From NCBI GenBank assembly GCA_951406725.2, contig OX597824.1:14818001-14882000 (forward strand): a stretch of DNA of 64,000 nucleotides. Reading direction: 5' to 3'. The position numbers were made by a program, and so were the translations under genes. Below are positions 1-64,000 of this stretch, piece after piece. Below the pieces are notes generated by a model. The model had not been told where the DNA came from, made no database searches, and saw only the letters and a program-made list of their open reading frames with translations. Source of the DNA: Octopus vulgaris (taxonomy: Eukaryota). Position 1 is the first letter of the stretch. Every line of letters begins with the position of its first letter.

Positions 1-207
1 ATGGTCAATAGAGATGGCGCAATGGCAAGCTGTGTTGGTGGCAGGTTTAGGAGAGACCATGTTGTAGGAAGAAGCAAACCATTTAGTACGAAAAGATGTA
101 GAATTCAGATTCTTGGATACAGAAGTTGGGGAATTGTAAGCACAAGAAAGGTGATTTAGTGCAAGTGGGGTTGGATGAGGTGGGTGTAGGGGTTGGTAGG
201 TTTGTAG

Positions 208-420
208 GAGCTGGCAGAAACGTTAGCATGCCGGGTGAAATGCGTAGCCGTTACGTTCTGAGTTCAAATTACGCCGAGGTTGACTTTGCCTTTCATCCTT
301 TCGGGGTCGATAAATTAAGTACCAGTTTCGCATTGGGGATCGATATAATCAACTTAATCCGTTTGTCTGTCCTTGTTTGTCCCCTCTGTGTTTAGCCCCT
401 TGTGGGTAGTAAAGAAATAG
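208..420 (+). mobile_element. SINE family B (GAGCTGGCAGAA..GAGTTCAAATT..TAAAGAAATA) with TSD
   Basis: Flanked by AGGTTTGTAGGAG direct repeats. Other copies at ~15346, 22118, 27890(-), 35496(-), 44098(-), 47459, 48256, several with 10-18 bp TSDs. Confidence 0.88.
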
Positions 421-802
421 GTTTGTAGGAGACAGAGTTAAGTTGAGGTGGTCAATAGAAATAAAGATGTTTAGGAGGTTGATGGAGGTGGTGATGGCAG
501 GGGTGAATTCTAGAGAAGGGTGGAAGGAGTTAACCCATATATAACCCTGGTTGCATTTTTGCAATGCAAAACCTGCTCCTACCTGTTTGGACATGAACTC
601 ACCAGGAAGAATCTGACTGAGCATACAAAATGTCCAGTAGGGAGTCGAGGCCCGTAGCTAACAGTTGCATTCTGTCCTTCTCCTCCAGATTGTGAAAGCT
701 TACCATAATGTTTAATCTAAATACAGTGAAATTTTAAGACTTCATTTTTTGTTATGGGCATTTATGGGTTAAGACAGGCAATGAAGGACATGCTGTCCAT
801 GA

Positions 803-960
803 GTATGGTAAGTAGCTTGCTTACGAACCACATGGTTCCAGGTTCAGTCCCACTGCGTGGCACCTTGGGCAAGTGTCTTCTACTATAGCCTCGGGCCGAC
901 CAAAGCCTTGGGAGTGGATTTGGTAGACGGAAACTGAAAGAAGCCCATCGTATATATGTG

Positions 961-995
<35 letters not shown>

Positions 996-1230
996 ATGTG
1001 TGTGTGTGCATGTGTGTGTGTGTCTGTGTTTGTCCCCCCAACATCGCTTGACAACAGATGGTGGTGTGTTTACGTCCCCGTAACTTAGCGGTTCGGCAAA
1101 AGAGACCGATAGAATAAGTACTAGGCTTACAAAGAATAAGTCCTGGGGTCGATTTGCTCAACTAAAGGCGGTGCTCCAGCATGGCCACAGTCAAATGACT
1201 GAAACAAGTAAAAGAGAGAGTAAAGAGTAA
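803..1230 (+). mobile_element. SINE family A copy
   Basis: Colinear with 1588-1990. Confidence 0.9.
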
Positions 1231-1298
1231 CTGAATTAGATATTCCAGTAATTTTAAATTCTGGGCTTAAATTCTGAATAAAGTGGAGCATTACCTAC

Positions 1299-1399
1299 CT
1301 CTAGATTTGAACAGCTATTGCACTCAAATTCCATTTTAGTGCAAAGGGGTTTCACATTTCCTACCCTGACAACTGTTCCTTTGACTGTCACAAATTTAC
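1299..1399 (-). CDS. MCM8: MCM8 coding exon 7 (GKFVTVKGTVVRVGNVKPLCTKMEFECNSCSNLE); gene continues left of the window
   Basis: tttcctacag acceptor, GTAGGT donor; MCM OB-fold GTVVR motif and first CxxC of the zinc finger. Confidence 0.95.
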
Positions 1400-1587
1400 C
1401 TGTAGGAAATAAACAAAAGATATATTACCTGTAATTTGTTATTGTCACATGTATTGACAGACATGGTCATTTTAACATAAACAGAAACAGTTTAGTGTGA
1501 TATTTGCCGAGGGTGATTTGTATAATTAAAAATGAAAACGAGCTAAGAGGAACTCAAAAAGTTCTGCAATTAAAAATGTATCATGTA

Positions 1588-1990
1588 GGCGTAGGAGTGG
1601 CTGTGTGGTAAGTAGCCTGCTTACGAACCACATGGTTCTGGGTTCATTCCCACTGCGTGGCACCTTGGGCAAGTGTCTTCTACTATAGACTCGGGCCGAC
1701 CAAAGCCATGTGAGTGGATTTGGTAGACGGAAACTGAAAGAAGCCCGACATATTTATATATATATATATGTATGTGTGTGTATATGTTTATGTGTCTGTG
1801 TTTGTTCCCCCAACATCGCTTGACAACCGATGGTGGTGTGTTTATGTGCCCGTAACTTAGCAGTTCGGCAAAAGAGACCGATAGAATAAGTACTAGGCTT
1901 CCAAAGAATAAGTCCTGGGGTCGATTTGCTCGACTAAAGGCGGTGCTCCAGCATGGCTGCAGTCAAATGACTGAAACAAGTAAAAGAGTA
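1588..1990 (+). mobile_element. SINE family A (tRNA-like head, CCTTGGGCAAG CORE-like segment, central TA/TG microsatellite, GTAAAAGA tail)
   Basis: A/B box-like TGGCTGTGTGG and GGTTCANTCCC; many near-identical copies across the window. Confidence 0.9.
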
Positions 1991-2639
1991 TGTATGACAA
2001 TCAGTATCTCACCCCAACTTTGAAATTAAATTCATGCCCCTAATCCTTTTAAATTAATTTTTTATAAGCTCATTTTCATTTTAATTATGCAAATCATCTT
2101 GGCCAAGAATGTAATAAACTCATTCTATAATTGTTAAATTGTCTATATCATTTCAGAAATGAGGACTGTGTTAGGCTAATGAGGCCAAAGCAAGGCTGAA
2201 ACACATTCATAGTTGTCTGTCATTTTTGAAACAAAAATCAGATTGGCTTTTTTTTTCCTTAAACAAATTAATTCAATCATGAAATTCTAAATTTTTTTTC
2301 AAAATTTAGAAACAGTGTTGCAATTAGTACTAATGCACTTTTTAATCTTCAGTGCATTTGTGCACTAATTATGAAATCATGATATATGCAGCTGAATTCT
2401 GTCTTTAAAATGCTCGCTTCGAGAGTTTTATTCCCTCGTATTCAATACAATGTGTTTATTTATTTTGGCAGTTTTGACTTTAAGAGTCCCTCGTAGTGTG
2501 TGGCATTTATGTATAGTAATGCCCTCTATGTAATATAAATAAATACATTTAAGAGGAAAAATTGATGGATTTTTCCCTTATGAAGTTTTTCCCGCTAACT
2601 ACTTGATAAATTCTTTATAAAGATTTTATCCTATTTTTC

Positions 2640-2675
<36 letters not shown>

Positions 2676-2685
2676 CTCTCTCTCC

Positions 2686-2720
<35 letters not shown>

Positions 2721-3064
2721 AATAAATAAATAAACATAAGTATCAAATTTATCCACATCTCCATACATTGAAATTTTGATGATGAACAGTCTTAACTGAT
2801 CTCCAGCACTTCATGGAAGTTTCATCAGAGGTCATTATATCACTTGACCAATCCCAGAGAAATAAGTAGCCAGCTCTCTAATATGCACATCAAATCTCAT
2901 AGCGCCAGAAAACTGGAGCCACTAATTTGCATACTGTAAGTGTGTGTGTGCATGTGTGAGTGAGCATGCGTGTGCATGTGTGTATGCTAATGAAGAAAAC
3001 GGCTTATATCCAACGATATAGAAAATAACGTGTGAAAGTATTCATAAATTTATAAAAGACATAC

Positions 3065-3194
3065 CATAGTAGTTAGCCTTGATATTTTTCAATTGTACAA
3101 TATTATCACATTCTTTAATTCTGGCATAAATCATTGGCAGGTAGCTATCAGCTTCAGAAGAATCTTGCTCCTCCCTCCGTTTGGTTAGAATCAA
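3065..3194 (-). CDS. MCM8: MCM8 coding exon 6 (LILTKRR...LPMIYARIKECDNIVQLKNIKANYY)
   Basis: AG/GTATGT bounded, 130 nt, phase 0 to 1; matches QLKNVRANYYG. Confidence 0.94.
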
Positions 3195-3764
3195 CTAGAA
3201 TTACATGGATGGATCAATAAATAGCTTTGGAAATACGAAGATGGTATTTTACTGAAGTGTCTGGGGAGAGTTATTTTCTTTTTTTGTGCCTTATAATGTA
3301 ACACACTCACTGGTAAAATTTCCATTTTTTTCTTATTTTTATTTTCCTAAAATTTTCGTTGCGTCTTGCAACCTTTTCAATAGTTTTGACTCTGTCTTTA
3401 TAAGGCACAAAAAGAAAATGACTCTCCCCAGACACAATAGAATATGCTTCAACACACAAACTCATATAGAGAATCTTACAAACCAAATCCAAAAACGAAA
3501 TATTTTACTGAACGTTTCATCATAATAAAATACTTTCACAAAAATGCCATTGACTGGCATTATAAAACCAATTATCTGCGAGAAAGAAACAAGGAGTCAT
3601 TTCTGGTTTCGGTAAGATTTTGTACTTGTTTATAGGGAAAGGTCTGCTATATCCTTTAAGGGCTTACTGATGGTTCTATGCTAGTTCTATGTGGATAAAG
3701 GTAGCAATTTAGTATCATTTACATTATTTACATTTGATGGATATTTGTCCTCATCTTTGTTGTT

Positions 3765-3810
3765 AACACAACGTTTCAGCTGATATATCCTCCAGGCTTC
3801 ATCAGGTGTC
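3765..3810 (-). ncRNA. Minimal type I hammerhead ribozyme motif (GUU site)
   Basis: GACAC-CUGAUGA-AGCCUG(GAGGAUAUAU)CAGCU-GAAA-CG-UU-GUGUU; palindromic AACGUU stem III; next to (ATT)n. Confidence 0.7.
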
Positions 3811-3868
3811 TTGGGGAAATTTCGAACCGGGGTTCTCATTCCTAAGGTATTTTTCAATATTATTATTA

Positions 3869-3923
<55 letters not shown>

Positions 3924-4322
3924 AATATCCGTCAAATGTAAATAATTCCCCTTCTCTTAAATATAGAACAGCAATATAGTAGTTGTTACAGCATTGGATA
4001 GAAGAGCTTGTATTTATTCTGGGTTCAAATCCTACTAAGGTTGACTTCACCTTTCACCCTTTTTTGCAATTGACAAATATATAAATAATGATGATGATGA
4101 TGATGATGATAATAATAAGAAGAAGAAGCAGAAAAAAACCACAAATTGATTCCTAAGAGCCAAGCCAAAACAGTGTGTGTGCATTTGAATATGACATCTC
4201 TGTAGTGCTTTGGTTTAATAATGTTGCTTTAGATTAGTTTTAGAAAGAACATGGAAACTATGCCTGACAGTGCTTACAGAAATAAATATGACATGAAAGA
4301 CAAGATAAGGATTAAGTCATAC

Positions 4323-4411
4323 CTGATGCATTGCTAAACCCAAACATTTGATAATCTTTTCAGGAGAATCTCGTAGTTCTTTTGGAAAATCAGGGTAACT
4401 TGTTGTGATTA
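4323..4411 (-). CDS. MCM8: MCM8 coding exon 5 (IITTSYPDFPKELRDSPEKIIKCLGLAMHQ)
   Basis: AG/GT bounded, phase 1 to 0; matches ELRDAPEKTLACMGLAIHQ of MCM8. Confidence 0.95.
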
Positions 4412-5174
4412 CTGCAAAGAAATGACAAAAAGACAGTTTAATCATCATCACCATCATCATTGTTTAACATCCACTTTCCATGCTAGCATGGGTTGGATGG
4501 TTCGACCGGGGTCTGGGAAGCCAGAAGGCTGCACCAGGCTCCAGTCTTGATCTGACAGTGTTTCTACAGCTGGATGCCCTTCCTAACGCCAACCACTCCG
4601 TGAGTGTAGTGGGTGCTTTTTACGTGCCAGGTGAGGCTGGCAACGGCCATGATCGGATTGGTGCATTTTACGTGCCACCGGCATGGAAGCCAGTCAAGGC
4701 AGCGCTGGCATCGGCCCGGCGCTGGCATTGTCCACAGTGCTGGCATCGGCCAGACATTTAAAACTATTTTTATTTTTTCTTTCTTTGACCATCAGCATCA
4801 TTACCAACATCAGCACAGCCAGCACCATCATCATTTTAACATGTGTTGAAAAGAATTCTTTGGATTTGGGATAATTCACCTCTGAAAACATGTATGTTTT
4901 GTTCAGCATCCTCAAATAACCCTTATTCAGGGATCTTTTGAGAATGGGCTACTCAACCTGATGAAAATTCTAATTAGGCCCCGCTTGCAAGGTCATGCGC
5001 TGTTTATCTTGATATGCGATCACTACTATGTCGTACACATATGGTTGTGATGCATGTGCCTGGTGTACCTTTATCAGACGGGTAGCCATGATGAGTGTAC
5101 TGGCTTCGTATATTTTACCCCTGTGTTACTCTGATGGCATGCACTACTCTCTCACTCAATAATAATAATAATAA

Positions 5175-5398
5175 AAACAAACTGCCAGCATCAGTTGTTA
5201 AAGCACTGCATCCTTCAAAACTTCCATGCTTTCTGAGATTCGCCAACACTACACCTGATTTTCTACCCTCCATACACGCGCAAGCATGCATCTGACTCAT
5301 GCATTGTTTGCTTTCCAGACATTTGTACATTACTGCATATACTCTGACAAGTTGTGGTGCACCTGAGCACTGTATACAATAATTTCATTATTATTATT
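5175..5398 (+). mobile_element. CR1-like LINE 3' end
   Basis: NKLPASVV peptide (resembles the CR1-group WNxLPxxVV motif), then UTR and (ATT)n tail. Confidence 0.55.
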
Positions 5399-5402
5399 TT
5401 TT

Positions 5403-5441
<39 letters not shown>

Positions 5442-5561
5442 GCAGCAGCAACAAAAACTGCAGCAGTAGCAGCAATAGCAATAACAACAACAACAACCAC
5501 AACAACAATAATAATATAAAAAAAAAACTGTTTCATGCATAACATCCTGTTTCTTACTTAC

Positions 5562-5622
5562 TGTTATCTGAAGCCATTTCGGCAAAGCTGACAGAGAAAT
5601 GTCTCTGGGTTTCAATATCATA
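5562..5622 (-). CDS. MCM8: MCM8 coding exon 4 (YDIETQRHFSVSFAEMASDN)
   Basis: tttctgcag acceptor, GTAAGT donor, 61 nt, phase 0 to 1, keeps frame with both neighbours. Confidence 0.85.
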
Positions 5623-5654
5623 CTGCAGAAATAAAACAAAGGAAAGAAAATTGA

Positions 5655-5848
5655 AATTTCTTGCGGAATTAATTTATTTTAAACTTAAATTTCTTGCGGA
5701 AGTAATTAATTTTAAACATAAATTTCTTGTGGAAGTAATTAATTTTAAACATAAATTTCTTGCAGAATTAATTAATTTTAAACATAAATTTCTTGCGGAA
5801 TTAATTAATTTTAAACATAAATTTCTTGCGGAAGTAATTAATTTTAAA
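5655..5848. repeat. 33-bp minisatellite, ~6 units
   Basis: AAATTTCTTGCGGAAGTAATTAATTTTAAACAT repeated. Confidence 0.95.
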
Positions 5849-6404
5849 TGTAATAAAACTTGTTTAAAGAGACAAAAGCTTTATCAGATGAATTCATCAT
5901 GATTTAATATCTGCCTTCCAAGGATGAACTGGCAAGCCAGAAAAACTGCCTTCAGTTGCTTTGGGATGGTTCTACAGCTGGATTCTCTTCCTAATACTAA
6001 CCATTTTGGAATATTTGGAGTTTACTTTGATTAAGCATCATTTTATGGCAGAGTGGTGAAATTATTGGAATATTGAGTCCAATTAAGGTACTGGTCATGA
6101 GGCTTGCTTGGCAATCACAATGTCCTGGGTTCAACTCCACAGCATGACATTGGGGTTAGTGTCTTTTACTGTAGGCTCTGGTGGACCCAAATATTGTGAG
6201 TGAAAATGGGTAGAAAGAAACTTTTTGGAAATCTGTCAAATGGAATGTATCTGTAATTTAAAGGGCTCAGCCGTTATATTAAGGGTAAACATGTCTGTGG
6301 AATACTCAGCCACATGCTAACTCACTAAGTGTGTGTGTATGTGTGTGCATGTGTATTAAGTGTGTATAGACTATAAATTATAAATTATAAAGTATAAAGC
6401 TCAC

Positions 6405-6487
6405 CAAGTTATAAAGTTGTTCATATTTTGAAAAATATTCCTCGAAAACTTTTAATTTTTCCACAGTAGGTGATTCTGCTGCGTAAG
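6405..6487 (-). CDS. MCM8: MCM8 coding exon 3 (AYAAESPTVEKLKVFEEYFSKYEQLYNL)
   Basis: ttttgtttcag acceptor, GTGAG donor, phase 1 to 0; resembles SPLIEKIQAFEKFF of MCM8. Confidence 0.9.
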
Positions 6488-7056
6488 CTGAAACAAAAAT
6501 TTAAATTATTGAGAAAAATTTTGCCTGTCTTTTTTTTAACCATATTTATATCATTGTTAGAATTATTATTGTTGCTATTACTAAGGCAACAAGTTGGCAG
6601 AATCGTTAGGGCATCAGACAAAAATCCCTGGTGATATTTCTTCCAACTCATGACATTCTGAGTTCAAATTCTGCTGGGGTCAGCTTTGCCTTCTATTCTT
6701 TTGGGGTTAATAAAATAAGTAGCAGTTTGATGCTATTATGTTAAACAGCCGTATGTCCAAATTTGGCCAAATGTGTTTTTTCCAATATTTAATTTTGCTT
6801 GCAATAACTGGTCCTTTTGGTAAAACTATCGTATCTCCAGCTGCCTCAGATGCCAAGATTGTCAAAGTGTAGTACAACGGTTTAGCATTTTTCAAAAGTG
6901 TAGTAAGTCCCACATATGACAGAACAGGCATGAAAGACAACTCAAATGAAATCAATTAATTGAAATTTTGAGTGGATCTGGTTTTTAAACCAGCAGATGA
7001 AAGCAACAAACAAGTTTCGGTTTTTTAATTGATAGATAAATTAATCTAAAATATAC

Positions 7057-7167
7057 CTTCTTCTGGAAAATACAAAATCCATCCTTTATAAGGTGATGCA
7101 AATGCTAATTTGCTCTGAACTAGTATTGGTTGTGAGCGATGATTTTGTGAAGGGTTGTTAGAAAAAT
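7057..7167 (-). CDS. MCM8: MCM8 coding exon 2 (..VQSKLAFASPYKGWILYFPEE)
   Basis: AG/GT bounded, 111 nt, phase 1 to 1; PYKGWxLYF is the MCM8 N-terminal motif. Confidence 0.93.
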
Positions 7168-7966
7168 CTGGAATACAATAAAAATACACAAATAAAAAAA
7201 GGTGGAATAATAGGTTTTGTTTAGTGGTTTAACATAGTGGTTGGGATAGGGGTTTGAACACACAACTGTGGGCTCCATATTCTTGTATGTTAACCATATA
7301 AAGTCACTCACAGATGTGCTCCAACCTCTGGCCCACAAACACACTGTTTCCGCTCTCTGCCTTTTCTACTGATACTATAATGGCCTCTGTTCTTCTGAGC
7401 TGCCTGGATTCATACTATCTCTTATGCATTCCTGTCCCCTGTTCACCATCCCATTCACAGTCCTCTGTTCCCCATCCCATGACAAACTTTTCAACTCATA
7501 AAAAGCACAAACCGATCGTGGCCGCTGCCAGACTTCCCTGGCACCTGTGCCGGTAACACTAAAAAGCACCCACTACACTCACGGAGTGGTTTGCGTTAGG
7601 AAGGGCATCCAGCTGTAGAAACACTGCCAGATCAGACTGGAGCCTGGTGCAGCCTCCTGGCTTCTCAGACCCCGGTTGAACCGTCCAACCCGTGCTAGCA
7701 TGGAAAACGGATGTTAAACGATGATGATGATGATGATGATGAAGGGCGTCCACACCATTTCTACCTCCCAAATTCCACTCATAAAACACTGAGCAATGCA
7801 AGGTTGTAGCAGATGACACTTGTCTAAGGTGCCACATATTATCAAAAGGCTTAAAAGCATCACCAGTTTTAAGAATACACACACACACACAGACAAATCC
7901 TTCTATAGAAACGTATTAATATGAAAGATACAAAGTAATTGGTAGAATACGTAGGAAGAAACATAC

Positions 7967-8126
7967 TTCTGTTTCCATGGTTTCCTTTGTTACCATAGTG
8001 ATTAAAATAAGTGCCGCCTCTACCACCTCTCCATCTGCCACTCCAAGAGCCTCGTCCCCTCCAGGAACCTCGGTTTCCTCCTCTGCGCAGATTGGTTGGA
8101 GAACTGTAACTGTTTGCATCAGCCAT
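7967..8126 (-). CDS. MCM8: MCM8 helicase, coding exon 1 (MADANSY...RGG-rich N-terminus)
   Basis: ATG at 8126, GTATGT donor after 7967, phase 1. The RGRGSW/GRW N-terminus resembles MCM8. An acceptor (tttcag) before 8143 implies an upstream non-coding exon. Confidence 0.88.
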
Positions 8127-8536
8127 CAGATAAGGTCTGATACCTGAAAGAAATGAGAATATAATTTACAACTTAACCCTTTCGTTACTGTATTTATTTT
8201 GAGATGCTTTGTGTTTCTTTCAATTACTTTAAATATAACAAAGAATTATCATTAAGCTAGTGTTAGGAACATAAATTGTTACTAAGGTTTGATGGAAGAT
8301 TTTAATTCAGAACTTTTGAAAACAGGATATTTGTACTATAGAGCCAGAGGCAGTTTCAGCTGGGTTGGTTTCAAAAGGGTTAAGAATTGTTTCTCTATTA
8401 TATATTTTAACCCTTTTGTCACCATATTTCTGTTGAGATGCTCTGTGTTTCTTTCAATTAATTTTAAATATAACAAAGAATTTAGTAAAATAACTTAGTT
8501 ATCATTAAACTAGTGTTAGGAACATAAATTGTGACT

Positions 8537-9130
8537 AATTTTAAGAACATTTGAGGTAGTGGAGCCCATCAACTGACTGACTAAGATTTGGTTGTTCCAG
8601 GCTACTGTAAAGTTCTGAGAGGGAAGAATAAGTTGGAGGAGACAATAAAGATTTTCTAATTATAGAAGTGGGGTTAAGGGGATATCAGAGCTCCATATAA
8701 AGAATTTATGTAGAAGACAGCATTTTTCTCCAAATTGAATAAATTTTAGATTTATATTTTTTCCTTTATTCTAACATGTCAAAGAACTTGGAACTTATTG
8801 ACCAACTGTTGTGATGATGCGCATAGGGTTTGTAAGATCTCTGCATTCTCTGAGAATGTTATTGTGACCACTTGACATTGACCTAGTTCTCCTAACTCTG
8901 AATCTGTTCATCAAATAGTAGTAATTGGCATTTAGTAGTGACAATGCTGTCTTCTACATAAATTCCTTATATGGAGCTCTGGAATCCCCTTTACCCCATT
9001 TCTATAATTAGAAAATCTTTATTGTCTCCTTCCACTTATTCTTCCTTCTCAGAACCTTACAGTAGTCTGGAACAACCGAATCTTAGTCAGTCAGTTGATG
9101 GGCTCCACTACCTCAAATGTTCTTAAAATT
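8537..9130. repeat. Foldback inverted repeat (arms 8537-8724 and 8943-9130)
   Basis: ~188-bp arms, clearly complementary, ~220-bp spacer. Confidence 0.9.
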
Positions 9131-9437
9131 TAAATCCACATCTTTGTCTATATATCTACATTCTCTATAATGTTGCCACTTGATATGAAAATTTTTGTAT
9201 TAATGGAAAACCTCTATAATTGGCTGATGAGTGCTCAGCATTTTAAAACTGTTGTAATACTTACAACATTTAATAAAATGATGTAGTACGAAACGATCGT
9301 ACCAAATTACCGGAGTCATTCTTGTTGCTTATTTTGATTATAATCACCCCACGGATTTTTATGGATAACACCATACAGAATTCTGGTGCATCTAAATTAA
9401 GTACCATATTCATTTGAATCTAAATTTTTGCTGAACT

Positions 9438-9469
<32 letters not shown>

Positions 9470-10879
9470 CTACCGGACTGGCCAAATGTGTTTTTTACAC
9501 ACACATATATAATTATTAAAATTTACAAAAGTTACTCAAAGGCTAAATGTTTCGTGTATGGCCCTTATAAAAAATGTTTGGTTTTGTGAAATCATTTATT
9601 TTCTCGAAGTTTGCAGTGTTTATATTTAGAATTACAGAAATAATTTCAGCTAATACTAATTAAAGTAATGTATCTATAGACTTTAATCAGTGTCAACAAG
9701 AAATTCTTTTAGAATTCACTTCATAAACACTGAAACTTTTGAGAAAATGAAGATAAATTAACAAGTCAAAACTTTTTAATTATACGAACAAAACATGCAT
9801 ATTACAATAAAACCACATATCGATCTCTCTCTTAATGTGTGTGTATATATAAAGACATGCGATTTATAATATTGATTTCTATCACAGACATAAGGCCAGA
9901 TATTTAGACATTTTGGTGGGCGATGGAACAGTCGATTACATTGACTCAAGTACTTGATCGATGCTTTATCATATCGATGATGAAAAACAAAATTGATCTC
10001 AACGTGATTTGAACTCGGAAGTTAAAACAGCTGGAACAAACACCGCAAGGCATTTTCCCAGACTTTCTACCATTTCAGTCGATCCTACATGTATTATTTA
10101 ATAACACTTTACATTTAAATTATGTCATAAATTTTTAGAGTGGAAGGAAGCACAAGTTTTGGGAGCTTGCGAGATTTCTTCCAACGGCATTCTTTCGATA
10201 TAACTCGACAAAAATCAAAACATTTCCTTCCGGGTATTTCCGTGGAAGCAGATGACAGTTCGATTCTGTTTTCTGCTTGAAAATTTTGCGGATTTTACAT
10301 ACACACATGGAACAGGGAAGAACAAACATGCAAGGATTTTTTTTTAATTCAAGTTTAAAATTAGACATTGCTGGCATAATTTCATGGTCAAACTTAAAGC
10401 GTTTGACCCGGTCATAAAAACAATTTAGTTTGACCAATCTATACTCCACAACCCACGGAAATATCCCAAGTGAAATGTTTTTGATTTTGTCGAGTTATAT
10501 CGAAAGAATTCCCTTCCAACCAATTTTCACCAGATTTGTTTTCAAATTTTTTTTACACCGATTGAACTTTTTTATTGTCAATTTTTAGAAGGAAAAAATG
10601 TGATTTTCAACATCATTATGCAAAACTACATTTTGTTTTTGTAAATAATTTGGCGAGAATTTGAGATATTTCAAGTGGTTGGAAGAAATTTAACAAGATC
10701 CCCAGTTTGCCTTGGCATTATGTTACATTGATGGGACGAATAAGCTTCGATTTTGATTATTTTTTTTACTGGTTTATTTTCTTGGTGTTTTATTTTCTTA
10801 CTTTTGTCGATATTAATGTGATTAAATAATTCTGCATTACCATATGTAGTTCGACTGAAATAGTTATTATTAGAAAAGT

Positions 10880-11111
10880 TATATATATCCATACATACAC
10901 AACACACACACACATATATATACATACATACATACATACACAACACACACACACATATATATACATACATACATATATATATATACATATATATATATAC
11001 ATACATATATATATATACATACATACATAACACATATATATATACATATATATATACATATATATATACATATATATATATATATACATATATATAAATA
11101 TATATATATAT

Positions 11112-11142
<31 letters not shown>

Positions 11143-11152
11143 CATACATATA

Positions 11153-11193
<41 letters not shown>

Positions 11194-11210
11194 ACATACA
11201 TACATAACAC

Positions 11211-11273
<63 letters not shown>

Positions 11274-11287
11274 CATACATACATATA

Positions 11288-11325
<38 letters not shown>

Positions 11326-11400
11326 CATATATATACATACATATACATATATACATATATATATATATATACACACACACACATATATATGTATGTATGT
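10880..11400. repeat. Long compound (TA)/(CA)/(TACA) microsatellite
   Basis: Read directly from the sequence. Confidence 0.95.
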
Positions 11401-11710
11401 ATTAAATAACAAATCTACTTCACGCGGATCGTATGTACATGCGAAGGCTTGTTGCTTTGACAACGCAGCAAGGATAAGATACGAGCATTAAGACTAAATA
11501 CCAACCGAATTAAGAGTGTTCAGGTGTTAAACTTGAGCGGAAACCTTCTAGCAGAAAAGCTGAACCGAGAAATCCATTGGAAATCGATTTCTAAAGCGAT
11601 CGACGTCGATGTTTTTCATATTATCCCGCCAGCAAGCAAGGGAGATCACTCTGAGGATAATCTGTTGATACGTGGTTTGGGTCCAGCGGCTGAAGTGCTC
11701 GTTGTCAATT
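11400..11710. promoter_or_regulatory. CpG-enriched candidate promoter of PRORSD1, possibly bidirectional with MCM8
   Basis: Locally high CpG in CpG-poor surroundings, directly 5' of the PRORSD1 ATG; E2F-like TCCCGCC at 11624-11630; the two genes diverge. Confidence 0.5.
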
Positions 11711-11797
11711 ATGGTTAACCCGTGCGCAAACAAGGAAGATCTCCTGCAGGTACTACAAGACCTCGATATCGAATACAATAACGTCGATCATCCTCCG
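11711..11797 (+). CDS. PRORSD1: Prolyl-tRNA editing protein (ProXp-ala/PrdX, YbaK-like), exon 1 (MVNPCANKEDLLQVLQDLDIEYNNVDHPP)
   Basis: First ATG after in-frame TGA at 11666; CCG|GTAAAA donor, phase 0; joins to VYTVEE to give the conserved HPxVxTVEE motif. Confidence 0.9.
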
Positions 11798-11840
11798 GTA
11801 AAAAGATACATCTTTTAATTTGATTCTTTTATTATCACAA

Positions 11841-11877
<37 letters not shown>

Positions 11878-13301
11878 TGTGCACATATTTTGTATCCTAA
11901 CGTCAACGTCAAGCAGGCGCTTAATGACTGTGTAAGCAATTTGTAAACGACATGTCCCAGTTATTTGTGTCACCAATACTGTCCGATCCAACTCTCATCA
12001 AAATTTTAAAATAGATACTAGTCTTTATTCTGTTATAAACTAATTTACATCACTTTCCTTTATATGGTTCGGAGTCTCAGCTGTTCTGATATCAAATCTC
12101 CCGAGGGTCCATTATTGCATTTCCTTATTCCGGGGTTATTGTTGTTTAGGTCAAAAGAGTTCTATTTTCAATAGTGTTCTATTTTCATTTCATATACAGT
12201 GCATTTAGGACTACATAATCCACTATGTGTCCTTTTTTTTCTAACACGGTAGGATGTGATCTGAAGGTGGTTTTGGCTGCTGTTTCTAGCAGTACGAGCT
12301 ATGCGTAGACTATCTCTCTAGTTTTCTTAATCACCCCCGAAGAATATTTTACGACTGTTAACTCCTTATAAAGTTACTATTTTACTTTTGTCATTAAAAT
12401 TATTAACATGAAGCTATTATTATAATATTATATTATTGTCCACGTGTGGTTTGCTCGTGGGGCTTTTTATGGACAACGAACCTCGACCTGTAAACCTACT
12501 TCATGATCCTACAACTCTATGTGTATATTTATCACCTTAAATTATTTTATTAGTTTAAAATTTGTCTGGGCCTGATAGGAATACTGGACCTTCTACTTGA
12601 GGAATGACAGGTGAAAAAAGGAAAAATATATTTTAAGATTTGGAATACACACACACACACACACACACACAACACAACACATAACACACACATAATACTA
12701 TTATAAAAAGTACTTTGAGAAGGATTATAAAAGAAATAAACAAATACATAACAAAAATTCCCGGGGCTGACACACCTACTCAACATGCAGAAAATAGCAC
12801 TGCTTGTAGGTATAGCACACCTGAAATTCAAATACATGGGATATGTACAAAACAGGCCTCATTTTAAAGATGTTGGTAACAGATTTCATTTGGAACTGCA
12901 CAGAGTTTTCTCCAGTTACCATGATTAAGTTGTTTTTTTCTTTTTTTTTTTTGGAAAATATAGCGAAACCTGTCATGAAATACAATTTGGTAGAAAGAAA
13001 TTGCTTTTCTTTTTTTGTGATTTTTACACCTGTATTTTAAATGGTACTTGATTTGACAAATCAAGTAACACACCAGCATTCACATGTTTTCAGTCTATAA
13101 AGAAACTTGGAAGTATTTAGATTGTTGAAAATTCTCATATTCAGCAAAAATTTTATCTGCAAATGAGATGTAGTCGAAAATCAATTAATTTCACCCTGCT
13201 AATTAATGGGTAAATGAAAATATCTCAAAAATCTGTATGGTCAATTTTGATATGCTGGTTATTTTGATATGTGATTAAGAAAATAAATTAATTATATGAT
13301 T

Positions 13302-13322
13302 AAGAAGCCCGTCGTATATATG

Positions 13323-13357
<35 letters not shown>

Positions 13358-13580
13358 TTGTGTGTCTGTGATTGTCTCCCTAGCATCGCTTGACAACCGA
13401 TGCTGGTGTGTTTATGTCCCCGTTTCTTAGCGGTTTGGCAAAAGAGACCGATAGAATAAGTACTGGGCTTACAAAAGAATAAGTCCCGGGGTCGAGTTGC
13501 TCGATTTAAGGCGGTGCTCCAGCATGGCCGCAGTCAAATGACTGAAACAAGTAAAAGAGTAAAGAGAAAGAGTAGAGTAA
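13302..13580 (+). mobile_element. SINE family A, 5'-truncated
   Basis: 3' half plus tail only. Confidence 0.85.
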
Positions 13581-13898
13581 ATTAGGCAAATTAGGCATAC
13601 TGATTTTTTTTTAAAAACCCCAAAAACAAGCTACTGTATTACATTCTTCAATAAACCTGTTGTTATATGTTTGAATTATATTCCAGGCATAGTAGCAGTT
13701 GATTTTTTTCTCAGCCATTTCCTTGTTTGCTTCTCTCACTGTACTAAAAATCTGAGTACAACAGTAGTGAGCCTGTGCTGAAAACTCAAAATAGCTGCCT
13801 GAGTTCTAAACAGGTAAAAACAAACAAAACAATGTATTCTATGAACAAAATATGCTGGAGGGCTCAAATGAAGCTGTTTTTGAAAACTGAACATATTA

Positions 13899-14293
13899 TC
13901 TCTCTCTATATAAAGCTGAAGTTGTCTGTGTGTGACAGGTTTGGTAGCCTTCAACTAACACTATCTCCTCCGAGACCCTGTGGCACAAGTTGACCAAAAT
14001 TGAGAGTATGATAGAAGAAGGCTTGCTCTTCATTCCGTAGAAGGAAAAAATTCAAATCGGACCATGTTAGCACCAAAAATTATTTACATCAAAAAGGTGC
14101 TTTTTTTTTCTATGAAAATCCCTATTTTTTACGATTTTTTGACTGCTGTGTCGCCATTTTTCGGTGTATTTCAACCAGAAAAATGTTCACTTAAAGAGAA
14201 TAACAAGCTACATAATGCAAAATTTTTACTTTTCAAAAATTCCAATTGTAAAGGGTCGAAACAAACCTGAGCAATGCAGGGCGATACTGCTAG
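13899..14293 (+). mobile_element. Non-autonomous Helitron, second family
   Basis: A|TC...GCGATACTGCTAG|T; related rearranged copy at ~25070-25500. Confidence 0.82.
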
Positions 14294-14492
14294 TCATGGA
14301 TACATGTGTCTTAGCTATAACAGGTGTGAATGGCAATACAGATTCATTGAGTACATTACTCAAAACTATTTCATTTTGCACGAGGGCATTTTTTTTTCTC
14401 CCCAAATCTAGGATTGCTTGCTGATCGGTATGGGTTCTCAATATGGAATTAACGCTTTTTTACAAGCCAAATAAAAAGTAACCAAAATTATG

Positions 14493-14723
14493 ACTCTTTA
14501 CTCTCTTTTTACTCTTTTACTTGTTTCAGTCATTTGACTGTGGCCATGCTGGAGCACCGCCTTTAGTCGAATAAATCGCTCCCAGGACTTATTCTTTGGA
14601 AGCCTAGTACTTATTCTATCAGTCTCTTTTGCCAAACCACTAAGTTACGGGGATGTAAACACACCACCATCGGTTGTCAAGTGATGTTGAGGGACAAAGA
14701 CGCACAAGCATATACACACACAT

Positions 14724-14759
<36 letters not shown>

Positions 14760-14760
14760 T

Positions 14761-14792
<32 letters not shown>

Positions 14793-14812
14793 TACACATA
14801 TATACATATATT

Positions 14813-14844
<32 letters not shown>

Positions 14845-14973
14845 TACACATATATACAGCGGGTTTCTTTCAGTTTTCGTCTACCAAATCCACTCACAAG
14901 GCTTTGGTCAGCTGAGGCTATAGTAGAAGACACTTGACCAGGGTGCCACGCAGTGGGGATGAACCTGGAACCA
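14493..14973 (-). mobile_element. SINE family A copy
   Basis: Reverse complement of family A. Confidence 0.88.
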
Positions 14974-17900
14974 TTGAATTGAAAAAAAATATATATACTT
15001 CTGCATAAACCACTTTCAAAGTTGACTACAATATAAAAAAATTGCACTCTATCCATAGATAAAAGGAGAAAATTTGTACCTACTTAGATTTAATCACAAA
15101 TCATTTTTTTATTTTTTATTCAAAATCTGTTAAGCTTTCCATGCGTTTGTGTCTGGCAGGTTTCTTGAGGGTTATGTCTACAACTAGGAACCACGCTAAT
15201 ATTACTAGGGCTTCCTTTGTTCAAGTCATTCGTTATTACCATTTCATTTCAACATCCACTTTTTCATTCATGCATGGGTGGATAGAATTTATTGAGGCAG
15301 AAACATCTAATGCAAGATGTTTCAGCCTCAATAAATTAAGGGATTAAGGTGGTGAGCTGGCAGAAACGTTAGTAGGCCGGGCGAAATGCTTAGCGGTATT
15401 TCGTCTGCCGCTACGTTCTGAGTTCAAATTCCGCTGAGGTTGACATTATCTTTCATCCTTTCAGGGTCAATAAACTAAGTACCAGTTATGCACTGGGGTC
15501 GATGTAATCAACTTAAGGTTGATATCAAAAGGGTTAAGAATTTACATTATTTACATTATTTACAATTGACGGATATTCGAACTGTAGGGTTAAGAATTGT
15601 TTCTCTATTATATATTTTAACCCTTTTATTACCATATTTCTGCTGGGATGCTCTGTTTCTTTCAATTAATTTTAAATATAACAAAGAATTTAGTAAAATA
15701 ACTTAGTTATCATTAAGCCAGTGTTAGGAACATAAATTGTAACTGAAGTTTAGTGGTAGATTTTAATTCAAAATTTATGGAAACAAGACATTTGTATTAC
15801 AGAGCCAGAAGCAGTTTCAGCCAGATTGGTATCGAAAGAGTTAAAGCTTAAATCCTTTCTGAAGAATTTAAAATTGAAATATTTTTGGATACTATGGAAA
15901 TCTGATGTCTTCATGAGAATGCATCTCAGTTGTCAGAAACTGAATGATGCATTTTGATTTGTCTTGTTTATTAAAGATGGTCACATCAGGCATCAGTATA
16001 AGGAGGTTCTCTGATGTTGTTGTTGCAAGCATGGCTGTGTGGTAAGAAGTCTGTTTCCCAGCTACCTGGTTTTAGGTTCTGTCCCACTGCATGACACCTT
16101 GAGCAAGTGTCTTCTACTATAACCCCAGGCTGACCAAAGCTTTGTGAGTGGATTTGGTAGATGAAAACTGAAAGAGCCTGTTGTATGTATGTATGTATAA
16201 ATACGTGTGTGTGTCAGTGTGTCCCTTTATCTTGATACCAGTTGATAGTTGTAAACAGGTGTGTGGAGGCACATGGCCTAGTGGTTGGAGTAGCGGACTC
16301 GCGGTCGAGGGATCGTGGGTTCGAATCTCAGACCAGACGATGTGTGTGTTTATGAGCAAAATACCTAAGCTCCACGCGGCTCCGGCGGAAGGTAATGGCA
16401 AAACTTTTGCTGACTCTTTCGCCACAACTTTCTCTCACTCTTTCCTCCTGCATCTTGTAGCTCACCTGCAATGGACCGGCGTCCCATCCATGTGGGGAAC
16501 CTATACGCCAAGGAAACCAGGAAACCGGCCCTTATGAGCCAGGCATAGCTCGAGAAGGAACAAACAACAAACAAACAAGGTGTCAATGTCCTCCCTTTGC
16601 AATCTTCTGTGAAAACATGTCTGGTCACGGGGAATAAAATTACCTTGCTTGGAGATAGGTGAAAGTTGGAAACAGGCAGGGCACCAGGCCATAGAAAGTC
16701 CACCTTAACAAATTCTGTCTGATCCATAGAAGCATGGAAAAATAGATGTTAAAGCAGTGATGATGATGGTGTTGGTGGTGTTGGTGGTGGTGGTGGTGGT
16801 GGTGATGATGAGGATGCTGCTGCTGCTTGAATCCCCTCTCTCTCTCTTTCGGAGAGGCACAAGCACCTACACGCACATATACACACACGGCAGTAACTTC
16901 CGCCTGCCGAATTCAATCACAAAGTTTCGGTCGGCTCGGGGCTATAGCAGAAGACACCTACCCAAAGTGCCACGCAGTGGGACTGAACCCGAAACCATGT
17001 AACTAGGAAGCAAGCTCCCTAACCACAAGCCATGTCCCAGTCATCAATATAAAAAAGGTCCTCTAATATTGTTGCTGCATATTCTAAAGACTTGGCAGAA
17101 AGTCTGAGAGAAGATATTCTGGAGCTTGGCAAGATTTAGAAAAATCAATCTTGTTTCTGGAAACAAGATTTTTATAAGAATTTCAATGTTTCTGACTAAA
17201 ATCAATCACCTGCAAACTTGTTTTCTAAATATAGTAATCACCACACAAATATTTTTTTGGCTTTTTGTGGTAATGGAGATTTATTTTTAACACAAAAAAT
17301 AGAACAAACAAAGAAGCTTAATGTGTCAAAGCAGTTTTAGTCTAGTGAACGCTGAGTAATAATTTAATATGAAATAAATATTTCTAGTTTTGTAAACAAG
17401 TTTGCTCAGGCAAAAATGTAGGAAATAAAATTGTATTAAAGTATCAAGACTTAATTTTTCTATAGCAATACACACACACACACACACACACACACATATC
17501 ATCATCATCATCATCATCGTTTAACGTCCGTTTACCATGCTAGCATGGGTTGGACGGTTCGACCGGGGTCTGGGAAGCCAGGAGGCTGCACCAGGCTCCA
17601 GTCTGATCTGGCAGTGTTTCTACAGCTGGGAGTGTAGTGGGTGCTTTTTATGTGCCACCAGCACAGGTGCCAGGCGAGGCTGGCAATGGCCACGATCAGT
17701 TGGTGCTTTTTACGTGCCACCAGCCTGGAGGCCAGTTGAATGTGGCGCTGGCAACGGCCACGTTCGGATGGTTCTTTTACGTACCACCGGCACTGGTATC
17801 ACAACTACAATTTTCCATTGATTTTTGATCGATTTCGATTGCCTCAACAGGTATTCACAAGCAGAGTTTATATATATATCAATGTTTGTTTTTACATTAT

Positions 17901-17986
17901 AATAAAAATAATTTTACATTAAATTGAAAGATTACTCAGTACATTTGGTAGAGTACAAATTTATTATTCTTCAACAAGAATAGTAT

Positions 17987-18035
17987 TGACAGTGACGTTG
18001 AAGTTTCAGCCAGCTAAGCTATCATCAGACTGTCA
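17987..18035 (-). ncRNA. Minimal type I hammerhead ribozyme with canonical core, in a Penelope-like remnant
   Basis: Minus strand reads UGACAGU-CUGAUGA-U-AGCU(UAGCU)GGCU-GAAA-C(UUCAAC)G-UC-ACUGUCA: 7-bp stem I, intact core, GUC cleavage triplet. Confidence 0.8.
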
Positions 18036-18103
18036 TCATCATCATCATCGTTTAACGTCCGTTTTCCGCGCTTGCACGGGTTGGATAATATTATATATAT
18101 ATA

Positions 18104-18412
18104 TCTTTATATATAAAACTGAAGTTGTGTGTGTGTGTGTCTGTCTACTCCGATTTAGATTCCTAACTACCCCCACATTTTGCGGTGCAGTTAAATCACA
18201 AGCGGGTATCTTATAGTCGTGATGCATATCGAGCCCTTCTGGGTATTAGCACACGTCTACAATGAGTCTATGATTTAAAAAAAAAATTTACTATCATTTT
18301 TCCGCATTTTTAATGCATTTTTTGCTCGGTTTATATAAGGGAAGTAACTCTCTAAAATGCTTATATAATTATTTCCGTTACAAACCCGAGCAATGCCGGG
18401 CGATACTGCTAG
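18104..18412 (+). mobile_element. Non-autonomous Helitron
   Basis: A|TC 5' end, CCCG..CGGG subterminal hairpin, CTAG|T 3' end. Confidence 0.85.
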
Positions 18413-18511
18413 TATATATATAAAATATATATATATATATATAAGAATTTTTTGCGTATTGAGATGAAAAAAACCAAGGCTGTGTAGATATTAGAACATT
18501 TCTAGATAGAA

Positions 18512-18566
18512 GGTCTTACAGCTGTTTCCAGGATATTTATTAATTATATCCCTTCATCGGAGATGG
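18512..18566 (-). ncRNA. Degenerate hammerhead ribozyme motif (CCGAUGA core)
   Basis: UCU-CCGAUGA-A-GGGAUAU..AUAUCCUG-GAAA-CAGCUG-UA-AGA; palindromic stem III; one core substitution. Confidence 0.6.
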
Positions 18567-19082
18567 TGTGAGAGGCTGGTTAAGTCATAGTTAGTTTATA
18601 TAGGATACAAAATAGAGAGTGAGGTGGAGGAAAGAAAATAGATGCAAGATATGTAGGGATATTGAAGTTGTAGATCCATGTTTTAGGCAAAATGGTATAT
18701 ATGTAAGATTCCAATACCTTATGAGTAAAGTCCAAAAGTCCAACAGAGTTTGTGTGTTTTAGTTTGGTTGAGTTAGTCTTATGCTGTTCTGAGTTTTGCC
18801 TGTGTACTGACAAGTGAAACTCAGAGTAACAAGAGACTAACTCAATTCCCCCAAAATATTATTAATCCCTACTGTGATGTCATGTACTCTTTTTTTTCTT
18901 CTTGACTATTAACACTAAACATACATGTATGTAGGTATGTCTCTATGTATACATACATACTGTGTGGTCTTGAGTTCTACTTTGTTGTGTGATGCTGTAG
19001 GCAAGTGTCTTCTACTGTAGTCTTGGCCTGACCTGTGCCCTGTGAATGGAAATGATCTGAAGTAATTTAGAAGGCTATGATT

Positions 19083-19418
19083 TCTGGGAGTACATCAGTT
19101 GAACTTTAATGCAATTTAAGTAAATTTTTCCCCACTAAGTTAGTCAGTAGACGCTCTACCAGATCAGATTGGAAAGATTGATGCAAGTAGTGCACAGCCT
19201 GAACATTTGAGGTCCAACACCTGCAGGGACAACATAGGAGCAGAGGTAATCTGGGAGTACATCAGTTGAACTTTAATGCAATTTAAGTAGATTTTTCCCC
19301 ACTAAGTTAGTCAGTAGACGCTCTACCAGATCAGATTGGAAAGATTGATGCAAGTAGTGCATAGCCTGAACACTTGAGGTCCAACACCTGCAGGGACAAC
19401 ATAGGAGCAGAAGTAATC
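19083..19418. repeat. 167-bp tandem duplication (2 copies)
   Basis: CTGGGAGTAC at 19084 and 19251; few mismatches. Confidence 0.95.
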
Positions 19419-19795
19419 AAAGGTCTGATCTGATTGTTCACAAAAATAGTGAACACAACTGAAGGCATATGAAGACCAGATTGGGGTACAAAACCAGGCA
19501 GCATTAGGCCAGTCGGTTCTCACACAGAGAAATAGTTGTTTTAAGGCATGATGTCTATGAAGTTTATTTCTCCAAATCTATGTCAGAGACGACTTTTTTT
19601 GGTTTAAATTTTGTGTATTCCAAAAATTGCTATTTTATTTCTGAAATTATGATTAATTTTGTGAATATGCATGGCTTAGTGATCAAGGTGTTGTACGACA
19701 TCTTAGTTGACTCACTGTCACTAAAATATATCTTCAAACATGTTATTAAAGATTTTTATTTATCATTTTTTTTTCTTGTATTTTACATTATCTAG

Positions 19796-20221
19796 GTATA
19801 TACGGTAGAAGAAGCACTTCCTCATGTGAGTCATCTAGAAGGCATTTTTGCCAAAAATCTTTTCCTGCGAGACAAGAAGAAAAAGCTATGGTTATTTTGT
19901 GCTGCCCATGATGCTGACATCAAGTTGAACGACTTGGCCAAATTAGTAAACGCACCTGGTGGCTTACGCTTTGCTGATGAGTCCATCTTGTTTGACACTC
20001 TTGGTCTGACTCAAGGTTCCGTCACAATCTTTGGTCTTGTGAACGATACTAAACATGATGTTAAAGTCATTTTAGATTCCAACCTACTTGATGGTACATA
20101 CGGTACCATCTATTTCCATCCAATGGTGAACTCTGCAAGCACCGGTATATCATCAAAAGACTTAGAAGTATTTCTAGCGAATACAGGGCATAAACCTATT
20201 GTAATTAATATTCCAAAATAA
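19796..20221 (+). CDS. PRORSD1: Prolyl-tRNA editing protein, exon 2 (VYTVEEALPH...KNLFLRDKK...LRFADE...YFHPMVN...GHKPIVINIPK*); 170 aa total
   Basis: T-rich tract plus tctag acceptor; ProX motifs KNLFL, LRFA, FHP, TGH; AATAAA at 20273. Confidence 0.95.
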   Translation, partial: VYTVEEALPHVSHLEGIFAKNLFLRDKKKKLWLFCAAHDADIKLNDLAKLVNAPGGLRFADESILFDTLGLTQGSVTIFGLVNDTKHDVKVILDSNLLDGTYGTIYFHPMVNSASTGISSKDLEVFLANTGHKPIVINIPK

Positions 20222-21379
20222 AATGAAGTCTTAAGACAGAATTTGTGTTCTTTTTACCAATATGTTTTATAAAATAAACATTTGTAATCTTTATAAATAA
20301 ATTTTTGTGGACAAAATACTATTTTCTTTTTGATTCTTATCAAGAACTTGTGTTTTTAAAGAATTGTGTAAAGTGATGTGGGACATTTATATCTTTCCTG
20401 GGCACTCCTTGTTAAAGAAAAAAATTAAAAATAATAAATTAGAGCTTTAGTTCAATATGCCAGAAAAATTAATGAAAAAAATTTGCATTTGTAACTTTGT
20501 AAAGATCTAAATCAAAGTATGGTTTCTGCTTTGATTTCAAACAAGAAATCACAATAATTGTCTTTCAGTCCTACAGCATGGTATCTTGGGCAAGTGTCTT
20601 CTACTTTAGCCCCAGACTGACCAAAGCTTTGTGAGAGGATTTGGAAGATGGAAACTCAAAAGAAGCTTGTCGTATGTATGGATGTGTGTGTGTAGTTGTA
20701 TCCTTTGCTTCCAATCTCTTGTGAATACATGTCTCTTCTTTCGTCCTTTTCAAGCCTAGCCAGGCTCATGGGCCCGGTTTTCTGGTTTCTGTGGCGTATG
20801 TGCCCCCCACCTCCCAGCTGGACGGGATGCCAGTCCATCGCACCGTTACTCAAAAAACAGGAAGAGAGAGTGAAAGAAAGTTGTGGTGGAAGAGTACAAC
20901 AGGGGTCACCACCACCCCTTGCTGGAGCCTCGTGGAGCTTTTAGGGGTTTTTCACTCAATATACACACATAATGCCTGGTCTGGGAATTGAAACCGCGAT
21001 CCTCTGACCATGAGTCTGCTGCCCTAACCACTGGGCCATTGCGCCTCCGAATACATGTCTGGTCATGGAGAAATAGTCCCTTACTTGGAAACAGGTAAAG
21101 GTTGGTGACAAGAAGGGCATCAGACTATTGAAAATCTGCCTCAATGAATTCTGTCTGACCCATGCAAGTACAGAAAAGTGAACTTTCAAATGATGATGAG
21201 TCAGCTTTTGTGTCACACCTTGTCAATACTGAATGTGTCTCAAGATCAGTGCTGTGTTGTGTCCCTGGGCCATTCCTCAATTTGCAGTATAAGAGACAAG
21301 CGTGAGGCTGTATAGCTGTGGATTCAAAAGGTTCTTAAAGTCAGCTGAGAAGGAATAAACTGACTCTAGTCCATTGGAT

Positions 21380-22653
21380 GTGCAGTGTTAATTTACAAGA
21401 GTGGCTGAGCCAAGTGTAATAAAAAAAAGAATTGTTTGGTGCCATAGGTATTACCTGATATGTATATGCCACACTCTAATGGTGGAGGGAACCTGTGGAA
21501 GAGGTAGACCCAGAAAGACATGGGACGAGGTGGTAAAGGATGGTCTTCAAATGTTGGGCCTCATGGAGGCAATGACAAGTGACGGAGACATTTGGTGATA
21601 TGCTGTGTTTGAGAAGATTAGTCACTGATGTCAGAGTCGCATAACAGGCACATAAAAAGCACCCTTCAAACATTGGGTTGTTGTTGTTAAGCAACAAGAC
21701 AGGTAAGGGTGATTAGGTGATGGTCGAGGGCTTAGGGGTGGGAGACCCCAGACCTTGGGAAAAGAAAAACTTTGGTTGTCTTGTAGTCGAGGGCTCTTCG
21801 TTTACGCCCGACACCACTGGGAGGTGGCCCTCGAAGTCACTGGAAATGGAGATCTCCAGGTCCAAATTCTTGAACAGCTCAAACATTGGGTGATATGCTG
21901 TGCTTGAGAAGACTAGTCAAGGTAAGTAAGATTGTAGTTGTCACTGATGCCAGTGTCACGTAACAGGCACATAAAAAGAAACCTTCAAACATTGGGCAAT
22001 ATGCTGTGCTTAAGAAAACTTGTTAAGCCAAGTGAAATCATAGTCATGGCTGATGCCAGTGCCATCTGACTGGTACCTATGCCAGTGGTCCATAAGAAGT
22101 ACCATTCGAGCATTTAAGGCGGTGAGCTGGCAGAATCATTAGCACACCAAGCGAAATATTTACCGGTATTTCATCTGCCATTATGTTCTGATTTCAAATT
22201 CCGCCGAGGTCGACTTTGCCTTTCATCCTTTCAGGGTCAATTAAATAAGTACCAGTTACTGGGGTCGATGTAATCGACTTAATTCCTTTGCCTGTCCTTG
22301 TTTGTCTCCTCTATGTTCAGCCCCTTGTGGGCAATAAAGAAATAAGAAGTACCATTCGAGTATTGTGCCCTCATGGAGGCAGTGACAGGCGACTGAGACC
22401 TTTGGTGATATTCCGTGCTTGTGTAGAGTTGTCAAGCCAAGTGAGATCATAGACATGCCTGATGCCAGTGCCATGTCAGTGACACCTGTGCCAGTGGTAT
22501 GTAAAAAGCACTCACTACACTCTTGGGGTGGTTGGTATTAAGAAAAGCATCCAGCCGTAGAAACATTGCCAAATCTGATTGAAACCCTAGGCATTTTTTT
22601 CTGTCAAACCATCCAACACATGCCAGCATGGAAAACAGATATTAAATGATGAT
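21380..22653 (+). mobile_element. Decayed RTE LINE 3' end (ORF C-terminus VEGTCGRGRPRKTWDEVVKD) with nested insertions
   Basis: RGRPRKTW is typical of the RTE ORF C-terminus; followed by the same 3' region as the (GAT)n-tailed repeats. Confidence 0.75.
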
Positions 22654-22822
22654 GTATCTGAGGAGTAACTGCCTTGGTTTAGCATGTAACATCTTGATCA
22701 GCTTCCTCGGTATCCAAAACAGAGCTGCATGGATACCTTGATATTACTCACATCATAAGTAAATTTTGAGAAAGTAACAAAACTACAAAAAAAAAAAGCA
22801 AAGAAACAGATAAATAGAAATT

Positions 22823-23032
22823 TCATTGTGAAAATTTATTACGTTCAAATTCATTAAATAATAGAAAATCTTTCAGTGAGTTAGGAATGTGAAGTTTTTT
22901 GATGTTGTCATCTATTGAAACCTTCGAATGTCTCCGAATACTAATGCGACACCATTCTTTCAGCGTTCGTTCAGGAAATAGTAAAGACGTTAACCACGGT
23001 ATCACTTGTTTGTAGCTGTTGCATTTCTGAAT
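22823..23032 (-). CDS. ASB-like gene, last exon encoding the SOCS box (RTLKEWCRISIRR...LHIPNSLKDFLLF); 411 aa total
   Basis: cttttgcag acceptor, phase 0 matches the previous donor; BC box (TLxxxCxxxI) and cullin box (LxIPxxLKxFL). Confidence 0.92.
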   Translation of the reverse strand: MQKCNSYKQVIPWLTSLLFPERTLKEWCRISIRRHSKVSIDDNIKKLHIPNSLKDFLLFNEFERNKFSQ

Positions 23033-23219
23033 CTGCAAAAGAAATGAGAAATTTCCATTGTTAATTTCTGGAAATAAATTACTTTCTAAATTATTATTCA
23101 GAATATGGGCAGACACTTATTCTGAACTCTAAACAATGTGGGTTGATGTCTTCTACTATATGCTCACGTCCACCAAAGTCTTGTGAATGGATACTGTAGA
23201 TGGAAACAGAAAAGAAGCT

Positions 23220-23314
<95 letters not shown>

Positions 23315-23825
23315 GGCACAGGAGGCGCAATGGCCCAGTGGTTAGGGCAGGACTCGCGGTCGTAGGATCGCGGTCGATTCCCAGACCGGCTGTGAGTGTA
23401 TTGAGCGCACCTAAAAGCTCCACGAGTCCGCAGGGATGGTGGTGATCCGCTGTGTGTGTGTGTGTGTGTGTGAATATCCCCGAGAACTACGTTAGTATAT
23501 ATCAGCCATATATTTCACGAGCAGGCTGTTCCGTTGATCGGATCAACCGGAACAAAAAAAAAAAAAAAATATAGGCACAGGAGTGGCTGTGTGGTAAGTA
23601 GCCTGCTTACCAACCATATGGTTCTGGGTTCAGTCCCACTGCGTGGCACCTTGGCCAAGTGTCTTCTACTATAGCCTCGGGCCAACCAAAGCCTTGTGAA
23701 GGGATTTGGTAGATGGAAACTGAAAGAAGCCTATATGTGTGTGTGTATATATGATTGTGTGTCTGTGCTTGTCCAGCATAGCCGCAGTCAAAGAGGCACA
23801 CTAAGTTATAGAGCAGTATATATTA

Positions 23826-24408
23826 AAGTTAGATAAGGTTGGTTTATGGGATTACTTGAGGTTTCACATCCATAAAGGACCTGGCTTTATGGCATATCAT
23901 CAGATCACAAAACCTGTTGGCTAAAGGCCTCTCTAGTAAATGGAGGAGAGAATGAGCTCGTTACTCAATGTCAACAAAGGGGATTGTCTTTCCTTAGCTA
24001 TTGATTGCTAATGTTAACAAAGGGGGTTATGTCCCTTTGGCTATCAATCGCTGGTAGCACTGCTATCTCGTGGGTTCCAATAGGCTAGCAGGAATTTCCT
24101 AAAATGCAAGCACAGTCCAAAGACCTCTGTCCTGGAGTTCAGGATGTTCCCTGGGTTGAGGGAGTCCTATTGGAATCCACGAGATAGCAGGACCACCAGG
24201 ACACAACCCTCTTTGTTGACATCAGCAATTGATAGCCAAGGAAAGACAATACCCTTTGTTAACATTGAGTAGCAAGCTCATTTTCTCCTTCATATTTTAG
24301 AGAGGCCTTTAGCCAACAGGTTTTGGGATCTGATGATATGCCACAAAGCCAGGTCTTTTTAGGACGTGAAACTTCTGGTAATCCCATAAACCAGCCTTAT
24401 CTAACTTT
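23826..24408. repeat. Foldback inverted repeat (arms ~23826-24086 and ~24163-24408)
   Basis: ~250-bp imperfect arms, ~80-bp spacer. Confidence 0.88.
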
Positions 24409-24420
24409 ATATATATATAT

Positions 24421-24457
<37 letters not shown>

Positions 24458-24470
24458 GATAGATAGATTA

Positions 24471-24503
<33 letters not shown>

Positions 24504-24634
24504 GATAGATTAATATGTGTGTATATATATATGCATACATATGTATATGTATGCATACACATATATGCAAGCATATATATGTGTGCATGCACACATACAT
24601 GTAAATGCATGAATATTTACACATACATTTAAAT

Positions 24635-24668
<34 letters not shown>

Positions 24669-24669
<1 letters not shown>

Positions 24670-25035
24670 GGTGCACGTGTGACTGTGTTGTAAGAAGCTT
24701 GATTGCCAACCACATGGTCCAGCATTTATTCCCACTGTGTGACACCTTGGGCAAGTGTCTTCTACTATAGCCTCAGACAAACCAAAGCCTTGTGAGTGGG
24801 TTTGATACAGAAACTGAAAGAAGCCCATTGTATATATGTGTGTGCGTATCTATGTGTCTGTGTTTGTCCCTCACCACCACTTGACAATTGGTATTGGTGT
24901 GTTTACATCCCCATAACTAAGCAGCTCAGCAAATAAGACTGAAAGAATAAGTACCAGGCTTTGAAAAATAAGTCTTGGGGTCAATTTGTTTGACTAGAAC
25001 CCATCAAAATGGTGCCCCAGCATAGCCACAGTCGA
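24669..25035 (+). mobile_element. SINE family A, diverged copy
   Basis: Colinear with family A, more substitutions. Confidence 0.85.
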
Positions 25036-25041
25036 TAAAAG

Positions 25042-25078
<37 letters not shown>

Positions 25079-25590
25079 AAGCTGAAGTTGTCTGTGTATG
25101 GCAGGTTTGGTAGCCTTCAACTAACACTATCTCCTCCGAGACCCTGCGGCGCAAGTTGACCAAAATTGAGAAGAAATTTTTGAAAAGTAAAACTTTTGCA
25201 CTCTTTAAGTGAACATTTTTCTGGTTGAAATACACCGAAAAATGGCGACACAGCAGTCAAAAAATCGTAAAAAATAAGGATTTTCATAGAAAAAAAAGCA
25301 CCTTTTTGATGTAAATAATTTTTAGTGTTAGCATGGTCCGATTTTAATTTTTTCTTCTATGGAAGGAAGAGCAAGCCTTCTTCTATCATACTCTTAATTT
25401 TGGTCAACTTGTGCCACAGGGTCTCGGAGGAGATAGTGTTAGTTGAAGGCTACCAAACCTGCCATACACAGACAACTTCAGCTTTATATATATAGAGAGA
25501 TAACATTACTTGGCTCAGTGAAACATCCATGATGTGATGGTGTTTGGAACATAAATTAACATGAAATCTCAAGGAAAGGCTATAAAATCC

Positions 25591-26003
25591 GGATCTTTTC
25601 GGTTTGAACGGCAGTTTTTAAAAATAATTTCCACGTAACTTAACACTTTTAAACTTCGTATACTGGTAGAATGAGTTTATAAAACATCCTTTTCTCTTGA
25701 CTGTATTGAGAAAATTCTATAGTTTGTCAGATATTTGTAGTTTTTTCTTCTTCAATTTCTGCAATTTCAACCAATCAATGACGTCTATTGAGGTGAAAAC
25801 ATTCAGTGCCATATGAATATGTCTCTCGTTTAAGAAACAGATTGGGTTTATTTACATTTGTGAAGAAAAAAAGATACCCTTCTCCCTAACCCTAACCCTA
25901 AAATAGATTGAAATGCAATAGATCGATACTAGGGTCATAATTATGGGTGACAATTTCCTATGACACCGCTAGAAAAAACTGCCGTTCAAACCAAAAAGAT
26001 CCC
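25591..26003. mobile_element. MITE with ~28-bp TIRs and internal CCCTAA repeats
   Basis: GGATCTTTTCGGTTTGAACGGCAGTTTT ... AAAACTGCCGTTCAAACCAAAAAGATCC. Confidence 0.8.
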
Positions 26004-26177
26004 AAAATTAGAACACTTTAAAAAAGGAAGTTTTGTATCATACAACCAGAGCGATTTCAAGCTGGTTGGTATCAAAAGGGTTTAAAGGAAGCCGTTTTCT
26101 ATGCTATGCATGCACACAGACGTAAACACGCACATAAAACACTCAAAATTAAAAGATACTCATATTTTCAATATAAG

Positions 26178-26338
26178 GCACAGGAGTGGCTGAGTGGTAA
26201 GTAGCTTGCTTACAAACCACATGGTTCCGGGCTCAGTCCCACTGCGTGGCACCTTGGGCAAGTGTCTTCTACTATATCCTCGAGTCGACCAAAGCCTTGT
26301 GAGTGGATTTGGTATATAGAAACTGAAAGAAGCCTAAC

Positions 26339-26372
<34 letters not shown>

Positions 26373-26517
26373 TCTTTTGCTTGTTTCCTTTGTAAGCCTA
26401 GTACTTATTCTATTGGTCTCTTTTGCCGAACCGCTAAGTTACGAGGATGTAAACACACCAGCATCGGTTGCCAAGCGATATTGGGGGGACAAACACAGAC
26501 ACACAAACATATATGTA

Positions 26518-26557
<40 letters not shown>

Positions 26558-26718
26558 CATATATAAGAGAGGGTTTTTTTTCAGTTTCCGTCTACCAAAT
26601 CCACTCACAAGGTTTTGGTCAGCCCGAGGCTATAGTAGAAGTCACTTGCCCAAGGTGCTACACAGTGGGACTGAACCCGGAACCATGTGGTTCGTAAGCA
26701 AGCTACTTACCACATAGC
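26178..26718. mobile_element. Inverted pair of SINE family A copies (+ head 26178-26345; - copy 26389-26718)
   Basis: The head sequence appears in both orientations about 240 bp apart. Confidence 0.88.
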
Positions 26719-26762
26719 TACAAGTTTTTTGTCATTCTCTCTCTATTCATTTCCTTTTATTC

Positions 26763-26798
26763 CTTTCTGTCGAAGAGCTAAGGCTCGAAACGTCAAAG
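26763..26798 (+). ncRNA. Hammerhead-like motif with variant core CUGUCGA
   Basis: CUUU-CUGUCGA-A-GAGC(UAAG)GCUC-GAAA-CG-UC-AAAG. Confidence 0.55.
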
Positions 26799-28540
26799 AC
26801 TTTTCCATTTTTCCCGAGCATCAAACTAATACACCTGATTGTTTTTCATACACCTGTCTTCATCTTTTGTTTTTATATAAATTTCAACTATATATATATA
26901 TATATACATGGACACATACAACATATCAAATTCACCTAAACAGCATTGGTCAGCCCAGAGTCACTGTAGAAAACACTTGCCCAAAGTACCATGTACTGGG
27001 ATTGAACCCATGACCACATAGTTGCAAAGTGAGCTGCTCTCAACCACACAGCTTTAATTACAAAATCTTTATAAAATATAATCATTTACTTAATAGAAAC
27101 AAAACAAAACAAAACAAATATAAATGAAGCCCTTAAACAAATTCTCTATAATGAAGAGAAATGGCAAAAAGAAACAAATTATTTTATTATTAGAACCGTG
27201 GTTAATTCCATGAGAAGACTAACATATGCCTTTGAGTTTATATGGCTGCTGTTTAGTCAAATAAAACCCCACCACTGCTAGCCTTGCTATTCACCCACTA
27301 AAAGCAGGAAAAAGAATCACAGCAGTTGTCAATAATAGAAAAATAATGACTGTGGCAAGAAGAAAGAAAGCAGTCGAATCTGTAAGTTTTCATTTCCGTA
27401 ACTGACATTTCTGGTTTCCTTAATAGTTCTCATTACAAGCAGTAACAGATGGAGCCACACATTTCTAGGATAGCAGCTACAGTTAGCTAAGCTACTACAG
27501 TTCTTAGATCAGTAATAAATGGTGGAATTTTCTCAAGAGAATTCTTTTCACTCGTGTCAACTGAACAAGAGTCTTGTTATAAGACAAGACAACGCTCCAT
27601 AAATAATCATTTTGATGTCCATTTTTCTGTGTCTGTATGAACTGAATGGAGCTGAATGAAGCAGATTTTCTACAGCTGGATGCTCTTTCTGTTGCCAACA
27701 TTCGTTTTCAAGCCTCATAATATTTTCCAATGGCCAGACATAGCTCTATGATACAAACTTCCTGGTTAAAAGTGATCTAAATTAAAGCCCTCTATGAAAA
27801 TTACATATGTTGCAAACAACTGTTTAATAATCCTTTCTACTGAAGGCACAAGGCCTTGAAATTTTTTTTTTTGTGGGGAGGGGTAGTCGATTACACTAAC
27901 TCCAGTGTTTCACTGGTATCTAATTTATTGAACCCGAAAGGATGAAAGGTAAAGTCGACCTCGGCGGAATTTGAACTCAGAACATGGCGGCAGACGAAAT
28001 ACCGCTAAGCATTTCACCTGGCGTGCTAACGATTCTGCCAGCTTGCCACCTTACACCTGTTTAATAACGACAAAGTTATTTTAACAAATTCTTCATTATT
28101 ATATTTTTCAATTAATAAAACAAAAGCAACAGATTTTAACATAGACATGGTAATGAAAGGGTTTACTCTTTACTTATTTCAGCCATTTGACTGCGGCCAT
28201 GCTGGAGCACCGCCTTTTAGTCAAGCAAATCAACCCCAGGACTTATTCTTTGTAAGCCTAGTACTTATTCTATCAATCTCTTTTGCCGAACCGCTAAGTT
28301 ACAGGGACATAAACACACCAGCATCGGTTGTCAAGCAATGTTGGGTGGACAAGCACAGACACAAACACACACACACACATATATATATATACATACATAT
28401 ACATATATACAATAGGCTTCTTTCAGTTTCACACACACACACGCATATATAGTTGAAATTTACAGAAAAACAAAATATGAAGATAGGTGTATGAACAACA
28501 AACAGGTGTATTAGTTTGACACTCGGGAAAGTGAGAAAGT

Positions 28541-28576
28541 GTTTTACATTTCGAACCTAAGCTCTTCAACAGAAAG
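28541..28576 (-). ncRNA. Degenerate hammerhead-like motif, CUGUUGA family
   Basis: CUUU-CUGUUGA-A-GAGC(UUAG)GUUC-GAAA-UG-UA-AAAC. Confidence 0.45.
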
Positions 28577-28775
28577 GAATAAGAGAAAATAAACAGGGAG
28601 AGAATAAAAAAAACTTGTGGATTTAGCGATCAAGCATGGCTACTGTATGTATACATATGTATACACACACACACACACACAGATATATATATATATAAAT
28701 ATATATATATGTTGATTCGCTAGCCTCTGCACGCATTTTTTTTCTCTCCTTCTCTCCTTGTTTCTTTTCTGTGTA

Positions 28776-28813
28776 TCTTTCTGTTGAAGAGCGTAGGCTC
28801 GAAACGTTAAAGA
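28776..28813 (+). ncRNA. Hammerhead-like motif with variant core CUGUUGA
   Basis: UCUUU-CUGUUGA-A-GAGC(GUAG)GCUC-GAAA-CG-UU-AAAGA. Confidence 0.55.
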
Positions 28814-28942
28814 CTTGTTTTATTTATATTTCCTGAGCGCCATACTAATACAATTGTTTGTTTGTATTCCACCTGCCTTCATCTTTTGTTTATTTCCGTA
28901 AACCTGCCTTCGTCTTTTGTCTATTTTCATAAAGCTTCCTGT

Positions 28943-29000
<58 letters not shown>

Positions 29001-29374
29001 TACATACATACATACATACAATGAGCTTTCATACAGTTTCCATCTACCAGATTCATTCACAAAGCATTACATATATATATATATATTTCAAAAATCATCT
29101 CCGGCTAATTGTTGAGAGGACGTCAGTGTTGCTTTGGCAGAGGTTTGTGCTTTGAGTGCTTTTGTTCTTTTCGTTATATGATCTTAAAATAATGAAGTTT
29201 CAAAATTAGGCTTTTAAATTTCCTCTTTGTTGATTGTTTTAGTACAGTAGAAGTCAACATCATCATCATCATCATATTAAAATTACTGAACAAAAGCAGG
29301 ACGAGATAAAAGATATAAAAAAAAAAAGGAGAACAGAAAAAAAATGAAAGTAATAAAAAAAAAAAAAAATTTAC

Positions 29375-30400
29375 CTGTTCAAGTTTGGTAAACAAACTAT
29401 CTGTTACATTTATAGTACCATGGAGGGTAGGGGAAAAACCTGCTGCCAATAACAATCTCCAAGAAAGAAATTCCTCACTGTCAATTTCAACAATTTCAGG
29501 GTTTTCTAAAATGTATTTTGAAAGATTTACAGACACAAGTTCTGTCATTTCTTCGGAAGTAATCCATGCTCCGTATGACAATAATATTTTTATCTTTTCC
29601 AAAGCATTGTGCGCAAATGCAAATATTAAGGGCTTCTGCTTCTTCCAGCTGCTACCCCGATTCACATTTGCTCCATATTGTAGCAACAGCTCAACAACTT
29701 TAGGGTCCACCGATTCAATCATGCATGCACACCCTAATGCAGTACAGCCATTTTCATCGATCAGATTCGGGGACATTCCAGATTCCAGTAAATCCTTAAC
29801 GATGTCATAATTAGAAAACTGAACAGCACTGGGCAAACAAGTTGCTTCCTTTGATTGTTGACCATCAGCTTCCAGAAGCAACTTAGCTATATGGATGGGT
29901 GGGGGCATATAAATAGTCTTTTGTTCATCACCAGCAAAGATCGAATGAGCATGGCAACAAAACCAGTTATTTGCATTCCGAGAAGTTACTTTCATTGGTG
30001 TATTCAATAGATATGATGAGGTATTTATTGTACAGCCAGACTTCAAGAGCAGTTTCACTAGCTCAATGTTGTTGTTCTTACAAGCGATACAGATTGGAGT
30101 GCTGCCTTCGTTATCAACCGAATCGATGTTTGCACCATTGGAGATAAGCAAGTCTGTAATTTTTAGAGACAAACTGTTTTCAGGTTGTGTATCACATATC
30201 AAATGAAGCGGTGTCTTGCCATCTTGACAAGCCAAGTTAACATCAACGTTTGATTGTATTAATTTCATAATACTATTTACATCCAAATCGATACAAGCCT
30301 TGCACAATGGAGGCCAGTTGCTTTCCATGCTATGATGCTCACTCAGATGGAACCTGTACAGTTCCATGTCCATGAAATTATCCACAGTAATGTATTCCAT
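29375..30400 (-). CDS. Ankyrin repeat and SOCS box protein (ASB-like), main coding exon
   Basis: Ankyrin motifs (GKTPLHLIC, GSTPICIAC, GCTALGCAC, LLQYGANVN); in-frame TAA two codons before ATG 30400; CAG|GTAAAT donor at 29375; exon acceptor before 30516. Confidence 0.92.
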
Positions 30401-30639
30401 CTTTTAGTTCCGAAAGCTTTACTGCTGTAGAAACTGGTACTTCTTCTTTATAGTCCAGAATTTACTAAATGCAGAGAAGCAGACACCATAATATAAGTGA
30501 TGTCAGTCAAAGGTTTCTGTAAAAGAAAGAAATATCATCATCACTATCATCATCATCATATTTGTAAGAAGAAATATATGTAAATTTATGAAATATATGC
30601 AAGAAGAAATATATGAAATTTTACAGAGGCAATGACGAA

Positions 30640-31198
30640 AGACTGAGATGTCTGGAGATATGCTGTGATTGCAAAGACCCGACAAATAACGTGAGTTCAA
30701 GGCTGTTTCCTACACCAGTTTCGCATAGCAGCCCCAGCCCATGCAAAGCACCTTGGATTGCAGAACAACCTGCTGTGCTTACCTTGGATTGTAGGGCAAC
30801 TTGCTGTGCTTGAAGAGACCTATTGAGTCAAGTACATCAACATCAAAATAAATATCAAATGGAAATTGTAGTTGTGATGCTTGTGCCGGTGGCACGTAAA
30901 AAGCACCATCCGAACGTGGCCAATGCCAGCGCTGCATTGACGGGCTTCCATGCCGGTGGCATGTAAAAAGCACCAACTGATCGTGGCCGCTGTCAGCTTC
31001 CCCTGGCAACTGTGCCAGTGGCACGTAAAAAGCACCCACTACACTCATGGAGTGATTGGCATTACGGAGGGCATCCAGCTGTAGAAACACTGCCAGATCA
31101 GACTGGAGCCTGGTGCAGCCTTCTGGCTTCCCAGACACCGGTCAAACCGTCCAACCCACGCTGGCACGGAAAGCAGACATTAAATGATGATGATGATA
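30640..31198 (+). mobile_element. RTE-type LINE 3' region with (GAT)n tail
   Basis: Shared GGAAGGGCATCCAGCTGTAGAAAC..GACGTTAAACGATGATGAT end. Other copies at ~4440(-), 7500, 17497(-), 33525(-), 37820(-), 49470-50095, 60848-61243. Confidence 0.8.
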
Positions 31199-31659
31199 TG
31201 TAAATATGTCCTATATGTAAATATATTCACAATATATTTGTATACTGTATGAATAATGTTATTACTAGAAAATGTAAAGACAGACAAAATACTGCTAAGC
31301 ATTTTGCCCGGTGTGCTAATGGTTCTGCCAGTTTGCCGCCTTAGATGCTACAAGTATTAATGAAGATGACTTTGTATTAATGTTTAAAGTGATCTGAGGA
31401 TTGTTATGAAAAGGAACAAAAAAAAAAATGCCAAAACATCTTGTGAAAGAATGAGGTCTTAGAATCCACTGACTACATCAAGTGAACCACGTAGAAGATG
31501 GTTGTGTTGTAAATTATCCATAAAATAACTGTTAAGACGTGGGGGCGGATGTAAGTAGCATTGATGATGATGATGAGGAGGAGGAGGAGGCGGAGGAAGA
31601 AATGATGAGACTATTTGTACAACAATATGTAATTAAGGGAACATGCATACATATGAACA

Positions 31660-32622
31660 CACACACATATACAAACTCATATGCACACACACACACACAA
31701 ACTCATATGCACACACGCAAACTCATATGCACACACACACACACAAACTCATATGCACACACACACAAACTCATATGCATACACACACACACACACACAA
31801 AAACTCATATGCACACACACATACAAACACACAAAAACTCATATGCACACACACACACAAACTCATATACACACACACATACAAACACACAAAAACTCAT
31901 ATGCACACACACACACAAACTCATATACACACACACACAAACTCATATGCGCACACACACACAAACTCATATGCACACACACACACAAACTCATATGCAC
32001 ACACACACAAACTCATATGCACACACACACAAACTCATATGCACACACACACGCACAAACTCATATGCACACACACACAAACTCATATGCACACACACAA
32101 ACTCATATGCACACACACAAACTCATATGCACACACACACACAAACTCATATGCACACACACACGCACAAACTCATATGCACACACACACAAACTCATAT
32201 ACACACACACACAAACTCATATGCACACACACAAACTCATATGCACACACACACGCACAAACTCATATACACACACACACAAACTCATATGCACACACAC
32301 AAACTCATATGCACACACACACGCACAAACTCATATGCACACACACACACACAAACTCATATGCACACACACACACACAAACTCATATGCACACACACAC
32401 GCACAAACTCATATGCACACACAAACTCATATGCACACACACAAACTCATACACACACACACGCACAAACTCATATGCACACACACACACAAACTCATAT
32501 ACACACACACACGCACAAACTCATATGCACACACACAAACTCATATGCACACACACACAAACTCATATGCACACACACACACACACAAACTCATATGCAC
32601 ACACACACACACAAACTCATAT

Positions 32623-32657
<35 letters not shown>

Positions 32658-32714
32658 CATATGCGCACACACACACACACACACACATATGCACACACAC
32701 ACACACACACACAC
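31660..32714. repeat. Compound minisatellite: AAACTCATAT(G/A) core plus variable (CA)n, ~40 units
   Basis: Read directly from the sequence. Confidence 0.95.
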
Positions 32715-34747
32715 AACCAAAGAATGAATGTTATTCTCCATTTATCTCTTGGAATGTTCTAGGCATTTCCAGAAAGTTTTTGGTACCTGACACAGTTTGT
32801 TTTATCCCACACCTCTCAGTATCCATATTTTAGAATTCTTGCATTATTTTCCCTAACACCTCCCAGAGCCTCTATAGGAAACGGTCCTGTTCTTAACCTC
32901 ATATCTCTCTGTACCTCTATTAGAATACTTCTCTCTTTAACTCTACGGTTCTCGAGTATTTATACTAGAATATTCGTTAGCTTTTACCCTACACCTCTGT
33001 TAGTAGGACATTCTAAAATTAGTATCAGGTACCCAAAAATTTGTAAATAAGGAAACACCAGGTGGATATTCGTTAAAAAGGAGCATCATATATATTTAGC
33101 TGACAGGTATATATACAAGTTTTAACAGTATCAGTAGCCAAACAATTTAATTAGTAGCAGGCATCATACTAAACCAGTAACATAAATATAACATGTCTCA
33201 GTGTGTATATGTATGTGCACACACGCATGCTATAAGGATTATATCAAAACAACTAGACTATAGTCTGACGTATATATTTATCACACATATTATTAATCAT
33301 CATCGTTTAACGTCTGCTTTCCATGCTAGCATGGGTTAGACGATTTGACTGAGGTCTGGCGAACCAGATGGCTGCACCAGGCACCAATGCTGGAATAAAG
33401 AGTTCATGTTCTGTCATTTCAGTCAGAGAACAAGTTCACATGTGGTCCCTGGTCACATGAATATACACCCTGGGACAGTATGGTGTATATATGTTTGTAT
33501 GTATATATACCTCATACCTCCTCATCGTTTAACGTCCGCTTTCCATGCTAGCATGGGTTGGACGATTTGACTGAGGTCTGGTGAACCAGATGGCTGCACC
33601 AGACTCCAATCTGATCTGGCAGAGTTTCTACAGCTGGATGCCCTTCCTAACGCACCAACCACTCCGAGAGTGTAGTGGGTGCTTGTGCATCCCACCAGCA
33701 TGAGGGCCAGTCAGGCGGTACTGGCAATAGCCACGCTCAAATGATGCTTTTTATGTCACCTGCACGAATAAGTAACATAAGTTTTTGACTCTTACCTCCT
33801 TCTCTTACTCTTCTCCAAATGATAGTACCTTGCATTTCTTCCAACTATGTAACTTTATGAGTGACTTACTAATTTTACTAATAATCAAAAAATATGAGAT
33901 GGTCGTGGCTGGAACATCTTTAATCACAGCTCTGCACAATCAGGGCTGACCTGGGACTCAACAACAACAACAACTAGAATTCCTACACTGATTTTAAAAG
34001 ACATTATGCTGTTGCAATGATTCCATGTTTTTCAACCAGAGTAGCAACAATGACAGTGCAAAACAGTGTTGTTTTGTTATTTGATTTACAATAATACTAA
34101 ATCATGACAAGACCAGGACAGTGATTAAAATAAGATAAACCAGGAGTAACACAAATTAAAATAGATGGCTTAAGCGTTTTGTTACCAACACGGCTGAAAC
34201 CCGCTCTGAGTTTCATAAGTTCTGAATTAAAATCTTCCATCAAACCTTAGTCACTAGCTTAATGATAACTAAGTTAATTTACTAAATTCTTTATTATATT
34301 TTAAATCAATTGAAAGAAACACAGAGCATCTCAACAGAAATATGGTAACAAAAGGGTTAAAGACACCATGACATTTTTAACCAACCCTTCTGATATCAAC
34401 CCGCCTTAAACTGGCTCTGGCTCTGTAGTGCAAGTGTCTTGTTTTCATAAGTTCTGAATTAAAATCTTCCGTCAAACCTTAGTCACAATTTATGTTCCTA
34501 ACACTAGCTTAATGATAACTAAGTTATTTGATTAAATTCTTTGATATATTCAAAATTAATTGAAAGAAACACAGAGCATCTCAACAGAAATATGGTAACA
34601 AAAGGATTAAAATATATAATAGAGAAACATTTCTTAACCTTTTTGATACCAACCCAGCTGAAACTGCCTCTGGCTCTATTGTACAAATGTCTTGCTTTCA
34701 AAATTCTGGTTAAAATTTTCCACCAAACTTTAGTCATTTATGTTGCT

Positions 34748-35137
34748 CTCTCTTTACCCTTTTACTTGTTTCAGTCATTTGACTGCGGCCATGCTGGAGC
34801 ACCACCTTTAGTCGAGCAAATCGACCCCAGGACTTATTCTTTGGAAGCCTAATGCTTCTATCGGTCTCTTTTGCCGAACCGCTAAGTGACGGGGACGTAA
34901 ACACACCAGCATCGGTTGTCAAGCAATGCTAGGGCGACAAACACACACACACATACATACATATATATAAATATGACGGGCTTCTTTCAGTTTCCGTCTA
35001 CCAAATCCACTCACAAGGCATTGGTCGGCCCGGGGCTATAGCAGAAGACACTTGCCCAAGGTGCCATGCAGTGGGACTGAACCCGGAACCATGTGGTTGG
35101 TAAGCAAGCTACTTACCACACAGCCACTCCAGCGTCT
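34748..35137 (-). mobile_element. SINE family A copy
   Basis: Full-length reverse complement. Confidence 0.9.
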
Positions 35138-35404
35138 ATTCATTCATTTATTTATTCCTTCTGTTCTCTGTTTTGACATCTGTTTTTCCCATGCCAGTAT
35201 GGATTAAATGAATATATTTCTGAGGTATTGTTTTACAGCAGGATGCCCCTTATGTCACTGATGCTTTTGTTTTTCAAGTAAGGGATCTCTTATTTTACAC
35301 ATCCTTGTAGATGATTTGTTGACAGAAGTAGCAACAACAACAGCAACAACACTAATTATAGTTCATGACTTTCACAGAGGGCAAATGTAACCAGGCACAC
35401 ATGA

Positions 35405-35435
<31 letters not shown>

Positions 35436-35495
35436 TGTGGGTGGAAGTGCATGGCTTTGTCGCTAGGGTGGTGGTGCAATTATGATCATAATATC

Positions 35496-35728
35496 TATTT
35501 CTTTTACTACCCACAAGGGGCTAAACACAGAGGAGACAGACAAGGACAGACAGACGGATTAAGTCGATTACATCGACCTCAGAGGGTAACTGGTACTTAT
35601 TTAATCGAACCCGAAAGGATGAAAGGCAAAGTCGACCTCGGCGGAATTTGAACTCAGAACGTAGCGGCAGACGAAATACAGCTACGCAATTCGCCCGGCG
35701 TGCTAACAATTCTGCCGACTCGCCGCCT
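35496..35728 (-). mobile_element. SINE family B copy
   Basis: TSD TCATAATATC on both sides. Confidence 0.88.
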
Positions 35729-36527
35729 TCATAATATCATAAGGTTAGTCCTAGGCATGTGGCTTAGTGGTTAGGGTGTTACACTCATAATCGTAAGATT
35801 GTGGTTTCGATTCTTGGACTGGGCGACCTGCTGTGTTCTTGAGCAAAACACTTCATTTCACGTTGCTCCACTCCACTCAATGGGCAAAAATGAGTAATCC
35901 TGAAATGGGCCAGTGTCCCATCCAGTGGGAAGGGAATATATATGCCACAGAACCTAGGAACTAACCATATGAGCCTATGGCTAGGAAAGGACCTTTAATC
36001 TTTTTTTCTTTTTCATACAAATATGTGTGTGTGGGTAGCGATTTTCTTCACTGCTTCAGGGAGTGACGACCCTGCCTAACTCGAGTCCCAGGCTCTGCTG
36101 GCTCTGGCTGACAGTACTCGGTATTGGCCCCTATCCAGGATTACGGAAAGGAGACAACCTTCAAAGAAATCCAGAGTGGAGCCCCATAGGTGGTTTAGTG
36201 TTCGACTCGACGCTCTTCCAGCAGCTCCTGCAACCAAGCTGGTGCCAAATGTAATGCTCTGCACCTCTTTGGACTACGTCAGCAAGGTCGAGAGAGGAAT
36301 CCTGATGATTGGGCTATCCAGGATTTTCTCACATCTAGCCCAGGCCTGCGCTAAACTGGAGAGGAAACGGAAGAGGACATGAATTGTAAAAACCAGACTG
36401 GATTAATTTATGTGCAACTCCATTGTCTCCCGAGACAAAAGGATGCCAACAACAACAACGTGTGTGTGCACTCATGTATGACAAGTTTCTTTCAGTTTCT
36501 GTCTACCAAATTCACTCAAAGGATTTA

Positions 36528-37109
36528 CCATATTTTAACATGTATAAGGAACCCTCGTGTATAAAGAACCTCCTAATTTTTGAGGCTTAAAATCTGGAAA
36601 AAAGGTTTTGTAAGCGATTATAATACTATCCATGTATAAGAAACACCCATATTTTTTAAACCTAATTTTTGATAAAAAAAAAAAAAAGGGGAGTTCCTTA
36701 TCTTTATATATAAAAGTAAGGTTGTGTGTCTGTCTCCTACGATTTAGATTCCAAACTACTCCCACATTTTGCAGTGCAGTTTAACCAAAACTTATAGTCG
36801 TGATTCATATCGAGCCTTTCTGGGTATTAGCACGCGTCTACAATGAGTCTACGATTTAAAAAAAAATTTACCATCATTTTTTTTCTATTTTAATGCATTT
36901 TTTGCGCTATTATATAAGGGAAGTAACTCTCTAAAAATGTCTACGATGAGTCAACGATTAAAAAAAAAATTTACCATCATTTTTTCCCCATTTTTAATGC
37001 ATTTTTTTGCTATTTTTTGGCTATAACTCTCTAAAAATGCTTATATAGTTATTTCCCTTACAAACCCAAGCAACGCCGGGCAATACTGCTAGTACATGTT
37101 AAAATACGG
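36528..37109. mobile_element. TcMar-type MITE (TA TSD) whose right TIR is split by the Helitron
   Basis: TA|CCATATTTTAACATGTATAAGGAAC ... GTTCCTTA[Helitron]TACATGTTAAAATACGG|TA. Confidence 0.8.
36701..37092 (+). mobile_element. Non-autonomous Helitron, same family as 18104, with internal duplication
   Basis: A|TC...CTAG|T; partial minus-strand copy at ~47785-47952. Confidence 0.87.
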
Positions 37110-37966
37110 TAGCTGACATGGGGTTATACCAGAGAATAGTTGTCCAAGGTGTTGCACAAGAGTTCTGAATCTGAAACAAGATAGTTGGGAAGAGGAAAAC
37201 TCCCATGCATACAGCCATGCATGTGCTTATATATAAAATAAATAAATAAATAAATAAATGCACCCTTTTAAAGCCTAGCCAGGCTCATAGGCCCAGTTTC
37301 CCGGTTTCAATGGCATGTGTGTTCCCCAGCTGGACAGGACGCCAGTCCATCGCAGCGTTACTCATTTTTGCCAGCTGAGTGGACTGGAGCAACTTGAAAT
37401 GAAGTGTTTTGCTCAAGAACACAACGCGTCACCCGGTCCAGGAATCGAAACCACAATCTTACGATCGTGATGCTGACACCCTAACCACTAAGCCACGCGC
37501 CTCCACGTGTTTATATATAATGATTAGTAATTACATTGTAACAACCACCTCCTGATTATTACTATGATATAATTATTACTATAATTATAACAATTGTGAT
37601 TATTACTGTAACACCTGTCATGCAACTTATCTACTTCCAAATTTAGATGTCTTCACTCAATATATAATTTGTGATTCAGGTGTTGTCAGGCTTTTTGCAT
37701 ATGTGACTTATTGTCATTGTTACCAGTGGTTGTCAGAGGCATTCAACTGCTCTTAAGTGGCAACTGTGCCAGTGGCATGTAAGAGGCACCTGTGCTGGTG
37801 ACATGCGAAAAGCACCCATCGTCGTCGTCACCGTTTAACGTCCGCTTTCCATGCTAGCATGGGTTGGACGATTTGACTGAGGTCTGGCGAACCAGATGGC
37901 TGCACCAGGCTCCAATCTGATTTGGCAGAGTTTCTACAGCTGGATGCCCTTCCTAACACCAGCCAC

Positions 37967-38004
<38 letters not shown>

Positions 38005-38609
38005 CATGGGTTGGACGATTTGACTGAGGTCTGGCAAACCAGATGGCTGCACCAGGCTCCAATCTGATCTGGCAGAGTTTCTACACTGGATGCCCTTCCT
38101 AATGCCAACCACTCAGAGAGTGTAGTGGGTGCTTTTACGTGCCACTGGCACGAGGGCCAGTTAGGCAGTACTGGCAACGGCCACACTCAAATGGTGCATT
38201 TTATGTGTCACCTGCACAGGAGCCAGTCCAGCGGCACTGGCAACAACCTTGCTCGAATATTTTTTTTTTTATCATTAAACTTCTCTTTGAATCTAATGAG
38301 ACTATTGTTCATGAATACAATTAATAAAAAAAAAAATTATCAAGTAGTTGGGTCATTTATTATTTATGGTATCATGGAGTGAAGGTGATAAGTTCAGAGA
38401 TAATTTCTAATGGAATGAATCACAAATACTGGTATGGAATTCATTAAACATTCAAAATATCTATTTTGGCTACCAAATCTATTCAATGAATTTCCCTTGA
38501 CTTCAGTTATTCAGCTGTTTGATCAAATGAACCTAATACTTATTGAATTAACATGTAAGTGGCTGAACAGCCAACAGAAGCATGTAACCCAAAATCTTTT
38601 GATTTTGTG

Positions 38610-38990
38610 GAAGCACTCCGTCGGTTACGACGATGAGAGTTCCGGTTGATCCGAATCAACGGAACAGCCTGCTCGTGAAATTAATGTGTAAGTGGCTGAG
38701 CACTCCACAGACACGTGCACCCTAAACGTAATTCTCGGGGATATTCAGCGTGACACAGAGAGTGACAAGGCCAGCCCCTTGAAATACAGGTACAACAGAA
38801 ACAGGAAGTAAGAGTGAGAGAAAGTTGTGGTGAAAGAGTACAGCAGGGATCACCACCATCCCCTGCCGGAGCCTCGTGGAGCTTTTAGGTGTTTTCGCTC
38901 AATAAACACTCACAACGCCCGGTCTGGGAATCGAAACCACGATCCTATGACCACGAGTCCGCTGCCCTAACCACTGGGCCATTGCGCCTC
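38610..38990 (-). mobile_element. tRNA-derived SINE family D (GGAGGCGCAATGGCCCAGTGGTTAGG head)
   Basis: tRNA-like A/B boxes; related copies at ~16265(+), 20745-21048(-), 23321(+), 60137(+). Confidence 0.85.
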
Positions 38991-40675
38991 CACCCTTTTG
39001 ATATTAACTCACTTCAGACTCCCTTTCATTCTATAATTGAAATCTTGCAAGATTACTTTCCCATTCACCCTGTCCAATCCTTGGTTTTGCTTATATACAC
39101 CTCCCTGTAGCTGAATGTACCCACCTCCACCATCACATCTTCACTGTTTCTCTTCTTTATCTTTCCTCTTTCTCTCCAACTAACGCAGCCATGTATCTCC
39201 TTTATTGCCAGATACCTATTTTTGCCCTTCTATTCACACTTTAACCACTCACAACCAGACACAAACTCACCTCCCTCAAAACTACTCCCCACTCAGTTGA
39301 GGGGTCTTGTCTTGTAATTCATTTGGTGGTCTCACTGCTGCTTGGCACCACGTAAAAAGCACTCAGAAAGCTCTGTAAACTGGTTGGTGTTAGGAAAGAC
39401 ATCCAGTGGTAGGAACCATGCCAAAGTAGACAGTAAAGTTTGGTGCAGTCTTCTAACTTGCCAGTTCCTATTAAACCATTCAGCCAATGCTAGTATAGGA
39501 AACATGTTAAATAATGATGATACAAACTTCAGTATCAAAATTGTCTAAGTTAAAACTTTGCATCAAAATTTCATTTTAATATGTTCCAAACATCAGCTTC
39601 AATCTGATAAAGTCATTTTTACTAAATTCTTCCTTATTTTCTAAATAAATTAAACAAAGGATAGGGCATTACTATTTTTTAATCTCACAACGAGAGATAT
39701 TCAGCAACAGTACTTTGGAGTAAAGATTGTTTGCCAACATAACATGGCAGTCCTGGTTTAGGACGAATGTTACTGTAATTTAGCCCTAGGAGAATCATTG
39801 ACCCAGTTTCACTCCCAAGGTTAGTACTATGCACGTGGCTTAATGATTAAGGTGTTGGACTTTTGATCATAAGATTGTGAATTCAATTTCTAGACAAGGT
39901 GGTGCATTGTTTTCTTGAGCAAGACACTTCATTTCCCGTTGCTCCAGTCCACGGGGCTGGCAAAAATGAGTAATCCCGTGACAGACCAACGTCCTGTCCA
40001 GGGGGAATATATATGCCATGAAGCTGGGAAACTGGCCCTTGTGGGTCAGTATGATTTGAGAAGGTAACTTACTTACTAACAAGGTTTGGGTTGAACCGAG
40101 GTCTTGGTAAAAGACAAATTCTGAAGATGTTATGCAATGCAATCAAAACTGAGGTTTCAAGGCTGTGAAAGAAAATTCTGAACTATTCAGCTATATTGTA
40201 TCTATAGTCTATGTAAAAACAATAGAAAGCAGCTGATAAGAAGTACAACTGGGCTGTTAACTAATTATACATCAATTAATCACTGTAATTATTACCGTAC
40301 AATTGGGTCATTCTTGTTTAAAAAACAATGAGAAAATTGGGTTAATAAGAGGAACCTTTAAATGATCAGTTGACCAGCTATGAATAGCAGTCAAATCTCC
40401 CTCTAGATGCTGTCTTAAAAGGGGACACATTTGATAATGTGAGGCTGAGTGTAGGAGAGAGACAGGATGGTCATAATTGGAAGGTCTTTGATCATAGGTC
40501 TTCTCTGTTAGGCTGACCAAGGGGTAAACATCACCAGCACTAGCACCACCACCTATCTTGTATGATGACAGATAGGATATTCATCTAATATAACAAATGT
40601 GAATGTCAGTGTGTCACACTTTTTCAACTTTACTCCTAGAGGCCGTAGCCCAATATATTATACCGTTTTGGAATC

Positions 40676-41003
40676 AGGCCAACTCCATGGGTAAATAAAA
40701 AACTTTCTGGGCTGAATCCAGGCCAGCAATCCTGAAATTTGGGATTCCCAAGTTTTCATTACTGAAATTGTTTATGGTGATTTTTTAATGTGATTTTTGG
40801 CAACAAATTTTTTTTGTACGATAACAATTTTTATAATCTAAAGGCCAACTCCATGAGTAAATTAAAAACATTCCAGGCTGAATCCAGAGCTGCAATCCTG
40901 AAATTTTGGCTACCCACGTTTTCATTAGTGTGGTTGTTTTTGGCGATTTTTTAATGTGATTTTTTGCGAACAAATTTTTTTGAAGAATAACAATTTTTAT
41001 AAC
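40676..41003. repeat. ~166-bp diverged tandem repeat (2 units plus a decayed third)
   Basis: AGGCCAACTCCATG at 40676 and 40842. Confidence 0.85.
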
Positions 41004-41576
41004 TTGGAAAAAAAATTTGGGGAATAACCGAAATTAATTGCAAAATCCAGCGATTGTTTTTGGTGATTTTTGCGATGAATATAATCATCATCTGGATGTG
41101 ATTTTGGAGGAAGCAATTGCAACAAATTCCCCAAAACAAGTCAGTGATTTGTTTGCAGATCTTCCAATCCAGGGCCAGTAGCTTAGAAGCTGCCCAATAG
41201 GGTAGCCTTTTAAGTTAGTTCTGCTATATATCAGGATGTATTACAGTTCAAAGAATTGCTCTGATTTTATTGTCTTGTCTGGTTGTGTATTTCTTAGGCA
41301 TTGTATGACCGCAACATGGTTGCTATCATTGTCACCAATGGCGTCGTGTCCAGTTTTCTACGCTTCCATGGTTGGACAGAATTTTTGTTAAGATGGATCT
41401 TTTCTAAGGCCAAGATGCCCTCCCTCTTGCCAATCCTCCACTTTCTGCCTACAAGACTTTGATTGATGAACCTGGGGCTGTAGTAGAAGACACTTGCTGA
41501 AGCAGCCACATGGTGGGATTGAACCTAAGATTACAAAGTTGGAAAGTAAGCTTCTTAACCAAACAGCCAAGCCTAC

Positions 41577-42023
41577 AAACCACATGGTTCTGGGTTCAGT
41601 CCCACTGCGTGACACCTTGGGTTCTACTATAGAACCCGGTCCAACCAAAGCCTTGTGAGTGGATTTGGTAGACGGAAACTAAAAGAAGCTCATTGTGTGT
41701 GAATATATATATATATATATATATACTCTTTTACTTGTGTCAGTCATTTGACTGTGGCCATGCTGGAGTCTAGTACTTATTTTATCGGTCTCTTTTGCTG
41801 AACCACTAAGTTACAGGGACGTAAACACACCAGCATCGGTTGTCAAGCGATGTTGGAGGGGACAAACACAGACACACAAACATATACACACATACGTATA
41901 TATATATATATATATACGACAGGCTTCTTTCAGTTTCCATCTACCAAATCCACTCACAAGGCTTTGTTAGCACAAGGCTATAGCTCAAGGTGCCATGTTA
42001 CTTACTACACAACCACTCCTACG

Positions 42024-42090
<67 letters not shown>

Positions 42091-42297
42091 TTATGTGTGT
42101 TTGTGATTGTCCTCCCCTCCATAGGTTGACAACTGATGGTGGTGTGTTTGCATCCCTGTAACTTAGCGGTTCAACAAAAGCAACCAGTAGAATAAGTACT
42201 AGGCTTACAAAGAATAAGTTCTGGGGCTGATTTGTTCGACTAAAAGGCGGTGCTCCAGCATGGCCGCAGTCAAATGACTGAAACAAGTAAAAGAGTA
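41577..42297. mobile_element. SINE family A (+) with a second copy (-, ~41725-42027) nested in its central (TA)n
   Basis: Order is head(+), TA repeat, reversed copy, TA repeat, tail(+). Confidence 0.85.
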
Positions 42298-42604
42298 GAA
42301 GATGAGTATTGTTGTTTTGCTTGTAATTTATGTGACTGTATCAGATGTGTTTTGGTGACCAGTAAACAGTTATCAGCATCACCATATCTTGGCTAGTCAC
42401 TTCTGAAGTGCTGACGTATTTCCAGGAAAGCACAACTTGACCCAATATTTTAACAATAACAACCAATTACACAAAGATAGCAAACAAATTTGTGCAGAGA
42501 AAGGGGAGAGGCGGGGTGAGATGGGGGGGGGGGGACAAAAGAGGTGGAGATGGAAGGAAGAAGAACAGGAGCAGAAATCAACAGATAACGGTATATACTA
42601 TAAT

Positions 42605-43260
42605 GGCGGCGAGATGGCAGAAACGTTAGCACATCAGGCGAAATGCTTAGCGGTATTTCGGCTGCCGCTACGATCTGAGTTCAAATTCCGCCGAGGTCGA
42701 CTTGCCTTTCATCCTTTCGGGGTCGATAAATTAAGTATCAGTTATGCACTGGGGTCAATATAACCAACTTAATCCGTTTGTCTGTCCTTGTTTGTCCCCT
42801 CTGTGTTTAGCCCCTTGTGGGTAATAAAGAAATAGGTATATGCTATAATGGTGGCGAGATGGCAGAAACGTTAGCACGCCGGGAGAAATGCTTAGCAGTA
42901 TTTCGGCTGCTGCTACGTTCTGAGTTCAAATTCCGCCGAGGTCGACTTTGCCTTTCATCCTTTCGGGGTCGATTAAATAAGTACCAGTTACGCACTGATT
43001 CGATATAGTCGACTAAATACGTTTCTCTGTCTTTGTTTGTCCCCTCTGTGTTTAGCCCCTTGTGGGTAGTAAAGAAATAGGTATTTCGTCTGCCACTACG
43101 TTCTGAGTTCAAATTCAACCAATGTCAACTTTACCTTTCATCCTTTCGGGGTCGATTAAATAAGTACCAGTTACGCACTGGGATCGATGTAATCCACTTA
43201 ATACCTATGTCTGTCCTTGTTTCTCTGTGTTTAGCCCCTTGTGGGTAGTAAAGAAATAAG
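42605..43260 (+). mobile_element. Three head-to-tail SINE family B units
   Basis: Units start at ~42605, ~42849 and ~43080 (truncated); GTATATACTATAAT flanks the array. Confidence 0.9.
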
Positions 43261-44097
43261 TATATACTATAATGGTTTCAAAGTTTGAGGGGAGTGGATA
43301 AGTTGATAACATTGACCCCAGTGCTCAACTGGTACTTATTTTATTGACTCCGAAAGGATGAAAAGCCAAGTCAGTCTCAGTGGAATTTGAACTCAGAATG
43401 TAAAGACGGATGAAATGCTGCCTCATTTTTGCCTGCTGCTCTAACGATTCTGCTCGTTAGCTGCCTTAGCATATGTTCGTTTATTCTTATATTTGTTTCA
43501 GTCATTTAGCTGTAGCCATGCTGGAGCACTGCCTTTAGTCAAGCAAATCGACCTCAGGCCTTATTCTTTGTAAGCCTAGTACTCATTCTATTGGTTTTCC
43601 TTTTTGCCAAACCGCTAAGTTACGGGGACGTAAACACACCAGCATTAGTTCTCAAGTGATGGCTGGGGGACAAACAGACACACAAACACACACATGCAAA
43701 TATATTTATATATATATATGTTTATATATATGATAGCGTTTGTTGGGATCTAATGTCACTCAAATGCTCTGATACCCTCCAGAATGCAAGAAGACTAATA
43801 GTTCAACTAATGACTTTTCAGAAAAACTTGCCACCATTATATACTAAGAAGATATTTTAATTATTTTTTTGTCTTTTATGTGGGCACAGTAGTCTCATTT
43901 TCATAAAATGTACTCAGCAGTCCATGTTATGTAAGTGCAAATCTTAGTGCTTTATGGGTTAAAAACATTTTAGGCAAACAACCTTTAGTCAATCAGAAGA
44001 GCTATATCAAGGGACATAAGCCAACAACAGTGTCTTCATGATGCCTCTGGACATGGTAGAAATAGCAGCTAAATGTCTGTTAAATTACACCATACCT

Positions 44098-44336
44098 ATT
44101 TCTTTATTTCTTTATTACCCACAAGGGGCTAAACATAGAGGGGACAAACAAGGACAGACAAACGGATTAAGTCGATTATATCAACGTCAGTGCGTAACTG
44201 GTACTTAATTTATCAACCCCAAAAGGATGAAAGGCAAAGTCGACCTCGGCGGAATTTGAACTCAGAATGTAACGGCAGACGAAATACGACTACGCATTTC
44301 GCCCGGCGTGCTAACGTTTCTGCCAGCTCACTGCCT
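44098..44336 (-). mobile_element. SINE family B copy
   Basis: AATTACACCATACC repeated on both flanks. Confidence 0.88.
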
Positions 44337-45866
44337 TTCATAATTGAATTACACCATACCATCTTCAAAGAAGAAATTCACTTTGGCTATAGCAATTGTC
44401 AATACACTACGTTTGGAAAAAAGAGATGATCATGGTTAGTCACTTAGTCACATCTCTGATCATAGGTCAGTTGATGAAGCAAGCCTCAGGGTTAAACAAC
44501 ACACACACACTTGTATATTTGAAAATGACTGTTGCTGTTTAGCATTTGATTAAGTTCTGTCCACAATTTGGTCAGAGCTGATTAAATATATTCTTTAGTT
44601 TTCTTTCTTTTATTTTTTTTAATTTAAAGTTTCAGCTCAGAGCTGCGGCCATGCTGATGCACCGCCGTTTTGCGCTACACTGTTATTACTAGGAGCTTCC
44701 TCTAATATGTGACACTTGAAGAATGGAGTTGGATACAGCTACCCTCATTTCTAGATCCTCATATTATTTCTTGCTCTAAACATTCCTGCATAAGCTGACA
44801 CTGGGTGTATCTATTATGATAGTGCCAACAGTAGACAGTCTTTGTAGAACTTAAGTGTTTTTCACGTTACATAAACATACACATCTAGCAACTACATCAG
44901 TGTAAGTGGACATATTTACATGAACAGCATATGTAATTGTTCTCAAGTGGCCATTTCAGATCTTATATTTCCACTCTAATCTCTGGCTGAAATCTCATAT
45001 CTCATCTTGTACTGCGTAGGACTTATATAATAGTCGGAGACAAAAGATAATAATAAATGTATTCTATGAAGTAGGGAGCTATGTAGAAAGAGTAGCTGAT
45101 GAGAACTGGATGCTGAAGACAGGTTAAAAAGGAAATAAATTCCAGAAAATATAAGGTGAAGATGGGATAGATATTTCAAACATCTCAACAAAAAAAAATC
45201 ATATAGCAGGTAACAGAAGACTTAATTATATGTAGTGTTACAACTGATAATGCTGGGTGGATGGGTCACTTATTGAATATAAAGATTTTAATAAATTTAA
45301 GCATGAAGTTAAATTTTAAGGTTTAAGTTCAAATTACTATCACCACTGAATAATCGGTTACAAAAAGGTAAAGTAAAGTTACTCTCTTGAATCATACCAA
45401 CTCACAACGGCTGGTTTCCCGGTTTCATGGCATACATATTCCTCACCTGGATAGGACACCAGTCCATCGCAGGATTACTCATTTTTGCTGAGTGGACTGG
45501 AGCAACTTGAAATGAAGTGTTTTTTGCTCAAAAGCACAATGCGTCGCCTGGTCCAGGAATTGAAACCACAGTCTTACAGTCACGAGTCCAATACCCTAAC
45601 CACTGAGTCACACACCTTCACAACTGGAGAAACAGTACACAAATGTATTACTACCAATACAGATTTATGCTATGTGCAAATGGTTCCAGTTATCTTCATT
45701 ATTCAGGTTGTGCGGCCCAAGAATACTTTTGTGATATGTATTCTAAAATCGAAGGAACGAGATTACAGAGGATAAGATCAAGTAATTAAAAGAAACAAAC
45801 TCTTTTATGATTGTACAGACTCTGAAACGATGAATATTGGCAAAAGAACAGATATCTCCAGCATCA

Positions 45867-46097
45867 TTAAACCCTTTCGTTACTAACCCGGCCAAAACCG
45901 GCTCTGGCTCTGTAGTACAAATGTCTTGTTTTCATAAGTTTTGCATCAAAATATACCACCAAACCTTAGTTGCAATTTATATTCCTAACACTAGCGTAAT
46001 GATAGCTAAGTTATTTTACTTAAATTCTTTGTTATATTTAAAATAATTGAAAGAAACACAGAGTATCTCAACAGAAATACGGTAACGAAAGGGTTAA
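45867..46097. mobile_element. piggyBac-type MITE (TTAA, CCCTTTCGTTAC TIR)
   Basis: CCCTTTCGTTAC..GTAACGAAAGGG|TTAA. Relatives at 8173-8536, 15607-15844, 34170-34740. Confidence 0.8.
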
Positions 46098-46928
46098 GAG
46101 GCTTAGACTAAAAATGTATGAACATTAAGAAAAGCAGATTAAAAAAAAATTTTTTTTTTACTTTCCAACAAATTATAGAGAACTGTACCATTGAGAAAAG
46201 AACGGCAGATAAAGTAGCTTGAACCCTTTGAGCCCTAACCCTAACCCGCAGGAATTGAATGCACCACCCTAAGCTCCCAGCGAGCTTCACTGGAAATTTT
46301 AAATTTTAGAATACATATGCAGAACGACATGCTCATTTCACAACACAAGGTTACAAAACGGTGAAAAATGAAGACACGTGGAGAAATGGTAGACATAGTG
46401 CCGGTGCACCAACATTTTGGGTTTTAAGGGTTAAGAAATATGATCTTCCATATAAAGACACTCCTTTGTGAGAATCAATATTTTGAGATCAGTCTTCACC
46501 ACTTCATCCTAGGTTTTCCTTCCTCTCTTTCTTCCTCGGGTTCCATTCACATTGAGCAAACAGTACTTCTTGATGGAGCAGTCTTTCTCTGTATGAATTA
46601 CATACCTGTGCCAGCACAATTCTCTCTCTTGCATACTGTACATGTTAAAAAAGGATGATTGAATCTCTCTTGTATAGAAATGACATATACTATTCCTACA
46701 CAAGGAATAGTTATTCCGTTATTCAGTTATTCCCTACTGAAGTAGACTGATCTGAATTAAAAACTGTTTCAATAATATAAAGGAAAGAGTTAATTCATTC
46801 TTTCGCTTCTTCACATGTAATTATCCATTGGAGTTTTACTGTCAGCTTTTTTTTTTTTACCAACAGCTATCAATACAGTAACTATGACCACAGCTTGTTT
46901 TGGAGAAATTGGCTGTTTCATTGTCAAA

Positions 46929-47338
46929 GGTGCAGGAGTGGCTGTGTGGTAAGTAGCTTGCTTACCAACCACATGGTTCCGGGTTCATTCCCACTGCGTG
47001 GCACCTTGGGCAAGTGTCTTCTACTGTAGCCTCAGGTCCACCAATGCCTTGTGAGTGGATCTGGTAGGCAGAAACTGAAAGAAGCCCGTTGTATATATGT
47101 ATATATATATATATATATATGTATGCGTATATGTTTGTGTGTCTGTGTTTGTTCCCCCAGCATCGTTTGACAACCGATGCTGGTGTGTTTACGTCCCCGT
47201 AACTTGGAGGTTCAGCAAAAGAGACCGATAGAATAAGTACTAGGCTTACAAAGAATAAGTCCTAGGGTCGATTTGCTCGAATAAAGGTGGTGCTCCAGTA
47301 TGGCCACAGTCAAATGACTGAAACAAGTAAAAAAGTAA
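46929..47338 (+). mobile_element. SINE family A copy
   Basis: Full length. Confidence 0.9.
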
Positions 47339-50300
47339 ATGTCAGTCATATTTTAAAAAGGGTTATAAGTTAGAGCTAGAAGAATACAATGGAACTGCAT
47401 TGGTAGAACTAGTGAGTTTGTATATGTATAACTAGCACAGTATCATGTCCAAGATTAAGGCAGTGTGCTGGCAGAATCGCTAGCATGCCGGGCGAAATGC
47501 TTAGTGGTATTTCGTCTGCCGCTACGTTCTGAGTTCAAATTCTGCCGACGTCGACTTTGCCTTTCATCCTTTCCGGGTCGATTAAATAAGTACCAGGTAC
47601 ACACAGGGGTCGATGTAATCGACTTAATCCTTTTGTCTGTCCTTGTTTGTCCCCTCTGTGTTTAGCCCCTTGTGGGTAGTAAAAGAAATAGGTATTTCGT
47701 CTGCTGTTATGTTCTGAGTTCAAATTCCGCCGAGGTCGACTTTGTCTTTCATCCTTTCAGGGTCAATAAATTAAGTACCAGTTAAAATCGTAGACTCATC
47801 GTAGACGTGCACTAATAGCCAGACGGGCTTGATATGAATCATGACAATAAGATACCCGAATTTGGTTAAACTGCACCGCAAAATGTGGGAGTAGTTAGGA
47901 ATCTAAATCGAAGGGGACAGACACTCACACAACTACAGTTTTATATATATAGATATATTCACCAAGGTCATAACATTGAAACAGTGACTATTAGAGGAGA
48001 AACTGATGCTCAAGGACAAGAAGCAAAAAAAAACCAGATGAAATTGATAATTATATTAATGGCCATTATATATTTCAGTATCAAAAACAGTGAGAAAAAT
48101 TGCTGGAGTTTAAATTAAAATGTTGGCAGCATCTACCTGTGGAATCTAATGGTCTCGCTTGGAAGGATAATTAGGTTTGTTTCAATGGCAATGAAGAAAC
48201 TGGACAAATTATTAAAAGAAATAACTCAGGCGGTTATAAATAAATAAATAAATAAGGAGGCGAGCTGGCAGAAACATTAGCGCTGGCATTTCGCTGGCCA
48301 TTATGTTCTGAGTTCAAATTCTGCCGAGGTCGAATTTGCCTTTCATCCTTTTGGGGTCGATAAATTAAGTATCAGTTGTGTATTGGAGTCGATCTAATCG
48401 ACTGGCCCCCTTCGCAAAAATTTCAGGCCTTGTGCCTAGAGTAGAAAAGAATATTTGAACTGTCTTGAAGGTGGCGAGCTGGCAGAAACATTAGCACGCT
48501 GGGCGAAATGCTTAGCGGTATTTCGTCTGCTGTTACGTTCTGAGTTCAAATTCCACTGAGGTCGATAAATTAAGTACCAGTTGCGCACTGGGGTCGATGT
48601 AATCTACTTAATCCAGTTGTCTGTCCTCTCTATGTTTAGCCCCTTGTGGGCAATAAAGAAATAAGAAATAACTCAGCTCTAACCAATTTCCCAGAGAATT
48701 ACATACAAGATGGAAGCAAGAAAATGTAAAATGATAGAAAGATTAACACCCACATCATCAGACCAGGTATCTTTGATTCTCCAAAAATGACAGTGTATAG
48801 AAGGAAGTGGTTAGGGTTAATTGTTTTTTTTTTAACTTCTTGAGCCTTCTGGTCTTCTTCAAGCCCTCTTGGGTCTGTTGAAATTGATGTTAAGGTTTCG
48901 CTTAAACTGTTGTAGGTAGACACTTAGAGGAAAAGCATGAAGAGGACAGGGATTTCGAGAGGGCCTCCGTTTAATATGTAATACTATGTGATTTGGTTTG
49001 TTTAGATTGACAAGTTTATAACTGATTTGAGGACCTCACAGCTATTCACTACACCATAGTCTAATAGTCAGTATGACGTTGGTGAATATATTTACTTAAA
49101 TATTTTAAATATATCTGGTTAGGAAGACCATGAATGACAGGTAGTTGAAATGGTAATGGTAAGGGAGTGATGGATGATAAGAAAAGGGTGACCTCAAAGA
49201 GAAAAAGTGATAAAGGTCAGCACAAGCAAATCATTGGATATTGATAGGGTTGATGTGATCCCTTGTTGCTCAGGCATTGTGAAGGGAAAGAAACACTAGG
49301 GGCAACTACGTTTGCTGTTAAGAGAGAGAGAGCATGAGTGATGGGTAGTCATAGAAATGGTCAGTTTTAAATGTGTAAAAGATAACATGGTGTAGTGAAT
49401 AGGTGATGAAAAGAGGAGAGGATACTGAATGGGAGATGGAGATTTTATATGAACAAAATGGGTAAAAGACCCAGTTATGCTGTGCTTGAGAAGACCTGGC
49501 AAGCCAAATGAGACCATAACTTTGTGGCCTATGCCAGGGGTGTAACCAGCCCACCTATGTGTACCTTTCCTTCATTGGACACTAAACCCTGCTTGCGAAG
49601 ACCTGATTAGGCTTGTGAAATCGAAATCAAATTCAATGACTGGCATCCGTGCTAGTGGAGCGCTAAGAGCACCATCTGAGCGTGATCCTTGCCAGAACTG
49701 CTAACCGGCTTCTGTGCCGGTGGCACATAAAAAGCACCATTCAAGCGTGATCGTTACCAGCATCACCTTACTGGCACTTGTGCCGGTGGTAAGTGAAAAA
49801 AGATTTGAGTGAGGTCATTGCCAGTGCCGCTGGACTGGCTCCTGTTCAGGTGGCACGTAAAAAACACCTTTTGAGCATGGCCCTTGCCAGTACCGCCTGA
49901 CTGGTCCTCGTGCTGGTGGCGTGTAAAAGCACCCACTAGACTCTCGGAGTGGTTGGCGTAAGGAAGGGCATCAAGCTGTAGAAACTCTGCCTGATCAAGA
50001 TTGGAGTCTCGTGCAGCCATCTGGTTTGCCAGACCTCAGTCAAATCATCCAACCCATGCTAGCATGGAAAGCAGACGTTAAACGATGACGATGATACTAT
50101 AATCTCAATCATTACTCCTATTTCAACATTTGTTTCCCCAAGCTTTCACAGGTGGCTGAGTTTTTCTTGAGTGTTGCCAATCTTCATAATCAATTACCAC
50201 CTCCTTTGTGAGAATCAATATTTTGAGATCAGTCTTCACCACTTCATCCTAAGTTTTCCTTCCTCAGGTTCCATTCACATTGAGCAAACAGTACTTCTTG

Positions 50301-51907
50301 ATAGAGCAGTCTTTCTCTGTATGAATTACTTGTACCAGCACAATTCTCTCTCTTGCATATTATGTATGACTCCTCTTATATTTATCTTCTCTCGTTTTCT
50401 TTGCAGTCTATCATTTATGCACACATCCAGCAAAACACAATTCATTTCTTTTTAGTTTTTTACAAATCTTCTGCATTCAAGGACTGCCTCTCAATTCACT
50501 CATAAACATTGCTTCTGTCTTCTTTTAAACATAAGCTATATACAATATCATGCCCGACAATGTATTGACTGAGCTACCTATGGACGTACCATTAATATGA
50601 GGAATCTTAGCTTCTAATTTAAATACTTGAAATTGTGGGGTCATCTTGTATAACAGCATAGCTACACACTTTACAGCAGACACGAGATTCAATTACTTAA
50701 ATGGTCTTACAACTTTATTCTATCTTCTATATATAAAATATCTTTCTACACACACACACATATGGCAGGCTTCTGTAGTGATCCTAGGATCACTACACTT
50801 CTTTCATTTTCTGTCTACCAAAAATACTTACAAGGCTTTGATTGGCCTGAGGCTATAATAAGAGTCACACAGTGGGATTGAACCCGGAATCATGTGGTTA
50901 AGAAGCAAGCTTCTTACCACGCAGCCACGCTTACACACAGAGACATACATACAGACACACACACACTCAACAGAAAACAGTCTGTGGAACGCTGATGAGG
51001 TAAAGTGCACGATTACATGTTTCAACGACTGTTGTGTAATTACATCGGCATTTTCGTAAAACGCGTGTATGTCCCATAAAGCATTGAATATCACACTTGT
51101 TTTCTGCTTAATATTGTCATTTCTATAACTTGGCTCGTACTCCGAACACTAACCCTATTCCGAGGCCACGTCCCGCATCATACTACACTGGAGTGCGGAA
51201 CCAACCATTGAGGTCGATTTTTGCTAGTGTCGTCGTACTTTTCAGTGTCCCTTAAACACACAGTACGCCGATCTCATCGGGGTTTAAAGGCATGTGAAAC
51301 CTCTGTGATACACATACATCTTCGAAAACAAACAAAAGAAAAAAAATAAGGACGACGGTAAAGAATACGCACACCCGGGGGGGTTAGGGTTACGTCGAAA
51401 ACGGGTGGTGTACGTATTCTTTACCTCCGGCAAAATAAGTACACACAAAGAAATAACAGCAATTAGCTCCAGTCTGCATTAGCCCCGACCCAACATTACG
51501 TACCTCTTCAGCCTCTCATGAAAATTAATTCCAGAGTTAAGAACTATTAGGCTTCAACCGAATCTACCTGCACTAATAACTGCTATGGCTATCGCGAGTA
51601 CCACCAGATGAGCTAACGAGGAAATGTGTGTTTGCTAAACTTGCCAGAAATAGTAGTCAAATCTCAGAGAAATCATGTCTGTTTTATAAAAGGAAGGACA
51701 CATTTTTCAATGTAGTCCTAAGTATATGATGGAATGGGATGGATGTTCGTAACAGGAATGTTTTCACGGTTGGTTTGATCGATGAGAACTGACATGGCGA
51801 TGAGCAATAGCAACAACAAATAAGAACCAACTGGACAGTGGAGACAAATCAACACATACTTGGCATCGCTGAACTAAACCCTAATAAACCATTGTTTGTC
51901 ATAGAAG

Positions 51908-52135
51908 GCTGTGAGGTCCTCAAATCAGTTATAGACTTGTCAATCTAAACAAAACCAAATCACATACTATTACATATTAAACGTAGGCCCTCTCGAAATC
52001 CCTGCCCTCTTCATGCTTTTCCTTTAAGTGTCTACCTACAACAGTTTAAGCGAAACCTTAACATCAATCTCAACGGCCCCAAGGGGGCTTGAAGAAGATC
52101 AGAAGGCTCAAGAAGTAAAAAAAAAAAAAAAAAAA
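51908..52135 (+). mobile_element. Poly(A)-tailed retroposon 3' end; inverted second copy at ~48824-49042
   Basis: About 220 bp near-identical in opposite orientations; both end in A-tracts. Confidence 0.75.
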
Positions 52136-52902
52136 ATTAATTAAGTAAGGTTGATTACGTAAGTATATTAGCTCAGCTGTTAATATCTGTGTAATGATGT
52201 GATCGATATGTATATATAATGCATAAACAGATACACGGTTAAGGGTCACCAGTACGTTTAAGCATTTTGTTCAAAAATAAATTCTCGAATTAAGAAGAGA
52301 AAAATAAAATAGTAAAAACTATCGATAAGTTGATTTCTGTGTACCACTCAATTAACTCTGGTGAAGCTGATTTATAATTAAAAGATGTTCTATCCATGAC
52401 AATCACGTAATTTTTTTTTTTCAGATATAAAGTTTCCTTTTAAGGTACAATCTAATTTCAGGGAGATTTAGCTGCTATTTCAGGCAGATCGTGAGATAGC
52501 ATAGGATCTCGCTTGATGGCTTTGTTATAGAATTGGTTAGTCTCAAAATATGCAACTACTAAAATCAGACGTATCAAAGAGGAAGTCTCCAACGTTGTTG
52601 CTAAATACATCTACGTGAAAACAACCAAATTTCACAACCATCTTAAAAAACAAAGGACACATTCGATATACACATACATGAATATATATATATATATTAT
52701 AATTATGAGTATAATTATAATTAGGGTTCAGCAAACGATTTGCTTCACCACATACCAAACTTTAGAAATAGCAGCCAAAGAACCTAGCTATTTCTTCTAC
52801 TATAAGAAGAAACTCCCAGACAACATATACTCAAAAACAATTCACGTATATATATATATACATACATATATACGTGAATATATATGCTCAAAAACAATTC
52901 AC

Positions 52903-52949
<47 letters not shown>

Positions 52950-53323
52950 ATGTCGGTAAGGCACAGCTGGAATAACTTTGATCACAGGTCTGTTCAAACC
53001 TGGGGCTAAACAACAATTAAATTCAGTCGTATTAAACCTCCTTTAACGCACCTGTATCAACACAATTAATTGTTTTATATGGGTCTAACGATCGATAAAA
53101 ATAATACAATTTTTCGTAACTTCGATGGAAAATACGAACCGATTTAGTTTAATTATAAATATATCTCGTTGTTCGTGCATCATGCTGGTTAGATCTGTAT
53201 AAATTTAGTTGTCTTACTTCTGCAAACTGACAAATAAAATAAGTAGAAGTTTGTTGTACAACGTCCAAGTGATTTATAAATACATAAACATCAATATTCT
53301 ATGGTAAAAAGAACTGCCAAACT

Positions 53324-54196
53324 ACTTACCCCTGCAATATTTTGTCGCAGAAAAATATATAATCTATCCGAATAACCGCAATCGGTTTGAATGTTTGCGA
53401 GGTTTTTATCTCGCTACACCCTTTTATATATTTTGTTTGTCCCTCTTAACTACACTCACCATCTCCACTCCACCTTCTCTCACTCACTCACACTCTCTCT
53501 TTCTCTCTGTCTCTCTTTTCATCCCTATATCTTCTCTATTATATTTTTTCCCCTACACACGCACACTGCTTCTCTCTCTCTCTCTCTTTTATTTCTTATC
53601 CCACCACTGCCCCCTCCACCGAAACTCTCTCACTAACTGAAACATTCAAACATTTCTCTCTCCCTTTTTCTACCAGTCTCTCTCTCTCTCTCTCTCTCTC
53701 TCTTCATCGCCCCTCCTAAGTGATACCTTCAATCAGTTCTCTTTCCCTTTCTCTCTCTCTCTGTCTACCTCTCTCTCTCTTTCTTTTCCCACCACCCTCT
53801 ACCGAAACTCTCTCTTTCACTAACTGATGATACGTTCAATCATATTTCTCCCTCTTCCTCTCTCTCTCTCTCTTTCTTTCACTACCCCTTCCACCGAAGC
53901 TCTCCCTCTCGCTCTCTCTCACTAACTCTCCTTCTTTTTTCTCATTCTGTCTAACTTTGTCTCTCACTCTCTGTCTCAGACTCTGTCTGTCTCTCCATGT
54001 CACTTCGTTATAAACACTCCCCTTCTCTGTTTGCTTGTATTTCCTCTTCCTATTCCTCTTTATTACTCACATATACCATACACCAATTCCTCGCCCTCTT
54101 TCTCTCTCCTATATTTTTATCTTTATTTCCCTTTGTTTCTTTCATTCTCTATTTCCTCTCACTCGCTTTCCTTCCACGACTTAAGCATCAACACAG

Positions 54197-54200
<4 letters not shown>
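53324..54200 (-). promoter_or_regulatory. Candidate non-coding first exon/promoter (GA-rich on the minus strand), possibly of the ASB-like gene
   Basis: Consensus G|GTAAGT donor at 53324-53330, CpG-containing 53340-53420, long CT-rich tract beyond; the ASB ATG exon needs an upstream exon. Confidence 0.3.
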
Positions 54201-54230
<30 letters not shown>

Positions 54231-54550
54231 GTAGTTACGATTAACACATCTTATGCAGGCAGCATCACCAAACCTAACTGCAACCGAAATTTATTCTCTG
54301 AATCATTACACAATATGCTACAGAGTGGAAGTTAGAGCAATTAAATCTATGCAGATATGGGGGGGGGGTTAGTTCTTTGAGATAAACAAATTGAGCAAGA
54401 AACATGGCTAGACGTTTTGGGGGATGGTATAATCGTTGATATCTTGGCTGCAGTACCCGATTTCATCTTATTTTATCAGTCCACAAAGATGAGAAAGAAA
54501 CTCGAACCCGCTATGAAGAAACCTAACTAAATGCCGCATAACACTTTTAA

Positions 54551-54759
54551 CTCTCTTTTACTCTTTTACTTGTTTCAGTCATTTGACTGCGGCCATGCTG
54601 GAGCACCGCCTTTTTTAGTCGAGCAAATCGACCCCACGACTTATTCTTTGGAAGCCTAGCACTTATTCTATCGGTCTCTTTTGCCGAACCGCTAAGTTAC
54701 GGGGACGTAAACACACCAGCATTGGTTGTCAAGCGATGTTGGGGGGGGGACAAACGCAG

Positions 54760-54800
<41 letters not shown>

Positions 54801-54803
54801 CAT

Positions 54804-54848
<45 letters not shown>

Positions 54849-54980
54849 AGCTGCTTTCAGTTTCCGTCTACCAAATCCACTCAAGGCTTTGGTCGGCCCG
54901 AGGCTATAGTAGATTACACTTGCCCACGGTGCCACGCAGTGGGACTGAACCCAGAACCATGTGGTTGGTAAGCAAGCTAG
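54551..54980 (-). mobile_element. SINE family A copy
   Basis: Reverse complement of family A. Confidence 0.9.
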
Positions 54981-55390
54981 GTACTTAATAGTTAGGGTGC
55001 TGCACTCGCGGTTTCGATTCCTGGACAGAATGTTGCGTTGTATAATTCTTGAGCAAAACACTTCGTTTCGCATTGCTCCAACCTATTTAGCCGTTGTTAG
55101 CAACCCCTACGTCGGATTTGCGTACCGTTAAGTGGGGAACGTCGTGATCTCGGTCGCTTATAAATCCATGGTTACCGGTAACCAACCTAACGAGTCCCGG
55201 GACTCATTGTGCAATCTATAATCCTTGTAATAATGACGTCGTTTATTTTTGGTTTGCAAAGTCAATAATTATGTAGAAAGTTAGATATATAGTAGTAGGT
55301 AGTTTGAACAACTTAACATCCGATGTGTGATTATCATTAAATTTTTTAAGATTCTAGAAACGTGGAAAGCAAAACAAAGCTTAAACGTTG

Positions 55391-55701
55391 AAATTTGGGT
55401 ACTATTTAAGAAGAATGGTCCCGGTGCGCGCACTCGTTAGCTAGTCGTGACTAGTCGATCCAACAACGACTACTTAGTAAAATAAATAAACCACAAAATA
55501 AATAATTTTTTTACACAAAGTAAATCATTTTGTAAAATAAAGTAAATAAAACACAAAAACACAAAGTAAATAATTTTTTAAAATAAAGTAAAAACACAAA
55601 AATATAAAGTAAGGATCAACTAGTCACGACTAGCTAGCGCGGATGCGCGAGTACGCGAGTGCGCGCACCGGGACCACTCTTCTTAAGTAGTACCTAAATT
55701 T
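55391..55701. mobile_element. MITE with ~70-bp GC-rich TIRs and AT-rich core
   Basis: GGTCCCGGTGCGCGCACTCG..CTAGTCGTGACTAGT is inverted at 55613-55701. Confidence 0.8.
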
Positions 55702-56190
55702 GAACCTAAAAGCCAAAAGGATGCGACTAAATGCACGCACGCAAACACGCACGAACGAACACGCTCACACACGTGTTAGTATGAATGACTATATATATAA
55801 ATATAACAAAAGATCCTATATAACATGTGACTTCATTGACCGAGGTTACCGTGGTCTTTTCCGTAGGCTTTTCTTTCCACGGGTAAACCTTACCTGTCCT
55901 CCCCTTTACACTTCATATTGACATTTCTGTGATTACGATCCCTATTGATCAACTTTTTTTTCCTCTCCCCCACCTTTTTTTAAAAATCCTCCCTTTTTTT
56001 TGTCCTCTTTCTTTCCTTTTACGATCCCTTTTGATCGAAAACCAACCCCCTTTTTTTTTTACCCCCAAAAGAAAAGCTCTACCTTGTAATTTGTTCTGTC
56101 TGTGTGCAGCCCTGTGTGGCTAATAAAGAAACATATCTATCCATCCATCCATCTATCATTCTATCCATCTATCCATCCATCCATCCATCC

Positions 56191-56252
<62 letters not shown>

Positions 56253-56253
56253 G

Positions 56254-56333
<80 letters not shown>

Positions 56334-57388
56334 ATCTATCTATCTATCTCCATCCTAAATTTATAGATAGATAGATACGTACGTACATACACACTTACAC
56401 ACATACACACGCAGAATGACAGGCATATATACAGACATTACAGGTACTTTTAGTAAATAACGACCACGTTCACGTGCATGGTGCATCGTACGATGCAATT
56501 ATGAACACACATACAGGCACGCACGTAAGTATATGTATGCGTGCGAGACAGATTAGTTCGCAGCTAAGCTAAAAATACTGGAGGTTGTTGAATCTTCAAT
56601 GTGTACTTAATAATCGTTGGTGTGTGTCACGCTCGGCTCACGCGGGAAGCATGTGTTCAGCTCATGCTATTTGTGTAATCCCAAAACTGGATGCAGTTTC
56701 TGTATTCTCCCACAGCCAGTGGTAACATTCTTCCTCGGTTCTTGTAATCTGTTGCACGAACGAAGCAACTGCTGCAAGTATTTTTTATCTGTCCACCCGT
56801 CCGTCGGCCTTCCCAAATTCTCGATCTGATTGTTCTCCGACTAAATGCTTTATTCGCTTACGATTCCAGTGACGGAACTTTCACATGGGTTTTTTTCTCT
56901 CGACCTGCTAGAAATAGTAACCAAATCCTCTCCAAATCACACGCTACTTCGCGTCTTTAAAGAAAAAGATAAGAAGTCTGGGATACACTATGCTTCGGAA
57001 AATAAACAAATACACAGAGAAATAAATACATAAATGAATGAATGAATGAATAGATACATAAATAAATTAATAATGGGATGTTTGCGAATGAAATAACTGC
57101 TCAATCGGGGCGAACCTAGAGCCAAACAACAGTAACAAGACACACATACATGCATGCATACATACATACATACATGCATACATACATACATACATACATA
57201 CATACATACATACATACATACATGCATACATACATACATACATGCATACATACATACATACATGCATACATACATACATACATACATACATACATACATA
57301 CATACATACACACATACATACATACATACATATATACATACATACATACATACATACATACACAAATACATACTTGTGTACATCTATT

Positions 57389-57453
<65 letters not shown>

Positions 57454-57628
57454 TCTTTTTTATTAACCCCTCCCCTTTTTTGTCCTCTTTCTTTCCTTTT
57501 ACGATCCCTTTTGATCGAAAACCACCACTCCCTTTTTTTTACCCCCAAAAGAAAAGCTCTACCTTGTAATTTGTTCTATCTGTGTGCAGCCAGTGGCTAG
57601 CATAAAGAAACATATCTATCTATCTATC

Positions 57629-58215
57629 TTGGCTATGGCGAAAGAATGTATCTGGTGGACGCGTCTGAAAGGATTAGAGACAAACACTTTCTTCTCTGGT
57701 CAATCTCTCATCAACTTCTTCAAGTACCACTTGAAAAGGAAAGTGAGAGTAGAGAGGCAAGTTTTGTCTAGTGAATGTTTTAAAAAAAGATGGGTGAATG
57801 TAGCAAGGATGGCACGTATGAATGACGAAGCCACCTTGACTATGATTCTATGAACCGTAAAATTAATACAGAGAGTTGCTTATTTGCAAAAAAAAAAAAA
57901 AAAGAAATATAACATGTGACTTCATTGACCGAGGTTACCGTGGTCTTTTCCGTAGGCTTTTCTTTCCACGGGTAAACCTCACCTGTCCTCCCCTTTACAC
58001 TTCATATTGACATTTCTGTGATAACGATCCCTATTGATCAATTTTTTTTCCTCTCCCCCTTTTTTTTAACCCCCCCCCTTTTTTTGTCCTCTTTCTCTCC
58101 TTTTACGATCCCTTTTGATCGCCCCCCCCTTTAAAAAAAAAAATTTTTTTTTACCTTCAAAAGAAAAGGTCTACCTTGTAATTTGTTCTATCTGTGTGCA
58201 GCCCTGTGTGGCTAA
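57629..58215 (+). mobile_element. Tx1/L1-clade LINE 3' end (ORF2 C-terminus LAMAKECIWWTRL..FKYHLKRKVRVER..FKKRW, plus 3' UTR)
   Basis: AKxxIWxxR..F..W pattern of Tx1 ORF2; UTR repeated at 55818-56132 and ~57451-57612; each copy ends in (TATC)n. Confidence 0.7.
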
Positions 58216-58221
58216 TCTATT

Positions 58222-58257
<36 letters not shown>

Positions 58258-58332
58258 AAATTAAATAATAAGGGTAGAAATTTATGTTAATCAATTAAAA
58301 CCAGTGGCTTAGCATATTTAAAAATCCGTCTG

Positions 58333-58367
<35 letters not shown>

Positions 58368-58368
58368 G

Positions 58369-58446
58369 AATTAAGAGGAATGACCACTAAAGTGGACACC
58401 CTATATGCATATAAGGTGTCCACTTTAGTGGTCATTCCTCTTAATT
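58369..58446. repeat. Near-perfect 78-bp palindrome
   Basis: AATTAAGAGGAATGACCACTAAAGTGGACACC c TATATGCATATA a GGTGTCCACTTTAGTGGTCATTCCTCTTAATT. Confidence 0.95.
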
Positions 58447-58449
58447 TTG

Positions 58450-58451
58450 TA

Positions 58452-58519
<68 letters not shown>

Positions 58520-58520
58520 C

Positions 58521-58616
<96 letters not shown>

Positions 58617-58621
58617 ATCTG

Positions 58622-58684
<63 letters not shown>

Positions 58685-58778
58685 GTTTATCTGCCTGCCC
58701 TCTCTCTCTATATATGTGTGTGTGTGCATATGTGTGTCCATGTATGTATGTATGTATGTATGTATGTATGTATGTATG

Positions 58779-58823
<45 letters not shown>

Positions 58824-58950
58824 GTCTGTCTGTCCATACATACAATCATACATATATGCATACATACATACATACATACATACATACATACATACACACA
58901 ATCATACATACATACATACACACAATCATACATACATACATACACACAAT
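58450..58950. repeat. (TATC)n/(TATG)n/(TACA)n microsatellite; similar tracts at 56133-56350 and 57145-57450
   Basis: Read directly from the sequence. Confidence 0.95.
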
Positions 58951-59238
58951 TTATTTTGAGCCATCCAGTAGCCTGTTACTCAGTGTATGGGTGGCTTGAA
59001 AACTGGTTGATGAGGACAGAAGACTCACCTCGATAGGAGAGCATATATTATTGGCTGAATAGTGGGATGATGAGAAAGAGGATACTTATAGCTTGCTGGT
59101 TAATTATTGCATGCACGCACATTCACACACACACACATTGAAGCCTTTAACGATAAGCTGTACAATTTTGGGAGGATGACATCATTCCTCACAAATACTT
59201 ACTTTTACTCCATCAAAATATGTTGAAATAGTCTAATC

Positions 59239-59768
59239 GGCTGTGTGGTCAGTAGTTTGCTTACAAACCACCTGGTCCCAGGTTCAGTCCCACTGCATGG
59301 CACCTTGGGCAAGTGTCTTCTATTATAGCCGCAGGCCGACCAAAGCCTTGCGGGTGGATTTGGTAGACGGAAATTGAAAGAAGCTCGTCGTATCATCATC
59401 ATCATCATCATCGTTTAACGTCCGCTTTCCATGCTAGCATGGGTTGGACGATTTGACTGAGGGCTGGTGAACCAGATGGCTGTACCAGGTTTCAATCTTG
59501 ATCTGGCAGAGCTTCTACAGCTGGATGCCCTTCCTAACGCCAACCACTCCGAGTGTGTAAATATATGTATATATATATATGTGTATGTATATGTTTGTGT
59601 GTCTGTGTTTGTCCCCCCAACATCACTCGACACCCGATGCTGGTGTGTTTATGTCCCCGTAATGTAGCAGTTCGGCAAAAAAAACTGACAGAATAAGTAC
59701 TAGGCTTACAAAGAATAAGTCCTGTGGTCGATTTGCTTGACTAAAGGCGGTGCTCCAGCATGGCCACA
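59239..59768 (+). mobile_element. SINE family A interrupted by an RTE-type 3' end (~59392-59556, -)
   Basis: The two family A halves flank a (CAT)n-tailed element. Confidence 0.85.
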
Positions 59769-61289
59769 TTTCCTGGCGATGCATTATGTTCTTGAGTAAG
59801 ATACTTTATTTCACATTGCTCCAGTCTACTCAGCTGGCAAAAGTGAGCAGTACTTGTATTTCAAAAGGCCAGCCTTGTCACATTCTGTGTCACTGTTGTA
59901 TAGTGAAATTGTATATCCCACCCGGTAAAAAGTGGTAGGACCCAGCCATTATAAAGAGTTCAGTAGCTGGTCATCAAGAGAGGATTGAGGCTCAACAGTT
60001 CTAGTCAGTGTTTTGTGGTGGTATCAGTCATAGTAAGACAGAAAAAGTTAGTGTATTACTATTCCAGTACGAAGAGATACAATGGTATCTGGTGACTAGT
60101 AACTCTTGTGGCTACTAGCATAAAAGAACAACTACAGGAGGCGCAATGGGTCAGTGGTTAGGGCAGCGGACTCGCAGTTGTAAGAACGCGGTTTCGATTC
60201 CCAGACCGGGCATTGTGAGTTTTTATTGAGCAAAAACACCTAAGCTCCACGAGGCTCCGGCGGGGAGGGGTGGTGAACCCTACGGTTCTCTTTCACCACA
60301 ACTTTCTCTCACTCTTTCTTCCTACTTCTGCCACAAAGCAGAGTAACCATGGTGTAACCCATTATGGTGTGGTAAACTTTCAGACCCTAGTTTAGATTGC
60401 AAATCCTTTGTACCCCAGGATGGTTCAGCTCTCCACCTGTTAAAAGCCACCATTTATGGAATGAGGATAACAACCTAGCTTTCGCGCCCGTGCTACTGCC
60501 AGTCTATTTTGTGTGGTAGGTGGATCTTCAATTTGCCACACGCATTCTTAGTAGCTTAGAGTAGGCTCGAATTAGAGATTATTCTTTGTGGCTAATGGCG
60601 TGAGTCCTGATTGGAGGAAGAAGAAGAAAAAAGACAGCAACTACAGTACAACGGCCGTCACACATCACACCAGTGTGAGGAACCCACTTTACAACAGTTA
60701 CATTGAATCTCCCTGAGAACTACATTAAGGCTACATGTGTCTGTGGAGTGCTCAGCCACATGCATGTTAATTTTATGAGCAGGATACTACATTGACTTGT
60801 ATGCTGGAAAATGTGGTATTATACATATAGTTTCCAAATTTTTGAAGCTGTGCTTGAGGAGACCTATTGAGTCAAGTACATCAACATCAAAATAAATATC
60901 AAATGGAAATTATAGTTGTGATACCTGTGCCAGTGGCACGTAAAGAGCACCATCCAAACATGGCCTATGCCAGCGTCGCCTTGACTGGCTTCTGTGCCAG
61001 TGGCACATAAAAAGCACCAACCGATCGTGGCCGCTGTCCGCCTTCCCTGGTACCTGTGCCAGTGGCATGTAAAAAGCACCCACTACACTCACAGAGTGGT
61101 TGGCATTAGGAAGGGCATCCAGCTGTAGAAACTCTGCCAGATCAGACTGGAGCCTGGTGCAGCCTCCTGGCCTCCCAGACCCTGGTCGAACCGTCCAACC
61201 CATGCTAGCATGGAAAACGGACGTTAAACAATGATGATGATGATTAGTAATTTTTTTTTTATGGGTGATGGTTTTTGACTGAAAAAGGC

Positions 61290-61585
61290 ATGACCCTGCT
61301 TATCCATCCTCCCTATGTGACTTTTTTTCTTCGCCTGAATGAAAAAAGTCCTTTAAGGAAAACATTTTGCAGATGTGGAAGAGGTGAAATAAAAAACGAC
61401 GGAGGCGTTAAAAGGCATCACTTCGTAAGAGTTCCAAGACTGCTTTGAACTGTGGAAAACACATCTGGACTGATGCATGGCTTCAAATGAAGAATTCTTT
61501 GAAGGCGGTAAAAGTGTAAACGTGTAAAACTAAGTGAATTAAATAATATTGCAAAATTCCGGTTTCTTTTGGGGCCTCCCTCGTA
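61290..61585 (+). pseudogene. Mariner transposase 3' relic with right TIR
   Basis: HPPY..DFF..GKHFADVEEVK..FQDCFELWK..C..SNEEFFEG with stops and a deletion; ends CCCTCG|TA. Confidence 0.8.
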
Positions 61586-61587
61586 TA

Positions 61588-61992
61588 CTCTCTCTTTACT
61601 CTTTTACTTGTTTCAGTCATTTGACTGTGGCCATGCTGGAGCACCGCCTCTAGTCGAGCAAATCGACCCCAGGACTTATTCTTTCTAAGCCTAGTACTTA
61701 TTCTATTGGTCTATTTTGCCGAACCGCTAAGTTACGGGGATGTAAACACACCAGCATCGGTTGTCAAGCGATGTTGCGGGGACAAACACAGACACACAAA
61801 CATATATATATATATATACATATACATACGACAGGCTTCTTTCAGTTTCCGTCTACCAAATCCACTCACAAGGCTTTGGTCGGCCCGAGGCTATAGTAGA
61901 AGACACTTGGCCAAGGTACCACGCAGTGGGACTGAACCCGGAACCATGTGGTTGGTAAGCAAACTACTTACCACTCAGCCACTCCTGCGCCT
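61588..61992 (-). mobile_element. SINE family A copy
   Basis: Full-length reverse complement. Confidence 0.9.
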
Positions 61993-62275
61993 ATGTTTTT
62001 ACATCAATAAATATTTTACAAGTAAATTCCAAATATTACATTTTCTAACCTGGTTGAAAATGGGAAAGAAATTAGAAATTCTAAAGTTTTAATCAAAAAT
62101 ATACACTCTTACATATGAGAAAAACTGGAAAATATGTATTCGGAAAGTAAACATTATCACAAATAACCTGTTTCAATAAGTTTTGATTGGTAAAAGTGAG
62201 TATATTTAAAAAATATTTCATTTTACAATCTGCTTGAGAAAAATTCAAAATCAATAATTCTATCAGGATTAGGGT

Positions 62276-62535
62276 GGAGGTGCATGGCTTAGTGGTTAGG
62301 GCGTCAGCATCATGATCGTAAGATTGTGGTTTCGATTCCTGGACCGGGCGACGCGTTGTGTTCTTGAGCAAAACACTTCATTTCACATTGCTCCAGTCCA
62401 CTCAGCTGGCAAAAATGAGTAACGCTGCGATGGACTGGCATCTTGTTCAGCTGGGGAACACATCTGCCATAGAAATCGGGAAACCGGGCCCATAAGCCTG
62501 GCTGGGCTTTAAAAAGGACGCATTTATTTTTTATT
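62276..62535 (+). mobile_element. tRNA-derived SINE family E (GGAGGYGCRTGGCTTAGTGGTTAGGG head, ATTT tail)
   Basis: Related copies at 37240-37504(-), ~35754, ~39830, ~45375(-). Confidence 0.85.
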
Positions 62536-64000
62536 TATCAGGATTAGGATTGGTGAGGGGTGGTGGATAAAAATATCAATTTTTAAAATTCCTCTAAAAG
62601 TTGAAAAAACAAAGTATTCTGAAAGGTGTGGACTGTTGGATACAACCCATTGGAATATGTTGTAATGACTGGAATTGAGTATTTTCCATGAAATCTTACA
62701 TTTTATAATCTCCTTGGACAAGACCAAAATTTGGGTCGTTGATAAGGAAAGGGAATTCTGAGGAATTTAAAATAGCGTAGAATATTTGTGGGGAAAACAA
62801 TCCCCTTTGCTCATCAAAGCATAGAGAAATAGTTTATTTCAGAAATTCCTCCCTCTTTTAGAATACATATTTTCAAACAAAAAAAAGTGTGATTTAAGGG
62901 AGATTTGGCTGTTGTTTCTAGCATGATCAGTAAGGTTGATAAAAATCATAAATTTTCAAAAAAAAATTTTCATACCATAAAAAAGTTTATGCTATTAATG
63001 GGGAGAAAATATGGAAAAACATTAATACTTCTCAAAGTGAAAAAGAAACAAAGAAGGTGGTCATGGGATATGCTAGAAACAACAGCCAAATGGGGAGGGG
63101 TGTAAAAATGTGGAAGGTGGTCTTGGATATGTTAGAAACAACAGCCAGATCGGGAAGAGGAGAAAAAAAAAAGCCTTTTTCGTATTCATTTTTTGTTAAA
63201 AACTTGCTCCAGATTATTTTTAAGGGCAATTGGAAAAAATCTGAAAAATCCCCATTAAAACGGCGAAATTTCAACTTACGTGGAAGACCTATCCCTGACG
63301 TCCGCCTTTTTTAAACATTAAATTCCGATATAATTGTAATCTATAGCGTCTGAAAGATATTTGTAGACCAATTTCATTTAATATTACCTATTTTCTGAAA
63401 GTTATGAGGAAACAAATTCGAATGGACACATTTGTATATATATATATATATATGCCAAATTTAGGTATATAATATAATACCTACTTTTATTATCGCATTC
63501 TCTCTTTCGCCAGAATTTAAATTATTAAGCAACAATTAAGCAACGTTAAATGGAAATATTTCAGACATGATTGAATGACACAAACCTATTAACCCATGCC
63601 TAGAAGTTATTCTTTTATCGTGAATTGAAAACTGCTTTGATTTCCTTTTGATACAAGGCCGTCAGTGATTTCCTCGAGTCTTATTATAAAAGTTTCATGT
63701 TTTAAAAGAGAACCAAATTAAAAACCTTCCGGCAAAATTTCGTTTTAATTTATGTTCAAAAAATTATTATAACGACAAAAGGATTTCACTTAATTCTTTA
63801 TTACTTTTAAAATGAAGTGAAACAAAGACAGGATATCTCAAAAGAAGTATGATAACGAAAGAGTACACAATTTATATCAGTTCTTTAAACCGAAGATACA
63901 GAATATCGAGAACCTCTTCCCCAACTATGTCCCTTAAAGCTTTTGGGCGAAACAAAACCCTTACACCCGCATGGTCGAATTTTTTAAAATTAGAGTTATG

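Follow-up and report, generated by a model that had tools for sequence, protein, structure and literature searches.

The window, by which we mean the whole 64-kb stretch of DNA analysed here, raises the question of what a hammerhead-type motif is and does when its core carries U at position 6, where CUGANGA has A. Three such motifs, reported in an earlier note on this DNA, were matched exactly by pattern search at 26767–26790 (+), 28549–28572 (−), and 28781–28804 (+), and 100 dinucleotide-shuffled sequences gave no match. A relaxed hammerhead-core scan of the whole window yielded no fourth copy. Motif positions were numbered by comparison with the consensus of minimal hammerheads (min-HHRs) of Penelope-like elements (PLEs; PMC4209133). 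The copies and their motifs are as follows.

26717–26889 (+): copy 1, a 5′-truncated 3′ end (pLTR and tail) of the U6 Penelope-like element; 5′ edge approximate
26763–26798 (+): motif 1, with stem I made of CUUU at 26763–26766 (5′ strand) and 26795–26798 (3′ strand); core C3 to A9 at 26767–26773, with U6 at 26770 and C7, then an extra A; stem II at 26775–26786 with loop UAAG; GAAA at 26787–26790; palindrome ACGU; predicted cut after C17 at 26794
28451–28645 (−): copy 2, a 5′-truncated 3′ end of the same U6 element, old subfamily E1; edges approximate
28541–28576 (−): motif 2, with C3 at 28572, U6 at 28569, U7, and loop UUAG; predicted cut after A17 at 28545
28709–28944 (+): copy 3, a 5′-truncated 3′ end of the U6 element, young subfamily A2
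28776–28813 (+): motif 3, with a 5-bp stem I, C3 at 28781, U6 at 28784, U7, and the family loop GUAG; predicted cut after U17 at 28808

The flank common to the three copies spans ~170–230 bp and ends in (TA)n. It had been described as a ~170-bp repeat; the three copies stand, but what repeats is actually the truncated end of a 4.4–4.5 kb element. In a tree of copies, the three are solo truncated ends from three different subfamilies, and no part of the element's open reading frame (ORF) was found in the 64-kb window. Copy 1 belongs to the oldest subfamily group (E3) and has (TA)n at its end. The motif of copy 2 has decayed, its fourth stem I pair being broken and C having become U at 11.3 and 15.2. 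Copy 3, which is 91% identical to the pLTR of the full-length element L097, lies back to back with copy 2, carries an internally duplicated tail segment, and also ends in (TA)n. The loops UAAG, UUAG, and GUAG agree with the earlier description. The base before the cut, said to vary only within H, is indeed C, A, and U in the three copies, but old copies L015, L017, and L022 have G17. The window also holds several dispersed repeat families of 110–240 bp with 4–9 copies each, SINE-like and often joined to microsatellites (e.g., 26176–26733, 27880–28052, and 28153–28409), and a near-perfect 76-base palindrome at 58370–58445, perhaps a small inverted-repeat element.

The element to which the three motifs belong is Penelope-like, with a reverse transcriptase (RT) and, at the C terminus, an endonuclease of the GIY-YIG type (EN+). 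An RT-thumb fragment upstream of one copy gave 150 scored matches, many of them in long open frames. In all 20 long loci, which were chosen for their long frames, the U6 motif lies downstream of the ORF region; nine of them hold two motifs, 3.9–4.5 kb apart and all with U6, and U6 is present in both pLTRs of young full-length elements. The proposed linkage to Penelope RT/GIY-YIG ORFs was borne out by L097, whose 1065-codon open frame matches RVT_1 (E 1.3e-7) and, weakly and below Pfam's cut-off, GIY-YIG (E 0.006). This frame contains the motifs DKG, YIDD, CxxC-YIG, EH, and HF (CCHH-type), with a CX4CxxC linker at residues 820–828, between RT and EN; a CX2-5CxxC linker in this place has been described for Neptune and Nematis elements (PMC8557442). 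The pLTR of L097 is formed by an upstream partial copy that starts in the endonuclease region (a partial tandem), and the element ends in (TA)n, as for (TA)n insertion sites. Judged by these ORF and pLTR features, not by RT phylogeny, the element is probably of the Neptune/Nematis type.

The U6 lineage was active recently, since the youngest elements are 95–99% alike, pLTR pairs differ by 0–2 substitutions per 235 bases in 6 of 9 cases, and an endonuclease fragment in L013 shows no difference from L097. Twenty public sequencing runs under four organism labels contain most words of the young pLTR region, and two of the labels have contigs with exact matches to the U6 core; the labels may stand for a single species or for several close ones. 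No RNA run was listed among the public runs holding this region. Contigs of runs X1 and X4, which we guessed to be RNA, bridge the junction between pLTR and 5′ leader without differences (L097:2233-2779); the loose ends of X4 resemble a template-switch adapter, and X4 would thus presumably be a cDNA library. Alignment of four contig sets revealed neither a splice joint nor a pile-up of ends in L097:1930-2830, and contig ends cannot show RNA ends. One contig that crosses the predicted cut was left uncounted, since its shorter arm has only 30 letters and falls below the bridging rule. Contig variant lists are uninformative at position 6, known N7 variants being absent from them too. The U6 pattern had no match in metagenome contigs.

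Across the 2.8-Gb assembly, exact motifs (core, stem II, and GAAA box, with a 4-nt loop) with U6 numbered 24,460 vs. 562 with A6, and reversed-pattern controls gave no match. Position 7, previously thought to be limited to pyrimidines, is not so restricted: 12,970 exact U6 matches have C or T there and 11,490 have A or G. A relaxed pattern gave 29,101 matches, with U6 in 79 of 100 counted by hand among the matches listed. A sister form with a 3-nt loop gave 6,263 matches, with A6 in most of 100 among the matches listed; in exact matches, the ratio of the U6 lineage to A6 sisters is ~4:1. Because exact and relaxed patterns select on the motif itself, copies were also picked through the downstream tail alone (21,132 matches, the first 90 taken). 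Sixteen were set aside, 14 truncated before or inside the motif and 2 with deletions in it. In the remaining 74 motif-blind copies, U6 occurs in 71 and A6 in 3. The majority is thus U6 by both routes, where the earlier note had named a CUGANGA majority as the finding that would overturn its reading. N7 is T in 31, A in 21, C in 14, and G in 8 of these copies, and N17 is A in 58, T in 15, and C in 1; decay at the remaining motif positions is scattered and mostly of the CpG type. GUAG is the family loop, found in 61–73 of the 74 copies depending on loop position. C3, U4, G5, G8, and A9 of the CUGANGA core box are present and only A6 is lacking; in all other respects the motif fits the published PLE consensus (PMC4209133). 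Two old U6 copies, L161:3010-3049 (+) and L162:3049 (−), have a UUCG loop and a stem II U-U mismatch in common, which suggests a minor subfamily.

The age of the lineage allowed the motif to be compared with its flanks. A tree of 211 copies forms a ladder of subfamilies, from which ten were defined by hand (157 copies; copy divergence from 12% in the oldest to 0.7% in the youngest). Along the subfamily order, flanks underwent 80 substitutions in 120 well-filled columns, 51 of them variable, a count that low-complexity flank alignments may inflate, in groups that are hand-drawn and made up of copies mostly from one contig. Of the 36 motif positions, 34 remained without change; in the subfamily majorities, N7 has five changes, in which all four bases occur, and N17 has three, each between A and U. 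The GAAA box, A15.1-U16.1, and the GUAG loop are invariant in these majorities. Fisher tests gave p = 1.7e-7 for the 34 positions vs. the flanks and 0.006 for the ten core positions alone, and zero changes at 34 positions compared with 0.67 per flank column has a Poisson probability of ~1e-10; the constancy of U6 alone, a single site, is not significant. The same two positions vary among motif-blind rows sorted into five flank-defined groups (83 of 101 rows assigned). Because the flanks changed 80 times and 34 of 36 motif positions never did, and because N7 and N17 are the chemically free positions, the pattern speaks for purifying selection that has acted on a hammerhead-type structure since the rise of A6U. 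At N7, the five changes exceed the 0.67 expected per flank column (Poisson ~6e-4 for one site), possibly through tuning beside U6 or mosaicism between subfamilies.

The earlier note had taken loop variation in the three window copies as a sign of structural selection. Three copies cannot show this, because inserted copies decay neutrally, and with GUAG so prevalent in the family, the loop differences in the window are private decay in dead copies; the signal of selection is real but appears only between subfamilies. Covariation was found in part: U6 copies have C-G as the fourth stem I pair, where A6 sisters have G-C, A-U, or G-U, a two-sided change, and it is the only covarying pair; stem II is invariant and therefore uninformative. 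Over helix I and helix II (G10.1-C11.1), 96.9% of 192 cells are paired.

U6 likely derives from A6, since sister families and published min-HHRs keep A6. In the 3-nt-loop sister, picked by its upstream flank, A6 occurs in 26 of 28 motifs from 30 loci, and four of these loci have upstream endonuclease remnants 52–58% identical to the U6 element. A third family, which is very young, combines A6 with the known U3-A8 pair. This family (L202-L230, e.g., G000:C6:17952114-17956013) is Penelope-like, with an RT ~28% identical to that of the U6 element, and gave 131 scored matches, mostly 97–98% alike and many with 811-codon frames; its hammerhead is minimal, with a 2-bp stem II and a CCGG palindrome. 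An RT piece beside L144, considered as an A6 sister, proved to belong to another family. All motif-blind copies with A6 and a GUAG loop belong to the oldest flank class (3 of 9), in which A6 nevertheless occurs in only 3 of 100 among the matches listed (767 total). These few A6/GUAG copies in E3 may be ancestral or reversions; trees on 201 columns leave the root undecided, and the A6 outgroup together with the E group as one side is not rejected (p-AU 0.46). The first 4.2 Mb of contig C1 holds a cluster of copies with A6-U7 and a GUAG loop (G000:C1:426202-4115817).

In predicted folds of young copies, stems I and II form, pairing of U6 to A15.1 is possible, and the monomer takes on a collapsed, rod-like shape. 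ACGU (15.2–16.2 region) is self-complementary and conserved. The double hammerhead, at −13 to −16 kcal/mol, lay above both two monomers and the cofold minimum in 6/6 U6 copies, and was likewise not the minimum-energy fold in 3/3 A6 copies tried; as modelled, this is compatible with a requirement for assistance by the protein but is no sign of activity. Reading the core in another register, as U3-U4-G5-A6 from UUGAAGA, does not work for subfamilies with C7, A7, or G7 and gives no proper stem II, and a pseudoknot between loop II and downstream CUAU lacks conservation from one subfamily to another. In both the U6 and A6 families, a GAGCG located 20–30 nt downstream of the predicted cut is a conserved repeat of the stem II 5′ strand; it can pair with the stem II 3′ strand, and the resulting alternative hairpin would turn the hammerhead off.

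We read the motif as the minimal type I hammerhead in the terminal repeat of a Penelope-like retrotransposon, with U6 throughout a long-lived and recently active lineage. Its origin lies in a PLE min-hammerhead, whose way of working it likely shares, but it is best called a variant rather than a proven ribozyme, because A6 is lacking and cleavage is predicted only. As to function, a putative attenuated ribozyme assisted by dimerisation and protein is the account we favour, by a modest preference. It would cut weakly, after GUA or GUU, and only when two copies pair. A read-through transcript of tandem elements would carry two motifs 4.4–4.5 kb apart; the self-complementary ACGU of the two would form a shared stem III, and stems I would swap strands. 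The element's own RT-endonuclease may help the dimer fold, by analogy with reports on an Anolis element, and cleavage would release unit-length RNA. U6 would lower the rate, likely without abolishing cleavage, and we propose that slow cutting could be tolerated because uncut RNA serves as template.

Published data bear on this account in both directions. Engineered A6C cleaves at 0.33/min in 10 mM Mg2+; at 0.3 mM Mg2+ its rate is 3.6e-6/min vs. 0.30, and its activity is restored by Mn2+ (PMC7151607). A hammerhead with naturally occurring A6C cleaves, though slowly (PMC3088659). When a type III hammerhead was mutated pairwise, every single or double mutant of the CUGA region other than the C3-G8 swap had low activity (PMC9901934). 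PLE min-HHRs are expected to act as dimers and cleave poorly in vitro even with A6 (PMC4209133), and the hammerhead of the Anolis PLE cleaves only with the element's protein, while elements with mutant hammerhead cores still insert in vitro (PMC11167929). No A6U cleavage rate was found in the literature covered, the per-mutant data of PMC9901934 being outside its scope. Low mutant activity, weak A6 min-HHRs, insertion despite hammerhead mutations, the collapsed monomer, and the unfavoured dimer fold speak against an attenuated ribozyme and keep our preference for it close to an even balance. So do covariation at a single pair, the invariance of the GUAG loop, which hammerhead chemistry would leave free to vary, and the low-complexity alignments and hand-drawn groups behind the flank counts. 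A compensated active site, in which U6, the fixed GUAG loop, the fast N7, and the element's own protein together achieve physiologically useful cleavage by a core that ought to be almost dead according to mutagenesis, seems unlikely to us; if real, it would be a natural new solution of the core and the most abundant hammerhead form counted in the genome.

The main rival, possible though we have clear doubts, is that A6U silenced catalysis and that the motif was kept as a binding or dimerisation site for the RT-endonuclease near the start of reverse transcription. Mutagenesis predicts a strong loss of activity (PMC7151607; PMC9901934), cleavage is dispensable for insertion of the Anolis element in vitro (PMC11167929), and Naiad elements spread without canonical hammerheads (PMC8557442); the GUAG loop is conserved too, and the rod, with pairs U4-G16.2, G5-C15.2, and U6-A15.1, is predicted in most subfamilies. 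That rod, however, leaves ~14 positions unpaired, including C3, G8, A9, G12, A13, and U16.1, whereas change is confined to N7 and N17, the latter never leaving A/U. A protein reading the hammerhead shape could still yield the same pattern of constraint.

We regard as improbable a constraint on the DNA or on an overlapping signal (internal promoter, splice site, or endonuclease target) under which the hammerhead look is merely inherited. The motif does come after a long pyrimidine tract and contains AG dinucleotides, and Penelope pLTRs hold promoters, with an intron end at helix I in D. virilis (PMC4209133; PMC6765202). A U-rich 5′ flank, however, belongs to the general min-HHR consensus (PMC4209133), the free positions match hammerhead rules, and stem I covaries. 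The base after G5-U6 can be any of the four, which makes a splice donor there unlikely. That the motif is a dead relic in which drift is not yet visible is hardly credible: copies of the old flank class decay by ~4–12% per position, core included (hand count of 100 among the matches listed, of 767), but the zero subfamily-level changes at 34 positions (Poisson ~1e-10) stand against it.

Whether or not the attenuated-ribozyme account holds, standard searches miss the motif, as the earlier note had anticipated. No hammerhead family was among 123 Rfam matches (E ≤ 5), Rfam giving only microsatellite-driven miRNA matches below gathering scores, and published descriptors demand CUGANGA (PMC4209133). 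No natural A6U hammerhead was found in the literature covered, the Lunse, Weinberg & Breaker alignment and parts of the PMC4209133 supplement lying outside it, and A6U is absent from the parts examined of a 2026 animal-retrozyme preprint and of PMC6155905. In the consulted parts of PMC4209133, the only core change named for min-HHRs is U3-A8. The role of the hammerhead in PLEs is at issue, as its cleavage is weak in vitro and dispensable for insertion in one reconstituted system. The U6 lineage constitutes a natural experiment on this role: its core change is predicted to be crippling, yet it is abundant and recently active and has kept the other catalytic letters, and the A6 sisters and the U3-A8 family in the same genome offer matched controls. 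If the U6 motif cleaves, the natural hammerhead core is widened and CUGANGA descriptors miss whole families; if it does not, the fold is kept for another job.

The closest known counterparts are metazoan PLE min-HHRs (PMC4209133), with which the motif shares the U-rich 5′ flank, a 3–5 bp helix I, the NUH site, the extra base between 9 and 10.1, G10.1-C11.1, a palindromic 15.2–16.2 without loop 3, and occurrence in pLTRs, mostly as solo truncated copies and with opposite-strand pairs 100–700 bp apart. It differs in having U6, compared with A6 in 44 rows of the supplement alignment, by construction of the descriptor. The natural A6C of phage Bcep176 (PMC3088659; PMC7151607), with low but detectable cleavage, also has a pyrimidine at position 6, but that is C in a single phage sequence, whereas here U is fixed in ~24,000 copies, and the motif is of the dimer type and shows no evident tertiary contact. 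The Anolis Poseidon PAc hammerhead (PMC11167929) likewise lies in the pLTR of an RT/GIY-YIG element and is the model for protein-assisted cleavage; it has the canonical A6, its ORF starts inside the ribozyme rather than ~800 nt downstream as here, and the Poseidon clade is without the CX2-5CxxC linker present here. The small hammerhead variants of Lunse, Weinberg & Breaker (RNA Biol 14:1499; PMC5785218), going by their title and their citation in PMC6765202, similarly combine a short stem III, dimer cleavage, and association with PLEs. Finally, Neptune/Nematis EN+ PLEs (PMC8557442) have the same C-terminal GIY-YIG, CCHH, CX2-5CxxC linker, and DKG motif, the same partially tandem pLTRs, and the same (TA)n targets, and only the ribozyme core differs.
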